A stretch of 59,242 nt of DNA, the filler included, from Platydemus manokwari (lineage: Eukaryota), in assembly GCA_037951405.1 (NCBI GenBank). It is 5 parts of 5 records of this genome, joined end to end, with 100 filler letters (N's around TTAATTAATTAA, not from the genome) between each part and the next. Parts side by side here need not be neighbours in the genome. Positions count along the whole stretch, not along the records: positions 9,875 to 22,758 come from JBBMOY011926939.1; 4 more parts are not named here. The stretch is one strand, 5' to 3'. Below the pieces are notes generated by a model that worked only from the letters and a program-made list of their open reading frames with translations, searched no databases and was not told the origin of the DNA. The position numbers and the translations under genes were made by a program. Of this stretch, positions 1 to 59,242 are shown one piece after another; the first letter of the stretch is position 1; the number at the start of each line of letters is the position of its first letter.

Positions 1-38
1 CAGCGTTATAACAATTTGTGTTAATAAAATACCTGCAT

Positions 39-71
39 AAAAACATGAATAACTTTTGACTCAACCTGGTA
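39..71 (-). mobile_element. mariner-type terminal inverted repeat (element extends off the window's left end)
   Basis: Reverse complement is TA-CCAGGTTGAGTCAAAAGTTATTCATGTTTTT, near-identical to 33951-33984. It resembles Hsmar1-type TIRs (TTAGGTTGGTGCAAAAGTAATTG). Confidence 0.6.
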
Positions 72-622
72 TATAATTTGTAAAGTTATTCACAAAAATA
101 CCATTGATATCGCTTAATGACCAAGTTACCTAGGGAATTGTGAACAGTTTAATCTGATTTAATTAATGGGATTAGCGCATAACTATCGTCGATAATTCTG
201 TCTGACCAACAGTGAAACAAATTTATTCTATGAATTCATTGATCTGCAGTTATCTGATGATTTCTTGATTCCGATTTATTAAAGATGATATTGCGAGAAA
301 GCTCTTAATCCGAATAACGATTGTAAAACGACAGTGTTACACTTCGCGATTGAATAATCTATGTCATAAACAATAACCACAATTTCTGTGCCTCGACATA
401 AGTCAATTGGATTTTTATGCCTTTTCAAAATTCTTATTGTTTACTTGATAATATTGACGTGTAGCTTAATACATGACTAATGGAGGCATGAAAAATAAAT
501 AACCAATGGCAATCTTAGAATGGATACCATAGAAACGAGTTGTCATAGTGAAATAATAATAGATAATAATTAACCAAACTATAAAAAAGTAAAAGAAAAT
601 AATTCTTTAAACAATTGCTCAT

Positions 623-2543
623 TCAAATCGGAACTTTTCTCAACTTACAAATGTAACCCGGACCGTAATTGTTCAAAACATTTGGCAAGACCATCTGACC
701 GAGAATATCGGTAGAGTAGAAACATGAAAACCAACCATCTGGTGAGTTGCGAACACCAGCACCATATTTTGGATTACTATTGAAGAATTCACTCTGACAA
801 TTCACTATTTTCACTCGACAATCTTGGTTTTTGGAGTTGAAATCGTTAACAATCGTAAGAACAACCTTTTCGTTCTGAGCTGGTGACAGTGTGCACGTCG
901 AATAAATGATTTCACCACCAATTTTGCATGATCGAATAGCCATTCTACACAAAACATATCTCCATAAAGCTCGGCCTGATTGGTCCGATTTAATGAATCA
1001 ATCATTGTTAGTAGATAACTACGGCATTTAAATTTTGAAATTCGTTAGAATTAGTCATTGAGAAGTTTTTTGTAAAATATTCATTAAAAACATGTTGTTT
1101 TAAACAAATTAAAAATATATCCAAGACAACTTAATTTTTTGCCAATATTATTCAGAAATATAAATATTAAAATATGTGAATAAAAAATATTTACATTATT
1201 TTATATTAAATTTTCACATAATTCACTAAATATGTAAAAATTAAAACACATTTAAATTTAAATAAATTTGTTTCTTTTGAATTTTCCTTTATTTTTCTTA
1301 AATATAGTTTTATCCTTTTAATTTATCTTCATTTTTTCTATATTTATTTAAAATTTCGCTTCATATTTTCAATGATTTTCATTGGTTAGAATTTTACACA
1401 ATTTGTTTATTCTTAATTTATATAAAATTACCTCAACAAATTGTGCTGTTTCTGAAATAATTCCATCTTTTTCTTAAAATTATCACTGGCGTATATGTTG
1501 AAATTTTTATCAAATGTCGCATGTCTATCTGTTGAACACGGAGCATCAAGAAGAACCTAATTGATTAACAGAAAGAAAAATCCTCATCAAGGCCACAACA
1601 CATACTTTATCAAAATAACTGTTCATGAATTTCGCTTGATTAATACTATCGGCGTTGATAATGGAAACTTTGTTTTCGATATCTTCCAATAGACAATGTG
1701 ATTTAATAACGTTTTTCAGCCTTTCTATTCTAGATGGACTCATATCGACACAAACCAATTCATCTAAGTTTTATATTAAAGTTCATGTATGACAAGTTCG
1801 ATAATAATGAACCAGGTAATCCAGTTTGTAACATTGTAATTGCTTTACCACCAGGAGCTGAACACATGTCGAGTACTTTATCACCCTTTTTTAAATTCAT
1901 CAGCAAAATTGTCATTATTGAGAAACCATCAATAGGATAAAACGCTTATAATAACCATTAATGTTTCATTGACGCATATTTACAAAATTTAAATACCAGA
2001 TTGATTTAATTCGTCATAAGTTAAGGGGTAAGGCTTCCTGATAACTCCTTTTGGATAAGCTAACACAGATAAATTTTTAGGAATTTTAATCTCTTCGTAC
2101 GGTAACATTTCTTCTGTGCAAATTTTTAATTTTTCTAAATATTCTTCTGTCATTTCATTGTTAAGTTTGTCAGACATATAATTGGTAAACGAATTCGAAA
2201 TAGATTTCGTATATATACTACTCTCTCCTATATATTCTTTAGATTTTACGAATTCATTTAATTGTGCTCCTTTTGGTATCGTATTATGTTTTAGATATAA
2301 ATAATCAGAAGATTCGTTTTGAACAATTTTTTGCTTGATAAGTAGATTGTCTAGAAAACTAATAGCTCCATCCTTCTTTAAATTAAATTTTACTGCATTT
2401 TTAGACGAGCAAGCATTATTTAATAAAAACATCTTTTTTGATTTACATAGTAAACCTAATCTAATTGATTTCCATAAAGAATTTGTATATACATACGGAT
2501 AAAATTTATCAAAGTGACTCAACGCTGTTTTACCTAGTCCTGC
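623..2543 (-). CDS. NSUN4: Mitochondrial rRNA m5C methyltransferase NSUN4-like (5' end not resolved)
   Basis: Phase-consistent GT-AG exons 2543-1997, 1944-1813, 1763-1606, 1556-1432 and 944-623. The spliced protein has ALSHFDKFY..LWKSIRLGLL..FLLNN (NSUN4 N-terminus), SAM motif VLDMCSAPGGK, motif IV VLLDAPCS, motif VI IYSTCTLSPAQNE and C-terminal GQMVLPNVLNNYGPGYICKLRK. The first exon lies upstream of 2545 (candidate ATG near 2816, unconfirmed). Confidence 0.92.
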
Positions 2544-2944
2544 CTAAAACATTAGTTCAAATTAAAAAAATGAAATAATTAATTTAAAATTAAACTATTT
2601 TAAAATAATACCAAAAACTATATTATTAAAACCATGATAAATCTGCTAATTAAAATATTTAGTTCGAAAATATTTTTAATAAAATCAAAAAATAATAATT
2701 TAAAATAAGCTTCGATGAACAGCAGGATTTTTTATAAAATTTTATAATGTTTTAAAATTACAACTTTTTATAAAATACACTTTATAATATATTGAAATAT
2801 TAGTTCTAGTGAACATTTCAAATCAAAAAGGTAAGATTGTCAGAAATAATAATTAAATATTTACAACTGAAATTGATAACAGTTATAATAATTGAATAGA
2901 AAATGAAGAACTTGACTAATTTTTAAAATATTAAACGTTTTCGG

Positions 2945-3590
2945 GTAAAAATCTATATATTGCCTAGCAAAATTTCCATTCGCAATCCAATCAAACCAAT
3001 ACTTGAAGCACTTATGATGTCGATTATGAAAATTTCACTTGTAAATAACGACCATCCACACCTTGGAACCCAAAACTTCAATACTTTCCATAAATACTTG
3101 TCAACAGTCACACAGATTCGGAAGTAGGCCAATCAGAAAGCACATGAAGCAATCATTTCAATTTAGCAAAATGCATCAGTACGCAATGTAATATTCACGA
3201 TTACTGATCAATACCTGTTGTTGAGTGAGATGAGATTCTGCAAAAATAAAAACGAAATTGCACTTTAGAACCCGTGTTTTGGCACTTTAAACATTTGCAT
3301 GCCTACACAGCCATACAGGCATATCAATCAGCAAATCATTGTGAAGTTAGATGATGAAATACAATTGGAAAAGGGCCATAGCTACACAACAACACATATA
3401 GGGATTGACCAATCCCACTCATGTAAAAACTTAAAAACCCTATAAGAATACAGAAAAACAAATATCAAATAAAAATTTGATGCAACATAACACAAAAAAA
3501 TACACATAGATTGCGAATATAAACATCTATGTAAAGATGGATAACAACCATTTGCAAGCCAAGTTTGGGTTAAAATTTTGAAATTCATGT
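2945..3590 (+). mobile_element. Gypsy/Ty3 pol relic family A, copy 1 (RNase H to integrase zinc finger)
   Basis: The frame reads HEAIISI..IFTITDQ.LL..EIAL*NP.F.TL..MPTQPYRH..LEKGHSYTTTHIGI..IHID. This resembles EALAI..FTITDH..RIARW..HGN followed by integrase H..H..CxxC..IHID. Nucleotide homologues are at 28020 and 34805. Confidence 0.55.
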
Positions 3591-4316
3591 ATTGATTAAT
3601 ACACCTTTGAATTAGAGTCAGATTTTATTTATTGCTTACACAATCATGGAAAACCGATCATCTTAAAAAAGAAGAAATCGAATAAATATTGAGCACTACC
3701 AATGCATAACCAATTTTTTTATTACAAATTCCCTTGAAAACACAAGAAAAACTGTCAGTTAAAGCCTAAGAGAATGAAATGTATTTGATTTTTACTACTC
3801 TTGAAGAATTTTCTCGAATAAAATATATCTCAAAAATTGTTCTAGAAAACAAGTTCTTTATAATAAATGATATTTTGGATTGGTTTTATTATTAAATGAG
3901 ATTCTGGCTTTCGTTTGGTGGTTTGTAATAACCGTTATTGAGTGCTATTTAATATAAGTTAACTGGTCCTAAAGGTTCAACAACTGGTATTGAAGACCAA
4001 GCTGTTGGAAAATAAATTTGATGTATTGATTTCGAATTGTACCACAGAGAATGCGTTGTCTCTCTGGGCCTAAAACAATATGAGGTTTAAAATTTATCGG
4101 TAGTTAGTTCAATATATGAATGTTTACGATAATACAATAAATCGGATATCCCTGATAACTTTGAAATTAGTCAGTAATTATTAATATGCTGTAATGATAA
4201 CACAACTTGGGGTTTCAAAATGTTTATTTAGGAAAAATGAATATAACAATTAGTAAAAAAACGAAAACAAAATTTGAGCAAAATATCTCGTACCTGGCCT
4301 CAGCGATTAACGAGCA

Positions 4317-5140
4317 ATCCGGTTGACGGACGGAGATTTTAGTGATACGGAGAGAAGAGATTAGTAATATATTGCATAGAATTAATAAATTCAATTATTA
4401 TTATGACATCAAAAGATACAGCTTCTTAATTAAATTATTAGAGTTAATGAGTGGTTAAAAATGAACTAAATCAAAAATTAACTCTTACTGTGTCTATGAC
4501 AATTATCCGATGAAAATCCGATTCGCGTAAAGTCTAAAAAAACTATTGATTCGTCAGATGTCTTCTTGTAATCGTTCCAAGCTGTGCACAAATACAGTTT
4601 CGGCTGTGATACGGTTATTGTAACTTCTGTAAAAGAACAATTAGACACGGCTACTAATGTGTGAAGTCAACTTGGATTCTCTAATTCTCCGAAGACCAAA
4701 ATAACTGCCTGTCGTAGTAGTTTGTTGTAGTGATTTAATATAGTCTTTCTTGTTGTGTTTTTTAGTGGTTGTGATCTTATGACCAACGCCGCTATTTATA
4801 CGCGTTGGCCACGTCCACCCTCTTACACGGCTCTTCATGCCGATCATCAATTTTTACCATTTTTTTCACACGCTTTGAATGAATAAATAATGATGTTATC
4901 TTATTATTGACTCTTATTATCTACTGTAATTAACTTTCTGATATTTATTATATTTATTATTATTTTTTCTATCTTTCTTGTTATTATTTATTATTGTTTT
5001 TGTAATACTTTTGTTATCAAGTTATTAATTATTTAACTCGATATTATTTATTGTTCATTTGCCTATATTATTTATTATTTATTTACTTACATTATTTATT
5101 ACTTATTTATCTCTCTCCGTATCTTTTATCTCCACCGGAT
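4317..5140. mobile_element. ~820-bp segment bounded by degenerate inverted repeats
   Basis: ATCCGGT..GGAGAT..GATACGGAGAGA (4317-4355) is mirrored by TCTCTCCGTATC..ATCTCC ACCGGAT (5112-5140). Confidence 0.45.
4783..4808 (-). promoter_or_regulatory. TATA-box-like TATAAATAG in the loop of a GC-rich hairpin
   Basis: Minus strand reads CCAACGC-GTATAAATAGCG-GCGTTGG, a 7-bp perfect stem. Confidence 0.35.
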
Positions 5141-5368
5141 TTTAACATAAAAATAATAATAACAATAAAACACAAATAATAAATTGAACAACTAATACAA
5201 CATATAAAGCACAAATGTTTATTAATCAGAGTGAACGCAATTAATCAAAGTAAAAGCAGTTATTGTTATTGATCACGATTGTTGCTTTCGGATATTGTTG
5301 GCATAATTGGCTGGCATTGTTGATTTGATTTATTATATGATTTATCAGCAGCAGGTCAGTCCATACTC

Positions 5369-5585
5369 GGGGTCAATGTATATTTGTGGGGTTTAACATA
5401 TGCACGGGTGTTTATTATATTTGGCTATATTCTATATACATGGGTTACTTTTCGGTGTATTATTTTTTGGATCACATTTGGGGTCAATGATATTTGTAGG
5501 GTTTTACACATGCACGAGTGTTTGTAGGGTGTTTGTAGAGGGTGTTTGTAGAGTGTGTATATGGTGTTTGTAGGGTGTGTATATA
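5369..5585 (+). repeat. 111-bp-period direct repeat followed by a GTGTTTGTAG minisatellite
   Basis: GGGGTCAATG.ATATTTGT.GGGTTT.ACA.ATGCACG.GTGTTT occurs at 5369 and 5480. GTGTTTGTAG occurs four times (5518-5572). Confidence 0.75.
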
Positions 5586-7099
5586 CAACAATTATTTTAC
5601 TATCGAGATTTTACTCAAAAACCCCTCTTAAAGGTAACTGGTTTTGCTCCAAGAGAGTAGAATCTATTAACCGTCAACTTATAGCAGAATTTGTTAGAAT
5701 AAACGTTTTGATGTCATTTTTATTTGATGTATAATTGTATTGTTAACTCAATTTTTATACTTTTATTTGGTGTCAATTTGTGATAGCAATAAAAGTTAGT
5801 ATATCCATTTCGTGTTTACTGATCAAAGATAGTGAAAGTTGAGTGTAATAATAATTGTTTGAGACTGATAAGGTTGATAAATAGTTTAATAGATCATAGT
5901 TGCCGTATATATTGTCATCATACAATATACGCAAAGCGAAGAAATAACAATAACAATAATATTTAATAAATTATACTTTGGGTTTGCAATAGAACCACGT
6001 GGGATTGATAAGTCATCTGTGATCTACCCAAATATTGAAATAAGTTTGAAAGAGATTCATTGATACCAATAATAAGAATCAAAACAAAAAACAACAAACC
6101 CAAAACCCATCAGTTCTCACAGGAGGTATCATTGTGGGTAATACTGGGATTGTACTTTCTGCTTGGAAAACTTCTTCATGAGTTATTCAATGATTAATAA
6201 ATATTCTGATTGTCTCAGAGACTTTTAATTCACTTCTTTTATCCGGATTGCCTTCGCATTGAAATCTGGCATTTGCGTGGTTGTCATATTTTTCAATTGA
6301 ATCCGTAGGTAGCTCTTCTTCTTGATTTATAAGTTCTTCGAAAGGGTATAGAACTTTCGTTATTGTTGATTGAAATCTTCAAACAACGTTTAAATTGTTT
6401 ATATACATATGTATATCTAATATATCTAATATATTCTCTGCTCTTTTATTGAGAAGGATTCTATCTTTTAACATTGTTTTTCGCTGTATTTAGTGCTATC
6501 ATTATAGCTTATAGGTCATATTCCTAAGGGACAGTAAATAAGTTTCCAATGATTTTATAACGTTAGGTCAGACAATGATTTTTGGGGTTTTTTGACAAAA
6601 AAGTACAATTTTTACAGATTAGGATGAAAATTTTGGGGTACAAATGCAAAAATTATTTATTATATCTTTCTTACCTTGAATATGACTAATATTTGTAATT
6701 ATACCAATTCTTGGAAAATGGTTGTAATAATAATACAATATTTATAAAATTTTTAAAATAATACTTATAAAATTTATTCAATATTTATAATACTTAATAG
6801 AATCTTCAATCTATATAAAAAATAAATATTTAATAATTAAAAGGATATAATTTAATTATACCTAAAAACCCGTTTACTAATTACCTTATAATAAATTTAC
6901 CCTTTAAATATATTATGTTATATATTATCGATCAATAACATCAATAAATAAGTAGTCTCCTATTATCATGCACAATAAATAAAATAATCATATAGAATAA
7001 ATTTAATTATAATATTAGTGAATTTTTTTCTGCTAAAATAAAATTAATTGTGGAGAATTTCTCGATGTCAACATAAATTGGATTGCATTAAATAATAAT

Positions 7100-7860
7100 T
7101 GTAGAGAATTTCTGCCAACGACTCATCGATGCCTAAGGTAGAAGTCACAATTATTGTATGCACAATTGCTGCATAAGGAATAAGACTATAGTTTATAAAA
7201 GAGAAGGCACCATGATTTTTGCAACAGTGATCCAGGATATACGAAGTATTCTACTGGAAGAACTAACAGTAAAATACTGTATTTACAAAATTTAAGTATA
7301 CCCACTTATATTCAGTCGAAATATTTTCTATTTATCAAGGAGATGCTCAGCACCTTGAAATTCGATTTTACAACAAAACTACGAAGGAGTTTACTAATCA
7401 TCACTTTCAAAGTATATTTGCCATTTGTATGACATTTTTAGTCAGAGTCAAAATTTTATAAACCAAAATCAATAGTTTTGTTATAATATAGTGCCTTGTC
7501 TTCACATTACCATCTTTTTGGTAGTAGGGATGTTATTTTATAGACAAAAGTTTAATCAGCATCAATAAATTCACATTGCCTTACGTTCATACAAGACCTT
7601 GATCTTTCGAGGCAAATATAAATTATCAAAAATAAGATTTAATACTACCTGGGGTTTTGAGAACTCTAAGACTGATTTAACTCGCAAAAGTGTTCAACAG
7701 AAAGTTGTAGATTAATAAAATATTAAATAAAAAACAAGTCAAATCCAAAAGTTTTTGTCCAGAAGAGAGATAACATATCACTTGAGTTCTTGCTCTTAAT
7801 AAGCATCAAGAATATGCTCTTTAGTTATCTGATCTGACGCCTAATTTCTTCAATAACGTA
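7100..7860 (+). mobile_element. Gypsy reverse-transcriptase relic
   Basis: ILLEELTVKYCI...CSAP...YICHLYDI resembles IPLDE.S..YC.I...SAP..FQ...YLDDI. A homologous patch (TATTC.ACTGGAAGA..AACAGTAAAATA.TGTATT) lies at 48435-48475. Confidence 0.45.
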
Positions 7861-9118
7861 TATGATCTTTCAGGTTATCACTTTGTTGACAACAATTGAT
7901 TTTAATGGTAATCAAGTATGACAGCTTTACAAATCCATTTTATATTTAACAGTGACGGTCGGTACGTGGCGGCCTATGCTGTCAAAATAGTCTATTTTCT
8001 GATATCTTTCCTTCTATATTTAGATTTTTAATTTTAAAAATTTAGTTTTGGTTATATTAATAATTTCAAATATAGGGTGAGTCATGATGTCATTAATTTA
8101 TAAAAAGTTATATAAATAATAATTATTTATTTATTTTCTGGTTTTACCATACAATATAAAAACAAAAATTTTGTTAAATTTGAAGAATTTAATATTCATC
8201 ACATTAAAAGAAAATTAGATACCAAGGGTTTGAAAATAATTAATTATTATCTTTGAATGAACTCTTTCATGTATATTTACCGGTACGAGTTAAAGAAGTA
8301 TGACTGGTACGAATGATACGAGTTTAAAAACGAATAAATATATCCTATTAATTATTTAATAATGTCACAGTACAAGTATTTTCTGAAAATCGACTTTGAA
8401 TAAACACTGATTAAGAAGTTTGCCTCTATTTCTTCTAAGGACAACTTTGTCAATTTTCAACAGAAGATAGTCCCACAACTCTTTCCTTTTTTTCTTTTCG
8501 GTTTCTTATATTTTTGATATAAAATATAAGTAATCCTAAGTTTTTTTTCTATCTAAACGATATTTATTATAATATTAAAATAAAATCAATAAATAATTGG
8601 AGAAAAATAGTCAATTGTAATATTATATATACTATTATATATATAATTTCGAAAGAGAAATGAGAATTATCTTTAATTATTCAGTTCGATTTAAGATATT
8701 CAGAACATGAAATTATCGAAATATAAATATAAACCAGTGTTAAGCATATTCGAACCAAAACGAATCAAAGGACTTAATCAATAACAAAATGTAATAAACA
8801 GTTTAAAAAGCGATAGTTTATATCGCTTTGACAACTGATAAGTTTTCCAATAGTTTAAAACAAAGTTTTAAATAAACGAAAATAAGGTTAATGATATCAA
8901 ATTCACTCAATAATAAATAATATTTGTAAATTTTTCTTGCAAATATATGGTATTTTGATTTATTAAAACATAAACAGTTAATAAAATATTAGTACTTTTA
9001 ATTTTATTTTAATTATTTTAAATGATAAAATGAACAAGACGATAAAAAAGCTAATTGGTGCGGAAAATTTTTCAATTTTTTTAATACAAAACATCAAACA
9101 AAATAGCTGAGATTATAA

Positions 9119-9585
9119 CTAGCGAAGATTTGCTTTCCTTATTTTATCACGTATTTTTTCCAAATTTACCGACACTTGATGAGACTCCAAGTTTTTACGT
9201 CCAAGCTAATATAATTTTTCATAAAATTTAAATTTTAAATCATATTTATATGTACTCGTTCAATCAGAATATTAAATTTTTCTCGAAGCAAGGCATTTTC
9301 TTCCAGTAAAATTTTACGATCATTTTCCAACTGTTTTATGTTATTACTTTCATGAAAATTACGGTTATAGTCTAAATAGGTAATAAATTAATTAAATCAA
9401 AAATTTAAATTACCTTCTGCTTCTGAGATCCATTCACCGTTTTTAAAAGCCAAATGTTTTCCTCCGAGGTTAGCCCTGAATTCCAATGATTTATTGGGAT
9501 TGATAATTTCATTGTCGATATTGGATATATTTGTATTACTGATGGCTTTCCTTACAGGGAATTTCAGTGAATTTGATTTTATCAT
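9119..9585 (-). CDS. CBY1: Chibby family protein (beta-catenin antagonist / ciliary basal-body protein), 124 aa
   Basis: Exons 9585-9414, 9371-9256 and 9205-9119, with 42- and 50-nt GT-AG introns. The protein has P.RKAIS, NLGGKHLAFKNGEWISE, a coiled coil LLEENALLREKFNILIE and ESH..NLEKIR, paralleling Chibby NLAGQSLKFENGQWIAE / LEEENNLLRLKVDILLD..ESH. Confidence 0.88.
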
Positions 9586-9774
9586 TTAAATGAAAATTAT
9601 ATTTTAAAGTTTATTTTAATTTTATTGCTAGTAACAAGAAAATTAATGGTATATTAAAACAAGTAGTTAATTAAATACATATTTTCAATTCTAGTTCAGT
9701 TTACATACTTCTTCTTTCAAAAGTTTTTACAATTTTCTTAAGTTATAATTTTAAATGTTGCTAAGGTTTTAAAT

Positions 9775-9874
9775 NNNNNNNNNNNNNNNNNNNNNNNNNN
9801 NNNNNNNNNNNNNNNNNNTTAATTAATTAANNNNNNNNNNNNNNNNNNNNNNNNNNNNNNNNNNNNNNNNNNNN
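9775..9874. other. Artificial contig linker (N44-TTAATTAATTAA-N44)
   Basis: Exactly 100 bp; the 12-mer places stops in all six frames. Confidence 0.97.
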
Positions 9875-9894
9875 ATAATAATAATAATAATAAC

Positions 9895-9926
<32 letters not shown>

Positions 9927-9948
9927 GAAGAATAATAATAATAATAAT
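9875..9948 (+). repeat. (AAT)n microsatellite at a contig start
   Basis: Direct reading. Confidence 0.95.
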
Positions 9949-12900
9949 CCCTATTCCACAGAATTTATTTCAATTATAATCGAATTAGACTAAAATAATG
10001 TTTTTGCTGCATCTCTACAAGTTACTTATTCTTTATCATATATCACTGGATATCAATAGTTCATTATTCTAATGAATAAAACCAAAACAATGTTCAAATG
10101 AACTGAACTGACCCCAAAGGAGTTGATGTCAATATAAGATAAATTATCTCAATGGCGATTATTTATTAGAAAAATATGTTTACATATCTTTCGGTAAGAA
10201 AATTTATGATTAAAAAGGGAAAAAAATATTTCCAACAGCTGCCTATTGAGTCGAATTTCATTTTTAAAAAATTCTATTAGTTAATTAATGGTTAAAACAT
10301 TTTATCAGCTATAAAAATAGTCAATGTGGAAAATTAAAATCTATCAGACTAATCGACGTTGGAAAGTTATCAGTAGATATTGTTTTTTTTCGCTCATATA
10401 TTGCTGTGAGCTGGTTTATCGGAATTCAAACATTGCAGCTGTTTAGGGGATTTATATGGCAAACAGTTATTTTGATAATTAATATTTTAATCAGCCAATA
10501 TGAATTTGTAGATTAATGAAAAAATCTTTAATAAGAAATTTTTTAATTTAAAATAATCCAAGATTGATTAGTATGGATTATGTTTTTATATTGTTGTCTA
10601 TTGGGAGTTCTGGTTGGAGAGATGTAGTAATAGATTTACTGTACTTAACAGATTTGTTTGACCTTATTTATCATCCATCAATTATCTTTTAACTAGTCTC
10701 AGACAATATAAAGAGTAAATTAAGAATTTATAATTTTATATTTTATTTCGAGGCTTCCTTAAAAATTAAAACGAGTTTATTTTATTAGAATGTTTTTATT
10801 TTTATATCGAGATTTAATTATGAGTAGTTAAATTTATCATTATTTTCATGTGATGTATGTTAAGAGTAATAATAAATTAATGCAGAAATAATAGTATAAT
10901 TATATAAAATATAATCACACAGTAAAGCATTTTAAATTCAGATTTGTAATTCGTCAAATTGAATTGATAGATAAAACGAAGGAAATACTTTTGTAAATTA
11001 TTTGTTTGTTCAAAAACTATGATTTTATTCATTTAATTTCATTATACTAAAATACTTTTTAAAATTCGAAGTTTAAACGTAATTAAATTTCGATTAAATA
11101 AATGTTGTTATAGTGAATATTTATTGTTTATTTTGATACTGAAACACTCAGGAAATCAATAAAACTAAAATTGACCACAAGATACAATTAGTGAAACTCA
11201 AGGACAAACATTTCAAGAATAAGAATAATCACTGAAACAATTAAAATGATCACATAAGAGTTATCGACCATAAACGGCTGGCAATTCTTCCAGAGAGTCG
11301 ACGCTTTTTATAGACTGTATTGTGTTTGCTTGATTACAATCTTAAAGTTTTGCTTTCCACTTATTAGAATCATTTATCTTATTTTACTTAATTAGTAGAT
11401 TTTCTTTGTCGATTGAATATCATAGCTTATTGGGGGATATTGATTCGAAAGTCTCTAATCACCTCTGGCACGGATGTCTACCATTCTGAAGGCTGTTTTA
11501 AAGGTTCTTATTTAGGTTTTTTATTCTTTTTGTTTCGCGATTTACATTTGTGGTGGCTCCTTGAAATTATAAATCGCAATTTATTTAAGATAATCTTAAA
11601 AGTATCTTTGAAACACAAATAATATTATTTAAAAAAACGTAAAATATAAAATCTACTTTATTTGAATGTATTTGTCTATTATTAGAAAACGAATTGATTA
11701 TACTTTTGAAATAACATATTGTGTTCAACAAATATATTGACAGCCGGTAATTAATTACTATTTCGTAAAAGCTAATTCATGATATACATGGAGAAATGTG
11801 AGGGAAATAATTTGATATCAATTTGACACAACTCTGTGAGTACACTCGGTTTAGAATATAATTGCTATTCATAAATTTATTTTTAATTACAATTTTTCAG
11901 CATTTGTTTTAATTAAAAAAAAACAATTCTTTTGTTGAATTCCATTGAAAAATAACGAAAAATATCCAGAACCAAAAATATAGTTTGAATGTGTATAAAT
12001 ATGTGTCGATTTCCTGACATATCAAATGGGAATATTTTTTCAAGATTCAATAACTCACAATACTCATTTGCATTTTAAGTGGCTCGAGGAAAAACTCTAC
12101 ACATAAAACTGTTTTCAAATTATGTTAATGGGGAAATCTAAAAATATAACTGCAAATATTTCGTGAAACTTGCTGAAATATTATGTTTCATATGTTTCTT
12201 TGAAAGCTGATGACTTTTAAATTGTTGTGTTAACAAGCTTTGGGATTTGACAGTTAGAAGTAATGAAAAGATTTGATGACAATCTTCGATATTTTCATTA
12301 AAAAGTGGATATAGGAAGTTATTATTATTATTAAACCATTTATGGTTTATAAAACCCGTGTAAATTATAAGTTTAAGACCTCTATATAATAATTATAAGA
12401 AATTTCAATAATATTTATTGATTGTGACTCTAGTATATTTATGTAAGATATTGATTGATAGTTTGTTGAGTGTTATTTTTATATCATGTAATTGTATCAC
12501 TTATCGGATTATAAGTGAATTTGCTGACATACCCAAATTACGCAATGCTTTGTAAATAATGCACACTAAGTTCATTTTATGAGTTTTTGAAATAGTGCCA
12601 ATAGAAAAATTGTCAAAAATCATTTTGTTGCAGAGAACTTGGCATAAATTTGATGAAAGGAGCTCAAGTGTCAAAAATTGACTTTAGAAAATATATTTTC
12701 CAGGGTGTATTTTTCAACTGAACAACCCCGCTACCGGTGATACAGTAAATAAATAAAGCTAATGATGGCTATTTAATTTATTAATTGAATACTTAACTCG
12801 TATATTAAACTGGTTGGTAAATTACATGAGAATGAATGAAAATAAATTCCATAAAACGTGCTAATAACTTGTTTTGATTTTGATGTCAACTCTACTTTTA

Positions 12901-15313
12901 TAAGTTCTCTTACAACTTTAGGATAACAATCAATCTTAACAGTAATTACTTGACCTCATAGAATTGTTTTTAGAAGATTTTTCTTACAAACAATGCTTCT
13001 CGATGATATGGTTCAACTACTGTGTTTGCTTAACGCTAGTACCGTAGCTGTTTGATAGCGAAACGGTTACGCCTTAAATGCATGTTATTTCTGCGTGGCC
13101 ATGTAACAGCTTTATCAGTTTAATTTATTGTTAACCGCGTATTTTGCCCTTTTTATTATTTTTTGCTATTTTTCGTTTAACCATTATTGTTATTTAATAA
13201 TTAACGATTGTTCCATGACAACCTTTTCTTATTAAAATACAAGTCAATGTTAAATAAAGGTTTTTCCACATTAATAAATTAAATCATTATAAATTAAACA
13301 TGTTATAATTATAATAAACACATAATAATTAACTCAGTACAGTTTAAACTATTAAAGAAAATACATAGAATACGAATAAGTCGGTATAAGTTATTATTTC
13401 ATCACGAAAATTATTATTGCTATTGCTGTTGTTCAATGTTGATTTCTATTTGCTGTCCTATTCTGCCGTTTGATTGCTAATGCGATCGAGCAATTTATAT
13501 ATTTAAAAAGTAATACATGATTTGGTATTAGGGGATAACGTGTTGTATTTTTTATGATGTATAAATTATTTTTGGGACCATCTCCCCAAATAATAAATAC
13601 ATTTGCTTTTTTACTAATTTTGAAAATTATCATTGGTCTTGGTATTGAAGATATAATTTTTTATTGATTTTTTCAAATTTGTATGCGAGATCTTTTGAAA
13701 TGTATCTATAATTTGAAAAGTTTTAGTTTTAATTTGATTTTAAAGAATATAAATGACTTTTCCAACAATAAAATTTTACTAGTTCAGTGATGACATCTAA
13801 AAAGTCATCAATTAAAAACTTCAATAAATTATTTAGAAAGTTATTTTCATTTTATTAGATATTTTTAAATTACCATCAAGACCTAAAAATATCATCTAAT
13901 TAAATTTTTTGTGGATTTTATATCGAAAATCGATCTTTTGGGATTTGTTTATTTTTAATTTTATTTCGTATCTTTAATACTTCAAAAAAAAATAATTTTA
14001 TGACAAAATTTATGAGACACTAAAAGAAACTAAACGACCATCTTGTCGACAGGGATAGTAAAACACAATGAATCCTATTGCAATACCGGATATTTTCCCT
14101 AATTGAATCACTAACGTAAAGGGAATTTAAAATAGCCTCTTGGTTGATTTTATCAACTCTATTTCAGTGATGATGAGAATAGACTCGTTTGAGGCTAATT
14201 ATAGTTTGTCGGTGACAGTCGATTTCTATGGATGTTACTTTTTATATTGAAATTGATGAGATGTTTTTATATTTCAATATTCTTAATTATATTTGAAGTC
14301 CCAATTTCCGCTTTAGACATTTCATAGAAAATATTTGCGCATCGATGTGTGATTGAGTAAAAAAAATTTAACATGAAGCATATATAAAACATGCAATCAT
14401 CTTATTAGACAATTATATGCCCACCTTTTTATTATTTTTATCCCGTTGTGAAGAAATATTTTTAAAGATTTTTCAAAGTTTTGAATGGACTTCTGTAAAT
14501 AGGCTCAATTAAAGTCCAATTTACGAACAAATATGATTAAAACAATTAACTACCTTTAAACTCTTATTAAAACTTGATATCAGGTTTTCAAAAAGATTAT
14601 TATTACTATAAATTACTATGCTTAATCCGACAATATTCAAATAACCGTTTATCTAAACGTATATTTTACCGAAATAGGTTGATGGTTCATCACTTTCATG
14701 TTCTGCCACGATAGTGACGATTCTGTACTCCTGGTAAATGAAAGCACTTTAGCTTTTTTTCCAACTAGCCTTTCAAAAAATAATTCAACAATCAAATTAA
14801 ACTCAATCACACGTAAACAACTTGTTCGGTAAATCTTTTTTTATTAATTAAACTATTGGACATGGTTTAATCCACCGGAAAAGTGGATACAAAAAGATGA
14901 TTATTTTAAAAAATGTCGATTTTACAATAAGAATTATTTTTCTTGATTCTTTTACACAGAAAGAATACATTTATAATTTAACAGTAAAATATGATTTAAT
15001 AAGACAATATTTTCCCTGATATAAATATTTTGACCAAAATTGAAAAGTGTTTGCTGGTTAGATCTCATTGACAGTAATTCCAATTAATAGTAAATCCCAG
15101 TGAAAGCAAGCCCCAGAACTCTTGATTGCAATCATATTAAATATGATAATTATCGCATGGTGTTTTCATTCGATGAAAATATATTAGAAGTTATATCTTG
15201 AAAACATTAATTTCATTAATGAGTATTTTAGGCTACAATAGTATGAAATATTATGATGTCAAAATATTATAATTGATAATAATAATATTAATAATTATAA
15301 TAGTAATAATAAT

Positions 15314-15915
15314 TGTAAGCTGTTACTTTTTTAAAATGCACACATTGAAAGCGAGCTGAAAAGTCCCGACACCAAATTATCTTTCACTTAAAATGATTCA
15401 AACAAATTATTCTTTTATGAAAATACAATTTTAAAATTGATCAAATTTCATCTTATAATAAATCCCCACATGACATTTTGTTTAAAACCTTTGATTTTCT
15501 AAATTTTTGAGTATCTCTGTATCAAATCTATAGATAAAATTCTCCATATTATAATTTATATTTCTTCTGTACTTTATATAATCTCTATATGTTCTTTATA
15601 ACATATCCATCTCTTCTTTATATCTTCACTTTTTCGCCGTTAAATATTCTCTAAAACTTTGCTATATCTTCTTTACATCTTTTCTATATCTTCCTTTTTC
15701 TCTACTATATGTTCATGCCAGAGACATTATCATAATAGAATCCAAATGTGTAGTCGCCATGTAAGCCGCTGCTAGTTTAAAAAGCACGCATTGAAAACTA
15801 ACTGAAAAGTCACGACACCAAATTATCTTTTAATTACAATGATTCAAACAAATTATTCTTTTATGAAAATACAATTTTAAAATTCTTCAAATTTTATTTT
15901 GTAATAAATCCTCAC

Positions 15916-15916
<1 letters not shown>
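15314..15916 (-). mobile_element. TRIM-like miniature non-autonomous LTR retrotransposon, copy 1
   Basis: Two 157-bp direct repeats (15314-15470, 15760-15916), each TGT...ACA. The reverse complement of 15751-15759 is TGGCGACTA (PBS), directly adjacent to the 5' LTR. The interior is non-coding and purine-rich on the minus strand. ATAAT lies on both flanks, within an (AAT)n tract. Confidence 0.8.

Positions 15917-15963
<47 letters not shown>
15917..15963 (+). repeat. (AAT)n microsatellite flanking TRIM copy 1
   Basis: Direct reading. Confidence 0.95.
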
Positions 15964-16521
15964 TTTGATATAATTCGCAAAAGGAAACTCCCTAGCGCAT
16001 TCAAAACACCTTTTTTTTAATTATTGGCGATTTTTGATTTATTTCAGCTTAATGTACTTTTAAATATATTTTGTTTTCATTTATTCACTCCACTGCACAT
16101 TTGGAAATTACTCATTTTAAATTTGTTTGTCTTTGTTTTACTTTATAATTTATTTATTTTCTTCGTTATGATTTGTATTTTTGATATTTATCAAGTTTTC
16201 GATATTAAAAGTATAATTACAACCATGATTCATTAACGATAATTTTCTTATTTCTTTTTATTTATTTATTATTAATTAATATTTTAAGTGCTACGAATAA
16301 TCGTTCCCCACTACATCAATAAAACATTTTCATCAGTATCTCTATTTGAACTGGTCTCTGTCACTTGTTTTTCACAATAATGATTGATCAGGTGCAGTGT
16401 TTATAGTTATCCGGAACGATATTTGATAAATTTTTGTACTCCTACATCAATGAATTATTTATCTCTATGGCAATGAGAATCTTTATTTATTATACTTTAA
16501 TATTATAGTTTTTGTTATTAA

Positions 16522-16799
16522 CATGTTGACGGACAGTAGGAACAAATGAAGTCCGAAATTTAACACTATATGTGCGTACTTAAGCTGCAAGTCGTGTAAT
16601 AAGTGGAAAACAAAAGTCAACCAAAAGAATAGTTTCCAAAACATGACACTAGTCTTCTATTTGTACGACGGTAAATGCACATTTGTGCAGCTATAGCCGC
16701 ATTGTCCAAAAAAACCGTTTCGTTTTAGACGGCTATTGCTGTCATGCCACACAGTGAACTTCGCTTTGACGGTTTAAGACCCAAGTGTCCGTCGACGTG
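16522..16799. mobile_element. piggyBac-type MITE (278 bp) with TTAA target-site duplication
   Basis: TTAA (16518-16521) + CATGTTGACGGACA ... TGTCCGTCGACGTG + TTAA (16800-16803). The 14-bp TIRs have 2 mismatches. Non-coding. Confidence 0.8.
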
Positions 16800-18379
16800 T
16801 TAACAAGGATGATTCGTTTTGTTCGAGTACTCGAAACAAGAACCGATAATCAAATATTTCCAGTCTATTATAATGTGATTGATTATCGCGTGATCGATAC
16901 ATTTAAATTACTGACCAGCTATAAGTGTGTGCCTTAAAATTTAAATTTAATTATGAAACAAATAATTAAAAATGAAAAGTATTTTAAAGGCATAATTTTA
17001 TATTTATAAATCGTAACAAAAAATAATAAATCAGACATTTGATCGATTTCTAAGCGGACATTTTATTGGTCCATATTTTCTGTTTTTCAATATCCAACGG
17101 ATGCGGTATTCCAGATCTAGAATTGTAATAGAAATTCGATAAAAATTCGGATCCATAATTTCATTAAATCTTTCAAATTCAATAAAATGATTTAAAAAAT
17201 TTAAAATAAAATGTTCGCGTTTTAGTGTTGACTTCTCTGCCACATAATAATGCTAATAAAAACTCCATTTTATATAATAACATATCATTCTCATATCGAT
17301 ATTCGACTAATATCACTAAAACGTTTTTATAGTACTTTAAAAATCGTGGGCAAGTTGGATTGGCTAGTGTTCTAACAAACCAATACAATGTGATTTACAT
17401 AAGACAACTAAAATAAACTCACGATTTCAGCTTGATTAATAATCGTTGACAATAAAACCATTACTAGTTATAAGTGAATCTTGATATCTCATTTCCTTCT
17501 TTTCAGTTTCGAAATAATTTAATGAATTTTTAAATAATTTTCATCAGTATTTTAGTGAATCGATTTAATATCATGGTACGGGTGGATATACATATTTACT
17601 TCGACTGTGTAAATATTGGAAATAATCTACTTGCTTGGTATTTAGAACAATAAGAAACGATAAAAAATCATGAGACGCCTGTTCGTGATTAATAAATTAT
17701 TTAAGTATATTTTCATAATATAAGAACTATGTCAGTGCGTTTGTGAAGATCATAGAAAAATCAACAATATCAACATAAGTGTCGCCTCATCTATCAATAT
17801 GTAACAATTGCTTTCCGGTGATTGAACCTTTTATTGTTTTCCATTTTGGGACCATTTTCCATCATTGATTTGATTATATTTTTGAACTCTTATTGAAGTG
17901 TGGGCTGTTTTCCTTTGTAAAGTGGCTCCTAGGTTTACTGTAGATTGCGACTGCTTACTTATATCAACAATTTGGAAGCTTCAATTAATAAGAATTCCTA
18001 ATATTATCATATACTTATAACAGACTAGTTCTGATTTTCTGCTTGTATATTTGGTCTCAAATTGTAAAATTATTCTCATAAATGGTTGAAAGTTGAGACA
18101 GGATATTGAAAAAATATATAACAAAATTATCTATAAATATTTGATAGTATTTTAGGTTGTAACCCAGATAACTTCTAAACCTATGATAATTTTACATATA
18201 ATTGTATTGAAATAACTCAAAATTGTGTTTACTTTTGGTTAGGTTTTGAGCTCAAACAAGTGTTTATTGTTAAAATTACAAGATCATTACAATTAAAAGA
18301 TTTTGTACGCTATGCTCTCTAAACTCTACCGAATTGATTTTACTATTAAAAATTAATAAAATACAAAATATGGTCATCT

Positions 18380-18620
18380 AATGTAGCCGAAACCGGATAA
18401 TATCACTTTATTCAAAAATGGTTTAAATTTTTGCTAGCGATTACTAGCAATTTATTTTAATTTTTATCGATTAATGTTCAAATAGCGTTTACATGAAACC
18501 CTCATCCACTTCAGCCTTCAAGGATTTCTTTTGAATTATTCCAAATACTACTTCTTTACAACCATAGTACTTTTATACAAGGTACAATTTACTCATCAGC
18601 TGGAAGAAGCAGTATGCTGT
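18380..18620 (+). mobile_element. Gypsy RT C-terminal relic
   Basis: PDNITLF and ETLIHFSLQGFLLNYSKYYFF resemble YLDDILIF and L..L...GL.LN..KC.F. Confidence 0.35.
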
Positions 18621-19696
18621 ATTTCACTCTACAGTGCCATCCATTTTCAGGACTGGTTTGTTTAAAAATTTTTGAAATGATTAAATTTAGTTTAAAGTAA
18701 ATTTAATTGGTTAGATTGATGAGTAAAGGCATCATGTAATTTACAAAACAACCTCATTAAAATTTATAAAAAATTAATAAAGTTAGATTGATAGCTAGAA
18801 TTCTACTAATTCACTATCGAACCATTTTCTTACCATTATAAATTTTATAAATAATTAATCTAAGTTGTCAAGATCAATACAGAACATAGTAAATAATAAG
18901 ATCGAATATCCGCTTCTAAATTAATAATTAACACGAATTTCAATAACTCATTAATTTCGAAGACATAGGGTTCCATTCGATATTCGAAATGATGGGTAAA
19001 CTAATAAGAGAAACCTAATTGCCATCACAGCATATGTTAACTGGTAGCGGGTACGAATTTTGAAGCTCTGAAATCTTATCTCGTGTCGATGCATTAAAGT
19101 AATAAACTAATATTCTGATTAATACCATATTCAGAATCCCAATGTTGTTCAAAGTAATTTGAAAAATAGTATTGTGGTCAAGTACAAAAATTGCTACTGG
19201 ATAGTCAAATAGAATCATGTGTGATTTAAAAGGTTTTGCTTGTTCTTTTCTGTTAGCGGTAGCTATATCATTCAAATTATTGGAATTAATTAAATGAGTC
19301 ATTAAAAATGCAGTAGAATAGATTTCGAATACACAAATTATTTAACAAATGTTCTAGTTATCAAAACATAACCAATAGTTGGTTTAAATAATGTATGCCT
19401 TGATTAAAATAATTTTAAATTTAAAAATGTTTTGAATTATTTAAATTCTTTTAAAAATTAAAATTAAATATTTGATTTTCAAAATTAATATCCAATGTTT
19501 AATCTTTAAAATCATTAATCCACAATTTCGATCAGATTTTTAATTAAATTTAAATTTATTTGTTGAGTATTGATTATCACATGTAAACACCTAAAAATCT
19601 TATTGATGTAAAATTGGCATTTCATGTTCAATTTATTTTACTGAAAAGAAATAAAATATTACTTTCGATCTCACAAATAACAAAACATTAACGTAA

Positions 19697-20189
19697 TTAC
19701 TTGATTGGTTTGTCGATATCATCTTCACAAGAATATTTATTCATCCCATTTAGCTTTTTGTTGAGTTGTTGTGTTTTCTCTAGATTCGTCATAATGTGTC
19801 TCGACATATGAGGTACCATTTGTAAAAGTCCTGGAATACAAAACCCTTTACTTTGCTGAAGAGCTTGTAATTTGGCTTGTGCTTTGATTTGATAATCTAA
19901 ACCCGAATAATATTAAAGTTTTCTCAACATATTTCCTTTGTAACGGATTCAATTATTCAATGATGTTATCAAAACCATTGACTAAAACTAATTGTAGGAG
20001 AAATACTACATGTGCTTGTAAAAAGTGGACTTGAGTTCTAATTAACAAATAAATGATTTATGTAATTGAGAATTTTATGTCCTGCCCGATACTTATAAAT
20101 GGAAAGGAGTATGAGATCGATCTATCGGTGAACTAACTTATGAAACTGTTAATGATTTTTTCGTCGAGCTCTTTTTTTACTCTTTCAAT

Positions 20190-20241
<52 letters not shown>

Positions 20242-21858
20242 GTAGTAATAATAAAAGTAATAATAATAGTAATAATAATAGTCATCATCATAAATCAATA
20301 CCATTACATAACCAATCAAAATATTCATACCTGATAATACATTTATTTTCAATTTTGTTTGCATTTGATTTTTATCTTTCAATTCAGGTGACAATCGATT
20401 TATGGCTGAAGCGTTTTTCGTTGCAATAGACATACTGGGAGAACGCAGTGATTCATATCTGGTAGATATTCTTGATGGCCTTTCCAATCCACTTACTGAC
20501 GACGCACGACTAAAATGTTTAGCAATTCATCAAAATCCCGACAAATTATTTGTTTTCACCTATCGGTTTCTTCATAATCAAGAGCGTCTAATAGGCATTT
20601 TAATTTCTCTTCTGCTGCCATTCGAGTTTGCAAATCACCCCATTCCTTGATGTCTTGGCTTGACATTTCAATTTTGATAGTTTGAGATGAAGCCTGTTTT
20701 GACATGCTCTGTTTAGATGTTACCGTTGATTTTGCGGAACAAGTTGTTGCAGTAGAAGGAAGATTTTGTAACAGTTCTTTCAGTTGATTAACAGCTTCAA
20801 TGAGTCCTTTTCTAGCTTGCTGAGTGTTGTCTTTTATTTCTTCCAGCTGTCGCTCTAATGATGATATTTGATCGGCAAGAGAATTGTTATTATTCTCCAT
20901 GATCTAACATCAAACCCAAAGAAAGTGAAATAATAATCTTTTTCTTTTTCTTACCTGAATTTCATTTCTTTTCTTTTCCATATCGATTTTCATGTTTTCA
21001 TTTTCATCAGCCATTGCCTGAATGATTTCAGTTTCCTTCTTATAGATTTCCATAATATCTTTCTGCTCTTGGTCTTTGATAATTAACAAATGAAGAAGCT
21101 AAAATTCGATAAAAGATCATCACACAAAATATATAAATCAACATAAAATATAGCGGGAAAAAATGAAATGAATTAGATTTATTATGGATATTATTATGCT
21201 AGTAAACGATAGAGAGCTTTAGATTCATCAATGGCTTCTATTTCTCATCTGCCTTGTATTTCATTCAAAAAATCCCATTAACTGGGAGTATGACAATAAC
21301 ACCAAATTATTGTGGAAATAATCAGGGTAAGAAGTTGTTTTTATCAATCTATTGAAAACAAATCCATTGGATTACTTTGGTGTGTGACAAATTTTTGCTT
21401 GCTAACTCCGTACACGTTTGGTCAAGCTCTTTAATTCGACAAAATGATGTTTTCACTTTCGCTTTCAATTGATCATTTTCTTGCATCAATTCAATATTTT
21501 TATCGTCCATTTTCGTCAGTTGAGTTCGAATAGAAACGTTTTCTCGTATCGTTCGTTTCGTGGTGTCGGATGTCTGTTTTTGAGAAATTTTCCGGAAATC
21601 TGCTGCCACCTGCAAAGTAAATGAATTAAAATAAACCAGATGATAAACGAATGTTGGATTCGTTCTTTACCGAATTGATTCTTGCTACGATTTCTTTCTT
21701 CAATCGATCGTGTTGGTTTGCACATTTCATTTGGATTGATTCGAGAATCTTTTCATGGTCGGCTTTTTTATCGGCCAACACCTGTTCAAGTTGGGCATAC
21801 TCTTCGAGATATTTTTCTTTTTGATTTTTAAATTCTTCCAGGGCGGCTAATTTGGCAC
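19697..21858 (-). CDS. CFAP157: Cilia- and flagella-associated protein 157-like, 5'-partial
   Basis: Phase-consistent exons 21858-21671, 21609-21376, 21098-20955, 20903-20560, 20509-20331 and 19896-19697. AKLAALEEFKNQKE..DRLKKEIVARINSVAADFRKISQKQTSDTTKRTIREN matches the CFAP157 core. No upstream exons were found before the linker at 22759. The last exon and stop are less certain. Confidence 0.85.
20192..20280 (+). repeat. (AAT)n microsatellite in a CFAP157 intron
   Basis: Direct reading. It generates the spurious poly-Ile and poly-Tyr ORFs. Confidence 0.95.
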
Positions 21859-22758
21859 CTAATTGAGAGTTATTTATTAATAAAAACTTTTAATATTGAT
21901 ACAATGGGAAAATCCTATTGATGTTTATTTGGAAATAACACCTAAGAGTTTAATTTCATTTATTATATTCAAAATTAATAGCTAGAAAATCGAATATTTA
22001 AAATAAATGGCTATGGGGCGATTCTTACCCTTGTGTTAATAGATTTTTTAGAAATTTGGAATATTTTCTAAAATAATTCTATAATATAAAAAAAATAGAA
22101 TTAATAATGTTATATTTTATTTTAACAGAACATATGCAAGAGTTACAAAGGTCCACTGATGAAATCAATGAGAATTTATTAAAGAATTTGTATTTCAAAT
22201 AAGCTTTCTAATAGAATCATCGGGGCTAATTTATCAATATGCTGAATGTGTTTGACATTCAAAAAGCTAATAACGGTCGTACAAATTCTAATAATCACTG
22301 AAAAATCATTGCAGAAAGTGGTAGTGAAAATTTCTTCAGAAATTATTTATGAAATATATAGGAGAAAAACTTTGAGAGCAAAAATTAAATAAGGCGTCAA
22401 TAATTATCTGGATAACTGAGAGAGCTTTACATTGATGATAGAATGCTTATTAGAAGATATTGAAACAATCTTTTAATCTTTTTTTATCAGATAATATCTT
22501 CCAAAAATATTATTTATTTATTTATTCATTACTTGTATCTTGAAATGGATGAATGATTTACGATTAATCAGCTAGTTATTAGCATTATTATTAAAAATAA
22601 TATTTTTAATATTATTTTTAATATAATTAATAATAATAAAATTATTAAATATATTATTATTGCTATTATCGACATTATCATTGTTATTATTGTGATTATT
22701 AAGTAAAAAAAATAAATAATAATAATTATTATTATTATCCACTACTATTATCTTTATT

Positions 22759-22858
22759 NNNNNNNNNNNNNNNNNNNNNNNNNNNNNNNNNNNNNNNNNN
22801 NNTTAATTAATTAANNNNNNNNNNNNNNNNNNNNNNNNNNNNNNNNNNNNNNNNNNNN
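22759..22858. other. Artificial contig linker
   Basis: Same N44-TTAATTAATTAA-N44 structure. Confidence 0.97.
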
Positions 22859-22990
22859 CATCCTTATTGCCACAAGATTTCAAAATACCTTAGAAGTCTC
22901 AAAAACTGTGTCAAAAGCTGACTGTTACAGTGATCATAGATTAGCTATCGGCAAAATAAATATAAAATTAAAGAATAATATACAACAAAT
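22859..22990 (+). mobile_element. LINE (RTE-like) apurinic endonuclease C-terminal fragment at a contig edge
   Basis: ILIATRFQNTLEVSKTVSKADCYSDHRLAIGKINIKLK matches the APE terminal motif ..ADC.SDH.L...K..LKLK. Confidence 0.72.
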
Positions 22991-24479
22991 ATTCATTTTA
23001 AACCTTGACAACGAAGTGTTCCCAAACCACAAGAAGTACATAAGCATATTTATCCTTAATTATTCAAGCCTAGAATCATTACAATAACTTAAATTTTCTA
23101 GTTAATCAACCTATTATTTTAAAGCATTTACTTGATAGAAACATATGGTCCACACGGCTCGGTGGGAATATTCCCTCATTTCGATTTAAATATTTAATTA
23201 TCCTTCAAGGGATTGGTTACTTCTGTAGCAGTGATAAATTGCGTCCATGATCTATAAGCGCAATTCCAAGTGAATTAAAATCGTGAGAAGTATTGCTGTT
23301 AGTGGCGAAGCATGAAAGTTTTTCCATTGGGTTGATATGTTCTCTGTCAGGTGCAAGTTGTTTGAAAAACGTTCTTGTTTGTTTGAATGAGTTTGGAAGT
23401 ATTAGTTGACCTTGCTAATGAATGTAGCAAGATTATGTCCTAGTTTACCGACATATTGAGTTTCATTCATCTATGAGTCATATTAATAAATAAAACTTCT
23501 CAAATCATTGATACATACGATTTTGCCATCACAGTTTAGAATGTATGGCTAAGTAGCTTATCAGAATAAGGTGGTGTCTGTCATTCAAAACGGAAATAGA
23601 TCGTCATAATTGATGAGCATTATTTAAAATAACTTATTACTGGTATAGTTGCATTCGTAACCAGATTGAAATTGTATGTAGTTTCTGTTTCGGAAATATT
23701 AGTGATGTCGTTTATGACGAAATTAGAAGAATTCATCATTTGATATTTATTAGACATTTAGTTTTTTAACTATTTTTTTATTATTAGTTGTAGAGCACAG
23801 CAACAAAAGAAGGATTTAGATAGCTTGAATGGAACACCTAAAGCCAAATTTATTCTTAATGCTCTTCAATGACTTTTGGTAGTTCAGATTTGTCTACTAT
23901 ATTTTCATAAAAATCTTTTTCGACATGATAATAATAAATATTTCTTTCAGTTTTCAAAATAATTTTGAAGAATTTTTAAATCATCTTGACATCGAAAATA
24001 AGTTTAGTATTTGAGAGTCAGGTAATTTAGCAATTAAAAATTAATCCCATATTATTTACCGATATTTATATTTTTGCTTTACTTCTGTTCATTTTTAATA
24101 CCGATACTTAAAATTTACTCATATTTTTTGAAATAAATAACTAATAATTTTAAACTTAAACCATGTGGTTACCCTTAAATGGAACACGTCCTATTAAAAT
24201 TAAGGATCAATAAAATTTAACGATATTTTCTTTTCAATTCTAAACCCGTTTGTGGAGAATTGTTGGAAATATTTAGTATGGGTTGCTTGAAATCGATTGT
24301 CAATGAGTTTATACTTGAGTTTAGTATGGGCTTGCAATTTATTGAAACCATTGTTTATTAAGATTTATAAAACAGCTGTCTCAGAACTTAAGATTGTTTC
24401 AATTATGAAAGTATATCAATAATTGAGACGCTCTAACAAATGGGTTAGTTTAGTTTCTTTGAATTTTTATATTCAAGTT

Positions 24480-24755
24480 TTCGATTTCTGTCAATTATTA
24501 GAAATCCTTTCAGCTAAAAGATTGGGAACTCGTTTGTGTGCAAACTGACTATATTTTAAGAGACGCGAAATACACTTAATCAATTGTTTAAATTTCTTTC
24601 AGATAAACAAATAATCCTAAGCGAATTTTCGTTAGTAATGCTGTTGAAGAATAGATTTTATTTCTATCTTATAAACGGTTTTTCAAATTATGGCTAAATT
24701 TTATTTATTTACTGTTTCCTGGTTTAACTCTTTTCGTTTACCCAGAAGTAGTTAA
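24480..24755 (-). mobile_element. mariner transposase relic (HTH to WVPxxL region)
   Basis: Minus strand reads SGKRKE... and QFAHKRVPNLLAE, resembling RSGRP ... ARWVPxxLT, with multiple stops. Confidence 0.5.
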
Positions 24756-26079
24756 ATAATTAAATGAGAAAATTTATTTCATCAAATTTTGATCTTTTCA
24801 ATGTAATTATTAAGAAATATTTTTTAGAATTTTTTTAAAAATTTTTATTTTTAAGAGAAAACCTCAACATGTATTATTTGATTGATGAATATTATTTTTA
24901 TTATATTTTAATAATTTGTATTCCAACTGAAAACCTTTCCTCACCAAATGGTTTTTTAAATTAGTTCATCACAATGTCGTCGAGTGAATTTACTTATCAC
25001 TTGCGCACTAATTTTCTAGTTCTTACTGATCATCAATTACGATTAGGATCTCAAATCAAGTGTTTTGATAATTCGCTGATTGATTGACTTGAAACCATAG
25101 CAACTCCACTGACATTATCAATCTCTTATCACTCCTTGTGATGATTTGTAGTAATTAGGATTTTGGTTTCATACCTGCCTATCATTCATAAAGTAGAATA
25201 TCGTTCTTCGTTGCTTATTTAATTTTAGTATTAAATTAAGTTTCGAAATAGAATGATATTCATCGAATTATCTAATGTTTCCTTAACATAACTAAAATAT
25301 TACTAAGAGTTATAAATTTGTTAACAAGATACCGACATTTTAGAGATTGTTCAGTCATCACTGAATAAGCTCGAGATCATTTCATATTCCTATTTCTCGA
25401 ATGATTGTAAATGAAGAATTACAGTTTCGAATTACAGTGTAACATGATCACATTGATCTTTCAATTGTTTGCTTTGAATTCAAGAAGTTTGTTTCGATGT
25501 TGATTGTTTTGTCAGTAACCAATTGATTTTCAAAATTAATTCTGACATTTTGAATACATGAAAAATCTACAAAGATAAAACTAATTTTAATAAAAATATT
25601 TAGTATAGATGGAAGTATATTCTAACAAAGTTCCGGAGATGACTGATAGAAATGCGGTGTTGTTTGTTTATTAGATTTCAGATTTAATATTTTGAGAAAA
25701 ATTAGAAATAATAATAAGAAATACTTTTAATGTTTGAAAATAATATTAGGCCGTCCGACAGAACTTTGTCCAATTAAGTAATTAAATATATTTTTCTAAA
25801 TATAATATTCTACACAAATTTTGAAATACAAAGTGAAAAATAATTTTGCAGAAGAAAGAAAATTAAATAATGATAAATAAATTATTATTTGTAATAAATT
25901 TTATATTTATGTCTTTCTTTTTCGTCGAGATGAAAGAGTTCATGTAATTTTGATTCATTGGAAACCTTTCGTATTGTTTAACAAAATTCCTATTTATTTA
26001 AAAAAGATTGATAATAAAATAAATAAATAAGCGCCAATTAAAATATTCAAAAAATTCACAATTGTTTCGGTTTGATAAT

Positions 26080-26556
26080 TGTGATCATTTCAAATTGAAT
26101 GGAAATTTTTAAAGGTTTGATTTAGTATCCAATTTAATTTTATTTAAAATTATATTAATTTATTTATATAATTGTATTGAAACATATAATTTGTTGTCGG
26201 GTCTAACGGCTAACTTGACGACCAATCATCTGGATTCGATTATGATAAGATCAATGTCTGAAAATTATGGAAAAGGAGAAGTATTTTGTGACTACATAGT
26301 GAATATATAAACAAGATATAAACAAGATAGAAGAATTAGAATTTTTATGTAAATAAATATGTACAGCATTCTATATATAATGTCAATTAAGAAGGCAAAA
26401 AAAATCAAAGATTTTAGAATGACGGGATGTAAGCATTTGTGATTGAATTATAATTTTTAAAGATTTAATTTTATATAAAATTTCATTAATTTATTTTAGT
26501 AATTGTATTTAGATACATAATTCGATCCGTGTCTTATAAAATAGTAGCGACTAACA
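26080..26556 (+). mobile_element. TRIM-like element, copy 2 (more decayed)
   Basis: LTRs at ~26080-26215 and 26428-26556 (ending ...AAAATAGTAGCGACTAACA). Decayed PBS TGACGACC at 26216. The interior CATCTGGATT..ATGGAAAAGGAGAA..AAGATATAAA is shared with copy 3. Purine-rich AGAATGACGGGA precedes the 3' LTR. Flanks are ATAAT/AAAAT. Confidence 0.72.
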
Positions 26557-28019
26557 AAAATAATGATTTGTTTTGAGAAAAACTTCACCGATGTCAATAA
26601 TTATTTAACCAGTACAAAGCCCTTTATCAAATAAACATCCAATCAATCTTATATATGTTTAAGAATTATATCGTCCAATTTGTGGAATAATATGTGACTC
26701 TCGTTCTATTCCAATATCGAGAATTTGTATGAAAAATCTATCATTGATTTCATATTGATTGCCTTTGAATATTATTTACTTCTGATTTGAGAACATAGCA
26801 AATCTACAGATGATTGATGATCCATCTGGGGACAACTAATCGAATATTAGCGCAATGAAAATTTAATAACATAATAAGAACTATCGATTGAGATCATGCT
26901 GGTTAAAAACAGATGATTAATGCTGTATGAAAAGATATAAATTAAATTGAATAATAAATTAGATAATTAGCGTAATATAATTTTCTTGCATGTTTTCCAT
27001 TTGATATTTTATATATATTCTTAGCAACATTGTCATGGCAATATGAGCATAGAAATGGCTTTATTTATGTAGAATTTCAAAAATTTTACTATTGTAAGTC
27101 AATGATGACATTGGCACCAGCTTTATAAAATATAAACCCACACAACCACAGGTTGTTGGAGTTTTAATATCGATTTTTTAAATACAAACGGAACACAGGC
27201 AAAAATATTAAAAGAAATTGTTCTGTCATTCTAGCTTCATTTCAATCAATATCTGACAACAATGACTCACTTCAAAATCAAATTACATCGAATTAATGTA
27301 TCGTCAGATCAATATTTTTATTTTCATGATGGAGTTTGTGTATATTACTACATATTCTAAATGGTTCATATGATATTTAAGTGACTTCTACAGATAAATG
27401 AGATAAATATCATATATTTCAAAAAAGCAAGTTCAACACAAACGATTTTAATCTATACTTTATCGATAAAACTGGTAACAAATAAAATAACTCTTTAATA
27501 ACGAGAGAAATCTACATATATGTATAAATTGACTATGTAACGATGCCGACTAGAGCTAGTAGAATCAACTCAATTCATGGACATTAAGTCAGTTTGTGTG
27601 TTAAAATTTTGTTTTTCTTGTTTCTAACGATTATTTTGATGAAAGAAACAAAGTTTTAATTGTTGTCTGCTTTGAGAAAACTGTTGGTGAGCAAAGATGT
27701 ATACATATCCGATGACAGAAATATAATACAATATACCGTATCAGAATGACTACAAGAATTTCTTATATTTGGGTCTTTCAGATATCGGGAATTTTGTCGT
27801 ATGATCAGATACAAAATTTTGATTAGTTAATAAAGCATTTTTTATAAATAATTATTCTGTTAAATGGGAATTAACTCAGTCTTCTTCAAGTTAATTTGGT
27901 ATTCTGTTTATTTAAATAATCAGAATCAAAAGCGAGTAGTTAAGCTGAATAAAGGGGATAACTAGTGCTACGAATTGTGATATATTTTATGAAAACTGGC
28001 GTAATCAGTTATTGATTGA

Positions 28020-28350
28020 GAAAGAAATACGAATTTGCATCTTGGAAACCTTATTTTAGCACTTTAGATTTTCGAATGCCTACACAATCATACTGACATG
28101 GCAATCCACCAATCACAGCTGAGTTATATGGAAAATGATAATTGGAAAAAGGGACATAGCCACACAAAGCATACATATAGAGATTGACTAATACCACACA
28201 TACTAAAACTAATAAGTCCAGTAGAAACATGGGAATTTAAAGATCAATTCAAAATGTGATACAAGAGTGACACAAAATTTACACACAAATTTCAAGTATA
28301 AATACCGATGTAAAGATGGCCAACTGCCAGTTTGGAAAGCCAGTTTTTGA
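28020..28350 (+). mobile_element. Gypsy pol relic family A, copy 2
   Basis: Shares GAAACCTTATTTTAGCACTTTA, ATGCCTACACA, AATTGGAAAA, ACATATAG.GATTGAC and GATGTAAAGATGG with 3218-3590. Confidence 0.6.
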
Positions 28351-29224
28351 AACATTGTATTAAATTTGCAAGTCGTACTGACTAGTATGTGTGTAGTTGC
28401 AAGTGAAGTTTTAGCGGTAAATTCATGATACTTTGTGATAGCTAGAAATAAAGCAACTCTAAAGTTAGAAATAATTTGGTAGTTCAGAATCAAGAGTCAA
28501 TTAGGAGAAAGGCTATTGAGTTATTTCTGTTTTATTTTTATAATTCGAATTCGCTTATTGGTTAGATTACAAACCACGAAATAATTACAGGAACTAATTA
28601 TATTTACATGATAGAGGTAAATAGCTTTTAATTAGATATATTAAATAGCTTTTAATTACAAATTCATATTTACTTTGATAATTACCAGTGTTTTATTGAC
28701 AAAATGGAGTTTCAATATTGCCTGCCTCAATAGAACTAATAGAAAATTATCTAAATCATTGGAATATGCATTTCATGTTCAATGAAAATTTATTTGTATC
28801 GAAACATATACTCATCGATTCTATTTTAAATAAGAAACTTGGCTATGGATATTTTTTTGGAAAATATTGAAATAAGTTTCCTAGAAAAATTCTTTGAGGA
28901 TTTACGGCTGACGAAAACTAATATCCAATGTTTGGCTTATGCTTCAAATTCAAATACGATAATTAAATTAGAAATAATTTATATTTTAGTAGAATATTTT
29001 TGAAATTTGTGATCGGCAATACAGATCAAAGCGTTAATATCTTTTTGCGATATAGAAAATAAATATTAATAAAAATATTGAATAAAATTTTGTTTGAATG
29101 TCACTTTAAAAGTATTATCCAAGAGCTTAAATTTTTTACTTTTAATCAATATTTAGATATAAATCTTTATGATTATTTTAAGCATCAGTTCAAAATATTG
29201 ATTAATTGGAAATAGAAAATTTAA

Positions 29225-29835
29225 TATTTTGGCTTAAGTTAAGAAAAAGGATTCTTTGACCTTTCGTTATTAGGAATTTTCTCGTATGGGATAATTTAAT
29301 AAGTTAATTTAATGTATAACTGCTATGTTTGATCTTTTCGTATAATTCAGTTAATATCTCATTTTTAAGATGTCTAATATGGACAAAACATAGTTTTAAA
29401 ATCAAGTTCCCATTCTAATCACAACATTTCTAAATGATTATTTGAGTTTTTAAATTTAAATTTTATAATTATAAATCGAGTTAGTTAACTACAGACGTAC
29501 CTAATAATATCATTGGTTATTTTTATAAAATAATTGTAAAAATTGAGAATATCTCTTGACTTGCTTCTAGTGTTAATACAAGGAGTCCTCGCTAATTTTC
29601 AATAAATTAGCATTTGACCTACTTTTTTCATTTTTCAATTAATCAAATTTTAGGAGATTTTTAAGCTACTGTCTATTTAATAAATGATTTCAAACAACTT
29701 AAATTCTTCTTAAGCATTTAAATAATAAATTTAGAATTTTTTTAAATAATATTATTAAATAAACTCTATATATTTTTGCAATACACTCAACCAATTTCAT
29801 TTTAAGACCCTTTTTGTAACTCTAGCGAATATTTT
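29225..29835 (-). mobile_element. Dispersed repeat family B, copy 1 (probable Gypsy RNase H-integrase relic)
   Basis: TTTTGGCTTAAGTTAAGAAAA..CTTTGACCTTTC..CTAATCACAACA..GAGTTAGTTAACTACAG..TTTTTGCAATACACTC is shared with 51085-51515 and, inverted, with 57535-58135. The family translation LKSEILTELYE.IKH resembles the integrase H2C2 lead-in. Confidence 0.6.
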
Positions 29836-30224
29836 AGCTAAAACTTTTCATAAGATTTTAACCAGACTATCATGGAATTTAATTGATATAATAATTATAA
29901 TTACAAGAATTAAGCATATGATTGTAAGGTAACGAAATAGATCTTAATATATTTCAAATTTTTTTAAATATAAAATTTATTATTCCAAAAGATGAAAAAT
30001 CAAACTCATTCTGGCCAAATCTCGCAATTTTAGTCTGCGAGATTAAAAAATATTTTCTCATAATTTCTCCTGCATATATCTGCATATGTGTATGTATTTG
30101 ATTTTAAAGATTATTTAGTCAAAGTTAAGACAAGGATTTCTAAAATAAAACTTTTAATGTATGGACTGCATTGCAAAAATCTATAAAGTTTATTTAATTA
30201 AATTAAAGTGATTTGGAAAAAGTA

Positions 30225-30420
30225 CCAGGTTCTCGTGTTTTATACTGTAATGAAATGAAGATTTCATCCAAATTGAATAAATTGTCCAGGTGGAGATGCC
30301 ATAAATATATAAGAAGTTTCGGAATTTGAATAGAGACTTGGTTCAACAATTCTGCCTTGTCCTTTTTAGACATTCTGAAAGAGGTATTTGTGGTGCACCA
30401 GGCTCGTACAAAAAGCGCAT
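30225..30420 (-). mobile_element. pogo/Tigger transposase fragment
   Basis: Minus-strand frame IPKLLIYLWHLHLDNLFNLDEIFISLQYK resembles the pogo motif ..DNIFNxDETGLxYK. Confidence 0.4.
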
Positions 30421-30532
30421 TAGCAAAACGACATCCATTAGCAAATCAAAAATCGGTAAATAGTAACAATTTTTATTAAAATAAATCTAAGGATTTTAAT
30501 TTATTCATTAAGATCCATACTTATGAATAAAA

Positions 30533-30715
30533 AGCGTCTTAAAAATTGATGAGGTCTATTTTGGAAGGGACAAATATAATAGTGGACGTCGAAGACATTA
30601 CATTTTGATTGTTGAAAGACTGGAGAAATATAGTAAAAAATAATTGCTTCTTATTTCTAGTCCGCAACCGAAGTGCAGTGACTCTAGAAACAATAAATAG
30701 GAGTTAAATAGAAAA
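30533..30715 (+). mobile_element. Merlin (IS1016/ISXO2-like) transposase relic
   Basis: SVLKIDEVYFGRDKYNSGRRR..EKYSKK then, after a frameshift, CFLFLVRNRSAVTLETI. This matches the Merlin motif VEIDES.FG.RKYNRGR...CFLV.V.NRSA.TL..I. Confidence 0.72.
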
Positions 30716-33700
30716 TTGTATAAATAAAATGATACTTTTATTTAATTGTAGGTTTTATGAAACCATGATCCATAATATATGAGGATTGCTAGAGTTGTTT
30801 TTTCCATTTTAATCTAAAATTGAATTTTATGCAAAAATTTCATTAAAACATTACAAATAAATTTTAAAATTAAATAACTCAGGAAAAATTATTAGATTAA
30901 ATCGGCTTAGAGGACCATTTTTCTTAAATTAACCCAAATGATTCAGTCGTTATTCAACCTTAATGGACCACATCACCAAATAAACTAGCTGAAAGCTCTT
31001 TCGCACTGATAAAACAGTTTATCGTAGTAAATAATGCGATATGATTTTTTTTCATGATCTTTGTAATTTTTGTTAAGAAATCTTTGTTAAGAAATGATAA
31101 TTCATTCATTCTAGAGGTGTCAGCATAACCAATAGTTTAAAGAGTGCAACGAGCATACTCAAACTTTTCACGAATGTAGTAATTCATCAATTTGAACTTG
31201 GTTAGAGTGATTTCAACTGGCCCAGGAAAATATTTAAACAGAAAACCATTTAACCGACCTCCACTAAATGCAAAATTATATTTAATTCATTTATTTCCAT
31301 TTTACAAATTAAATTATTATATTCCACAATATTATAATAAAAGGAAAACAGATTCTGAATAATGAAGCGCAAATAAAAAATTCAAAAAAAATCATATTAA
31401 TTATTGAGAATTGAAATAATTCGATCTATTTGTAATATTTTGTATAAATCAAATCTCTTCTGCTTAATAAATAATTTAATTTTAATTTTTTTCTATTGTT
31501 ATAATTTAAGACCCTTCATGCAATTAAATATTATCTCAAATCTGTAAAGCTTATCTTAAAAATTTAACATTATTATTATTTCTTTTTTAATATTTTTTGT
31601 TATTTTTATAAGAATAAAATGCTGATAAATAAATTTTCACTGGTGATCGATTATATAAACAATATATGAATCTTTGGATTGTATCGGATATAAGATCATA
31701 ATCAAAAACCTTTGAAATGAGATCTAAAAGAGTATACACACCACCAGATAACACACAACATTTCCAAAACTAATTACATTGTTTGATGGGATTTTAGTTT
31801 TCAATATGTGCACACCAAATATGAGAGAAAGAAGTCAAATTTGCCAAATAAATAAATGACCGAGCTCTCAAGTGGTTATAACAAATGATACATAAAATGA
31901 TACTCGAAGGAAACGTACACAATACAATCTATGAAAATCGACTGGAAATAAGAATTACTTATCGTTGAAAGTCATGACTATTGTGAGTATCTTTATGCTT
32001 AATACTTATTTTATTATTAAGAGTATCATTATATTTTGGAGTATCTAGCTTTGAGTTTCAGCGGATGTAATTTGTTTTATTTATTCAAACATAACATATC
32101 CATAGAGCTTATTTGAGTCACTAAGTTTTCCAAAAATAATTTTATCATTGTTTATCTATCAAAAAAACAGATCAAATTCCATTTCAAGGTCGTTTTATAG
32201 ATTAATTTCAATCGTGATAAATCGAATAATTTTAGTCTGGCGATCCAATTATCTATGTATTCTCGTGGACAATCAACATGATCAATTTTGATTAATTAAG
32301 TTACCGAAAATATATTAAATATAATTGGTTTGAACTCCAGAGGTCGGCATATTGTTGAATATGGCTTCCGATCAATAGACACCAGAAAATATCAAAAAAA
32401 TAATCAAAATCGATTTATGTCATGAAAATATTTTCTACATACAATTTCAAGAAATTAAATCATGAATTTGTTAGAGCATATGTTGCAATTGAATGATGTT
32501 GTCTGAATTTTTCTTCATACTCTCAATAGTTATAGTTTATACCTATAGATTAGAAAAATTATATACATATACGATTTACCAGTATATTTCTTTTTAAAAT
32601 TAAGTGCTCTGTGTGATAACCGTATCGAGTACAACATTTATTACTGCAACAATGGCAATTAATAATTTACTATTTTTATTCCCGGATGATTTGACTATTG
32701 TCATACGACCAAAATCGATTCAGACTCTCGTTTCGGCCTGTCTTACTGACAAAACACGTTCGTTCATTGCAAGAATCAATGTGAGTTTTTTTTGATAATC
32801 TTATATTTCATCTTTTGTAGTATTTTTGTTTGAATGATTCATTATTTGTAATATTTCAAATTCGATTTTTAAGTGGACTTGTTTAGTCATTAATTTCTAA
32901 AACTAATTTTGCTGTCATAATGTATATTTAACCATAATAATAGCAAGAATATGACTAAGAATATGAATAAGTTGCTGCATATTTTTGGATTAGAGAGGTT
33001 TTATGATTCTTATATTTTTAATTGGTATCAATGTTTTCAGTTAAAATTTTGAAATTTAAACCAATTTATGAATTTCGACAATTTCTTTTCACATTGTAAA
33101 ATTTTGTAAATCTTTTTGTTAAGCTAAATAAATTTGTTCAATCAGTTTGTTTAGTCAATGTGAGGCAATTTATATAGTAAAATCAGTTTATTAGTCTCGT
33201 GTTTAAAAACAGGACGTTTATTATTGTTGGGTAGGTCACTAAAACAATCAAAATGCTCACAGGATCCACAAAAATAACCTTAAGGGATAATACATACTCA
33301 TTCAATAAACGCAGGTGCCAACTGCTAATCAGATTCCCTCCATATTTATAAGTTAATAAGTGACTGCCGCAGACCGAAAATGGCAACAATCACCGATATT
33401 CAATAATAGCAGGAGAGATGTAAGTAAAATTACTAACATATCTATGTACAAACAAATTCAACAAATGAAAAAAGGAAGTTCCGGGATATCAAACGGACAC
33501 ACACAATAGGTCTATGGAAGAGGTTGGATTTCATGAGCAACTGCCTATCTTCTTTAGTCGGTAACCTGTATTCTGTTCTTTAATTTTAATGCGATTTCTT
33601 CTATTCTGTGTTTGGTTTTCGGATGCTGATCTCGTTTTGTGCGATAATCTACTATTGTATTGTGACGATTTTAAAAAGTATCTATTGACGAGTCGAACTT

Positions 33701-33950
33701 GTGATTCTGCAGTTTAAATTATAATTTTCAGATTTTATTGTTAGCTAATAGCCAATATAATTAACTTTCACACGATTATAAATTCTTAACCAATAATAAC
33801 CAACAAAAATTAACTGCTTAATTGTCGTTGTTTGATTATTAAAGCACAATTTATTTCTAATATTTTTAAAATATACTGAAATTCTCGTTCATTACAAAAT
33901 AATATAAAAGCATTAAGCAATTGGTTTAATAAAAATTATAAATTTGAATA

Positions 33951-34021
33951 TATTAGGCTGAGTCAAAAGTTATTCATGTTTTTTAGTTGTTTAAAGTTTT
34001 TGTTTTACCAAATCATTTAAA
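33951..34021 (+). mobile_element. mariner-type TIR truncated by the contig end
   Basis: TA-TTAGGCTGAGTCAAAAGTTATTCATGTTTTT, the same family as 39-71. Confidence 0.6.
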
Positions 34022-34121
34022 NNNNNNNNNNNNNNNNNNNNNNNNNNNNNNNNNNNNNNNNNNNNTTAATTAATTAANNNNNNNNNNNNNNNNNNNNNNN
34101 NNNNNNNNNNNNNNNNNNNNN
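34022..34121. other. Artificial contig linker
   Basis: Same N44-TTAATTAATTAA-N44 structure. Confidence 0.97.
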
Positions 34122-34804
34122 TTTTAAAATTACAAATAATCTTTTGAAATTTAATTAAATTATTTAAAATTAAATATAAAATTATTTTTAAATAATTTAG
34201 ATGTTTTTATTTATATGCCTGATTAAAATTGACAGTTAAAGAAGTTCTGTGGGGATTATTTTAGTATGTTCAATTTGTTTAATTTGTTTGCAATAATGAA
34301 AATTATGAAAATCGTCTAAATGAATATATTTTACGAATCTCCAACTTTAAACGAGGTGTGGCTACCACTAACAATCACATTGTCTTTGTAGTACAGATTA
34401 AGATAACGGGAAAATTTCCAATGCAGTTAATTTCAGAAGTTGTCTTATTTAATATGAAAATAAAATGTCTCAATAGCAAAGAAAAGAATGGCGAATTAAA
34501 AGGAGATATCGTAATATCCCGTATTAAATACTGACTACTAATATAATCACCAATAATCAATAAATTAATTTTGAGAATTGTAAGTGAAGATTGTAAATAC
34601 TACATTAACAGAGTTAGCCTCGAATCTTAATTATCACGTATTAAAAAAAATCCAAAATGGATTTGAAATCTGACTCAGAAAATAGACTACCAAAAATTTG
34701 GTCTATATGAAGTGCTGGATCTTGATTCGAAATGACAAAATATTTGCTGACTCCAAAAATTGAAAGCTTTAAGCTTTATTTCTAATTCACGTATGACTCA
34801 ATAC

Positions 34805-35175
34805 AATGTTTCATAAACCGTAACCAAAACTTGGCTTCCAAGTAACAGTTGACCATCTTTACATCGGTATATATACTCGAGATCTGTGTGCAATTTTTGT
34901 GTCACATTTGTAACACATTTTTATTTAATCTTTACTTTTCATGTTTCTATTCAGTTAATTGTTTTTTGTATGTACGAGATTGGTGAATCCCTATGTGTTG
35001 TGTTGTGTGGCTATATCTCATTTTCCAATTATAGTTTTCCATCTAAGTCAGATGTCATTGGTTAATTGTTATGCCTATATGGTTGTGTAGGCATCCATAT
35101 GTTTAAAGTGCTAAAATAAGGGTTCCAAAGATTATATCCGTTTTCCTTTGCAAGATTTCGTCTCACTCAACATAA
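34805..35175 (-). mobile_element. Gypsy pol relic family A, copy 3
   Basis: The reverse complement carries GTTGAGTGAGA, GGAACCCTTATTTTAGCACTTTAAACAT, ATGCCTACACA and CCGATGTAAAGATGG. Confidence 0.6.
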
Positions 35176-36189
35176 ATACATAAATAGTATTTCAAATTTT
35201 TTGTGGTTTTAGCAACAGTTTTTATTCGGCCATCCATATGACAGTAATATTAATTCATCTATTGTATATTTTAATTTCACTTCACTATATACGATTTTTC
35301 GATTAACTTGTATTAATAATTTGATATTTTATTTTATTTATTTATTGTTACTTTTAACATCCACTGCTTTCTTTCAATGTTAATAAAAAGCAACTTCCAT
35401 TCAATTTGATAACTATTTTTCTCATAAATACCATTTTGTTACCCATAAAAAACAAAGAGAATTACCATTAATAAGTATGATACAAATAAATAAAAATACG
35501 CTTTTGTAAAATAATCGAGACTTAATTGAATTACCGGCAAGCGTCATGGATAAAACAAGGTCACAAATAAATAAAGTTTTTGTAATTGAGAATTCAAAAG
35601 AATGTTCTATTGTCTTATAATTTGCATCTATACTGACACTGAATTGCATTATTGATGAAGCACTTTTTTGGTTGCTTTATAATATGATGCTTGTTGTAAG
35701 ATTTGAGTTGCTATTATATGAGGGTTCTGATAAAGATTTATTGAGAAGAAGCTTTGATATTGATTTGTTGCGCTTCCATTCCCAACATATTTATTGAGTC
35801 AACTATTAATATCGGTAACAAATGTTTAATAGATTGAAACAGATAGCAGGTATATAAGGCGTCGTAAGTTATAAGCTTTTGCAATTGTATTTTACTCACA
35901 AATTAAGGACTTTTAATTGACATTAAAGTCTTTCATTACTGACTGTTGAATATTGAAGAGTTGAGTGACAATTATTTTTGTGACAATTATATTGTATTCA
36001 GCATATTGTACAAACAAATAAAAAATTAACTTTGGCTTCTACTTTGGCTGTTCATTGTCAGACTTATAGTCCGTAGTTTACATACCATGTGTATGTTGGA
36101 CTTCTATTTGATGTTTATATTTCATATATTGTAGTTGTAGTTATCGATCAATGTCAACTGAGATTGGTTAATCTCTGTTGCTCTGGAGA

Positions 36190-36861
36190 GATGTAGACTC
36201 GTTAGTCATAATTTGATTCAGATAAGACTGCAAAAAACCAGATTTACGTGTTGATACAAATTAGCTGATCACAAAAGCAAACTCCTTTCTCTATATGCTT
36301 GGTCATGAAATATCGGTAACTAATGAATGGATTCATAGATTTATGAAAAGATATGATATAGAAAAAATTCAGAAAGCTGATAAGTCAGATGGTATCGATC
36401 TATATGTTGTTCAAGAGTGGAGGAATAGCATACTGAAGAGAATTATGCAAAAAATTTGACTAACCTTCCAGAAATACAAATGACAGTGTTATCGACATTG
36501 GGTATATCAGATTCTGATATGTTACCGTTGCTTTGAACAGAGAAAGTTAAGAAAACATGTGCACTTTAAAACGTGAAACAAATTTCCTGATGAAATATTC
36601 AGGAAGTGGTTGCAGAAACTAGATTGTAGAATGGTACCACAGAAACAAAAAGCTGCGACGACATTTGATAACTATACTCCATATTTGGCAGTTGCATTGG
36701 AAAATGTTGAAGCGATTTTCATAACCCATAATGCATCTTCAATCACCCAGCTGATGGATAGGGAAATTATCAAGAATTTGAAATTACACTATCGAAAGAT
36801 TCTTTCAAAAAATGCAGTTGGATGCAGTCGTAGCCATAAAGTAGAATCAAGCGAAAAGTAG
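36190..36861 (+). mobile_element. Decayed pogo/Tigger (CENP-B-like HTH + DDE_1) transposase
   Basis: A stop-interrupted frame LITKANSFLYMLGHEISVTNEWIHRFMKRYDI..VVQEWRNSIL (CENP-B HTH) is followed by FDN..LENVEAIFITHNASSITQLMDREIIKNLKLHYRKIL, matching the DDE_1 motif FLPPNTTS..QPMDQGII.NLK.HYR. Confidence 0.82.
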
Positions 36862-39431
36862 AACTAAAAACTGTTTTCGTTCGATTTTATCAATAGAACA
36901 GAGTTTTTTTTGGAAATATGCTTACTTGTTCTGACTCAGGTGAAGGAACAAATTATACGTCAGAAAAACAAAATTTTCATAATATCTGTAAGGGATAGTA
37001 AGATATTTTATCCCGCTGGCTGCCTCCAATAAATTCATACCAAGATCTCGATTGTGGTAGTAAGTGCAATCGAAACCCTATTAGAATTATAGAAAGCAGA
37101 ACTCATATGCTATGTTCTAAATCTGGATCAGACAGGTGACAATGGGAAACAATCGGAAGACTAAATCGATGAATTATTGATACTTATAATATTGTTAATT
37201 AGACATTCACTTAAAATAATCAAGTCTTTTGCTCTCACTAAATGCCAAGAACCGTTTGTAAATTAAGTAACTAAATTTAAAGAGAGATTTGAAGCGCTTA
37301 TTGCCAAATTTCTGAAAAAGCAGAGATCAATTATGGGCTTTTATGAAAAAAACAAATAATGATTATAACTTAGAAGTTTTGTTTTTTATATTTCTTAATA
37401 TTTTTGAATTTTGCACCAATTCTCTGTGTCAGGAAATTGGTAAATAACTGGCTATCCGGAATTGGTTAAGCTCCATATAGACTACAGTCATAACAATTAT
37501 ATGAAAAGTCATTTATTTTTATTCCATACTAAATCAAAGATAAATAAAAAAATAAGCAATCTATTTGATATAAGTCGTATTTGACATAAATCCTATGAAT
37601 TGTGTCATTCTAATAAAATCCGCTTCAAACGATCATTATGTCTCAATTAGTTATTAATTTAGAAAAGGAGGTCAATAATTAATAATAGTGTCAATAAATA
37701 ATAATAATAATGGTTAATATATTTTTAATATATTATGAGAATATTTAGCATAAATTGTGAAAGTAAAATAAATACAAATAGTTTAGATTATTTATAAAAA
37801 ATAAAACGATAATACATCAAATAATAATGAATAATAAATAATCAGGAATGATAAAGCAGGAAAAATCAGAATTATTAAAATATCAGGTGATAAAATAAAC
37901 CTGGATTATTCGCATGAAAAAAAGTAAAAATAATTAGAATATCATTCGAAGAAAAATAAGTCAATAAATTTGAGCCAATCCGAATTTATCAAATAAAATC
38001 AGAGTATATATAAGCTGCAGAACGAATTCGATTCGCCCAAAATTTACAACAAGAAATTAAATCTGAAGCGAGATCAAATTTATCAACAGGAAATATTGTA
38101 TTAGTGAAACATCAAGTGTAACGATAAACGATCATTGAGTATTACTAAAACATAAATACGTAGGAGAAACTTATTTAAATAATTAAAAATTTGATTGATA
38201 CTTAAACAAAAATGGTCATTTTAACTTGTTTATTTTCAGTTTCATCTCTCTAAGTGGACTAAAAAAAGATAAATATTTAGAATCTAAGTATTTTAGATAA
38301 CTCTGAATTATTGAAAGCATCCGCTATCTTGGCAGGTCAGCACGTTTCTCACTTTCAACAATAATAAAATTTTAGTTAGCTTTGAATTTACGATGTACGT
38401 AATTAATTGCGTTTTTGAGTTTCAATGAAAGCATTATAATTGCTTGTGTTTAGCGTTTTGGATTTAGTTAAAAGTCAAGAGACATGCATTTATCAATATC
38501 ATACATATATAGTCATATATAACCACATTTATAGTCATTAATTACAAGAAACTGATTCCAGTGACAGTAAACAGTTTTCATTTATTTTGTAGTTGTTTGT
38601 AGCTTATTGAAAAGCCACCTTTGCACTTACTAGAGCTAAACAAAGAACACACCGACTTTCGCTAATGAGTTACCAAATACCAGAATCCAACACGGTATAT
38701 GTGTTGTTTAATATTTTGTCAAGCTGAAATATTCAATTCTAATTGATTGGTGATCGTGTATGTATGGCTGTGTATGTATATGCGAAGTATAGAAATACTG
38801 GTTGGAAACGGACAAATACCCTTAGTTTGTGAGATTCTTGGATATATACTGGGCATAACGAATTTTTCTATTAAAATTTTCTTTGAATTTTAACAGGTAA
38901 TTTCTAAAATGTGATGAGTTTGATGGATAGTTTAAATAAATTCAGAAAACCATTAATTCAAATAATAAATTTTCTTTACCAAATTATAACAGAACGAAAA
39001 TTTATACTCGTCACTATATAAAACATGTTCACTTAATAATAAATAGTTGTATCAAATTAGTCGAATAACAAAGTGTATCATTCTCAATAACATAAGATTT
39101 TTGATCAACATTATTTTGGTTTATTATTTGTGACTCTCATTTCGTTGTGCACCACATCGATCCAATAGCCAATCCGGTATTGTCCAAATTATTAAATAAA
39201 AATTCGTGTTAAACCTCGAAATTGCAACAGCTACAACTAGTTCAGCTGGAATGTCAACAAAAAAAGTATAAAACACATTCAATCGTGACGAAAATAAAAT
39301 CAATAAGATATGAAAATATCAATTGTAAAACACTGAAAAACAATACGATAATATTTATTTGGAGTTTATTTAAGAATAAAATTATAATTGTGTGCTACAA
39401 GGGCATTGCACGAGCTGTACACGAAACAAAG

Positions 39432-42400
39432 CTATTTCTTGAATTGCAATGATCCAGGTAGTCGAGATAGTACATTAGGGAGATGGGGGAAATGGTATTT
39501 ACAAATATCAGAAACAGCTTTCAATCCACTCATCATTGCTCCTTGAATAGTGCCGATACCGCCACAGTGAGTGTGTTCTCCAGCAAAGAAAAGTCGGGGC
39601 AATACCACTTGGGCCGAGTTTCCACTTCGTCGTTGGCGTTGATTGGAGTCCATTTCATGAACCGGTAATGGAATCGATAAATTTTCCACATCCGCCAAGC
39701 TAGCTCCTTCGGGAATATATGAGAATACACCTCGAGTATAAGGATCTCTCGCCCAACGGCAAACGTGAATCAAAGCAGGCTAAAAGGCATTGAGGCAGTG
39801 AGATGAAACAGCAAGTGATCACCATACCTCTGGGACTGTTATTTTACGTTTACGGAAAATGTCTTTCAAAGCAGCAAGTGCTCGTTTGCCCAGATCACTA
39901 TCATTGAGATCCGGTTGAGCCGAATGAACACTCGCTGCTTGTCCGCAAACAATGCCCACAACAGTCACATCGACTTGTTTGCTTTCTTCGACACCCGACG
40001 AATCATCGCTATCTTCTTCACTCACATCACGACCGTTTTCCTTCTTAGAAAAGGCGTAAAATTGCATAAAATCTCCTCTCTGATCACGATTCGATCTGAG
40101 TTGAGCAAATATTTTCATATTTGAAGAACCCCAAAACCGCTCTTTGAAGCATAGTACAACCTATTTTGGCAATATGATTATATAAAATGATCAATAACAT
40201 AACAAGAAACATTAAAATAATCATAAATATTCAATGAAATTAATTCTAAAATTTTCTCACAGCTTGAATACTCATTTTCAAAACTATAAATTTATTAATT
40301 TGTCTACTTCGAGAACCTGAAGATTCGGCTGAAAAAGTTTATATTTGAAAATTCGATATGAGAAGAAAATATTTCGATAAAAATTGAGTCAATCAATTCC
40401 ATAAATCAATTTTTAAAAAAATAATAAATCGATAACAGCATACGAAATTGCAATTATGGATTTCTTATAATGGGAGATAATAATAAAGAGTAATAAGAAA
40501 TTATAATAAAATAGAAAAAAAATGAGTCAGAAAATTATCAAATCAAATCCTCAAAATGTCATTTTAGTTTTATAAAATGATCAGTAGCGTTCGGTACGGA
40601 AAACATTTATTATAGTATATATATATATATATTTATTTATTATTTAAAAATATCTAAAAATGATCCAGATTAGTGCTGGAATTTGGGATTTACTCATATC
40701 AAGAGAATAAATTTTATCAGCATTAATAAAAATCATAAGTTCGTATAATAAATTCAATATCTGAATCAAGATATATGGAATACATAATGGAAAATAATTC
40801 ACAAATAGCACAAAACTTCCCTTAGCGATAACTAAAAATCAACGAATAATCTCGATGATTCTAACCTTATAAAGAAATCCAGTAAAATATTTATAAAATT
40901 TATCAATAAATAAATATTTAATTAAATATATTTATCCGCGTGTTTTGTGAGATTTCTATCGATTTTCGATATTTTCAATCAAAAATTTTTCATCAATTAT
41001 TTGTGAATATTTTGTTTTAATCGATATCTTAATCAGATATTAATAATAAATTTAATAATATATTTAATATCTGACATTGGTAACCTAAATATAATGGAAA
41101 AAAATTTTCAATTTAACCACAATTATAATCAATATACATTTATCTTACAAACTTACTTTATCAAATATGCCAAACCCCAGAGCATTGATAGATTTCACTT
41201 TCCATTCAGGAAGGGGTGGTATAAATTGTGGAGCATTTGTTCCGTTTGGATTATTAATACTTTCTTTTAAAACACCCAATGGAAAAGTAGAAATGACAAC
41301 GTCGGCATTGAAATAAACCGGATCCTCTTCACTGAGTGCAGTATTGATTGCAGTAATTTGGACGACTTGATAAAATAGAATAAATTAATTTATTGATCAT
41401 CATCCAGATATTAGTGATGAGGTCATAATTAATGACAATTAATCCTGATATATTTTTAGGTTTATTTTTATATTAAAATATCTTCTACAGAGTAAGCAAA
41501 GCTATTATTTTAATATTATCAATGAACCAATTCTATGACTACAATCAATAATTGCAGTCATCTGATTCAAATGATCGTAAGTCAAGAAATTGAAGAAGTT
41601 TTTTTGACAAAAAAATCGATCGATACACTTGACAATTTCAATATCAAATAATACTTTGCTTTCCAAACCTTTGGTCGAGATCTGAAAGAATCTTAAAAAT
41701 CAAAACCAACAAAATCATCTTCATTCACGGACTGACGAAATAAATATAAATAAAATTTTCAGAAAATCCAAAAATATTTCATTCAAATCAACATCTTAGA
41801 AATGTGAATAAAGTGAACTGGACATGTCCGGAATATGATTTCAATTTTTTGATCATGTTGAACAATAATCAATCGCATGTCTACCAGAAATCTCTACAAC
41901 AATCCACAACCCAATTTGACAAATAACAATTCGTTTTGCCAAGCAAGTATAGAAGTATATGGACAAGGATAATGATTGTTTCTCAATGTTTATGGAATTT
42001 TTAACCGATAAATGTGGAAAAGCCACCAATATTTGTAAAATTAATTAAACCTGATTTGATTGGTTGAGAAATTATTCTAAGAAAATAATCAATAAATTCC
42101 ATTCGTGTAACCTTGTGATCAAGATTTTCATAGATTTTGAAAATAAAATCTTATTTTTATGCATAATAATAAAATATAAATTATCATTTTTAAATCAATA
42201 AAATGGTGCCTATTATGAATCAATCAATAAAAATAAATAATGTTTAACAGTGTTTCCATCAATACAAAAATCGATACCTTCATTGGAATACATAATATCC
42301 CGAACAATTGTATTGTATTGGAATATATTATGTTTCTTGGTCAATGCCGTTGTTAATGCTTGGAAACCTTTCTTGATGAAAATCTCACTACCTGACGGAT

Positions 42401-42862
42401 CGACATTGTAAACACAACCACCGCCATGTCTCAGAGATAAATTATTCAAATGTGTGCCCATTTTTAATTCCAAATTCGCAAAAAACCAATCCATCAATTG
42501 CATATCATGTTGATCAAGTAACATCGAACTGAAAATTCATAATGAATGAAAATCGATCGATTACCATGAAATATGTCAGAACTCACGCTGGATCATAATC
42601 TTGGATTAATTTGATCATTTTGCGTATTTTAATGGCTTCATCGAAATATGGAGCACATTTCTTGAATGTTCGTCGATATTCACTGAGAGCCAGATTAACT
42701 TTCATTTGTTGTGCCGGATTTATTACAGTGACACGTTTTGTATCTACTCGATCAGCGACATCTTCCTCCTCGTTTGAAGTGTCGCCTCTGAAATCCGCCG
42801 ATACGACAATTGGTGAAGCACTAATAGATTCATTATTCAAATCATGGAGTTCCCTAAAATTT
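39432..42862 (-). CDS. KDM1A: Lysine-specific histone demethylase 1-like FAD amine oxidase (Tower plus C-terminal amine-oxidase half), 5'-partial
   Basis: Exons ~42862-42587 (acceptor uncertain; the frame is open to 42990), 42528-42278, 41365-41157, 40160-39828 and 39779-39432. Motifs: LMDWFFANLE, ADVVISTFPLGVLK, FIPPLPEWK, GFGIFDKVVLCF..FW, RWARDPYTRGVFSY, PRLFFAGEHT and GAMMSG. SWIRM and GxGxxG exons were not found. Confidence 0.88.
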
Positions 42863-45050
42863 CTGTACACAGTCACCATAGAAATGGATTCATAAAATGT
42901 TTCAGACAATGATTTATTAGATTGGTCTATTTTATAATTCGAAATGTATCCATAGAAATAATTTTTTTTCGTGATAACCAAGTCAATCATTTAGTTTTGT
43001 TATAATATGATTAATAAATATATGATTAATAAGCAATTATGTAGGAATTATGCTATCCGTTATAACGTGACAGTTATATAAAATCATATATTTGAATCAC
43101 ATATGATTCCTCAAAGGTGAATACAAATCTATGTATTTATTTTATAATTTTAATTAAAATAATGTACTTCCAGAAAAGAAACAAAACAAAAACAGAGAAT
43201 AACCACAATTCCAGTGCAGCAAATAGACCAGCATAACAAAAGTGGATTATCTTTGATAAAGAGTAGAACGATTTTATTCAATAAAACAAATAATTCATTG
43301 AATTTATAATGGAAAACAAATATTGCCGAGAGGAAAACTATAGTGATAATCGAAAATACCGGTTAGAAATATAAATTTCTACTCGGAATCGCATCAGATG
43401 GTTCCCGGCAGTTGAGAAAATAATTTAGGAAAAAAACAATTTCGATATTTTGCGAGGAAATTAAAATACGATTAAAGACATTGTTGATATCAGGACTGAA
43501 AAAAATAAATAAGTTCCCAGGGTAGTTTGAAAGAGAAATTTATTGAGGGAAAGAAAAATAGGAAACAAATTAACTCTTAATTAAATTACAGATATGTTTG
43601 TGTTTTTCATGGTTTTTATTAGCCATTAGAAATTATTATGAATCAAGATAATACCAATGTGTCCTGGGTTCAACTCTGATATTCACTTTTTTTCAGTGAT
43701 ATACTCTGTGATAATTTTTAATTTATTTTTCGTTACGCATTATTATTATGATGTGAAAATCAATTATGAAATATCACAACAAATTCTACCAATATCAAAC
43801 ACATATCAATTATTGCGAATCCCCCCCTCTGATCCCATGGGTTACACATTGAAATTGTAATAACAAAATCGAATACTCGAATGACACCGGAGAATTTTAA
43901 TTTTCTGAAAATATTGAGAGGTTTCAATTATATGTGGTCAAAATGAATTTGAAGAAAGCATAATATAATTCTTCGATTTTCATGATTTTTTTCCCTCGTC
44001 CCTTGAGTAATAGACGACACTAATGATTTTTACAACCTCAAAAAATGCGCTTGTAGTAGTCAAGAAAACCCATCTACAATTTAATTAGTTTTCTAAATTA
44101 AATTCTAATTTTCAACCGAAATACTCGTCCGGAAGAAGGACAGATTAATGAAAATCGGGATTTATGTTTAAGATGATGTTAAGATTAACAAATATATTGA
44201 TGAATTGAGTAGAAACAAGTTTGTTTGATGAGCAAATATGAAAATTATATTACAAATTATTCAAGCATCACTTTGATAGGGAAAATATTATTATTTTTTT
44301 TTCCAAATTATCGATTGATTAATTTTATATTTCCGATTTCACTAATCCTATCAATGTTGTCACAATAAAATTATGTTTGAAATTTCCTGTCCTTTGTTTT
44401 TATTATCGAGATAATTTTATAAAAAAAAACTTTGTCTAAATAATGTATCAACCTAATACCACAAACAGATTATATTGATCAAATAAAGGAATAATCCATA
44501 ACTCCAATTTTAATAATTCTATTTGTCAGTTTTTTGCATTTTGATGAATATCATTTGATTATTGATGTTTAGATTATAGTTAAACATGTTGATATTGGTG
44601 ATGTGTGTTTTACCAGAACTCTCTCTCTCCTTTAGCTATACTTGAAATAGATTTTAGAAAAAAATTTTTTTACTTTTTAGGAAGGGAAATAAAAAGTTAA
44701 CGGAATACAGTGAATTTCAATCAAAACGAGATTTTGTTTTGAAAATTCGGAATTTTTTTCAAATTTCTTTGAACTAATAATCGCTTTTATATTTGAAGAT
44801 TTGATGGAAATAGAACTCAAAAGAAATTTCAAGTTCTTCAATGATTTTTCGAAAAATATCTCTTTCTTTAAAATGTGACTGCCAATGTACGTAATTAGGT
44901 AATAATATATAAAATTTGAAAAAATCATTAAAGAAATTTGAGTTAATGAGATTTAATGCCAAATAAATTCAGATATAAGCATGAGCTTAGAAAAAACTTC
45001 ACTGCTAAATACCTAAAACATTTGCATTTTTATTGATTTTTTTTGCTATA

Positions 45051-45193
45051 CAGTATTTCTCTCCCCAACCGCCACATTTTTGGATGATAAAAGAATGAAA
45101 AGTTCATTTAAAAATTCTTCTTATAAAAAAAAAACTCTTAACCGCCACATTTTTACAATTCCCCAAAAGTGGAGGTTAGGAGAAGGAATACAG
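45051..45193. mobile_element. Tc1/mariner-pogo type MITE (143 bp), TA-flanked
   Basis: TA + CAGTATTTCTCTCCCCAACCGCCACATTTTTGG ... CCAAAAGTGGAGGTTAGGAGAAGGAATACAG + TA, forming imperfect TIRs of about 30 bp. There is an internal duplicate of AACCGCCACATTTTT. Confidence 0.65.
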
Positions 45194-45308
45194 TATTGAC
45201 TACTAATTGATAAGTTTATTTATTTAGACTTATTATTTATGTAATAATGTTTGATTTAGAATCTAGTAACTGATCGAATTTTTATCACAATACAAATAAT
45301 TACCCAAC

Positions 45309-45626
45309 CTTATATAGTCCAAAATATGCAGGCTGTATCCAGCCTTGTTCATGGAAATGTTTCAAAGCTGAAAATAATTATCGTTCGATAATTATCAGTG
45401 AAGAAGTAATATTACTTGTTTTATTATAACCGAGCTTATATATTTCATAAGCGGAAACTAAAACACAGCCAAACCATACAATGATACTAATGAACATTTC
45501 ATATTTTGGAAGCGGAGGAACATCGTAGTCTTTATTAGCTATTTTTTCTTCTTTCTAAAAATGACTTAACCAGACAACGTGAATTAAATTTGATAAAATT
45601 ACTTTTTCACCAATTTCGCTAGACAT
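45309..45626 (-). CDS. HHAT: Hedgehog acyltransferase (HHAT/rasp, MBOAT family)-like gene, first three exons only
   Basis: Exons 45626-45603, 45554-45416 and 45367-45309, with two 48-nt GT-AG introns, give MSSEIGEKKEEKIANKDYDVPPLPKYEMFISIIVWFGCVLVSAYEIYKLGYNKTTLKHFHEQGWIQPAYFGLYK. This resembles the HHAT N-terminus LPRWE..YSFYEVYKVS..LFGGLKK. The expected next exon (D..DFEW) was not found. Confidence 0.62.
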
Positions 45627-48289
45627 ACCAATTTAAAAAAGTTTATAAGATATAGCAATCAAAATATTTATTTGAATAATAATAAAAAAATCTTTTAAAT
45701 AATCTACGACATGAAGAAAGGAGAATTAAATTATTAAAACAACTTTAAATTTATCGTGCTTCATTTATTGCAGCTATGAAATAACTTGCACTAGTTGATT
45801 AGGATGCGTTCTTAGAAAAGGAATGTTATAATTAAAATTAATTTTATTAAAAATAATATTAAATTTTTGATATTGCATGTATTTTTGCAGTTGTTTATTT
45901 TAAAAATTCAAATGATTAATAAAATTTTAAATGTATTAGTAAATTGTCGGAATATACTTCGTTAAAATTCTAATAAAAACAATAATGAAACCACTAACTT
46001 AATAAGAATTGAAAAATGTAATAAAAAATTCAAAACTATTTCAAAATTATGAAGTAAGATAATAATAATTAGTATATAATAAGTAAATAATAATAATAAT
46101 AACATTAAAATAGTCCAACTATTACACAACCTTGTCATTTGAACCATTTTGATTAATTATTTAGTCCGTCATTATATCAGCAGGAAACTGATGTTTCATA
46201 ATTCTTTATCGATACGTTCATATAATTAAAAAGTTTTAATTTTTTGTGGATATGGTATTCATGCTATGTGTATACAATTCTGTATTTCTAAAAGATAGCA
46301 TACGTTCGATTGTTTACTTCATTAAACTATTTTAAAATGAATTAATTTTGATAAAAAGTGTCATGAAATAAATTCATTTTATAATCTATTCTTATCACTA
46401 TTAGAGCTGTTGAATAGAAAATTTAAGGCTTGTTTTAGACAAAGTAAACTTTATATTAGGTAACTATTTAGCTTATTCACAAAATAAATTTGAAAACTTT
46501 TATTACCTTTCATTTTGTTCTCGATTGACCATATAACAGTGAGTTTTCATTACATCTAATTTGTTGGGCTGTATGTGATGTTAAAAGTTGATTTATCAAC
46601 TCAACAGAGTGAGTTCCCTTGCTTTATTTAACGTGAAAGATCGTGAATAAATACGCCCAAATGTATTAAAAAACTTTATTTTTCGAAAAAAAACAAATTC
46701 ACAGAAAAATTTAATTCAAACGATTAGCTCACACTAAGAAATTTATACAACGAATAAGTAAGGTTATCTCACAGAGACCGTGAGAACCCAAAACTTGCAC
46801 CTTAAAAATTTATATAGATTTTAACAGATATAAATATGGCTCCAAAAGGAGATCCTTCAGAGTATGATTATAACTTTTTTAGATTTAAATTTCAATCGTA
46901 AAATTATTGATCTTTTACTTTCAGATACTCTTAGCGTTCCATTCAATTATCCCCTATTATATCGCTTCATCGAGATTTTTGAGAGTGAATTGTGATGGAA
47001 ATCCATCACCTTATATAGATGTTGAGATTCGGTACTTTGTACCTAGGATTTTCCATCACTCTTGTAAATTTTTAATCATTATTTTACCTTAAACTCTAAA
47101 TGTTTATATTTTTAAAAGTTCTAAATCTTAAGATTTTTATTAAATTGTCTGACCTTAAAAACTTTATTATTAAATAATTAACCTTCAAAATTAAATATTA
47201 AATTTCTTTTTCACTCTCTGTCTTGATTTATAAATACTAATATATATTTTTATATCCGTTTATACTAATATATTTTTTTTCATTCCTCATTTTAAAATCA
47301 TTTATTTTTACATATCAAAAATATTTATATATCATGAAAATTACATATAAAAAAATAATTACATATCATGAAAATTCTGTACAGATCAGAGATACATAGT
47401 TAAAAGAGTCAAATTATTAAATGATCAAGTTATCATCAATTATCATCACAGTTCTCAAATTTCAGTCCGAATTCTCGCCGTCATCAGGCATCCAAAGCTA
47501 CACTCCCAAGTTTCCCATTTTGGGTTTGTCTTCATGGGTTTAATAAAAATCTGTTTAACGGGTCTTTGTTGTATGGGAGGTGTTCTTGGTTTTTTAAGCA
47601 CGGGTTTACTGCGTTCTTTGGGTGATTTGCTCATGGATTTTTGGAGTGGCTGCTGTTGTTGTTGTTGCTGTTGCCTCCATTCACTATAGGATTTAAAGGG
47701 TACATGAAGTCTTTTCTTTTTCGCTCTCTTCACTATCTGAGTTGAGCACTAGACGTTCCATATTGTTTTTCCAACAAATTTAACTTTTGATTTGTATATT
47801 CAAACTGTCTAAGTTATTCTTAAGTGTTAGTAATTCATAATATATTTACTTGATTCATTTGTTTTATCTTCATCTTCCGTTTAATATATAGATAAGTTTA
47901 TAATTAGTATTATCAATGTCACTTGTAATGAAAGTGTAAATTAAAAGAATGTATTTAGGCAGTTTAAAGGAATAATGTATGGATGTATTGTGTGGATAAA
48001 TGGAAATAAAATAAATTAAATCCAAAATAATAACCCTTATAATTAATAAAACGTAGCATTTATATTAATAAATAAAACCAATTAAATTTATCCCATAATA
48101 AATCTGTCCATTGAAACAATATTGCAAATCAAATTATTTGATATCGTACTTAATAAGTTCTAATTATTGCGCAAAATATATTTATTTACAGAGAATATTT
48201 TAAAATATAATAAATTTATTACCAGAAAATATTTCTGTGTCACAATAAATGTATTATATAAAATATTCATGCAGTGCAGTAAATAATAC

Positions 48290-48490
48290 TCGTAGATGAT
48301 TTCTATAAATGGATCGTTGATGCCCATATGAAGCAGCAGTCTCACTTATCGCATGCACAATTGTTTAAAATCTGGAAAATACTTGCAATTAAGGAAGATC
48401 ATTCTGTTTCGGGGATCAGAATTCCATATAAGCTCAATATTCAACTGGAAGACTCAACAGTAAAATAATGTATTAGAAGAGCCCACCTAT
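48290..48490 (+). mobile_element. Gypsy RT relic homologous to 7100-7290
   Basis: Shares GATGCC, ATGCACAATTG and ACTGGAAGA..AACAGTAAAATA.TGTATT with the first relic; translation IQLEDSTVK*CIRRAHL. Confidence 0.4.
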
Positions 48491-49223
48491 TAAAAATAAT
48501 TAATAAATCAAGATAATAAAAATTAATTGAGTAAAATAAATGAAACAAATCCTTGTTAAAAATGTTTAAACAAAAATATGTAAATAAAATCAAAAGAAAA
48601 TAATTACTAAAATAAAATTATTATTTCTAAAAATAAAAATGAAAATAAAATAATAGCTAAAATAAGTAATAAAAATAATTATTAAAATATTTTCGTTTGT
48701 TTAAAAGAATTAAAATATTAAATTAGTAAATAATTTACGAAATAGAAAATTATCGATTAGCAGTTGACAGTGCAGGCCAACTCAGTGATAGGTAAATTTA
48801 CTGCAAACGTTGCAAGCAAAATTTGGTATATAAGAAATGATAATAAATAGTCGATTGTCAAAACAACGAAATCGACTGAACATAAGCCAAAACGAGAAGT
48901 TTTATACAGGTTATTTTTATTTAATTTTTGTTTAAAGATTGACATTAGAGAAAAGCTTTCCGAAATATTAGTATAATAATACAGAAAATTAATAGTTACT
49001 TGGGAATTGTATTTGTAGAAATTGATCGGTATTAAGCGCACGTAGTCGTAATTGGGAAAGCTAGTAATTTTGTATCACGGTAATATCTACGATAGTGGAA
49101 GTAATGCAGGGCGCATTTCCTCGGCCGGTAATTCTAGAATTGTATACTGTAGAATCCGACCCTACCCGAAACACTAAAACATAAAATACAGATAAATATA
49201 TATAAGAATAAAAAGAATTTTAA

Positions 49224-49323
49224 NNNNNNNNNNNNNNNNNNNNNNNNNNNNNNNNNNNNNNNNNNNNTTAATTAATTAANNNNNNNNNNNNNNNNNNNNN
49301 NNNNNNNNNNNNNNNNNNNNNNN
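49224..49323. other. Artificial contig linker
   Basis: Same N44-TTAATTAATTAA-N44 structure. Confidence 0.97.
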
Positions 49324-50077
49324 TATTCAGTATATATATATATATATCTATATTGTATTTTACATTTGATTTATTATGTTTATGACAATATAAGGGCATC
49401 AAATAAATCTTTAAAAAAATTATTGTTCTCACATGTCTGGTGGCGTTATATATAATATGCACCTTTGAAAAGAAAATTCGATTATCTTTCCTTTAATCCA
49501 CTATTTTGGAGGAAATAAGAAGGATTAAGAAATTTTTGATTTAATTTCGACAACAAGTAACAGTTTTTTTTAATTAAAAAATTTTATTTCAACATTATTT
49601 TTCTTTGAAAATATGATCTTCTGATTAAATTCTTCAATGTAAATTATGATGTATATTGTTATTGAGTTAAATTATTATTGTAGTTTGAACTATTTTTAAC
49701 TACTTATATTTATTCATTTTTTCTATTTATTATAATCTTCTTTATTATTATTATTATTAATATATTATATGGTGGATTGGCAATTTAAAATTTACTAATT
49801 TATATGACTAGTCCGTAGTTCTTTCTTCTCATCAGTATTGGATTAAACTTCAAATCACTAATTTAATAATCGCCATTTATTCGATACTTCACTATTATTA
49901 ACCAGGTAGCCGTGGATACATGTTGTAATTGCTTTCCATTTTAAGTTATCTTTAAATTATTATTATTAATTATTATTATTAGTATAACAACAATCTATTT
50001 ATAAAAAATGGTTTGTGTTTATATCTCAAATTATTTAAGTGATAAATTAATCCAATTTTTTTGAAATCCCACTTCAG

Positions 50078-53000
50078 GATTCTCGACATTCTTTAACATC
50101 TAGTTCAACGAGTCACAAAGGATCAGGAGTATATTCACCTTCAGATAATAAAGCCATCAATTTCGATCATTCCCAACGAGAAAGTGACCCATTGTCATTG
50201 AAATCAGATTTTCGCACCTCACCGGATATTTTTACTTGTTTAAAATTCAAATTGGATTTCAAAGTACGCAATTTTCTGAATTGCCTTTTAGTTCTTTATT
50301 ATCAAGTATCATATTTCATTGTATTTATAATTGTGATATTTTGTGCTCACATTATCTCATTGGTGTATGCCAATATTTCATTATAAATGTGATGGATTTT
50401 ATATTACAACTTTGTTTATATTATTTGAAATTATTTTAAATAAATTATCACCATTTATTTCTGGTATCATTGTCGTATTTATCATCATTAATCATTTACG
50501 TATTGATTTATATAATGGCCAAAAAATTCATTTGAAATGAATAAATATTTCGACTCACTGCCTTCAATGTATTATCTGAACTGATTTGATTGTCGGATAA
50601 TATTAGCTTATAATTAATAATATTTTAAAATGAAAGATATTTGAAGGGTTCGTTATTAAAATGAAATATTTTTATTTAAATGAAAATTCTAATAATTAAC
50701 TGGTCATTTTAATTATTGAATAACTTTTTATTAATAATATTAAAATGTGCTTTAATTTATAATGAAAAACAATCGGTGCACAATTGAAGGATATATAATT
50801 TATGTATATAATATATCAAATAGATCTTTCAGATTGACTTCCTTCTTCCGGTATTTTTTGTATTCATATTTGAATAATATTTGTACGCAAACATAATAAA
50901 TTCATTATAAAAGTAAATATTCAGAAATGTTATTATAAGAGATTTCAGATGATATCCTTGGTTTGTTTATTTGAATTTTGAAATGCAATTTAAAACACAA
51001 ATCTTCATTTTCAACTGCATTTCATATATGATAACATAACAAAATATTACATATTATTATTGTTTTAATTTTTCCAGTGAGAGATTTTGGCTTAAGTTAA
51101 GAAAATGGCTCCTTTGACCTTCTTTCGAAATAATAATTTTTTGTGTATGAAATAATTTTATATCTTAATTTTATACATAATTGCGTTGTTTGATTTATTA
51201 TTATTCTCACTTTTTAAGATAAGGAATAAAACAGTTTTTAAACCAAGTTCCTATCCTAATCACAACACTTCTATATGATTATTTGAGTTTTTAAATTTAA
51301 ATTTTTTAATTAAAAAATCGAGTTAGTTAACTACAGGCATGTTTAATAATATCATTGCTCAATTTGCTTCTGATGTTACTGAAGTACTTAAATAAAAAAG
51401 TCAAAATATTTTTAAAGAATATAATAAAATAAATTATATCGATTTTTGCAATACACTCCACAAATTTAAAATTTTGTTTTCGGGCTCCTGTTCTTAACTT
51501 TAGCCGAGATTTTTATTATTGAAATATTGAACTTGGCACCATTTCTGTATTCATATTTTACCAAAATTTTCGAAATGGCGGCTTTTTAAATAACAGTTAT
51601 ATTCTTTACCAGATTATGATCAATTTATACAATATGGTTGGAATAATTAAACTGAAAATAACTATTTAAATATCTCAAAACATTTATATTTTTTCAGGTT
51701 TAATTAATATCAATAATATGAAAATATTCCCATACTAATGAAGGAGTGATTTTGTAGCAAACACTAAAAATATATTCGATTTAACTATTAGATTATTAAA
51801 TTAACAATAAATTTGGTAGTGTTTCTGATTATTTCTTGTAAATTTTAAGGTCCATCAATTCTTTATGCTTGGTTCGCCAGTTAGTCTGGTTCAGTCGTTT
51901 CGTAATATGACTGGTAGATCTGATAACTGGCCTGTGATGATGAAGGATTTGACCAATGAAACACTTAAAAATATATGTACCCATTTTAATTAATTAATTG
52001 TATTTTCAATTACTCTGTTCAGCTTTAAATGAATCCAACGAATTATGTTTTCGACCACAATGTCTCCAAATATATAATGTTTTCCATCTCAATGATCCAT
52101 CTTCCTATCGATTAGAACCACTGATAAACCCGCGATTTCATGCTATTCCTCCAATGAAAATATCCAATTATAATCGATTTCCTCACGGCAATGATGATTC
52201 AGTTTATCTCATCGAAACTCTGTTTAATAATCCCGGAGTGGTGGATAAGTCACCAGCTGTTCTTCCAGATGAATGTTTAAATTCGGAGTCAGAATCGAAT
52301 TTAAGTGCATTTCTAAGATGTGCAGAAGTAAAACAAAGTGAGTTTTAATATTTGCAAGATCGTTGAAAATATTGCGAAATGATTTGTCAAATAATATGAA
52401 TATATTTTGCGAATTATTCGTTTAAACCGTTAAAATGGTTCAATAACGGATCTGTTGGTATGAACACAATTAGAATTGTTAACAGAAATAAAATAAAAAT
52501 ATATTATTTACTTTGTTAATATTTTTTGCAATCCATTGTTAACGACCCGTTTCAAAATCACAATTCCTATTCATCAATACAATATTCGATAAAATATTCA
52601 GTAACGTGAATAATCGATCACTCGATCTGTATCCACTTCTGAGTCAATGAGGCGTTTTGTTATGACTGTCGACTTGTATTTCTGTGCATATATCATATAT
52701 TCGATTATTATCCAATGGAATCCAAATATGAATTTAAATGTTAATTGAGTAGAAATGTTATGTTCGATCAGTGTTTCTAAATTTGTGATTCTGTACCAAT
52801 AAGATGTTATTTTAAACAAATCGTTCCAAAGGTGTATAAATATATAAATCTGATAAAAGCTTCAAAGCAAAATTCAAAAACCAATTCTTTGAATATTGTA
52901 TACACACAAGACTTTGGTACATGTTTCCAAGAATTTTGAACATATTTCCTTTTTATTAAATTAAAAAAATTAAAATGAATTGTTTAAATTTCGATGCGTT

Positions 53001-56000
53001 CGGATTTTATTTTCTATTTTTTTATTCAAATTAATTTTAAATCGTCGATGGCATTCTAGATTTTAGATGTTTAAATAAGAATGAGTTTGATTCAGATTGA
53101 ATTAATGAGGATGACTGAATGAATAATTATTCGGATTTTTTTTAAGTGAAAAGAACACCGGCGAAATTGATTATCAAGAAATATTAAATCTTTGTTGAAT
53201 ATATTAAATATTCAATTCAACTATTAATAGCAAGTCAAAAATATGTTAGTAAAGGAAATGATAATTATACAAAGAAATTGTCTTGGCAGATTCCTTATTA
53301 AATTTTTATTATACTTTTTGCTGATTTTATTAAATTTGTTGCAATTTTCATGCGACATTCGAATTTTGTTAATGGGATTCACTTAAAATAAACAACAATT
53401 ATTTCGTTAATACCGAATGGTTTAGTCAGTTATGTTAGTTGCCTGAATGGCTTTATTTTTAATTTTCAAATTAAAAGTCATGTTTACTACAGATCAAAAA
53501 AAATTATTTGTCATTACATCAATTTTCAAACAAATTTTAAATATTTTAAAATTTATTTCCACCTGACTTGTCTTCATTTTTAATTTCAATTAAAATACCC
53601 ACATTTTTATATTACATCTTTGATTTTTTTATTTAAAAGATTTAAATTTTACTTTTAATAATTTTACTAATTTTAAAATTGAGAGTTTAACAATAATTTT
53701 TTGAACAAGATCCATTTATAAATATTAACATGGTATGATTATGTGTAATATAATTTTTTAAAAATATCTTTTCACTCAAATTTTCATAATTTTAATCAGA
53801 TGCAAATTTTAATTATCTGTCGTATTTTTAAATAAACCTCACAAGCTATATTAAATATCAAATCATCTTTAAATGTTTCTAGCAGTCGTGATTTTTTAAT
53901 ATTACCCGGAATTATATTTGTAAATAAATCAATCAAAAATTTTACTCATGACACAAATAATAAAACAGAATTTCACGCAGTAATATTAATGGTTTAATTC
54001 AACCAAATTTGAAATTAAAATATATTTTTTTACTTTTTTACTATAAAATCAAATAATTTATAGGACGAAAGTCTTCATTTAAAAAATTATTGAATTGACT
54101 AGCGATTTTGTCACCGATAATGTCTTAATAAATGAATTTTTAACCATTCCGACATCAAAATGCACGGAGACAAATGCTTGGAGAATTGTTTGGATCTTCA
54201 GGTATGAAAAGATTTTATAACATCATGTATTTATTCTTCTCTTCCCGAATAGTTTGTTTTATTCTCCCAATAGGAGAGAGAGCAGATCCCGTTGTTAATT
54301 AAATATTGTTAGCTTGAAATCCATAAGCAAATATTGCACTGTATGTTTACGTTGGCTGGAAACAGGATTTAGAAAACTAAGACTTGCTCAGAAAAAAACG
54401 TTATATAACTGTTCCTTTATAAATTATTAAATTCTCCTAAAATGTAACGGCCATGAAATATGGGTTAATGGAACTAATCTAACTATGATGTATCATGAGT
54501 ATTGATTATTAAAATGATTTTAATGATTGCTGCAATGTTAGAATTTGTATAATATTTTATTAATTATTGTGTAATTAATTGATTAACGCACTGAAATGGT
54601 TAAGTTATCAATTCTTGGTGGGGTGAAAAGAGGATCGACTACGGTTTGCATTGCCCTGATGGAGTTCAGGCTTTTCCCTTGGGCGCTTTACCACATTTAC
54701 TTCATGCCAGTTATTGGGAATCTAAGGATTGTGCTGCTTTTATCATCAGACAAGTACATTTAGTCGTTTGTATATGTATAATTATTCTAAAATGAGAAAA
54801 TTATATAATCTGTCATTAAAATTATTAACAAGTTATGCACAAATCAATGGTAATCACCACAAAGCTATTGATTTATAACTATCAAGAAATTGTCAAAAAC
54901 ATTTATGATAATTAAATTTACACCTTGTGTGAAATCCTACATATTTGCTCGAGCATATGTTTTATTACTGATATGCAATTTGCAGATTTCACAGATCCCT
55001 TTTGAACCGTGTTTTTAATTGAAAAATCAGCACTTAATTAATCATTTTTGGTTTAAAATAATCGAATTTGCATGGAAAACAGTTATATCGGCTATTTCGT
55101 TTCGTTTAATTAACATCTTTCCTAGATCGCTATCATATATTTCTATTATTATCCTATTGGGATTTTGTTAAAATGTTGAAAAATTATCTGATTAATATCT
55201 CTAATTTGAAATTAAATTTTTGTTGGATAAATTTAAAAAATCACTTTGATATTCATCTTATCTATTTAATTTATTTAAAACCAATTTGTGATCTAAAAAT
55301 GCATTATTTTAATCTGTATTTGGCTCTGGGTATTTTTGATAAATATATTAGTAAATGAAATATCATTAACGGGTAAATAATAACTTGCATATACTAATTG
55401 GTTCTGTTAGAATAGTTGCTAATTCTAAATACCTAAATTGTTAAATTATAGTTTGTACATGTTCAACAAAGATTTCCAACCAATTTTTCAGACAATATCA
55501 CTATGATTTCAAGATTAATTCATCCATAATAGATTCGAGAACCGTGATCCATCAAATATTTAATATTATGATTTCTGATATTTTTTTACTAGACTTGCTA
55601 TATAATTAACTCTTTTAGTACTATTTTTTGTATTTAAACGCCTTTACCGTCTAATTCTATTTACCTTCAATTGTTCTATTATCGGTTTTCGATTCACAAT
55701 ATAGTCTAATTATCTATTCTATTGACTGGATGCCTCGTTATTTCCTTCCTCTCGGATGCAAAGAGAAATTTGCGTTTTTTATTGATTTTAAAGTAAGAGT
55801 TGACATCCAACGACTCTTTCAAGTGAATCGAAGTTGCAATCTTTACTTTATTCTGATATAGCACAACAATATATATATATATATTTCTTTTCCAAAAATT
55901 TCTCTTGGCGTGTATCATTAGGAATTTAATCTGATAATTTTTGAACTTGAACGATTTATGATTCGTTTAAGGTCATTCTCAAGGTTTGCCAAAAATATGT

Positions 56001-57080
56001 TTTCTTATTATTTTGGATTGACAAACTTTCTTTTAATTTTGTTTAAATTCCACTATTTCATTTCGGGAACATTTATTACAACCCATTTGTTATTGCAAAC
56101 AATAGTTTTCAATGAAAATGGTATAAAAATTGTATAAATCAATTTAATGTGGAATAGAAAATGAATTTTTGTAATTTTTTATGAATATAAATATCTTAAA
56201 TATTTACTTGTGATGACATTTCGTGCACTGTATCTGTAAGCCGCTACTATTTTTAAAACACGCATCGAAAACGAACTGAAAAGTCATGACACCGAATTAT
56301 TTAAACAAATTAATATAATTTTATATAAAATTAAATTTTACACAAAATTATATTTAGAAAATTTTTAATTCATTTTAAAATCCTCACAACCCCCTTTCGT
56401 TAAAAATCATTGATTTTCTTTGTATTCTTTATTGACATTGTATCGATTAATTTTTATATTTATCTATATAAAAATCTCTAGTTCTTCCATCTTTTTATAT
56501 CTTCTTTATATATTTTCTATACAGTCTCAACATCTTTCTCCTTTTCCATGATTTTCAATCATTGATTTTCTCAGAATCCAATCCAGATGCCTAGTCGCCA
56601 TGTAAGCTGCTACTATTTTCTAAAACACGAATCGAAAACGAACTGAAAAGTCGTGACACCGAATTATTTAAACAAATCAATATAATTTTATATAATATCA
56701 AATTTTATACAAAATTGTATCTATAAAAATATTTATTCCATTTAAAATGCTCCTTACATCTATGACAGCAGCTAACATATATAATATTTAACTCCTTTTT
56801 CATAGATTTTATTTTCTAAATATATATAATTGTTCATTGATTTTATTAAAATTTAATATTTGATAAATTCTATTTATTTATTTTTGAAAAATTATCATTG
56901 AATTACAATTGATTATAATAATCAATCTAGATTATCGATGCATCAATGCACCAGAATCAAGATTATATTACCGAAATGACTTTGGATTCAGAATCGGTTC
57001 AAGCAAGTCAATTTTCATCAACATTTCTAAATGACAAAGGCAATAAATTGAAATCAAAACAGTCTACTTTGAAATTCAAG
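50078..57080 (+). CDS. rdgB: Membrane-associated phosphatidylinositol transfer protein (rdgB / PITPNM, Nir), internal DDHD-domain exons; partial at both ends
   Basis: Phase-consistent exons 50078-50263, 51850-51913, 52023-52337, 54605-54753 and 56931-57080. They encode [44 protein letters not shown] and [46 protein letters not shown], the DDHD signature of PITPNM1/2. Confidence 0.92.
51085..51515 (-). mobile_element. Dispersed repeat family B, copy 2 (internally deleted; rdgB intron)
   Basis: Shares direct identity blocks with 29225-29835. Confidence 0.6.
52598..52830 (-). mobile_element. Gypsy RNase H relic in an rdgB intron
   Basis: Frame-shifted HLIGTE..LET and EYMIYAQK resemble YLIG..F.LETDH...Y.I.Y. 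Confidence 0.3.
56235..56758 (-). mobile_element. TRIM-like element, copy 3 (in an rdgB intron)
   Basis: LTRs at 56235-56388 and 56601-56758. PBS TGGCGACTA (reverse complement of 56592-56600). Polypurine tract GAAAGGGGG (reverse complement of 56390-56398) one base from the 3' LTR. No clear TSD. Confidence 0.8.
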
Positions 57081-57534
57081 GTATAATCAAAGAAATTTAA
57101 ACCATTTAATGATTTCTAATAGAATTACAATCAATGAATATTAGTTTTCATAATATCAATAATTTCCTTTTCAATATCTTATCAATTAGTCTGAGTTTTG
57201 TCTTTTAATCGCATATTTCCATTCAATAATATTAATATATTGTTTGGAACAATTATGTCTTCTCATCAATCTTGAATTAATGTAATGAAGTTTGTTTGGT
57301 TCAATATATCTTTGGAAAAAGCAATACCGGCTTTCGCGTGTTTTTCTGTGAAACTAATATTGATCATTTTAATCCAAAACTTTGGTTGAAATTATTGAAA
57401 AATCATTTCTCCTTCTTTGATATCGAAAATTATATTTGAATTCATTTGATTTGACCAGTTTATAATAATTTGTATCCAATCTAAAAATTTGAATTTGCTT
57501 AAATAATTAAAATATTTAAGAATGAATAAAATTA

Positions 57535-58135
57535 TTAGGTAAAGTTAAGCGGGGTTCGAAAATAAAATTTTTCATTTGTGGAATGCATTACAAAAATCTG
57601 CATAGTTTATTTAATTGTATTCTTTAAAAACATTTTGAATTTTTTATTTAAGTACTTAATAAGAATTTTAGTTGTTTGAAATCAAATGTTAAATACACTA
57701 GAGCTGCAAAATCTCGTAAAAATTGATTATTTGAAAAAATGAAATAAGTAGGTCGAATTGCAATTTATTGAAAATTAGCGATGGCCCCCTTTTTAACATT
57801 AGAAGCAAATTGAGAGATAGTGTCAATTTTTATAATTATTTTATAAAAATAATCAATGATATTATTAAACATGCCTGTAGTTAACCATTTTGATTTATAA
57901 TTATAAAATTTAAATTAAAAACTCAAATAATCATATAGTGTTGTGATTAGAATGGGAAATAGGTCTTAAAACTATATTTTGTTCCTATTAGACATCCTAA
58001 AAAGTGAGATATTAACTGAATTATATGAATAAATCAAACATCGCAACTATATATTAAATTAAGTTATAAAATTATCGCATGTGTGAAAATTCATTACTAT
58101 GAAAGTAGGTCAAAGGACCCATTTTCTGAAGTCAA
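57535..58135 (+). mobile_element. Dispersed repeat family B, copy 3 (inverted relative to the others)
   Basis: Contains AATGATATTATTAAACATGCCTGTAGTTAAC, AAAAACTCAAATAATCAT, TGTTGTGATTAGAATGGGAA and GGTCAAAGGA, which are reverse complements of copy 1 and 2 blocks. Confidence 0.6.
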
Positions 58136-59242
58136 ATTATTTATTGTGATTTTGATAATTTATAATTATTTTATTGGATTATTTAGTAGATTTTTAGGTT
58201 GTTTTAGTTTTATCAAATAATAACGTTGTAAATTTATCTATTTTATTTCCCTTAACAGACGCACTCCTTAACAGAATTCATTTTATTAATAATTTGAATA
58301 ATATGTAAGTTATTAACTCCCCTATTACAACGTGTATAACCCAAAAACATCGCCAACGAAAAATTATAATTTACACATTCTTTTAAACAAGTTTTTGATT
58401 TTGATGAAAGTATTCACAATCTTTAAAAAATCCATTGGAAACAACGTAACTTGTTTTACTTATTCATCAATTGCTTATAGATAAATTTTAGACGTGTCAT
58501 ATATTGGTTGGCAGATTATGTTTTACTATCATGTAATTTTATTTGATAAAAATGCATGCTTGTGTTATTAAAAGTTCGACCTCTGAAGTTTGGCCGAATC
58601 CAATGTTTTATTTTCTTTTGTTTGTGTTTAATGATTTTGTGCGCCTGTATTCTTTTTTATATATCAATAAATCTCAGATGGGTTTATATGGACCAAATCG
58701 ATTTTTGTTTACTTTTAGTTTGCTCCTCACTCAACAATTATGTTTAATATCATTATTTCTATTACACTATATTCATTTTATTTGTATATGATTAAAAATT
58801 TTATTCTTTTATTTGTATAAGAAAGATGAATATATTTTTATAAAATAATATTACTTAAAAGGAAAATCATTAACTATATACATCTGATTACAGTGAATGA
58901 TTGTGATAGACATAATAATTAACGAATATACTAATCGAAAACATACAGTAACCTTAATCATATAACGATTCTCACTAAGCTGCACAGTCCTTTATAAATT
59001 ATTTTTTATAAATTCTTTAATATAATAGTCAGCATACCATTTCAAATGCCCATCCTCAGAAACATACAAAAGTAGGATCATTCAAATATTTATTATTATT
59101 AATCTAATAATTCTAGGATAAAATTCAGAGTTAATTACTATTTCCTTTATTTCATTTTATTAAAACACATCTAGTTAGTAATATTGTAAAAAATACATGG
59201 AAATTATTTTGAAAATAACATTCCAATTTTTTGCATATTCTT

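What the first reader, a model, noticed from the sequence alone, without database searches (positions are those of the whole stretch)
15314..15916. A miniature LTR retroelement (TRIM-like) family present three times on three different contigs
Seen: three ORF-less elements at 15314-15916 (-, 603 bp), 26080-26556 (+, 477 bp) and 56235-56758 (-, 524 bp). They share one architecture: 130-158 bp direct repeats with TGT..ACA-type ends, TGGCGAC immediately after the 5' repeat (TGACGAC in copy 2), a 210-290 bp purine-rich interior with GAAGATATA-like motifs, and a purine tract before the 3' repeat (clearest in copy 3, GAAAGGGGG). Copies 1 and 2 have ATAAT/ATAAT and ATAAT/AAAAT flanks. Established: LTR-PBS-PPT-LTR without coding capacity defines TRIMs. 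TGGCGAC is complementary to the 3' end of some Arg/Ser tRNAs used by Gypsy elements. TRIMs are mainly known from plants, with few animal cases (harvester ant, taeniid tapeworms). Inference: three copies in 59 kb imply a high-copy family, probably mobilised by the Gypsy elements whose relics fill this window. Copy 1 versus copies 2 and 3 look like two subfamilies. A possible fourth, very decayed interior lies at ~1260-1390 in the NSUN4 intron.
Basis: partly seen in the sequence, partly recalled or inferred. Interest (0 to 1): 0.75.

Follow-up and report, generated by a model that had tools for sequence, protein, structure and literature searches.

The report
Old miniature LTR retrotransposon (TRIM) copy
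This 603-base stretch is a dead, ancient copy of a small non-coding "hitch-hiker" retrotransposon (a TRIM) that occurs thousands of times in this AT-rich animal genome. It is a well-supported but ordinary mobile-element annotation.

Summary
Window 15314-15916 (minus strand) is a 603-bp element with no ORF. It has two 157-bp direct repeats, 87% identical, with TG..CA ends, around a 289-bp purine-rich interior.

Evidence from the whole family shows it is a true LTR-type retroelement.
- The genome search gave 4,621 first-look candidates. The sampled loci hold discrete LTR-interior-LTR units, many solo LTRs and a few three-LTR forms.
- 12 of 26 insertions have perfect 5-bp target-site duplications, against 1.1% in cross-locus controls.
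- The 12 nt after the 5' LTR (TGGCGACCACGC) complement the 3' end plus CCA of a host tRNA-Arg(ACG) gene. The match stops sharply at position 13.
- A 12-13-nt purine tract abuts the 3' LTR in 16 of the 18 copies that include this junction.

The window copy is old and broken. Its LTRs have diverged by K2P 0.14, its primer site matches at 10 of 12 positions, and its purine tract has decayed.

The LTRs contain no 5S, tRNA or ribozyme module.

It differs from the ant PbTRIM and the tapeworm ta-TRIM, which both use tRNA-Leu and make 4-bp or 4-5-bp duplications. TRIMs are already known in several animal groups, so this is a new member of a known kind.

The parts
15760..15916 (-). 5' LTR, 157 bp, begins TGTGAGG and ends CTTACA
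   Evidence: Direct-repeat family D2. Pair alignment shows 87% identity. Homologous LTRs are found genome-wide.
15748..15759 (-). Primer binding site, directly abutting the 5' LTR. It reads TGGCGACTACAC here, matching the tRNA-Arg(ACG) 3' end plus CCA at 10 of 12 positions. The undecayed form, seen in other copies, is TGGCGACCACGC.
   Evidence: The tRNA genes are in L068 and L071.
15733..15743 (-). Leader motif, GGATTCGATTC in most copies and decayed here. It can pair with T-arm nucleotides 52-62 of the tRNA. It may be an extended primer contact or a relic of tRNA read-through; this is speculative.
   Evidence: Copy listing. Duplex energy is -14.2 against -6.0 kcal/mol for shuffles, but the effect is generic to tRNA T arms.
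15471..15759 (-). Non-coding internal domain, 289 bp, 65% purine
   Evidence: It is homologous over its whole length to the interiors of other copies.
15559..15714 (-). Degenerate 11-nt periodic purine-rich repeats (GAAGATATA-like) inside the interior
   Evidence: Tandem Repeats Finder reports periods of 11 and 22. The motif scan finds about ten units at multiples of 11 nt.
15471..15483 (-). Decayed polypurine tract abutting the 3' LTR. Other copies carry an all-purine tract of 12-13 nt such as AAAGAAAGGGAGA.
   Evidence: 16 of 18 copies have at least 11 purines in the last 14 nt; this copy has 9 and one other has 10.
15314..15470 (-). 3' LTR, 157 bp, begins TGTGGGG and ends CTTACA
15917..15921 (-). 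Upstream copy of the 5-bp target-site duplication (ATTAT), inside a perfect (ATT)16 microsatellite at 15916-15963
   Evidence: The 5-bp length is established on 26 family insertions.
15309..15313 (-). Downstream copy of the 5-bp target-site duplication (ATTAT), inside an imperfect ATT/ATA array at 15272-15313

Best explanation
The stretch is one old, inactive copy of a canonical TRIM, a terminal-repeat retrotransposon in miniature. [quoted passage not shown]

Inferred life cycle:
1. The element is transcribed from the 5' LTR to the 3' LTR.
2. The RNA is packaged in trans by the proteins of an autonomous LTR retrotransposon.
3. Host tRNA-Arg(ACG) anneals to the 12-nt site next to the 5' LTR and primes minus-strand DNA.
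4. The purine tract next to the 3' LTR primes plus-strand DNA.
5. The partner's integrase joins the TG..CA ends into a 5-bp staggered cut.

Later LTR-LTR recombination produced solo LTRs, and unequal exchange produced three-LTR forms.

Shown here: the anatomy, the match to a host tRNA, the 5-bp duplications, the copy number, the solo LTRs, and the age of the copies.

Inferred, not shown: transcription, trans-mobilisation, and the identity of the partner.
For: 1. Structure: 157-nt LTRs, 87% identical, with TG..CA ends. The interior is 289 bp and no ORF exceeds 38 aa.
2. Dispersed high-copy family:
- First-look candidates number 4,621 for the whole element, 3,157 for the LTR and 920 for the interior.
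- The junction 17-mer (LTR end plus primer site) occurs 175 times, against 0 for the reversed control.
3. Organisation: the element-seeded loci are mostly discrete LTR-interior-LTR units in unique flanks. Three contigs (L006, L013, L097) carry LTR-int-LTR-int-LTR forms. About 15 of 28 LTR-seeded loci are solo LTRs.
4. Target-site duplications:
- 12 of 26 are perfect 5-mers and 18 of 26 match at 4 or more of 5 positions.
- Cross-locus pairings give 1.1% perfect, and the outer 5-mers give 0 of 26 (binomial P about 2e-17).
- Duplications of 4 or 6 bp do not fit.
- The duplications flank full elements, solo LTRs and one three-LTR form.
5. Primer site:
- A host tRNA-Arg(ACG) gene ends ...CCTGGCGTGGTC-G and is followed by a T-run (L068; a full gene with the same acceptor stem is in L071).
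- Its complement with CCA is TGGCGACCACGC.
- In 30 copies, positions 1-12 match in 18-28 of 30. Positions 13-18 match in 0-4 of 30.
6. Purine tract: a tract of 12-13 purines abuts the 3' LTR; 16 of 18 copies have at least 11 purines in the last 14 nt.
7. Age: the LTRs within one element have diverged by K2P 0.07-0.28 (median 0.18; 0.14 for this copy). This is generally less than the divergence between copies, which are about 71-81% identical. That pattern is expected if the two LTRs were identical at insertion.
Against: - No autonomous partner with matching LTR ends or primer site was found, so trans-mobilisation is inferred only.
- No RNA data set holds the locus, so transcription is untested.
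- This particular copy has a decayed primer site and purine tract, and its flanking duplication sits in a microsatellite.
Those loci were chosen by similarity to this copy, so counts and ages are rough.
- Comparison with Dfam or Repbase was not possible.
Confidence: 0.92

Rival explanations
1. It is a Pol III-driven TRIM (the 'TRIMp3' type, such as Cassandra, Helenus or Ajax). Such elements carry a 5S- or tRNA-derived promoter in the LTR. Alternatively it is a retrozyme-like element with ribozymes in its LTRs.
For: Its size of 603 bp is within the TRIMp3 range (PMC10886601). The LTRs are AT-rich with no obvious Pol II signals that I could verify.
Against: A permissive Rfam scan (E up to 1) of 15100-16150 on both strands found no 5S, tRNA, hammerhead or other family. 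ARAGORN-type tRNA features are absent.
Confidence: 0.03
2. The units are independent internally deleted remnants of a larger autonomous or LARD-type LTR element, not a family that amplified as a miniature.
For: Some copies have shorter or longer interiors: L085, L103 and L083, and a near-total deletion in L025.
Against: Nearly all sampled full units share the same interior of about 260-290 bp from end to end. None of about 55 loci shows an LTR next to coding sequence. Independent deletions would not repeat the same junctions.
Confidence: 0.04
3. It is a satellite or minisatellite with a period of about 446 bp, or a local segmental duplication. In that case it would not be a transposon.
For: Three-LTR forms exist in L006, L013 and L097. 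The interior holds 11-nt periodic repeats.
Against: No sampled locus has more than three LTRs, although each locus includes up to 1.5 kb of flank on each side. The units lie in unrelated flanks and carry 5-bp duplications. Solo LTRs carry duplications too, and the L006 three-LTR form is bounded by a perfect TCCAC duplication.
Confidence: 0.01

Closest known systems
TRIMs in general (Witte et al. 2001, as cited in PMC6934838 and PMC10886601)
   Same: Total length under 1 kb. Terminal direct repeats of 100-250 bp with TG..CA ends. A tRNA-complementary primer site after the 5' repeat and a purine tract before the 3' repeat. No coding capacity. Solo LTRs and tandem multi-LTR forms.
   Different: Nothing structural. 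This family is very AT-rich (about 26% GC) and has an 11-nt periodic purine-rich interior.
PbTRIM of the red harvester ant (PMC3532108)
   Same: An animal TRIM of similar size (480-781 bp) with similar LTRs (152-184 bp). It is abundant, has many solo LTRs and inserts in AT-rich DNA.
   Different: PbTRIM makes 4-bp duplications, commonly ATAT, and its primer site of about 15 nt matches tRNA-Leu. Many of its copies are young. Here the duplications are 5 bp, the primer site is 12 nt for tRNA-Arg(ACG), and all sampled copies are old. Direct sequence comparison was not possible.
ta-TRIM of taeniid tapeworms (PMC4558846)
   Same: An animal TRIM with solo LTRs, occasional tandem forms and a short primer site (9 nt).
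   Different: In ta-TRIM the primer site matches tRNA-Leu and sits 4 nt from the LTR. Its LTRs are about 198 bp, its interior about 590 bp, and its duplications 4-5 bp. It has a candidate partner ('lennie') and is massively expressed. None of this is shown here.
Helenus, Ajax and Cassandra (TRIMp3; PMC10886601)
   Same: Miniature LTR elements with a primer site and a purine tract. Ajax, and the fungal and plant Helenus, make 5-bp duplications.
   Different: Those carry a tRNA- or 5S-derived module in the LTR. None is detectable here. Animal Helenus makes 4-bp duplications.
biv-TRIM of bivalves (PMC6934838)
   Same: An animal TRIM with solo repeats and tandem forms.
   Different: biv-TRIM lacks a recognisable canonical primer site. 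This family has a clear 12-nt site.

Membership tests
TRIM (non-autonomous LTR retrotransposon) | Two terminal direct repeats of about 100-250 bp with TG..CA ends | tested here: met
   157-nt repeats, 87% identical, TGTG...TTACA. The same termini occur in other copies.
TRIM (non-autonomous LTR retrotransposon) | Shorter than about 1 kb and without coding capacity | tested here: met
   603 bp, and the longest overlapping ORF is 38 aa. Other copies measure about 540-620 bp.
TRIM (non-autonomous LTR retrotransposon) | A primer binding site complementary to the 3' end of a host tRNA, next to the 5' LTR | tested here: met
   12 nt complement tRNA-Arg(ACG) plus CCA from the same genome (L068/L071). 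Across 30 copies the match ends sharply at position 13. The window copy matches at 10 of 12.
TRIM (non-autonomous LTR retrotransposon) | A polypurine tract next to the 3' LTR | tested here: met
   A tract of 12-13 purines abuts the 3' LTR; 16 of 18 copies have at least 11 purines in the last 14 nt. It is decayed in the window copy.
TRIM (non-autonomous LTR retrotransposon) | Target-site duplications of fixed length around dispersed copies and solo LTRs | tested here: met
   5 bp. 12 of 26 are perfect against 1.1% in the control, P about 2e-17. About 15 solo LTRs among 28 loci.
TRIM (non-autonomous LTR retrotransposon) | Mobilised in trans by an autonomous LTR retrotransposon that shares LTR ends and primer site | not testable with these tools
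   No partner was seen in about 55 loci. The 18-nt form of the primer site occurs only twice in the genome, in an unrelated short repeat.
PbTRIM (ant) | 4-bp duplications and a tRNA-Leu primer site (PMC3532108) | tested here: not met
   5-bp duplications, with 4 bp not fitting. The primer site matches tRNA-Arg(ACG).
ta-TRIM (taeniid cestodes) | A tRNA-Leu primer site 4 nt from the LTR, with LTRs of about 198 bp (PMC4558846) | tested here: not met
   The primer site abuts the LTR, it matches tRNA-Arg, and the LTRs are 157 nt.
TRIMp3 (Cassandra, Helenus, Ajax) and retrozymes | A 5S- or tRNA-derived sequence, or a hammerhead ribozyme, inside the LTR | tested here: not met
   No Rfam match at E up to 1 over 15100-16150 on both strands.
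   No Gypsy element was retrieved. ORFs of 60 aa or more in the piece gave no retroelement domain. From general knowledge, 5-bp duplications occur with Copia, BEL/Pao and some Gypsy integrases, so the partner's class stays open.

The most novel reading that the evidence does not exclude
The family may be a lineage-specific animal TRIM that binds its primer in two parts. The first part is the 12-nt site for the tRNA-Arg(ACG) acceptor end. The second, four nucleotides further on, is a conserved 11-nt motif that pairs with the tRNA T arm (10 of 11 pairs if G-U is allowed), as described for Ty1, Ty3 and some retroviruses. Its 5-bp duplications would point to a partner different from the Gypsy elements proposed for other animal TRIMs. 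That partner may now be extinct.
Probability: 0.15. Interest if true: 0.45.

Novelty: new member of a known kind. Interest (0 to 1): 0.3.

Why it matters
The family provides a clean, fully documented TRIM for an AT-rich animal genome. It has LTRs, a 12-nt tRNA-Arg(ACG) primer site, a purine tract, 5-bp duplications, solo LTRs and tandem forms.

Practical value:
- It allows several thousand otherwise unclassified repeats to be masked.
- It gives dated insertion markers.
- It defines the signature (LTR ends, primer tRNA, duplication length) by which an autonomous partner could be recognised in a better assembly.

It adds to the short list of animal TRIMs with a clear primer site. It does not change what is known about how such elements work.

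Tried and rejected
- tRNA search, first attempts. The first 30 tRNA loci from the Rfam tRNA search gave no match beyond 8 nt. A pattern that demanded a fully Watson-Crick acceptor stem found no tRNA. The true gene has two G-U pairs, and one copy is cut by a contig end. A pattern anchored on the T loop found it.
- Sequencing runs. One DNA-type run held the locus and no RNA run did. Its contigs break inside the repeat and only show a depth spike over LTR 15769-15825. They give no information on transcripts or on presence/absence alleles.
- Organism identity was not recovered. Two protein-atlas look-ups were uninformative. A bacterial-looking PurM ORF from a tRNA locus had only 37-45% identity to GTDB genomes. 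I ran no further search on this.
- A literature search for the 12-nt primer site returned only unrelated plant marker primers.
- Partner search. ORFs next to family LTRs gave DUF5743, zinc-finger, SDR, WW and kinase hits, and no gag or pol. The 18-nt primer-site form occurs twice, in an unrelated short repeat.
- The conservation profile along the element is nearly flat (0.61-0.89 per 15-nt bin). It does not single out cis elements.
I re-ran it from references. In that run the tRNA slice carried two extra trailer bases, which shifts the T-arm window by 2 nt. This does not affect the primer-site claim.
- Only copies were compared.

Full report
**Observation**

On the minus strand, window 15916-15314 reads as follows:
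- a 157-nt repeat (15916-15760);
- a 289-nt interior (15759-15471);
- a second 157-nt repeat (15470-15314).

The two repeats align without gaps at 137 of 157 positions. Both start TGTG and end TTACA. The interior begins TGGCGAC directly after the first repeat.

The interior is 65% purine (69% in its core). It holds about ten GAAGATATA-like 9-mers spaced at multiples of 11 nt. The longest ORF touching the element is 38 aa.

The flanks are ATTAT/ATTAT on the element strand. However, the element sits between a perfect (ATT)16 array (15916-15963) and an imperfect ATT/ATA array (15272-15313). This pair of flanks therefore proves nothing on its own. No second copy lies in the piece 9875-22758.

The other copies it lists lie outside my piece and were not examined.

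**A dispersed, high-copy family**

The assembly is 911 Mb in 1.99 million contigs, and this piece is about 26% GC.

| Query | First-look candidates |
|---|---|
| Whole element | 4,621 |
| LTR alone | 3,157 |
| Interior alone | 920 |

The scored matches to the whole element were 71-81% identical.

I mapped the LTR and the interior separately on the retrieved loci.
- The element-seeded loci are mostly single LTR-interior-LTR units in unrelated flanks.
- Three contigs (L006, L013, L097) carry LTR-interior-LTR-interior-LTR forms.
- No locus has a longer array.
- Among 28 LTR-seeded loci, about 15 are solo LTRs.

The 17-mer made of the LTR end plus the 12-nt primer site occurs 175 times in the genome. 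Its reversed control occurs 0 times. Only 2 of my 30 sampled junctions keep that exact 17-mer. This suggests on the order of a thousand or more junctions, but the extrapolation is very rough.

Public contigs from one run show a strong depth spike over the best-conserved LTR segment, 15769-15825.

**Target-site duplications**

I read the termini of 13 full or three-LTR elements and 13 solo LTRs.

| Comparison | Result |
|---|---|
| Perfect 5-bp duplications | 12 of 26 |
| At least 4 of 5 matching | 18 of 26 |
| Cross-locus pairings, perfect | 1.1% |
| Next 5-mers outward, perfect | 0 of 26 |
| Registers of 3, 4, 6 and 7 bp, perfect | 2, 1, 0 and 0 of 26 |

The binomial P is about 2e-17.

Perfect examples include TTTAC, TCCAC (around a three-LTR form), ATATT, TACTT, ATGAA, AGGAG, GCCAC and TCTGT. 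About half of the pairs being imperfect is expected, because the copies are old.

Solo LTRs that carry duplications are the signature of LTR-LTR recombination within an inserted element.

**Primer binding site**

The 30 junctions between a 5' LTR and an interior share a conserved start.

The host tRNA took several attempts to find.
- The first set of tRNA genes gave only 8-nt matches, to tRNA-Arg(CCG) and tRNA-Arg(TCG).
- A pattern anchored on the T loop then found a tRNA-Arg(ACG) gene ending ...CCTGGCGTGGTC-G, followed by a T-run (L068). That gene is cut by its contig end.
- A complete gene with the same acceptor stem, containing two G-U pairs, but with a T discriminator, is in L071.
- A second Arg(ACG) isodecoder has a different acceptor stem (L072-L074).

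With CCA added, the complement of the L068 tRNA end is TGGCGACCACGC.

Across the 30 copies, positions 1-12 agree with this in 18-28 of 30. Positions 13-18 agree in 0-4 of 30. The primer site is therefore 12 nt long and abuts the LTR.

Many of the deviations are transitions at the two CpG sites (TGGTGA, CCATGC, CCACAC). The window copy has 10 of 12 matches.

**Polypurine tract**

A tract of 12-13 purines, for example AAAGAAAGGGAGA, lies directly before the TG of the 3' LTR. Sixteen of the 18 copies that include this junction have at least 11 purines in the last 14 nt. In the window copy only 9 of the last 14 nt are purines, and one other copy (L024) has 10.

**Age**

In 25 LTR pairs, the divergence within one element is K2P 0.07-0.28, with a median of 0.18. 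For this copy it is 0.14. This is generally lower than the divergence between copies, which fits LTRs that were identical at insertion and then decayed neutrally.

No young pair was seen, so the sampled part of the family looks extinct. The conservation profile along the element is nearly flat.

The mutation rate of this organism is unknown. With generic arthropod-like rates, K = 0.14 would mean some millions to a few tens of millions of years. This is an inference only.

**What it is not**

- A permissive Rfam scan found no 5S, tRNA, hammerhead or other RNA family in or around the element. It is therefore not a Cassandra, Helenus or Ajax type element, and not a retrozyme.
- It is not a satellite. 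The copies are dispersed and carry duplications.
- The copies are not independent deletion products. The same interior recurs from end to end.

**Partner**

I found no autonomous element.
- ORFs of 60 aa or more in the piece gave no retroelement domain.
- ORFs near family LTRs in other loci gave DUF5743, zinc-finger, SDR, WW and kinase hits.
- The 18-nt version of the primer site occurs only twice in the genome. At the one site I could read (L063), it lies in a short unrelated repeat.

From general knowledge, a 5-bp duplication and an Arg primer fit several superfamilies. One Nasonia Gypsy family is reported to use tRNA-Arg (PMC10886601).

**A speculative extra**

Four nucleotides after the primer site, most copies carry GGATTCGATTC. 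This can pair with tRNA positions 62-52 at 10 of 11 positions if G-U pairs are allowed (my reading).

The duplex energy of leader nt 13-34 with the T-arm region averages -14.2 kcal/mol, against -6.0 for shuffled leaders. Arg tRNAs take the first six places among 38 tRNAs, the Arg(ACG) genes ranking 2-5.

Three caveats apply.
- T arms are similar in most tRNAs (median -11.4 kcal/mol).
- The 30 leaders are related to each other, so they are not independent.
- My tRNA slice carried 2 extra trailer bases.

The motif may be a relic of read-through copying of the primer, or an extended primer contact. I do not rest any claim on it.

**Comparison with known families**

All defining features of a TRIM are met except trans-mobilisation, which cannot be tested with these tools.

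| Family | How it differs from this one | Source |
|---|---|---|
| PbTRIM (ant) | 4-bp duplications, tRNA-Leu primer, many young copies | PMC3532108 |
| ta-TRIM (tapeworms) | tRNA-Leu primer site 4 nt from the LTR, longer LTRs and interior | PMC4558846 |
| biv-TRIM (bivalves) | no canonical primer site | PMC6934838 |
| Helenus, Ajax, Cassandra | small-RNA module in the LTR | PMC10886601 |

TRIMs are now reported from Hymenoptera, cestodes, bivalves, fishes and nemerteans (PMC6934838, PMC10886601). An animal TRIM is no longer a surprise.

I could not compare the family with Dfam or Repbase.

**Verdict**

This is a real and well-supported TRIM family, and the window holds an old, dead copy of it. 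It is a new member of a known kind, of modest interest.

Noticed in passing
L063:749-867, L069:1419-1535 (also G000:C1162125:76-93): A short repeat of about 119 bp. It begins with the 3' half of tRNA-Arg(ACG), roughly from the anticodon stem to the end, with the CCA encoded in the DNA. About 80 bp of shared sequence follows. An encoded CCA means it was copied from mature tRNA. It shows no similarity to the TRIM.
   Followed up: partly
L039:205-1278, L047:36-1316, L045, L042, L049, L051: Several small contigs that carry tRNA genes have long uninterrupted AT-rich ORFs that look bacterial. An example is a PurM-like 358-aa ORF, at most 45% identical to any GTDB species representative. The assembly seems to include an unplaced AT-rich bacterium, which could be a symbiont or a contaminant.
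   Followed up: partly
L068, L071, L072-L074: The genome holds two tRNA-Arg(ACG) isodecoders with different acceptor stems (3' strand CGTGGTC against CAGGCTC). In the first type, one gene has a G discriminator and another has a T. Only the first type matches the TRIM primer site.
   Followed up: yes
window 15916-15963 and 15272-15313: A perfect (ATT)16 microsatellite abuts the 5' LTR, and an imperfect ATT/ATA array abuts the 3' LTR. The element appears to have landed in a trinucleotide array, or to have seeded one. Two other copies (L011, L020) also have AT-rich, repeat-like 3' flanks; L011's is an AAT trinucleotide run.
   Followed up: no
window 21349-21615 (-) and 20556-20900 (-): Two ORFs of 88 and 114 aa have weak coiled-coil hits (Shugoshin_N at E 3e-5; DivIVA-like), all below the Pfam cut-offs. 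They may be exons of a host gene about 4.6 kb from the element.
   Followed up: no
L082:3-1037 (+): A 345-aa open frame matches DUF5743 (E 1.7e-28). It lies antisense next to a truncated family copy consisting of a 5' LTR plus 113 bp of interior.
   Followed up: partly
L006:281-1271, L013:137-1170, L097:521-1426: Three-LTR, two-interior forms of the family. L006 is bounded by a perfect TCCAC duplication. L013 has none. The 5' LTR of L097 is truncated.
   Followed up: partly
L025:516-609 (same contig as L090): An even smaller derivative. The LTR end and a decayed primer site join almost directly to the last few tens of nucleotides of the interior.
   Followed up: no
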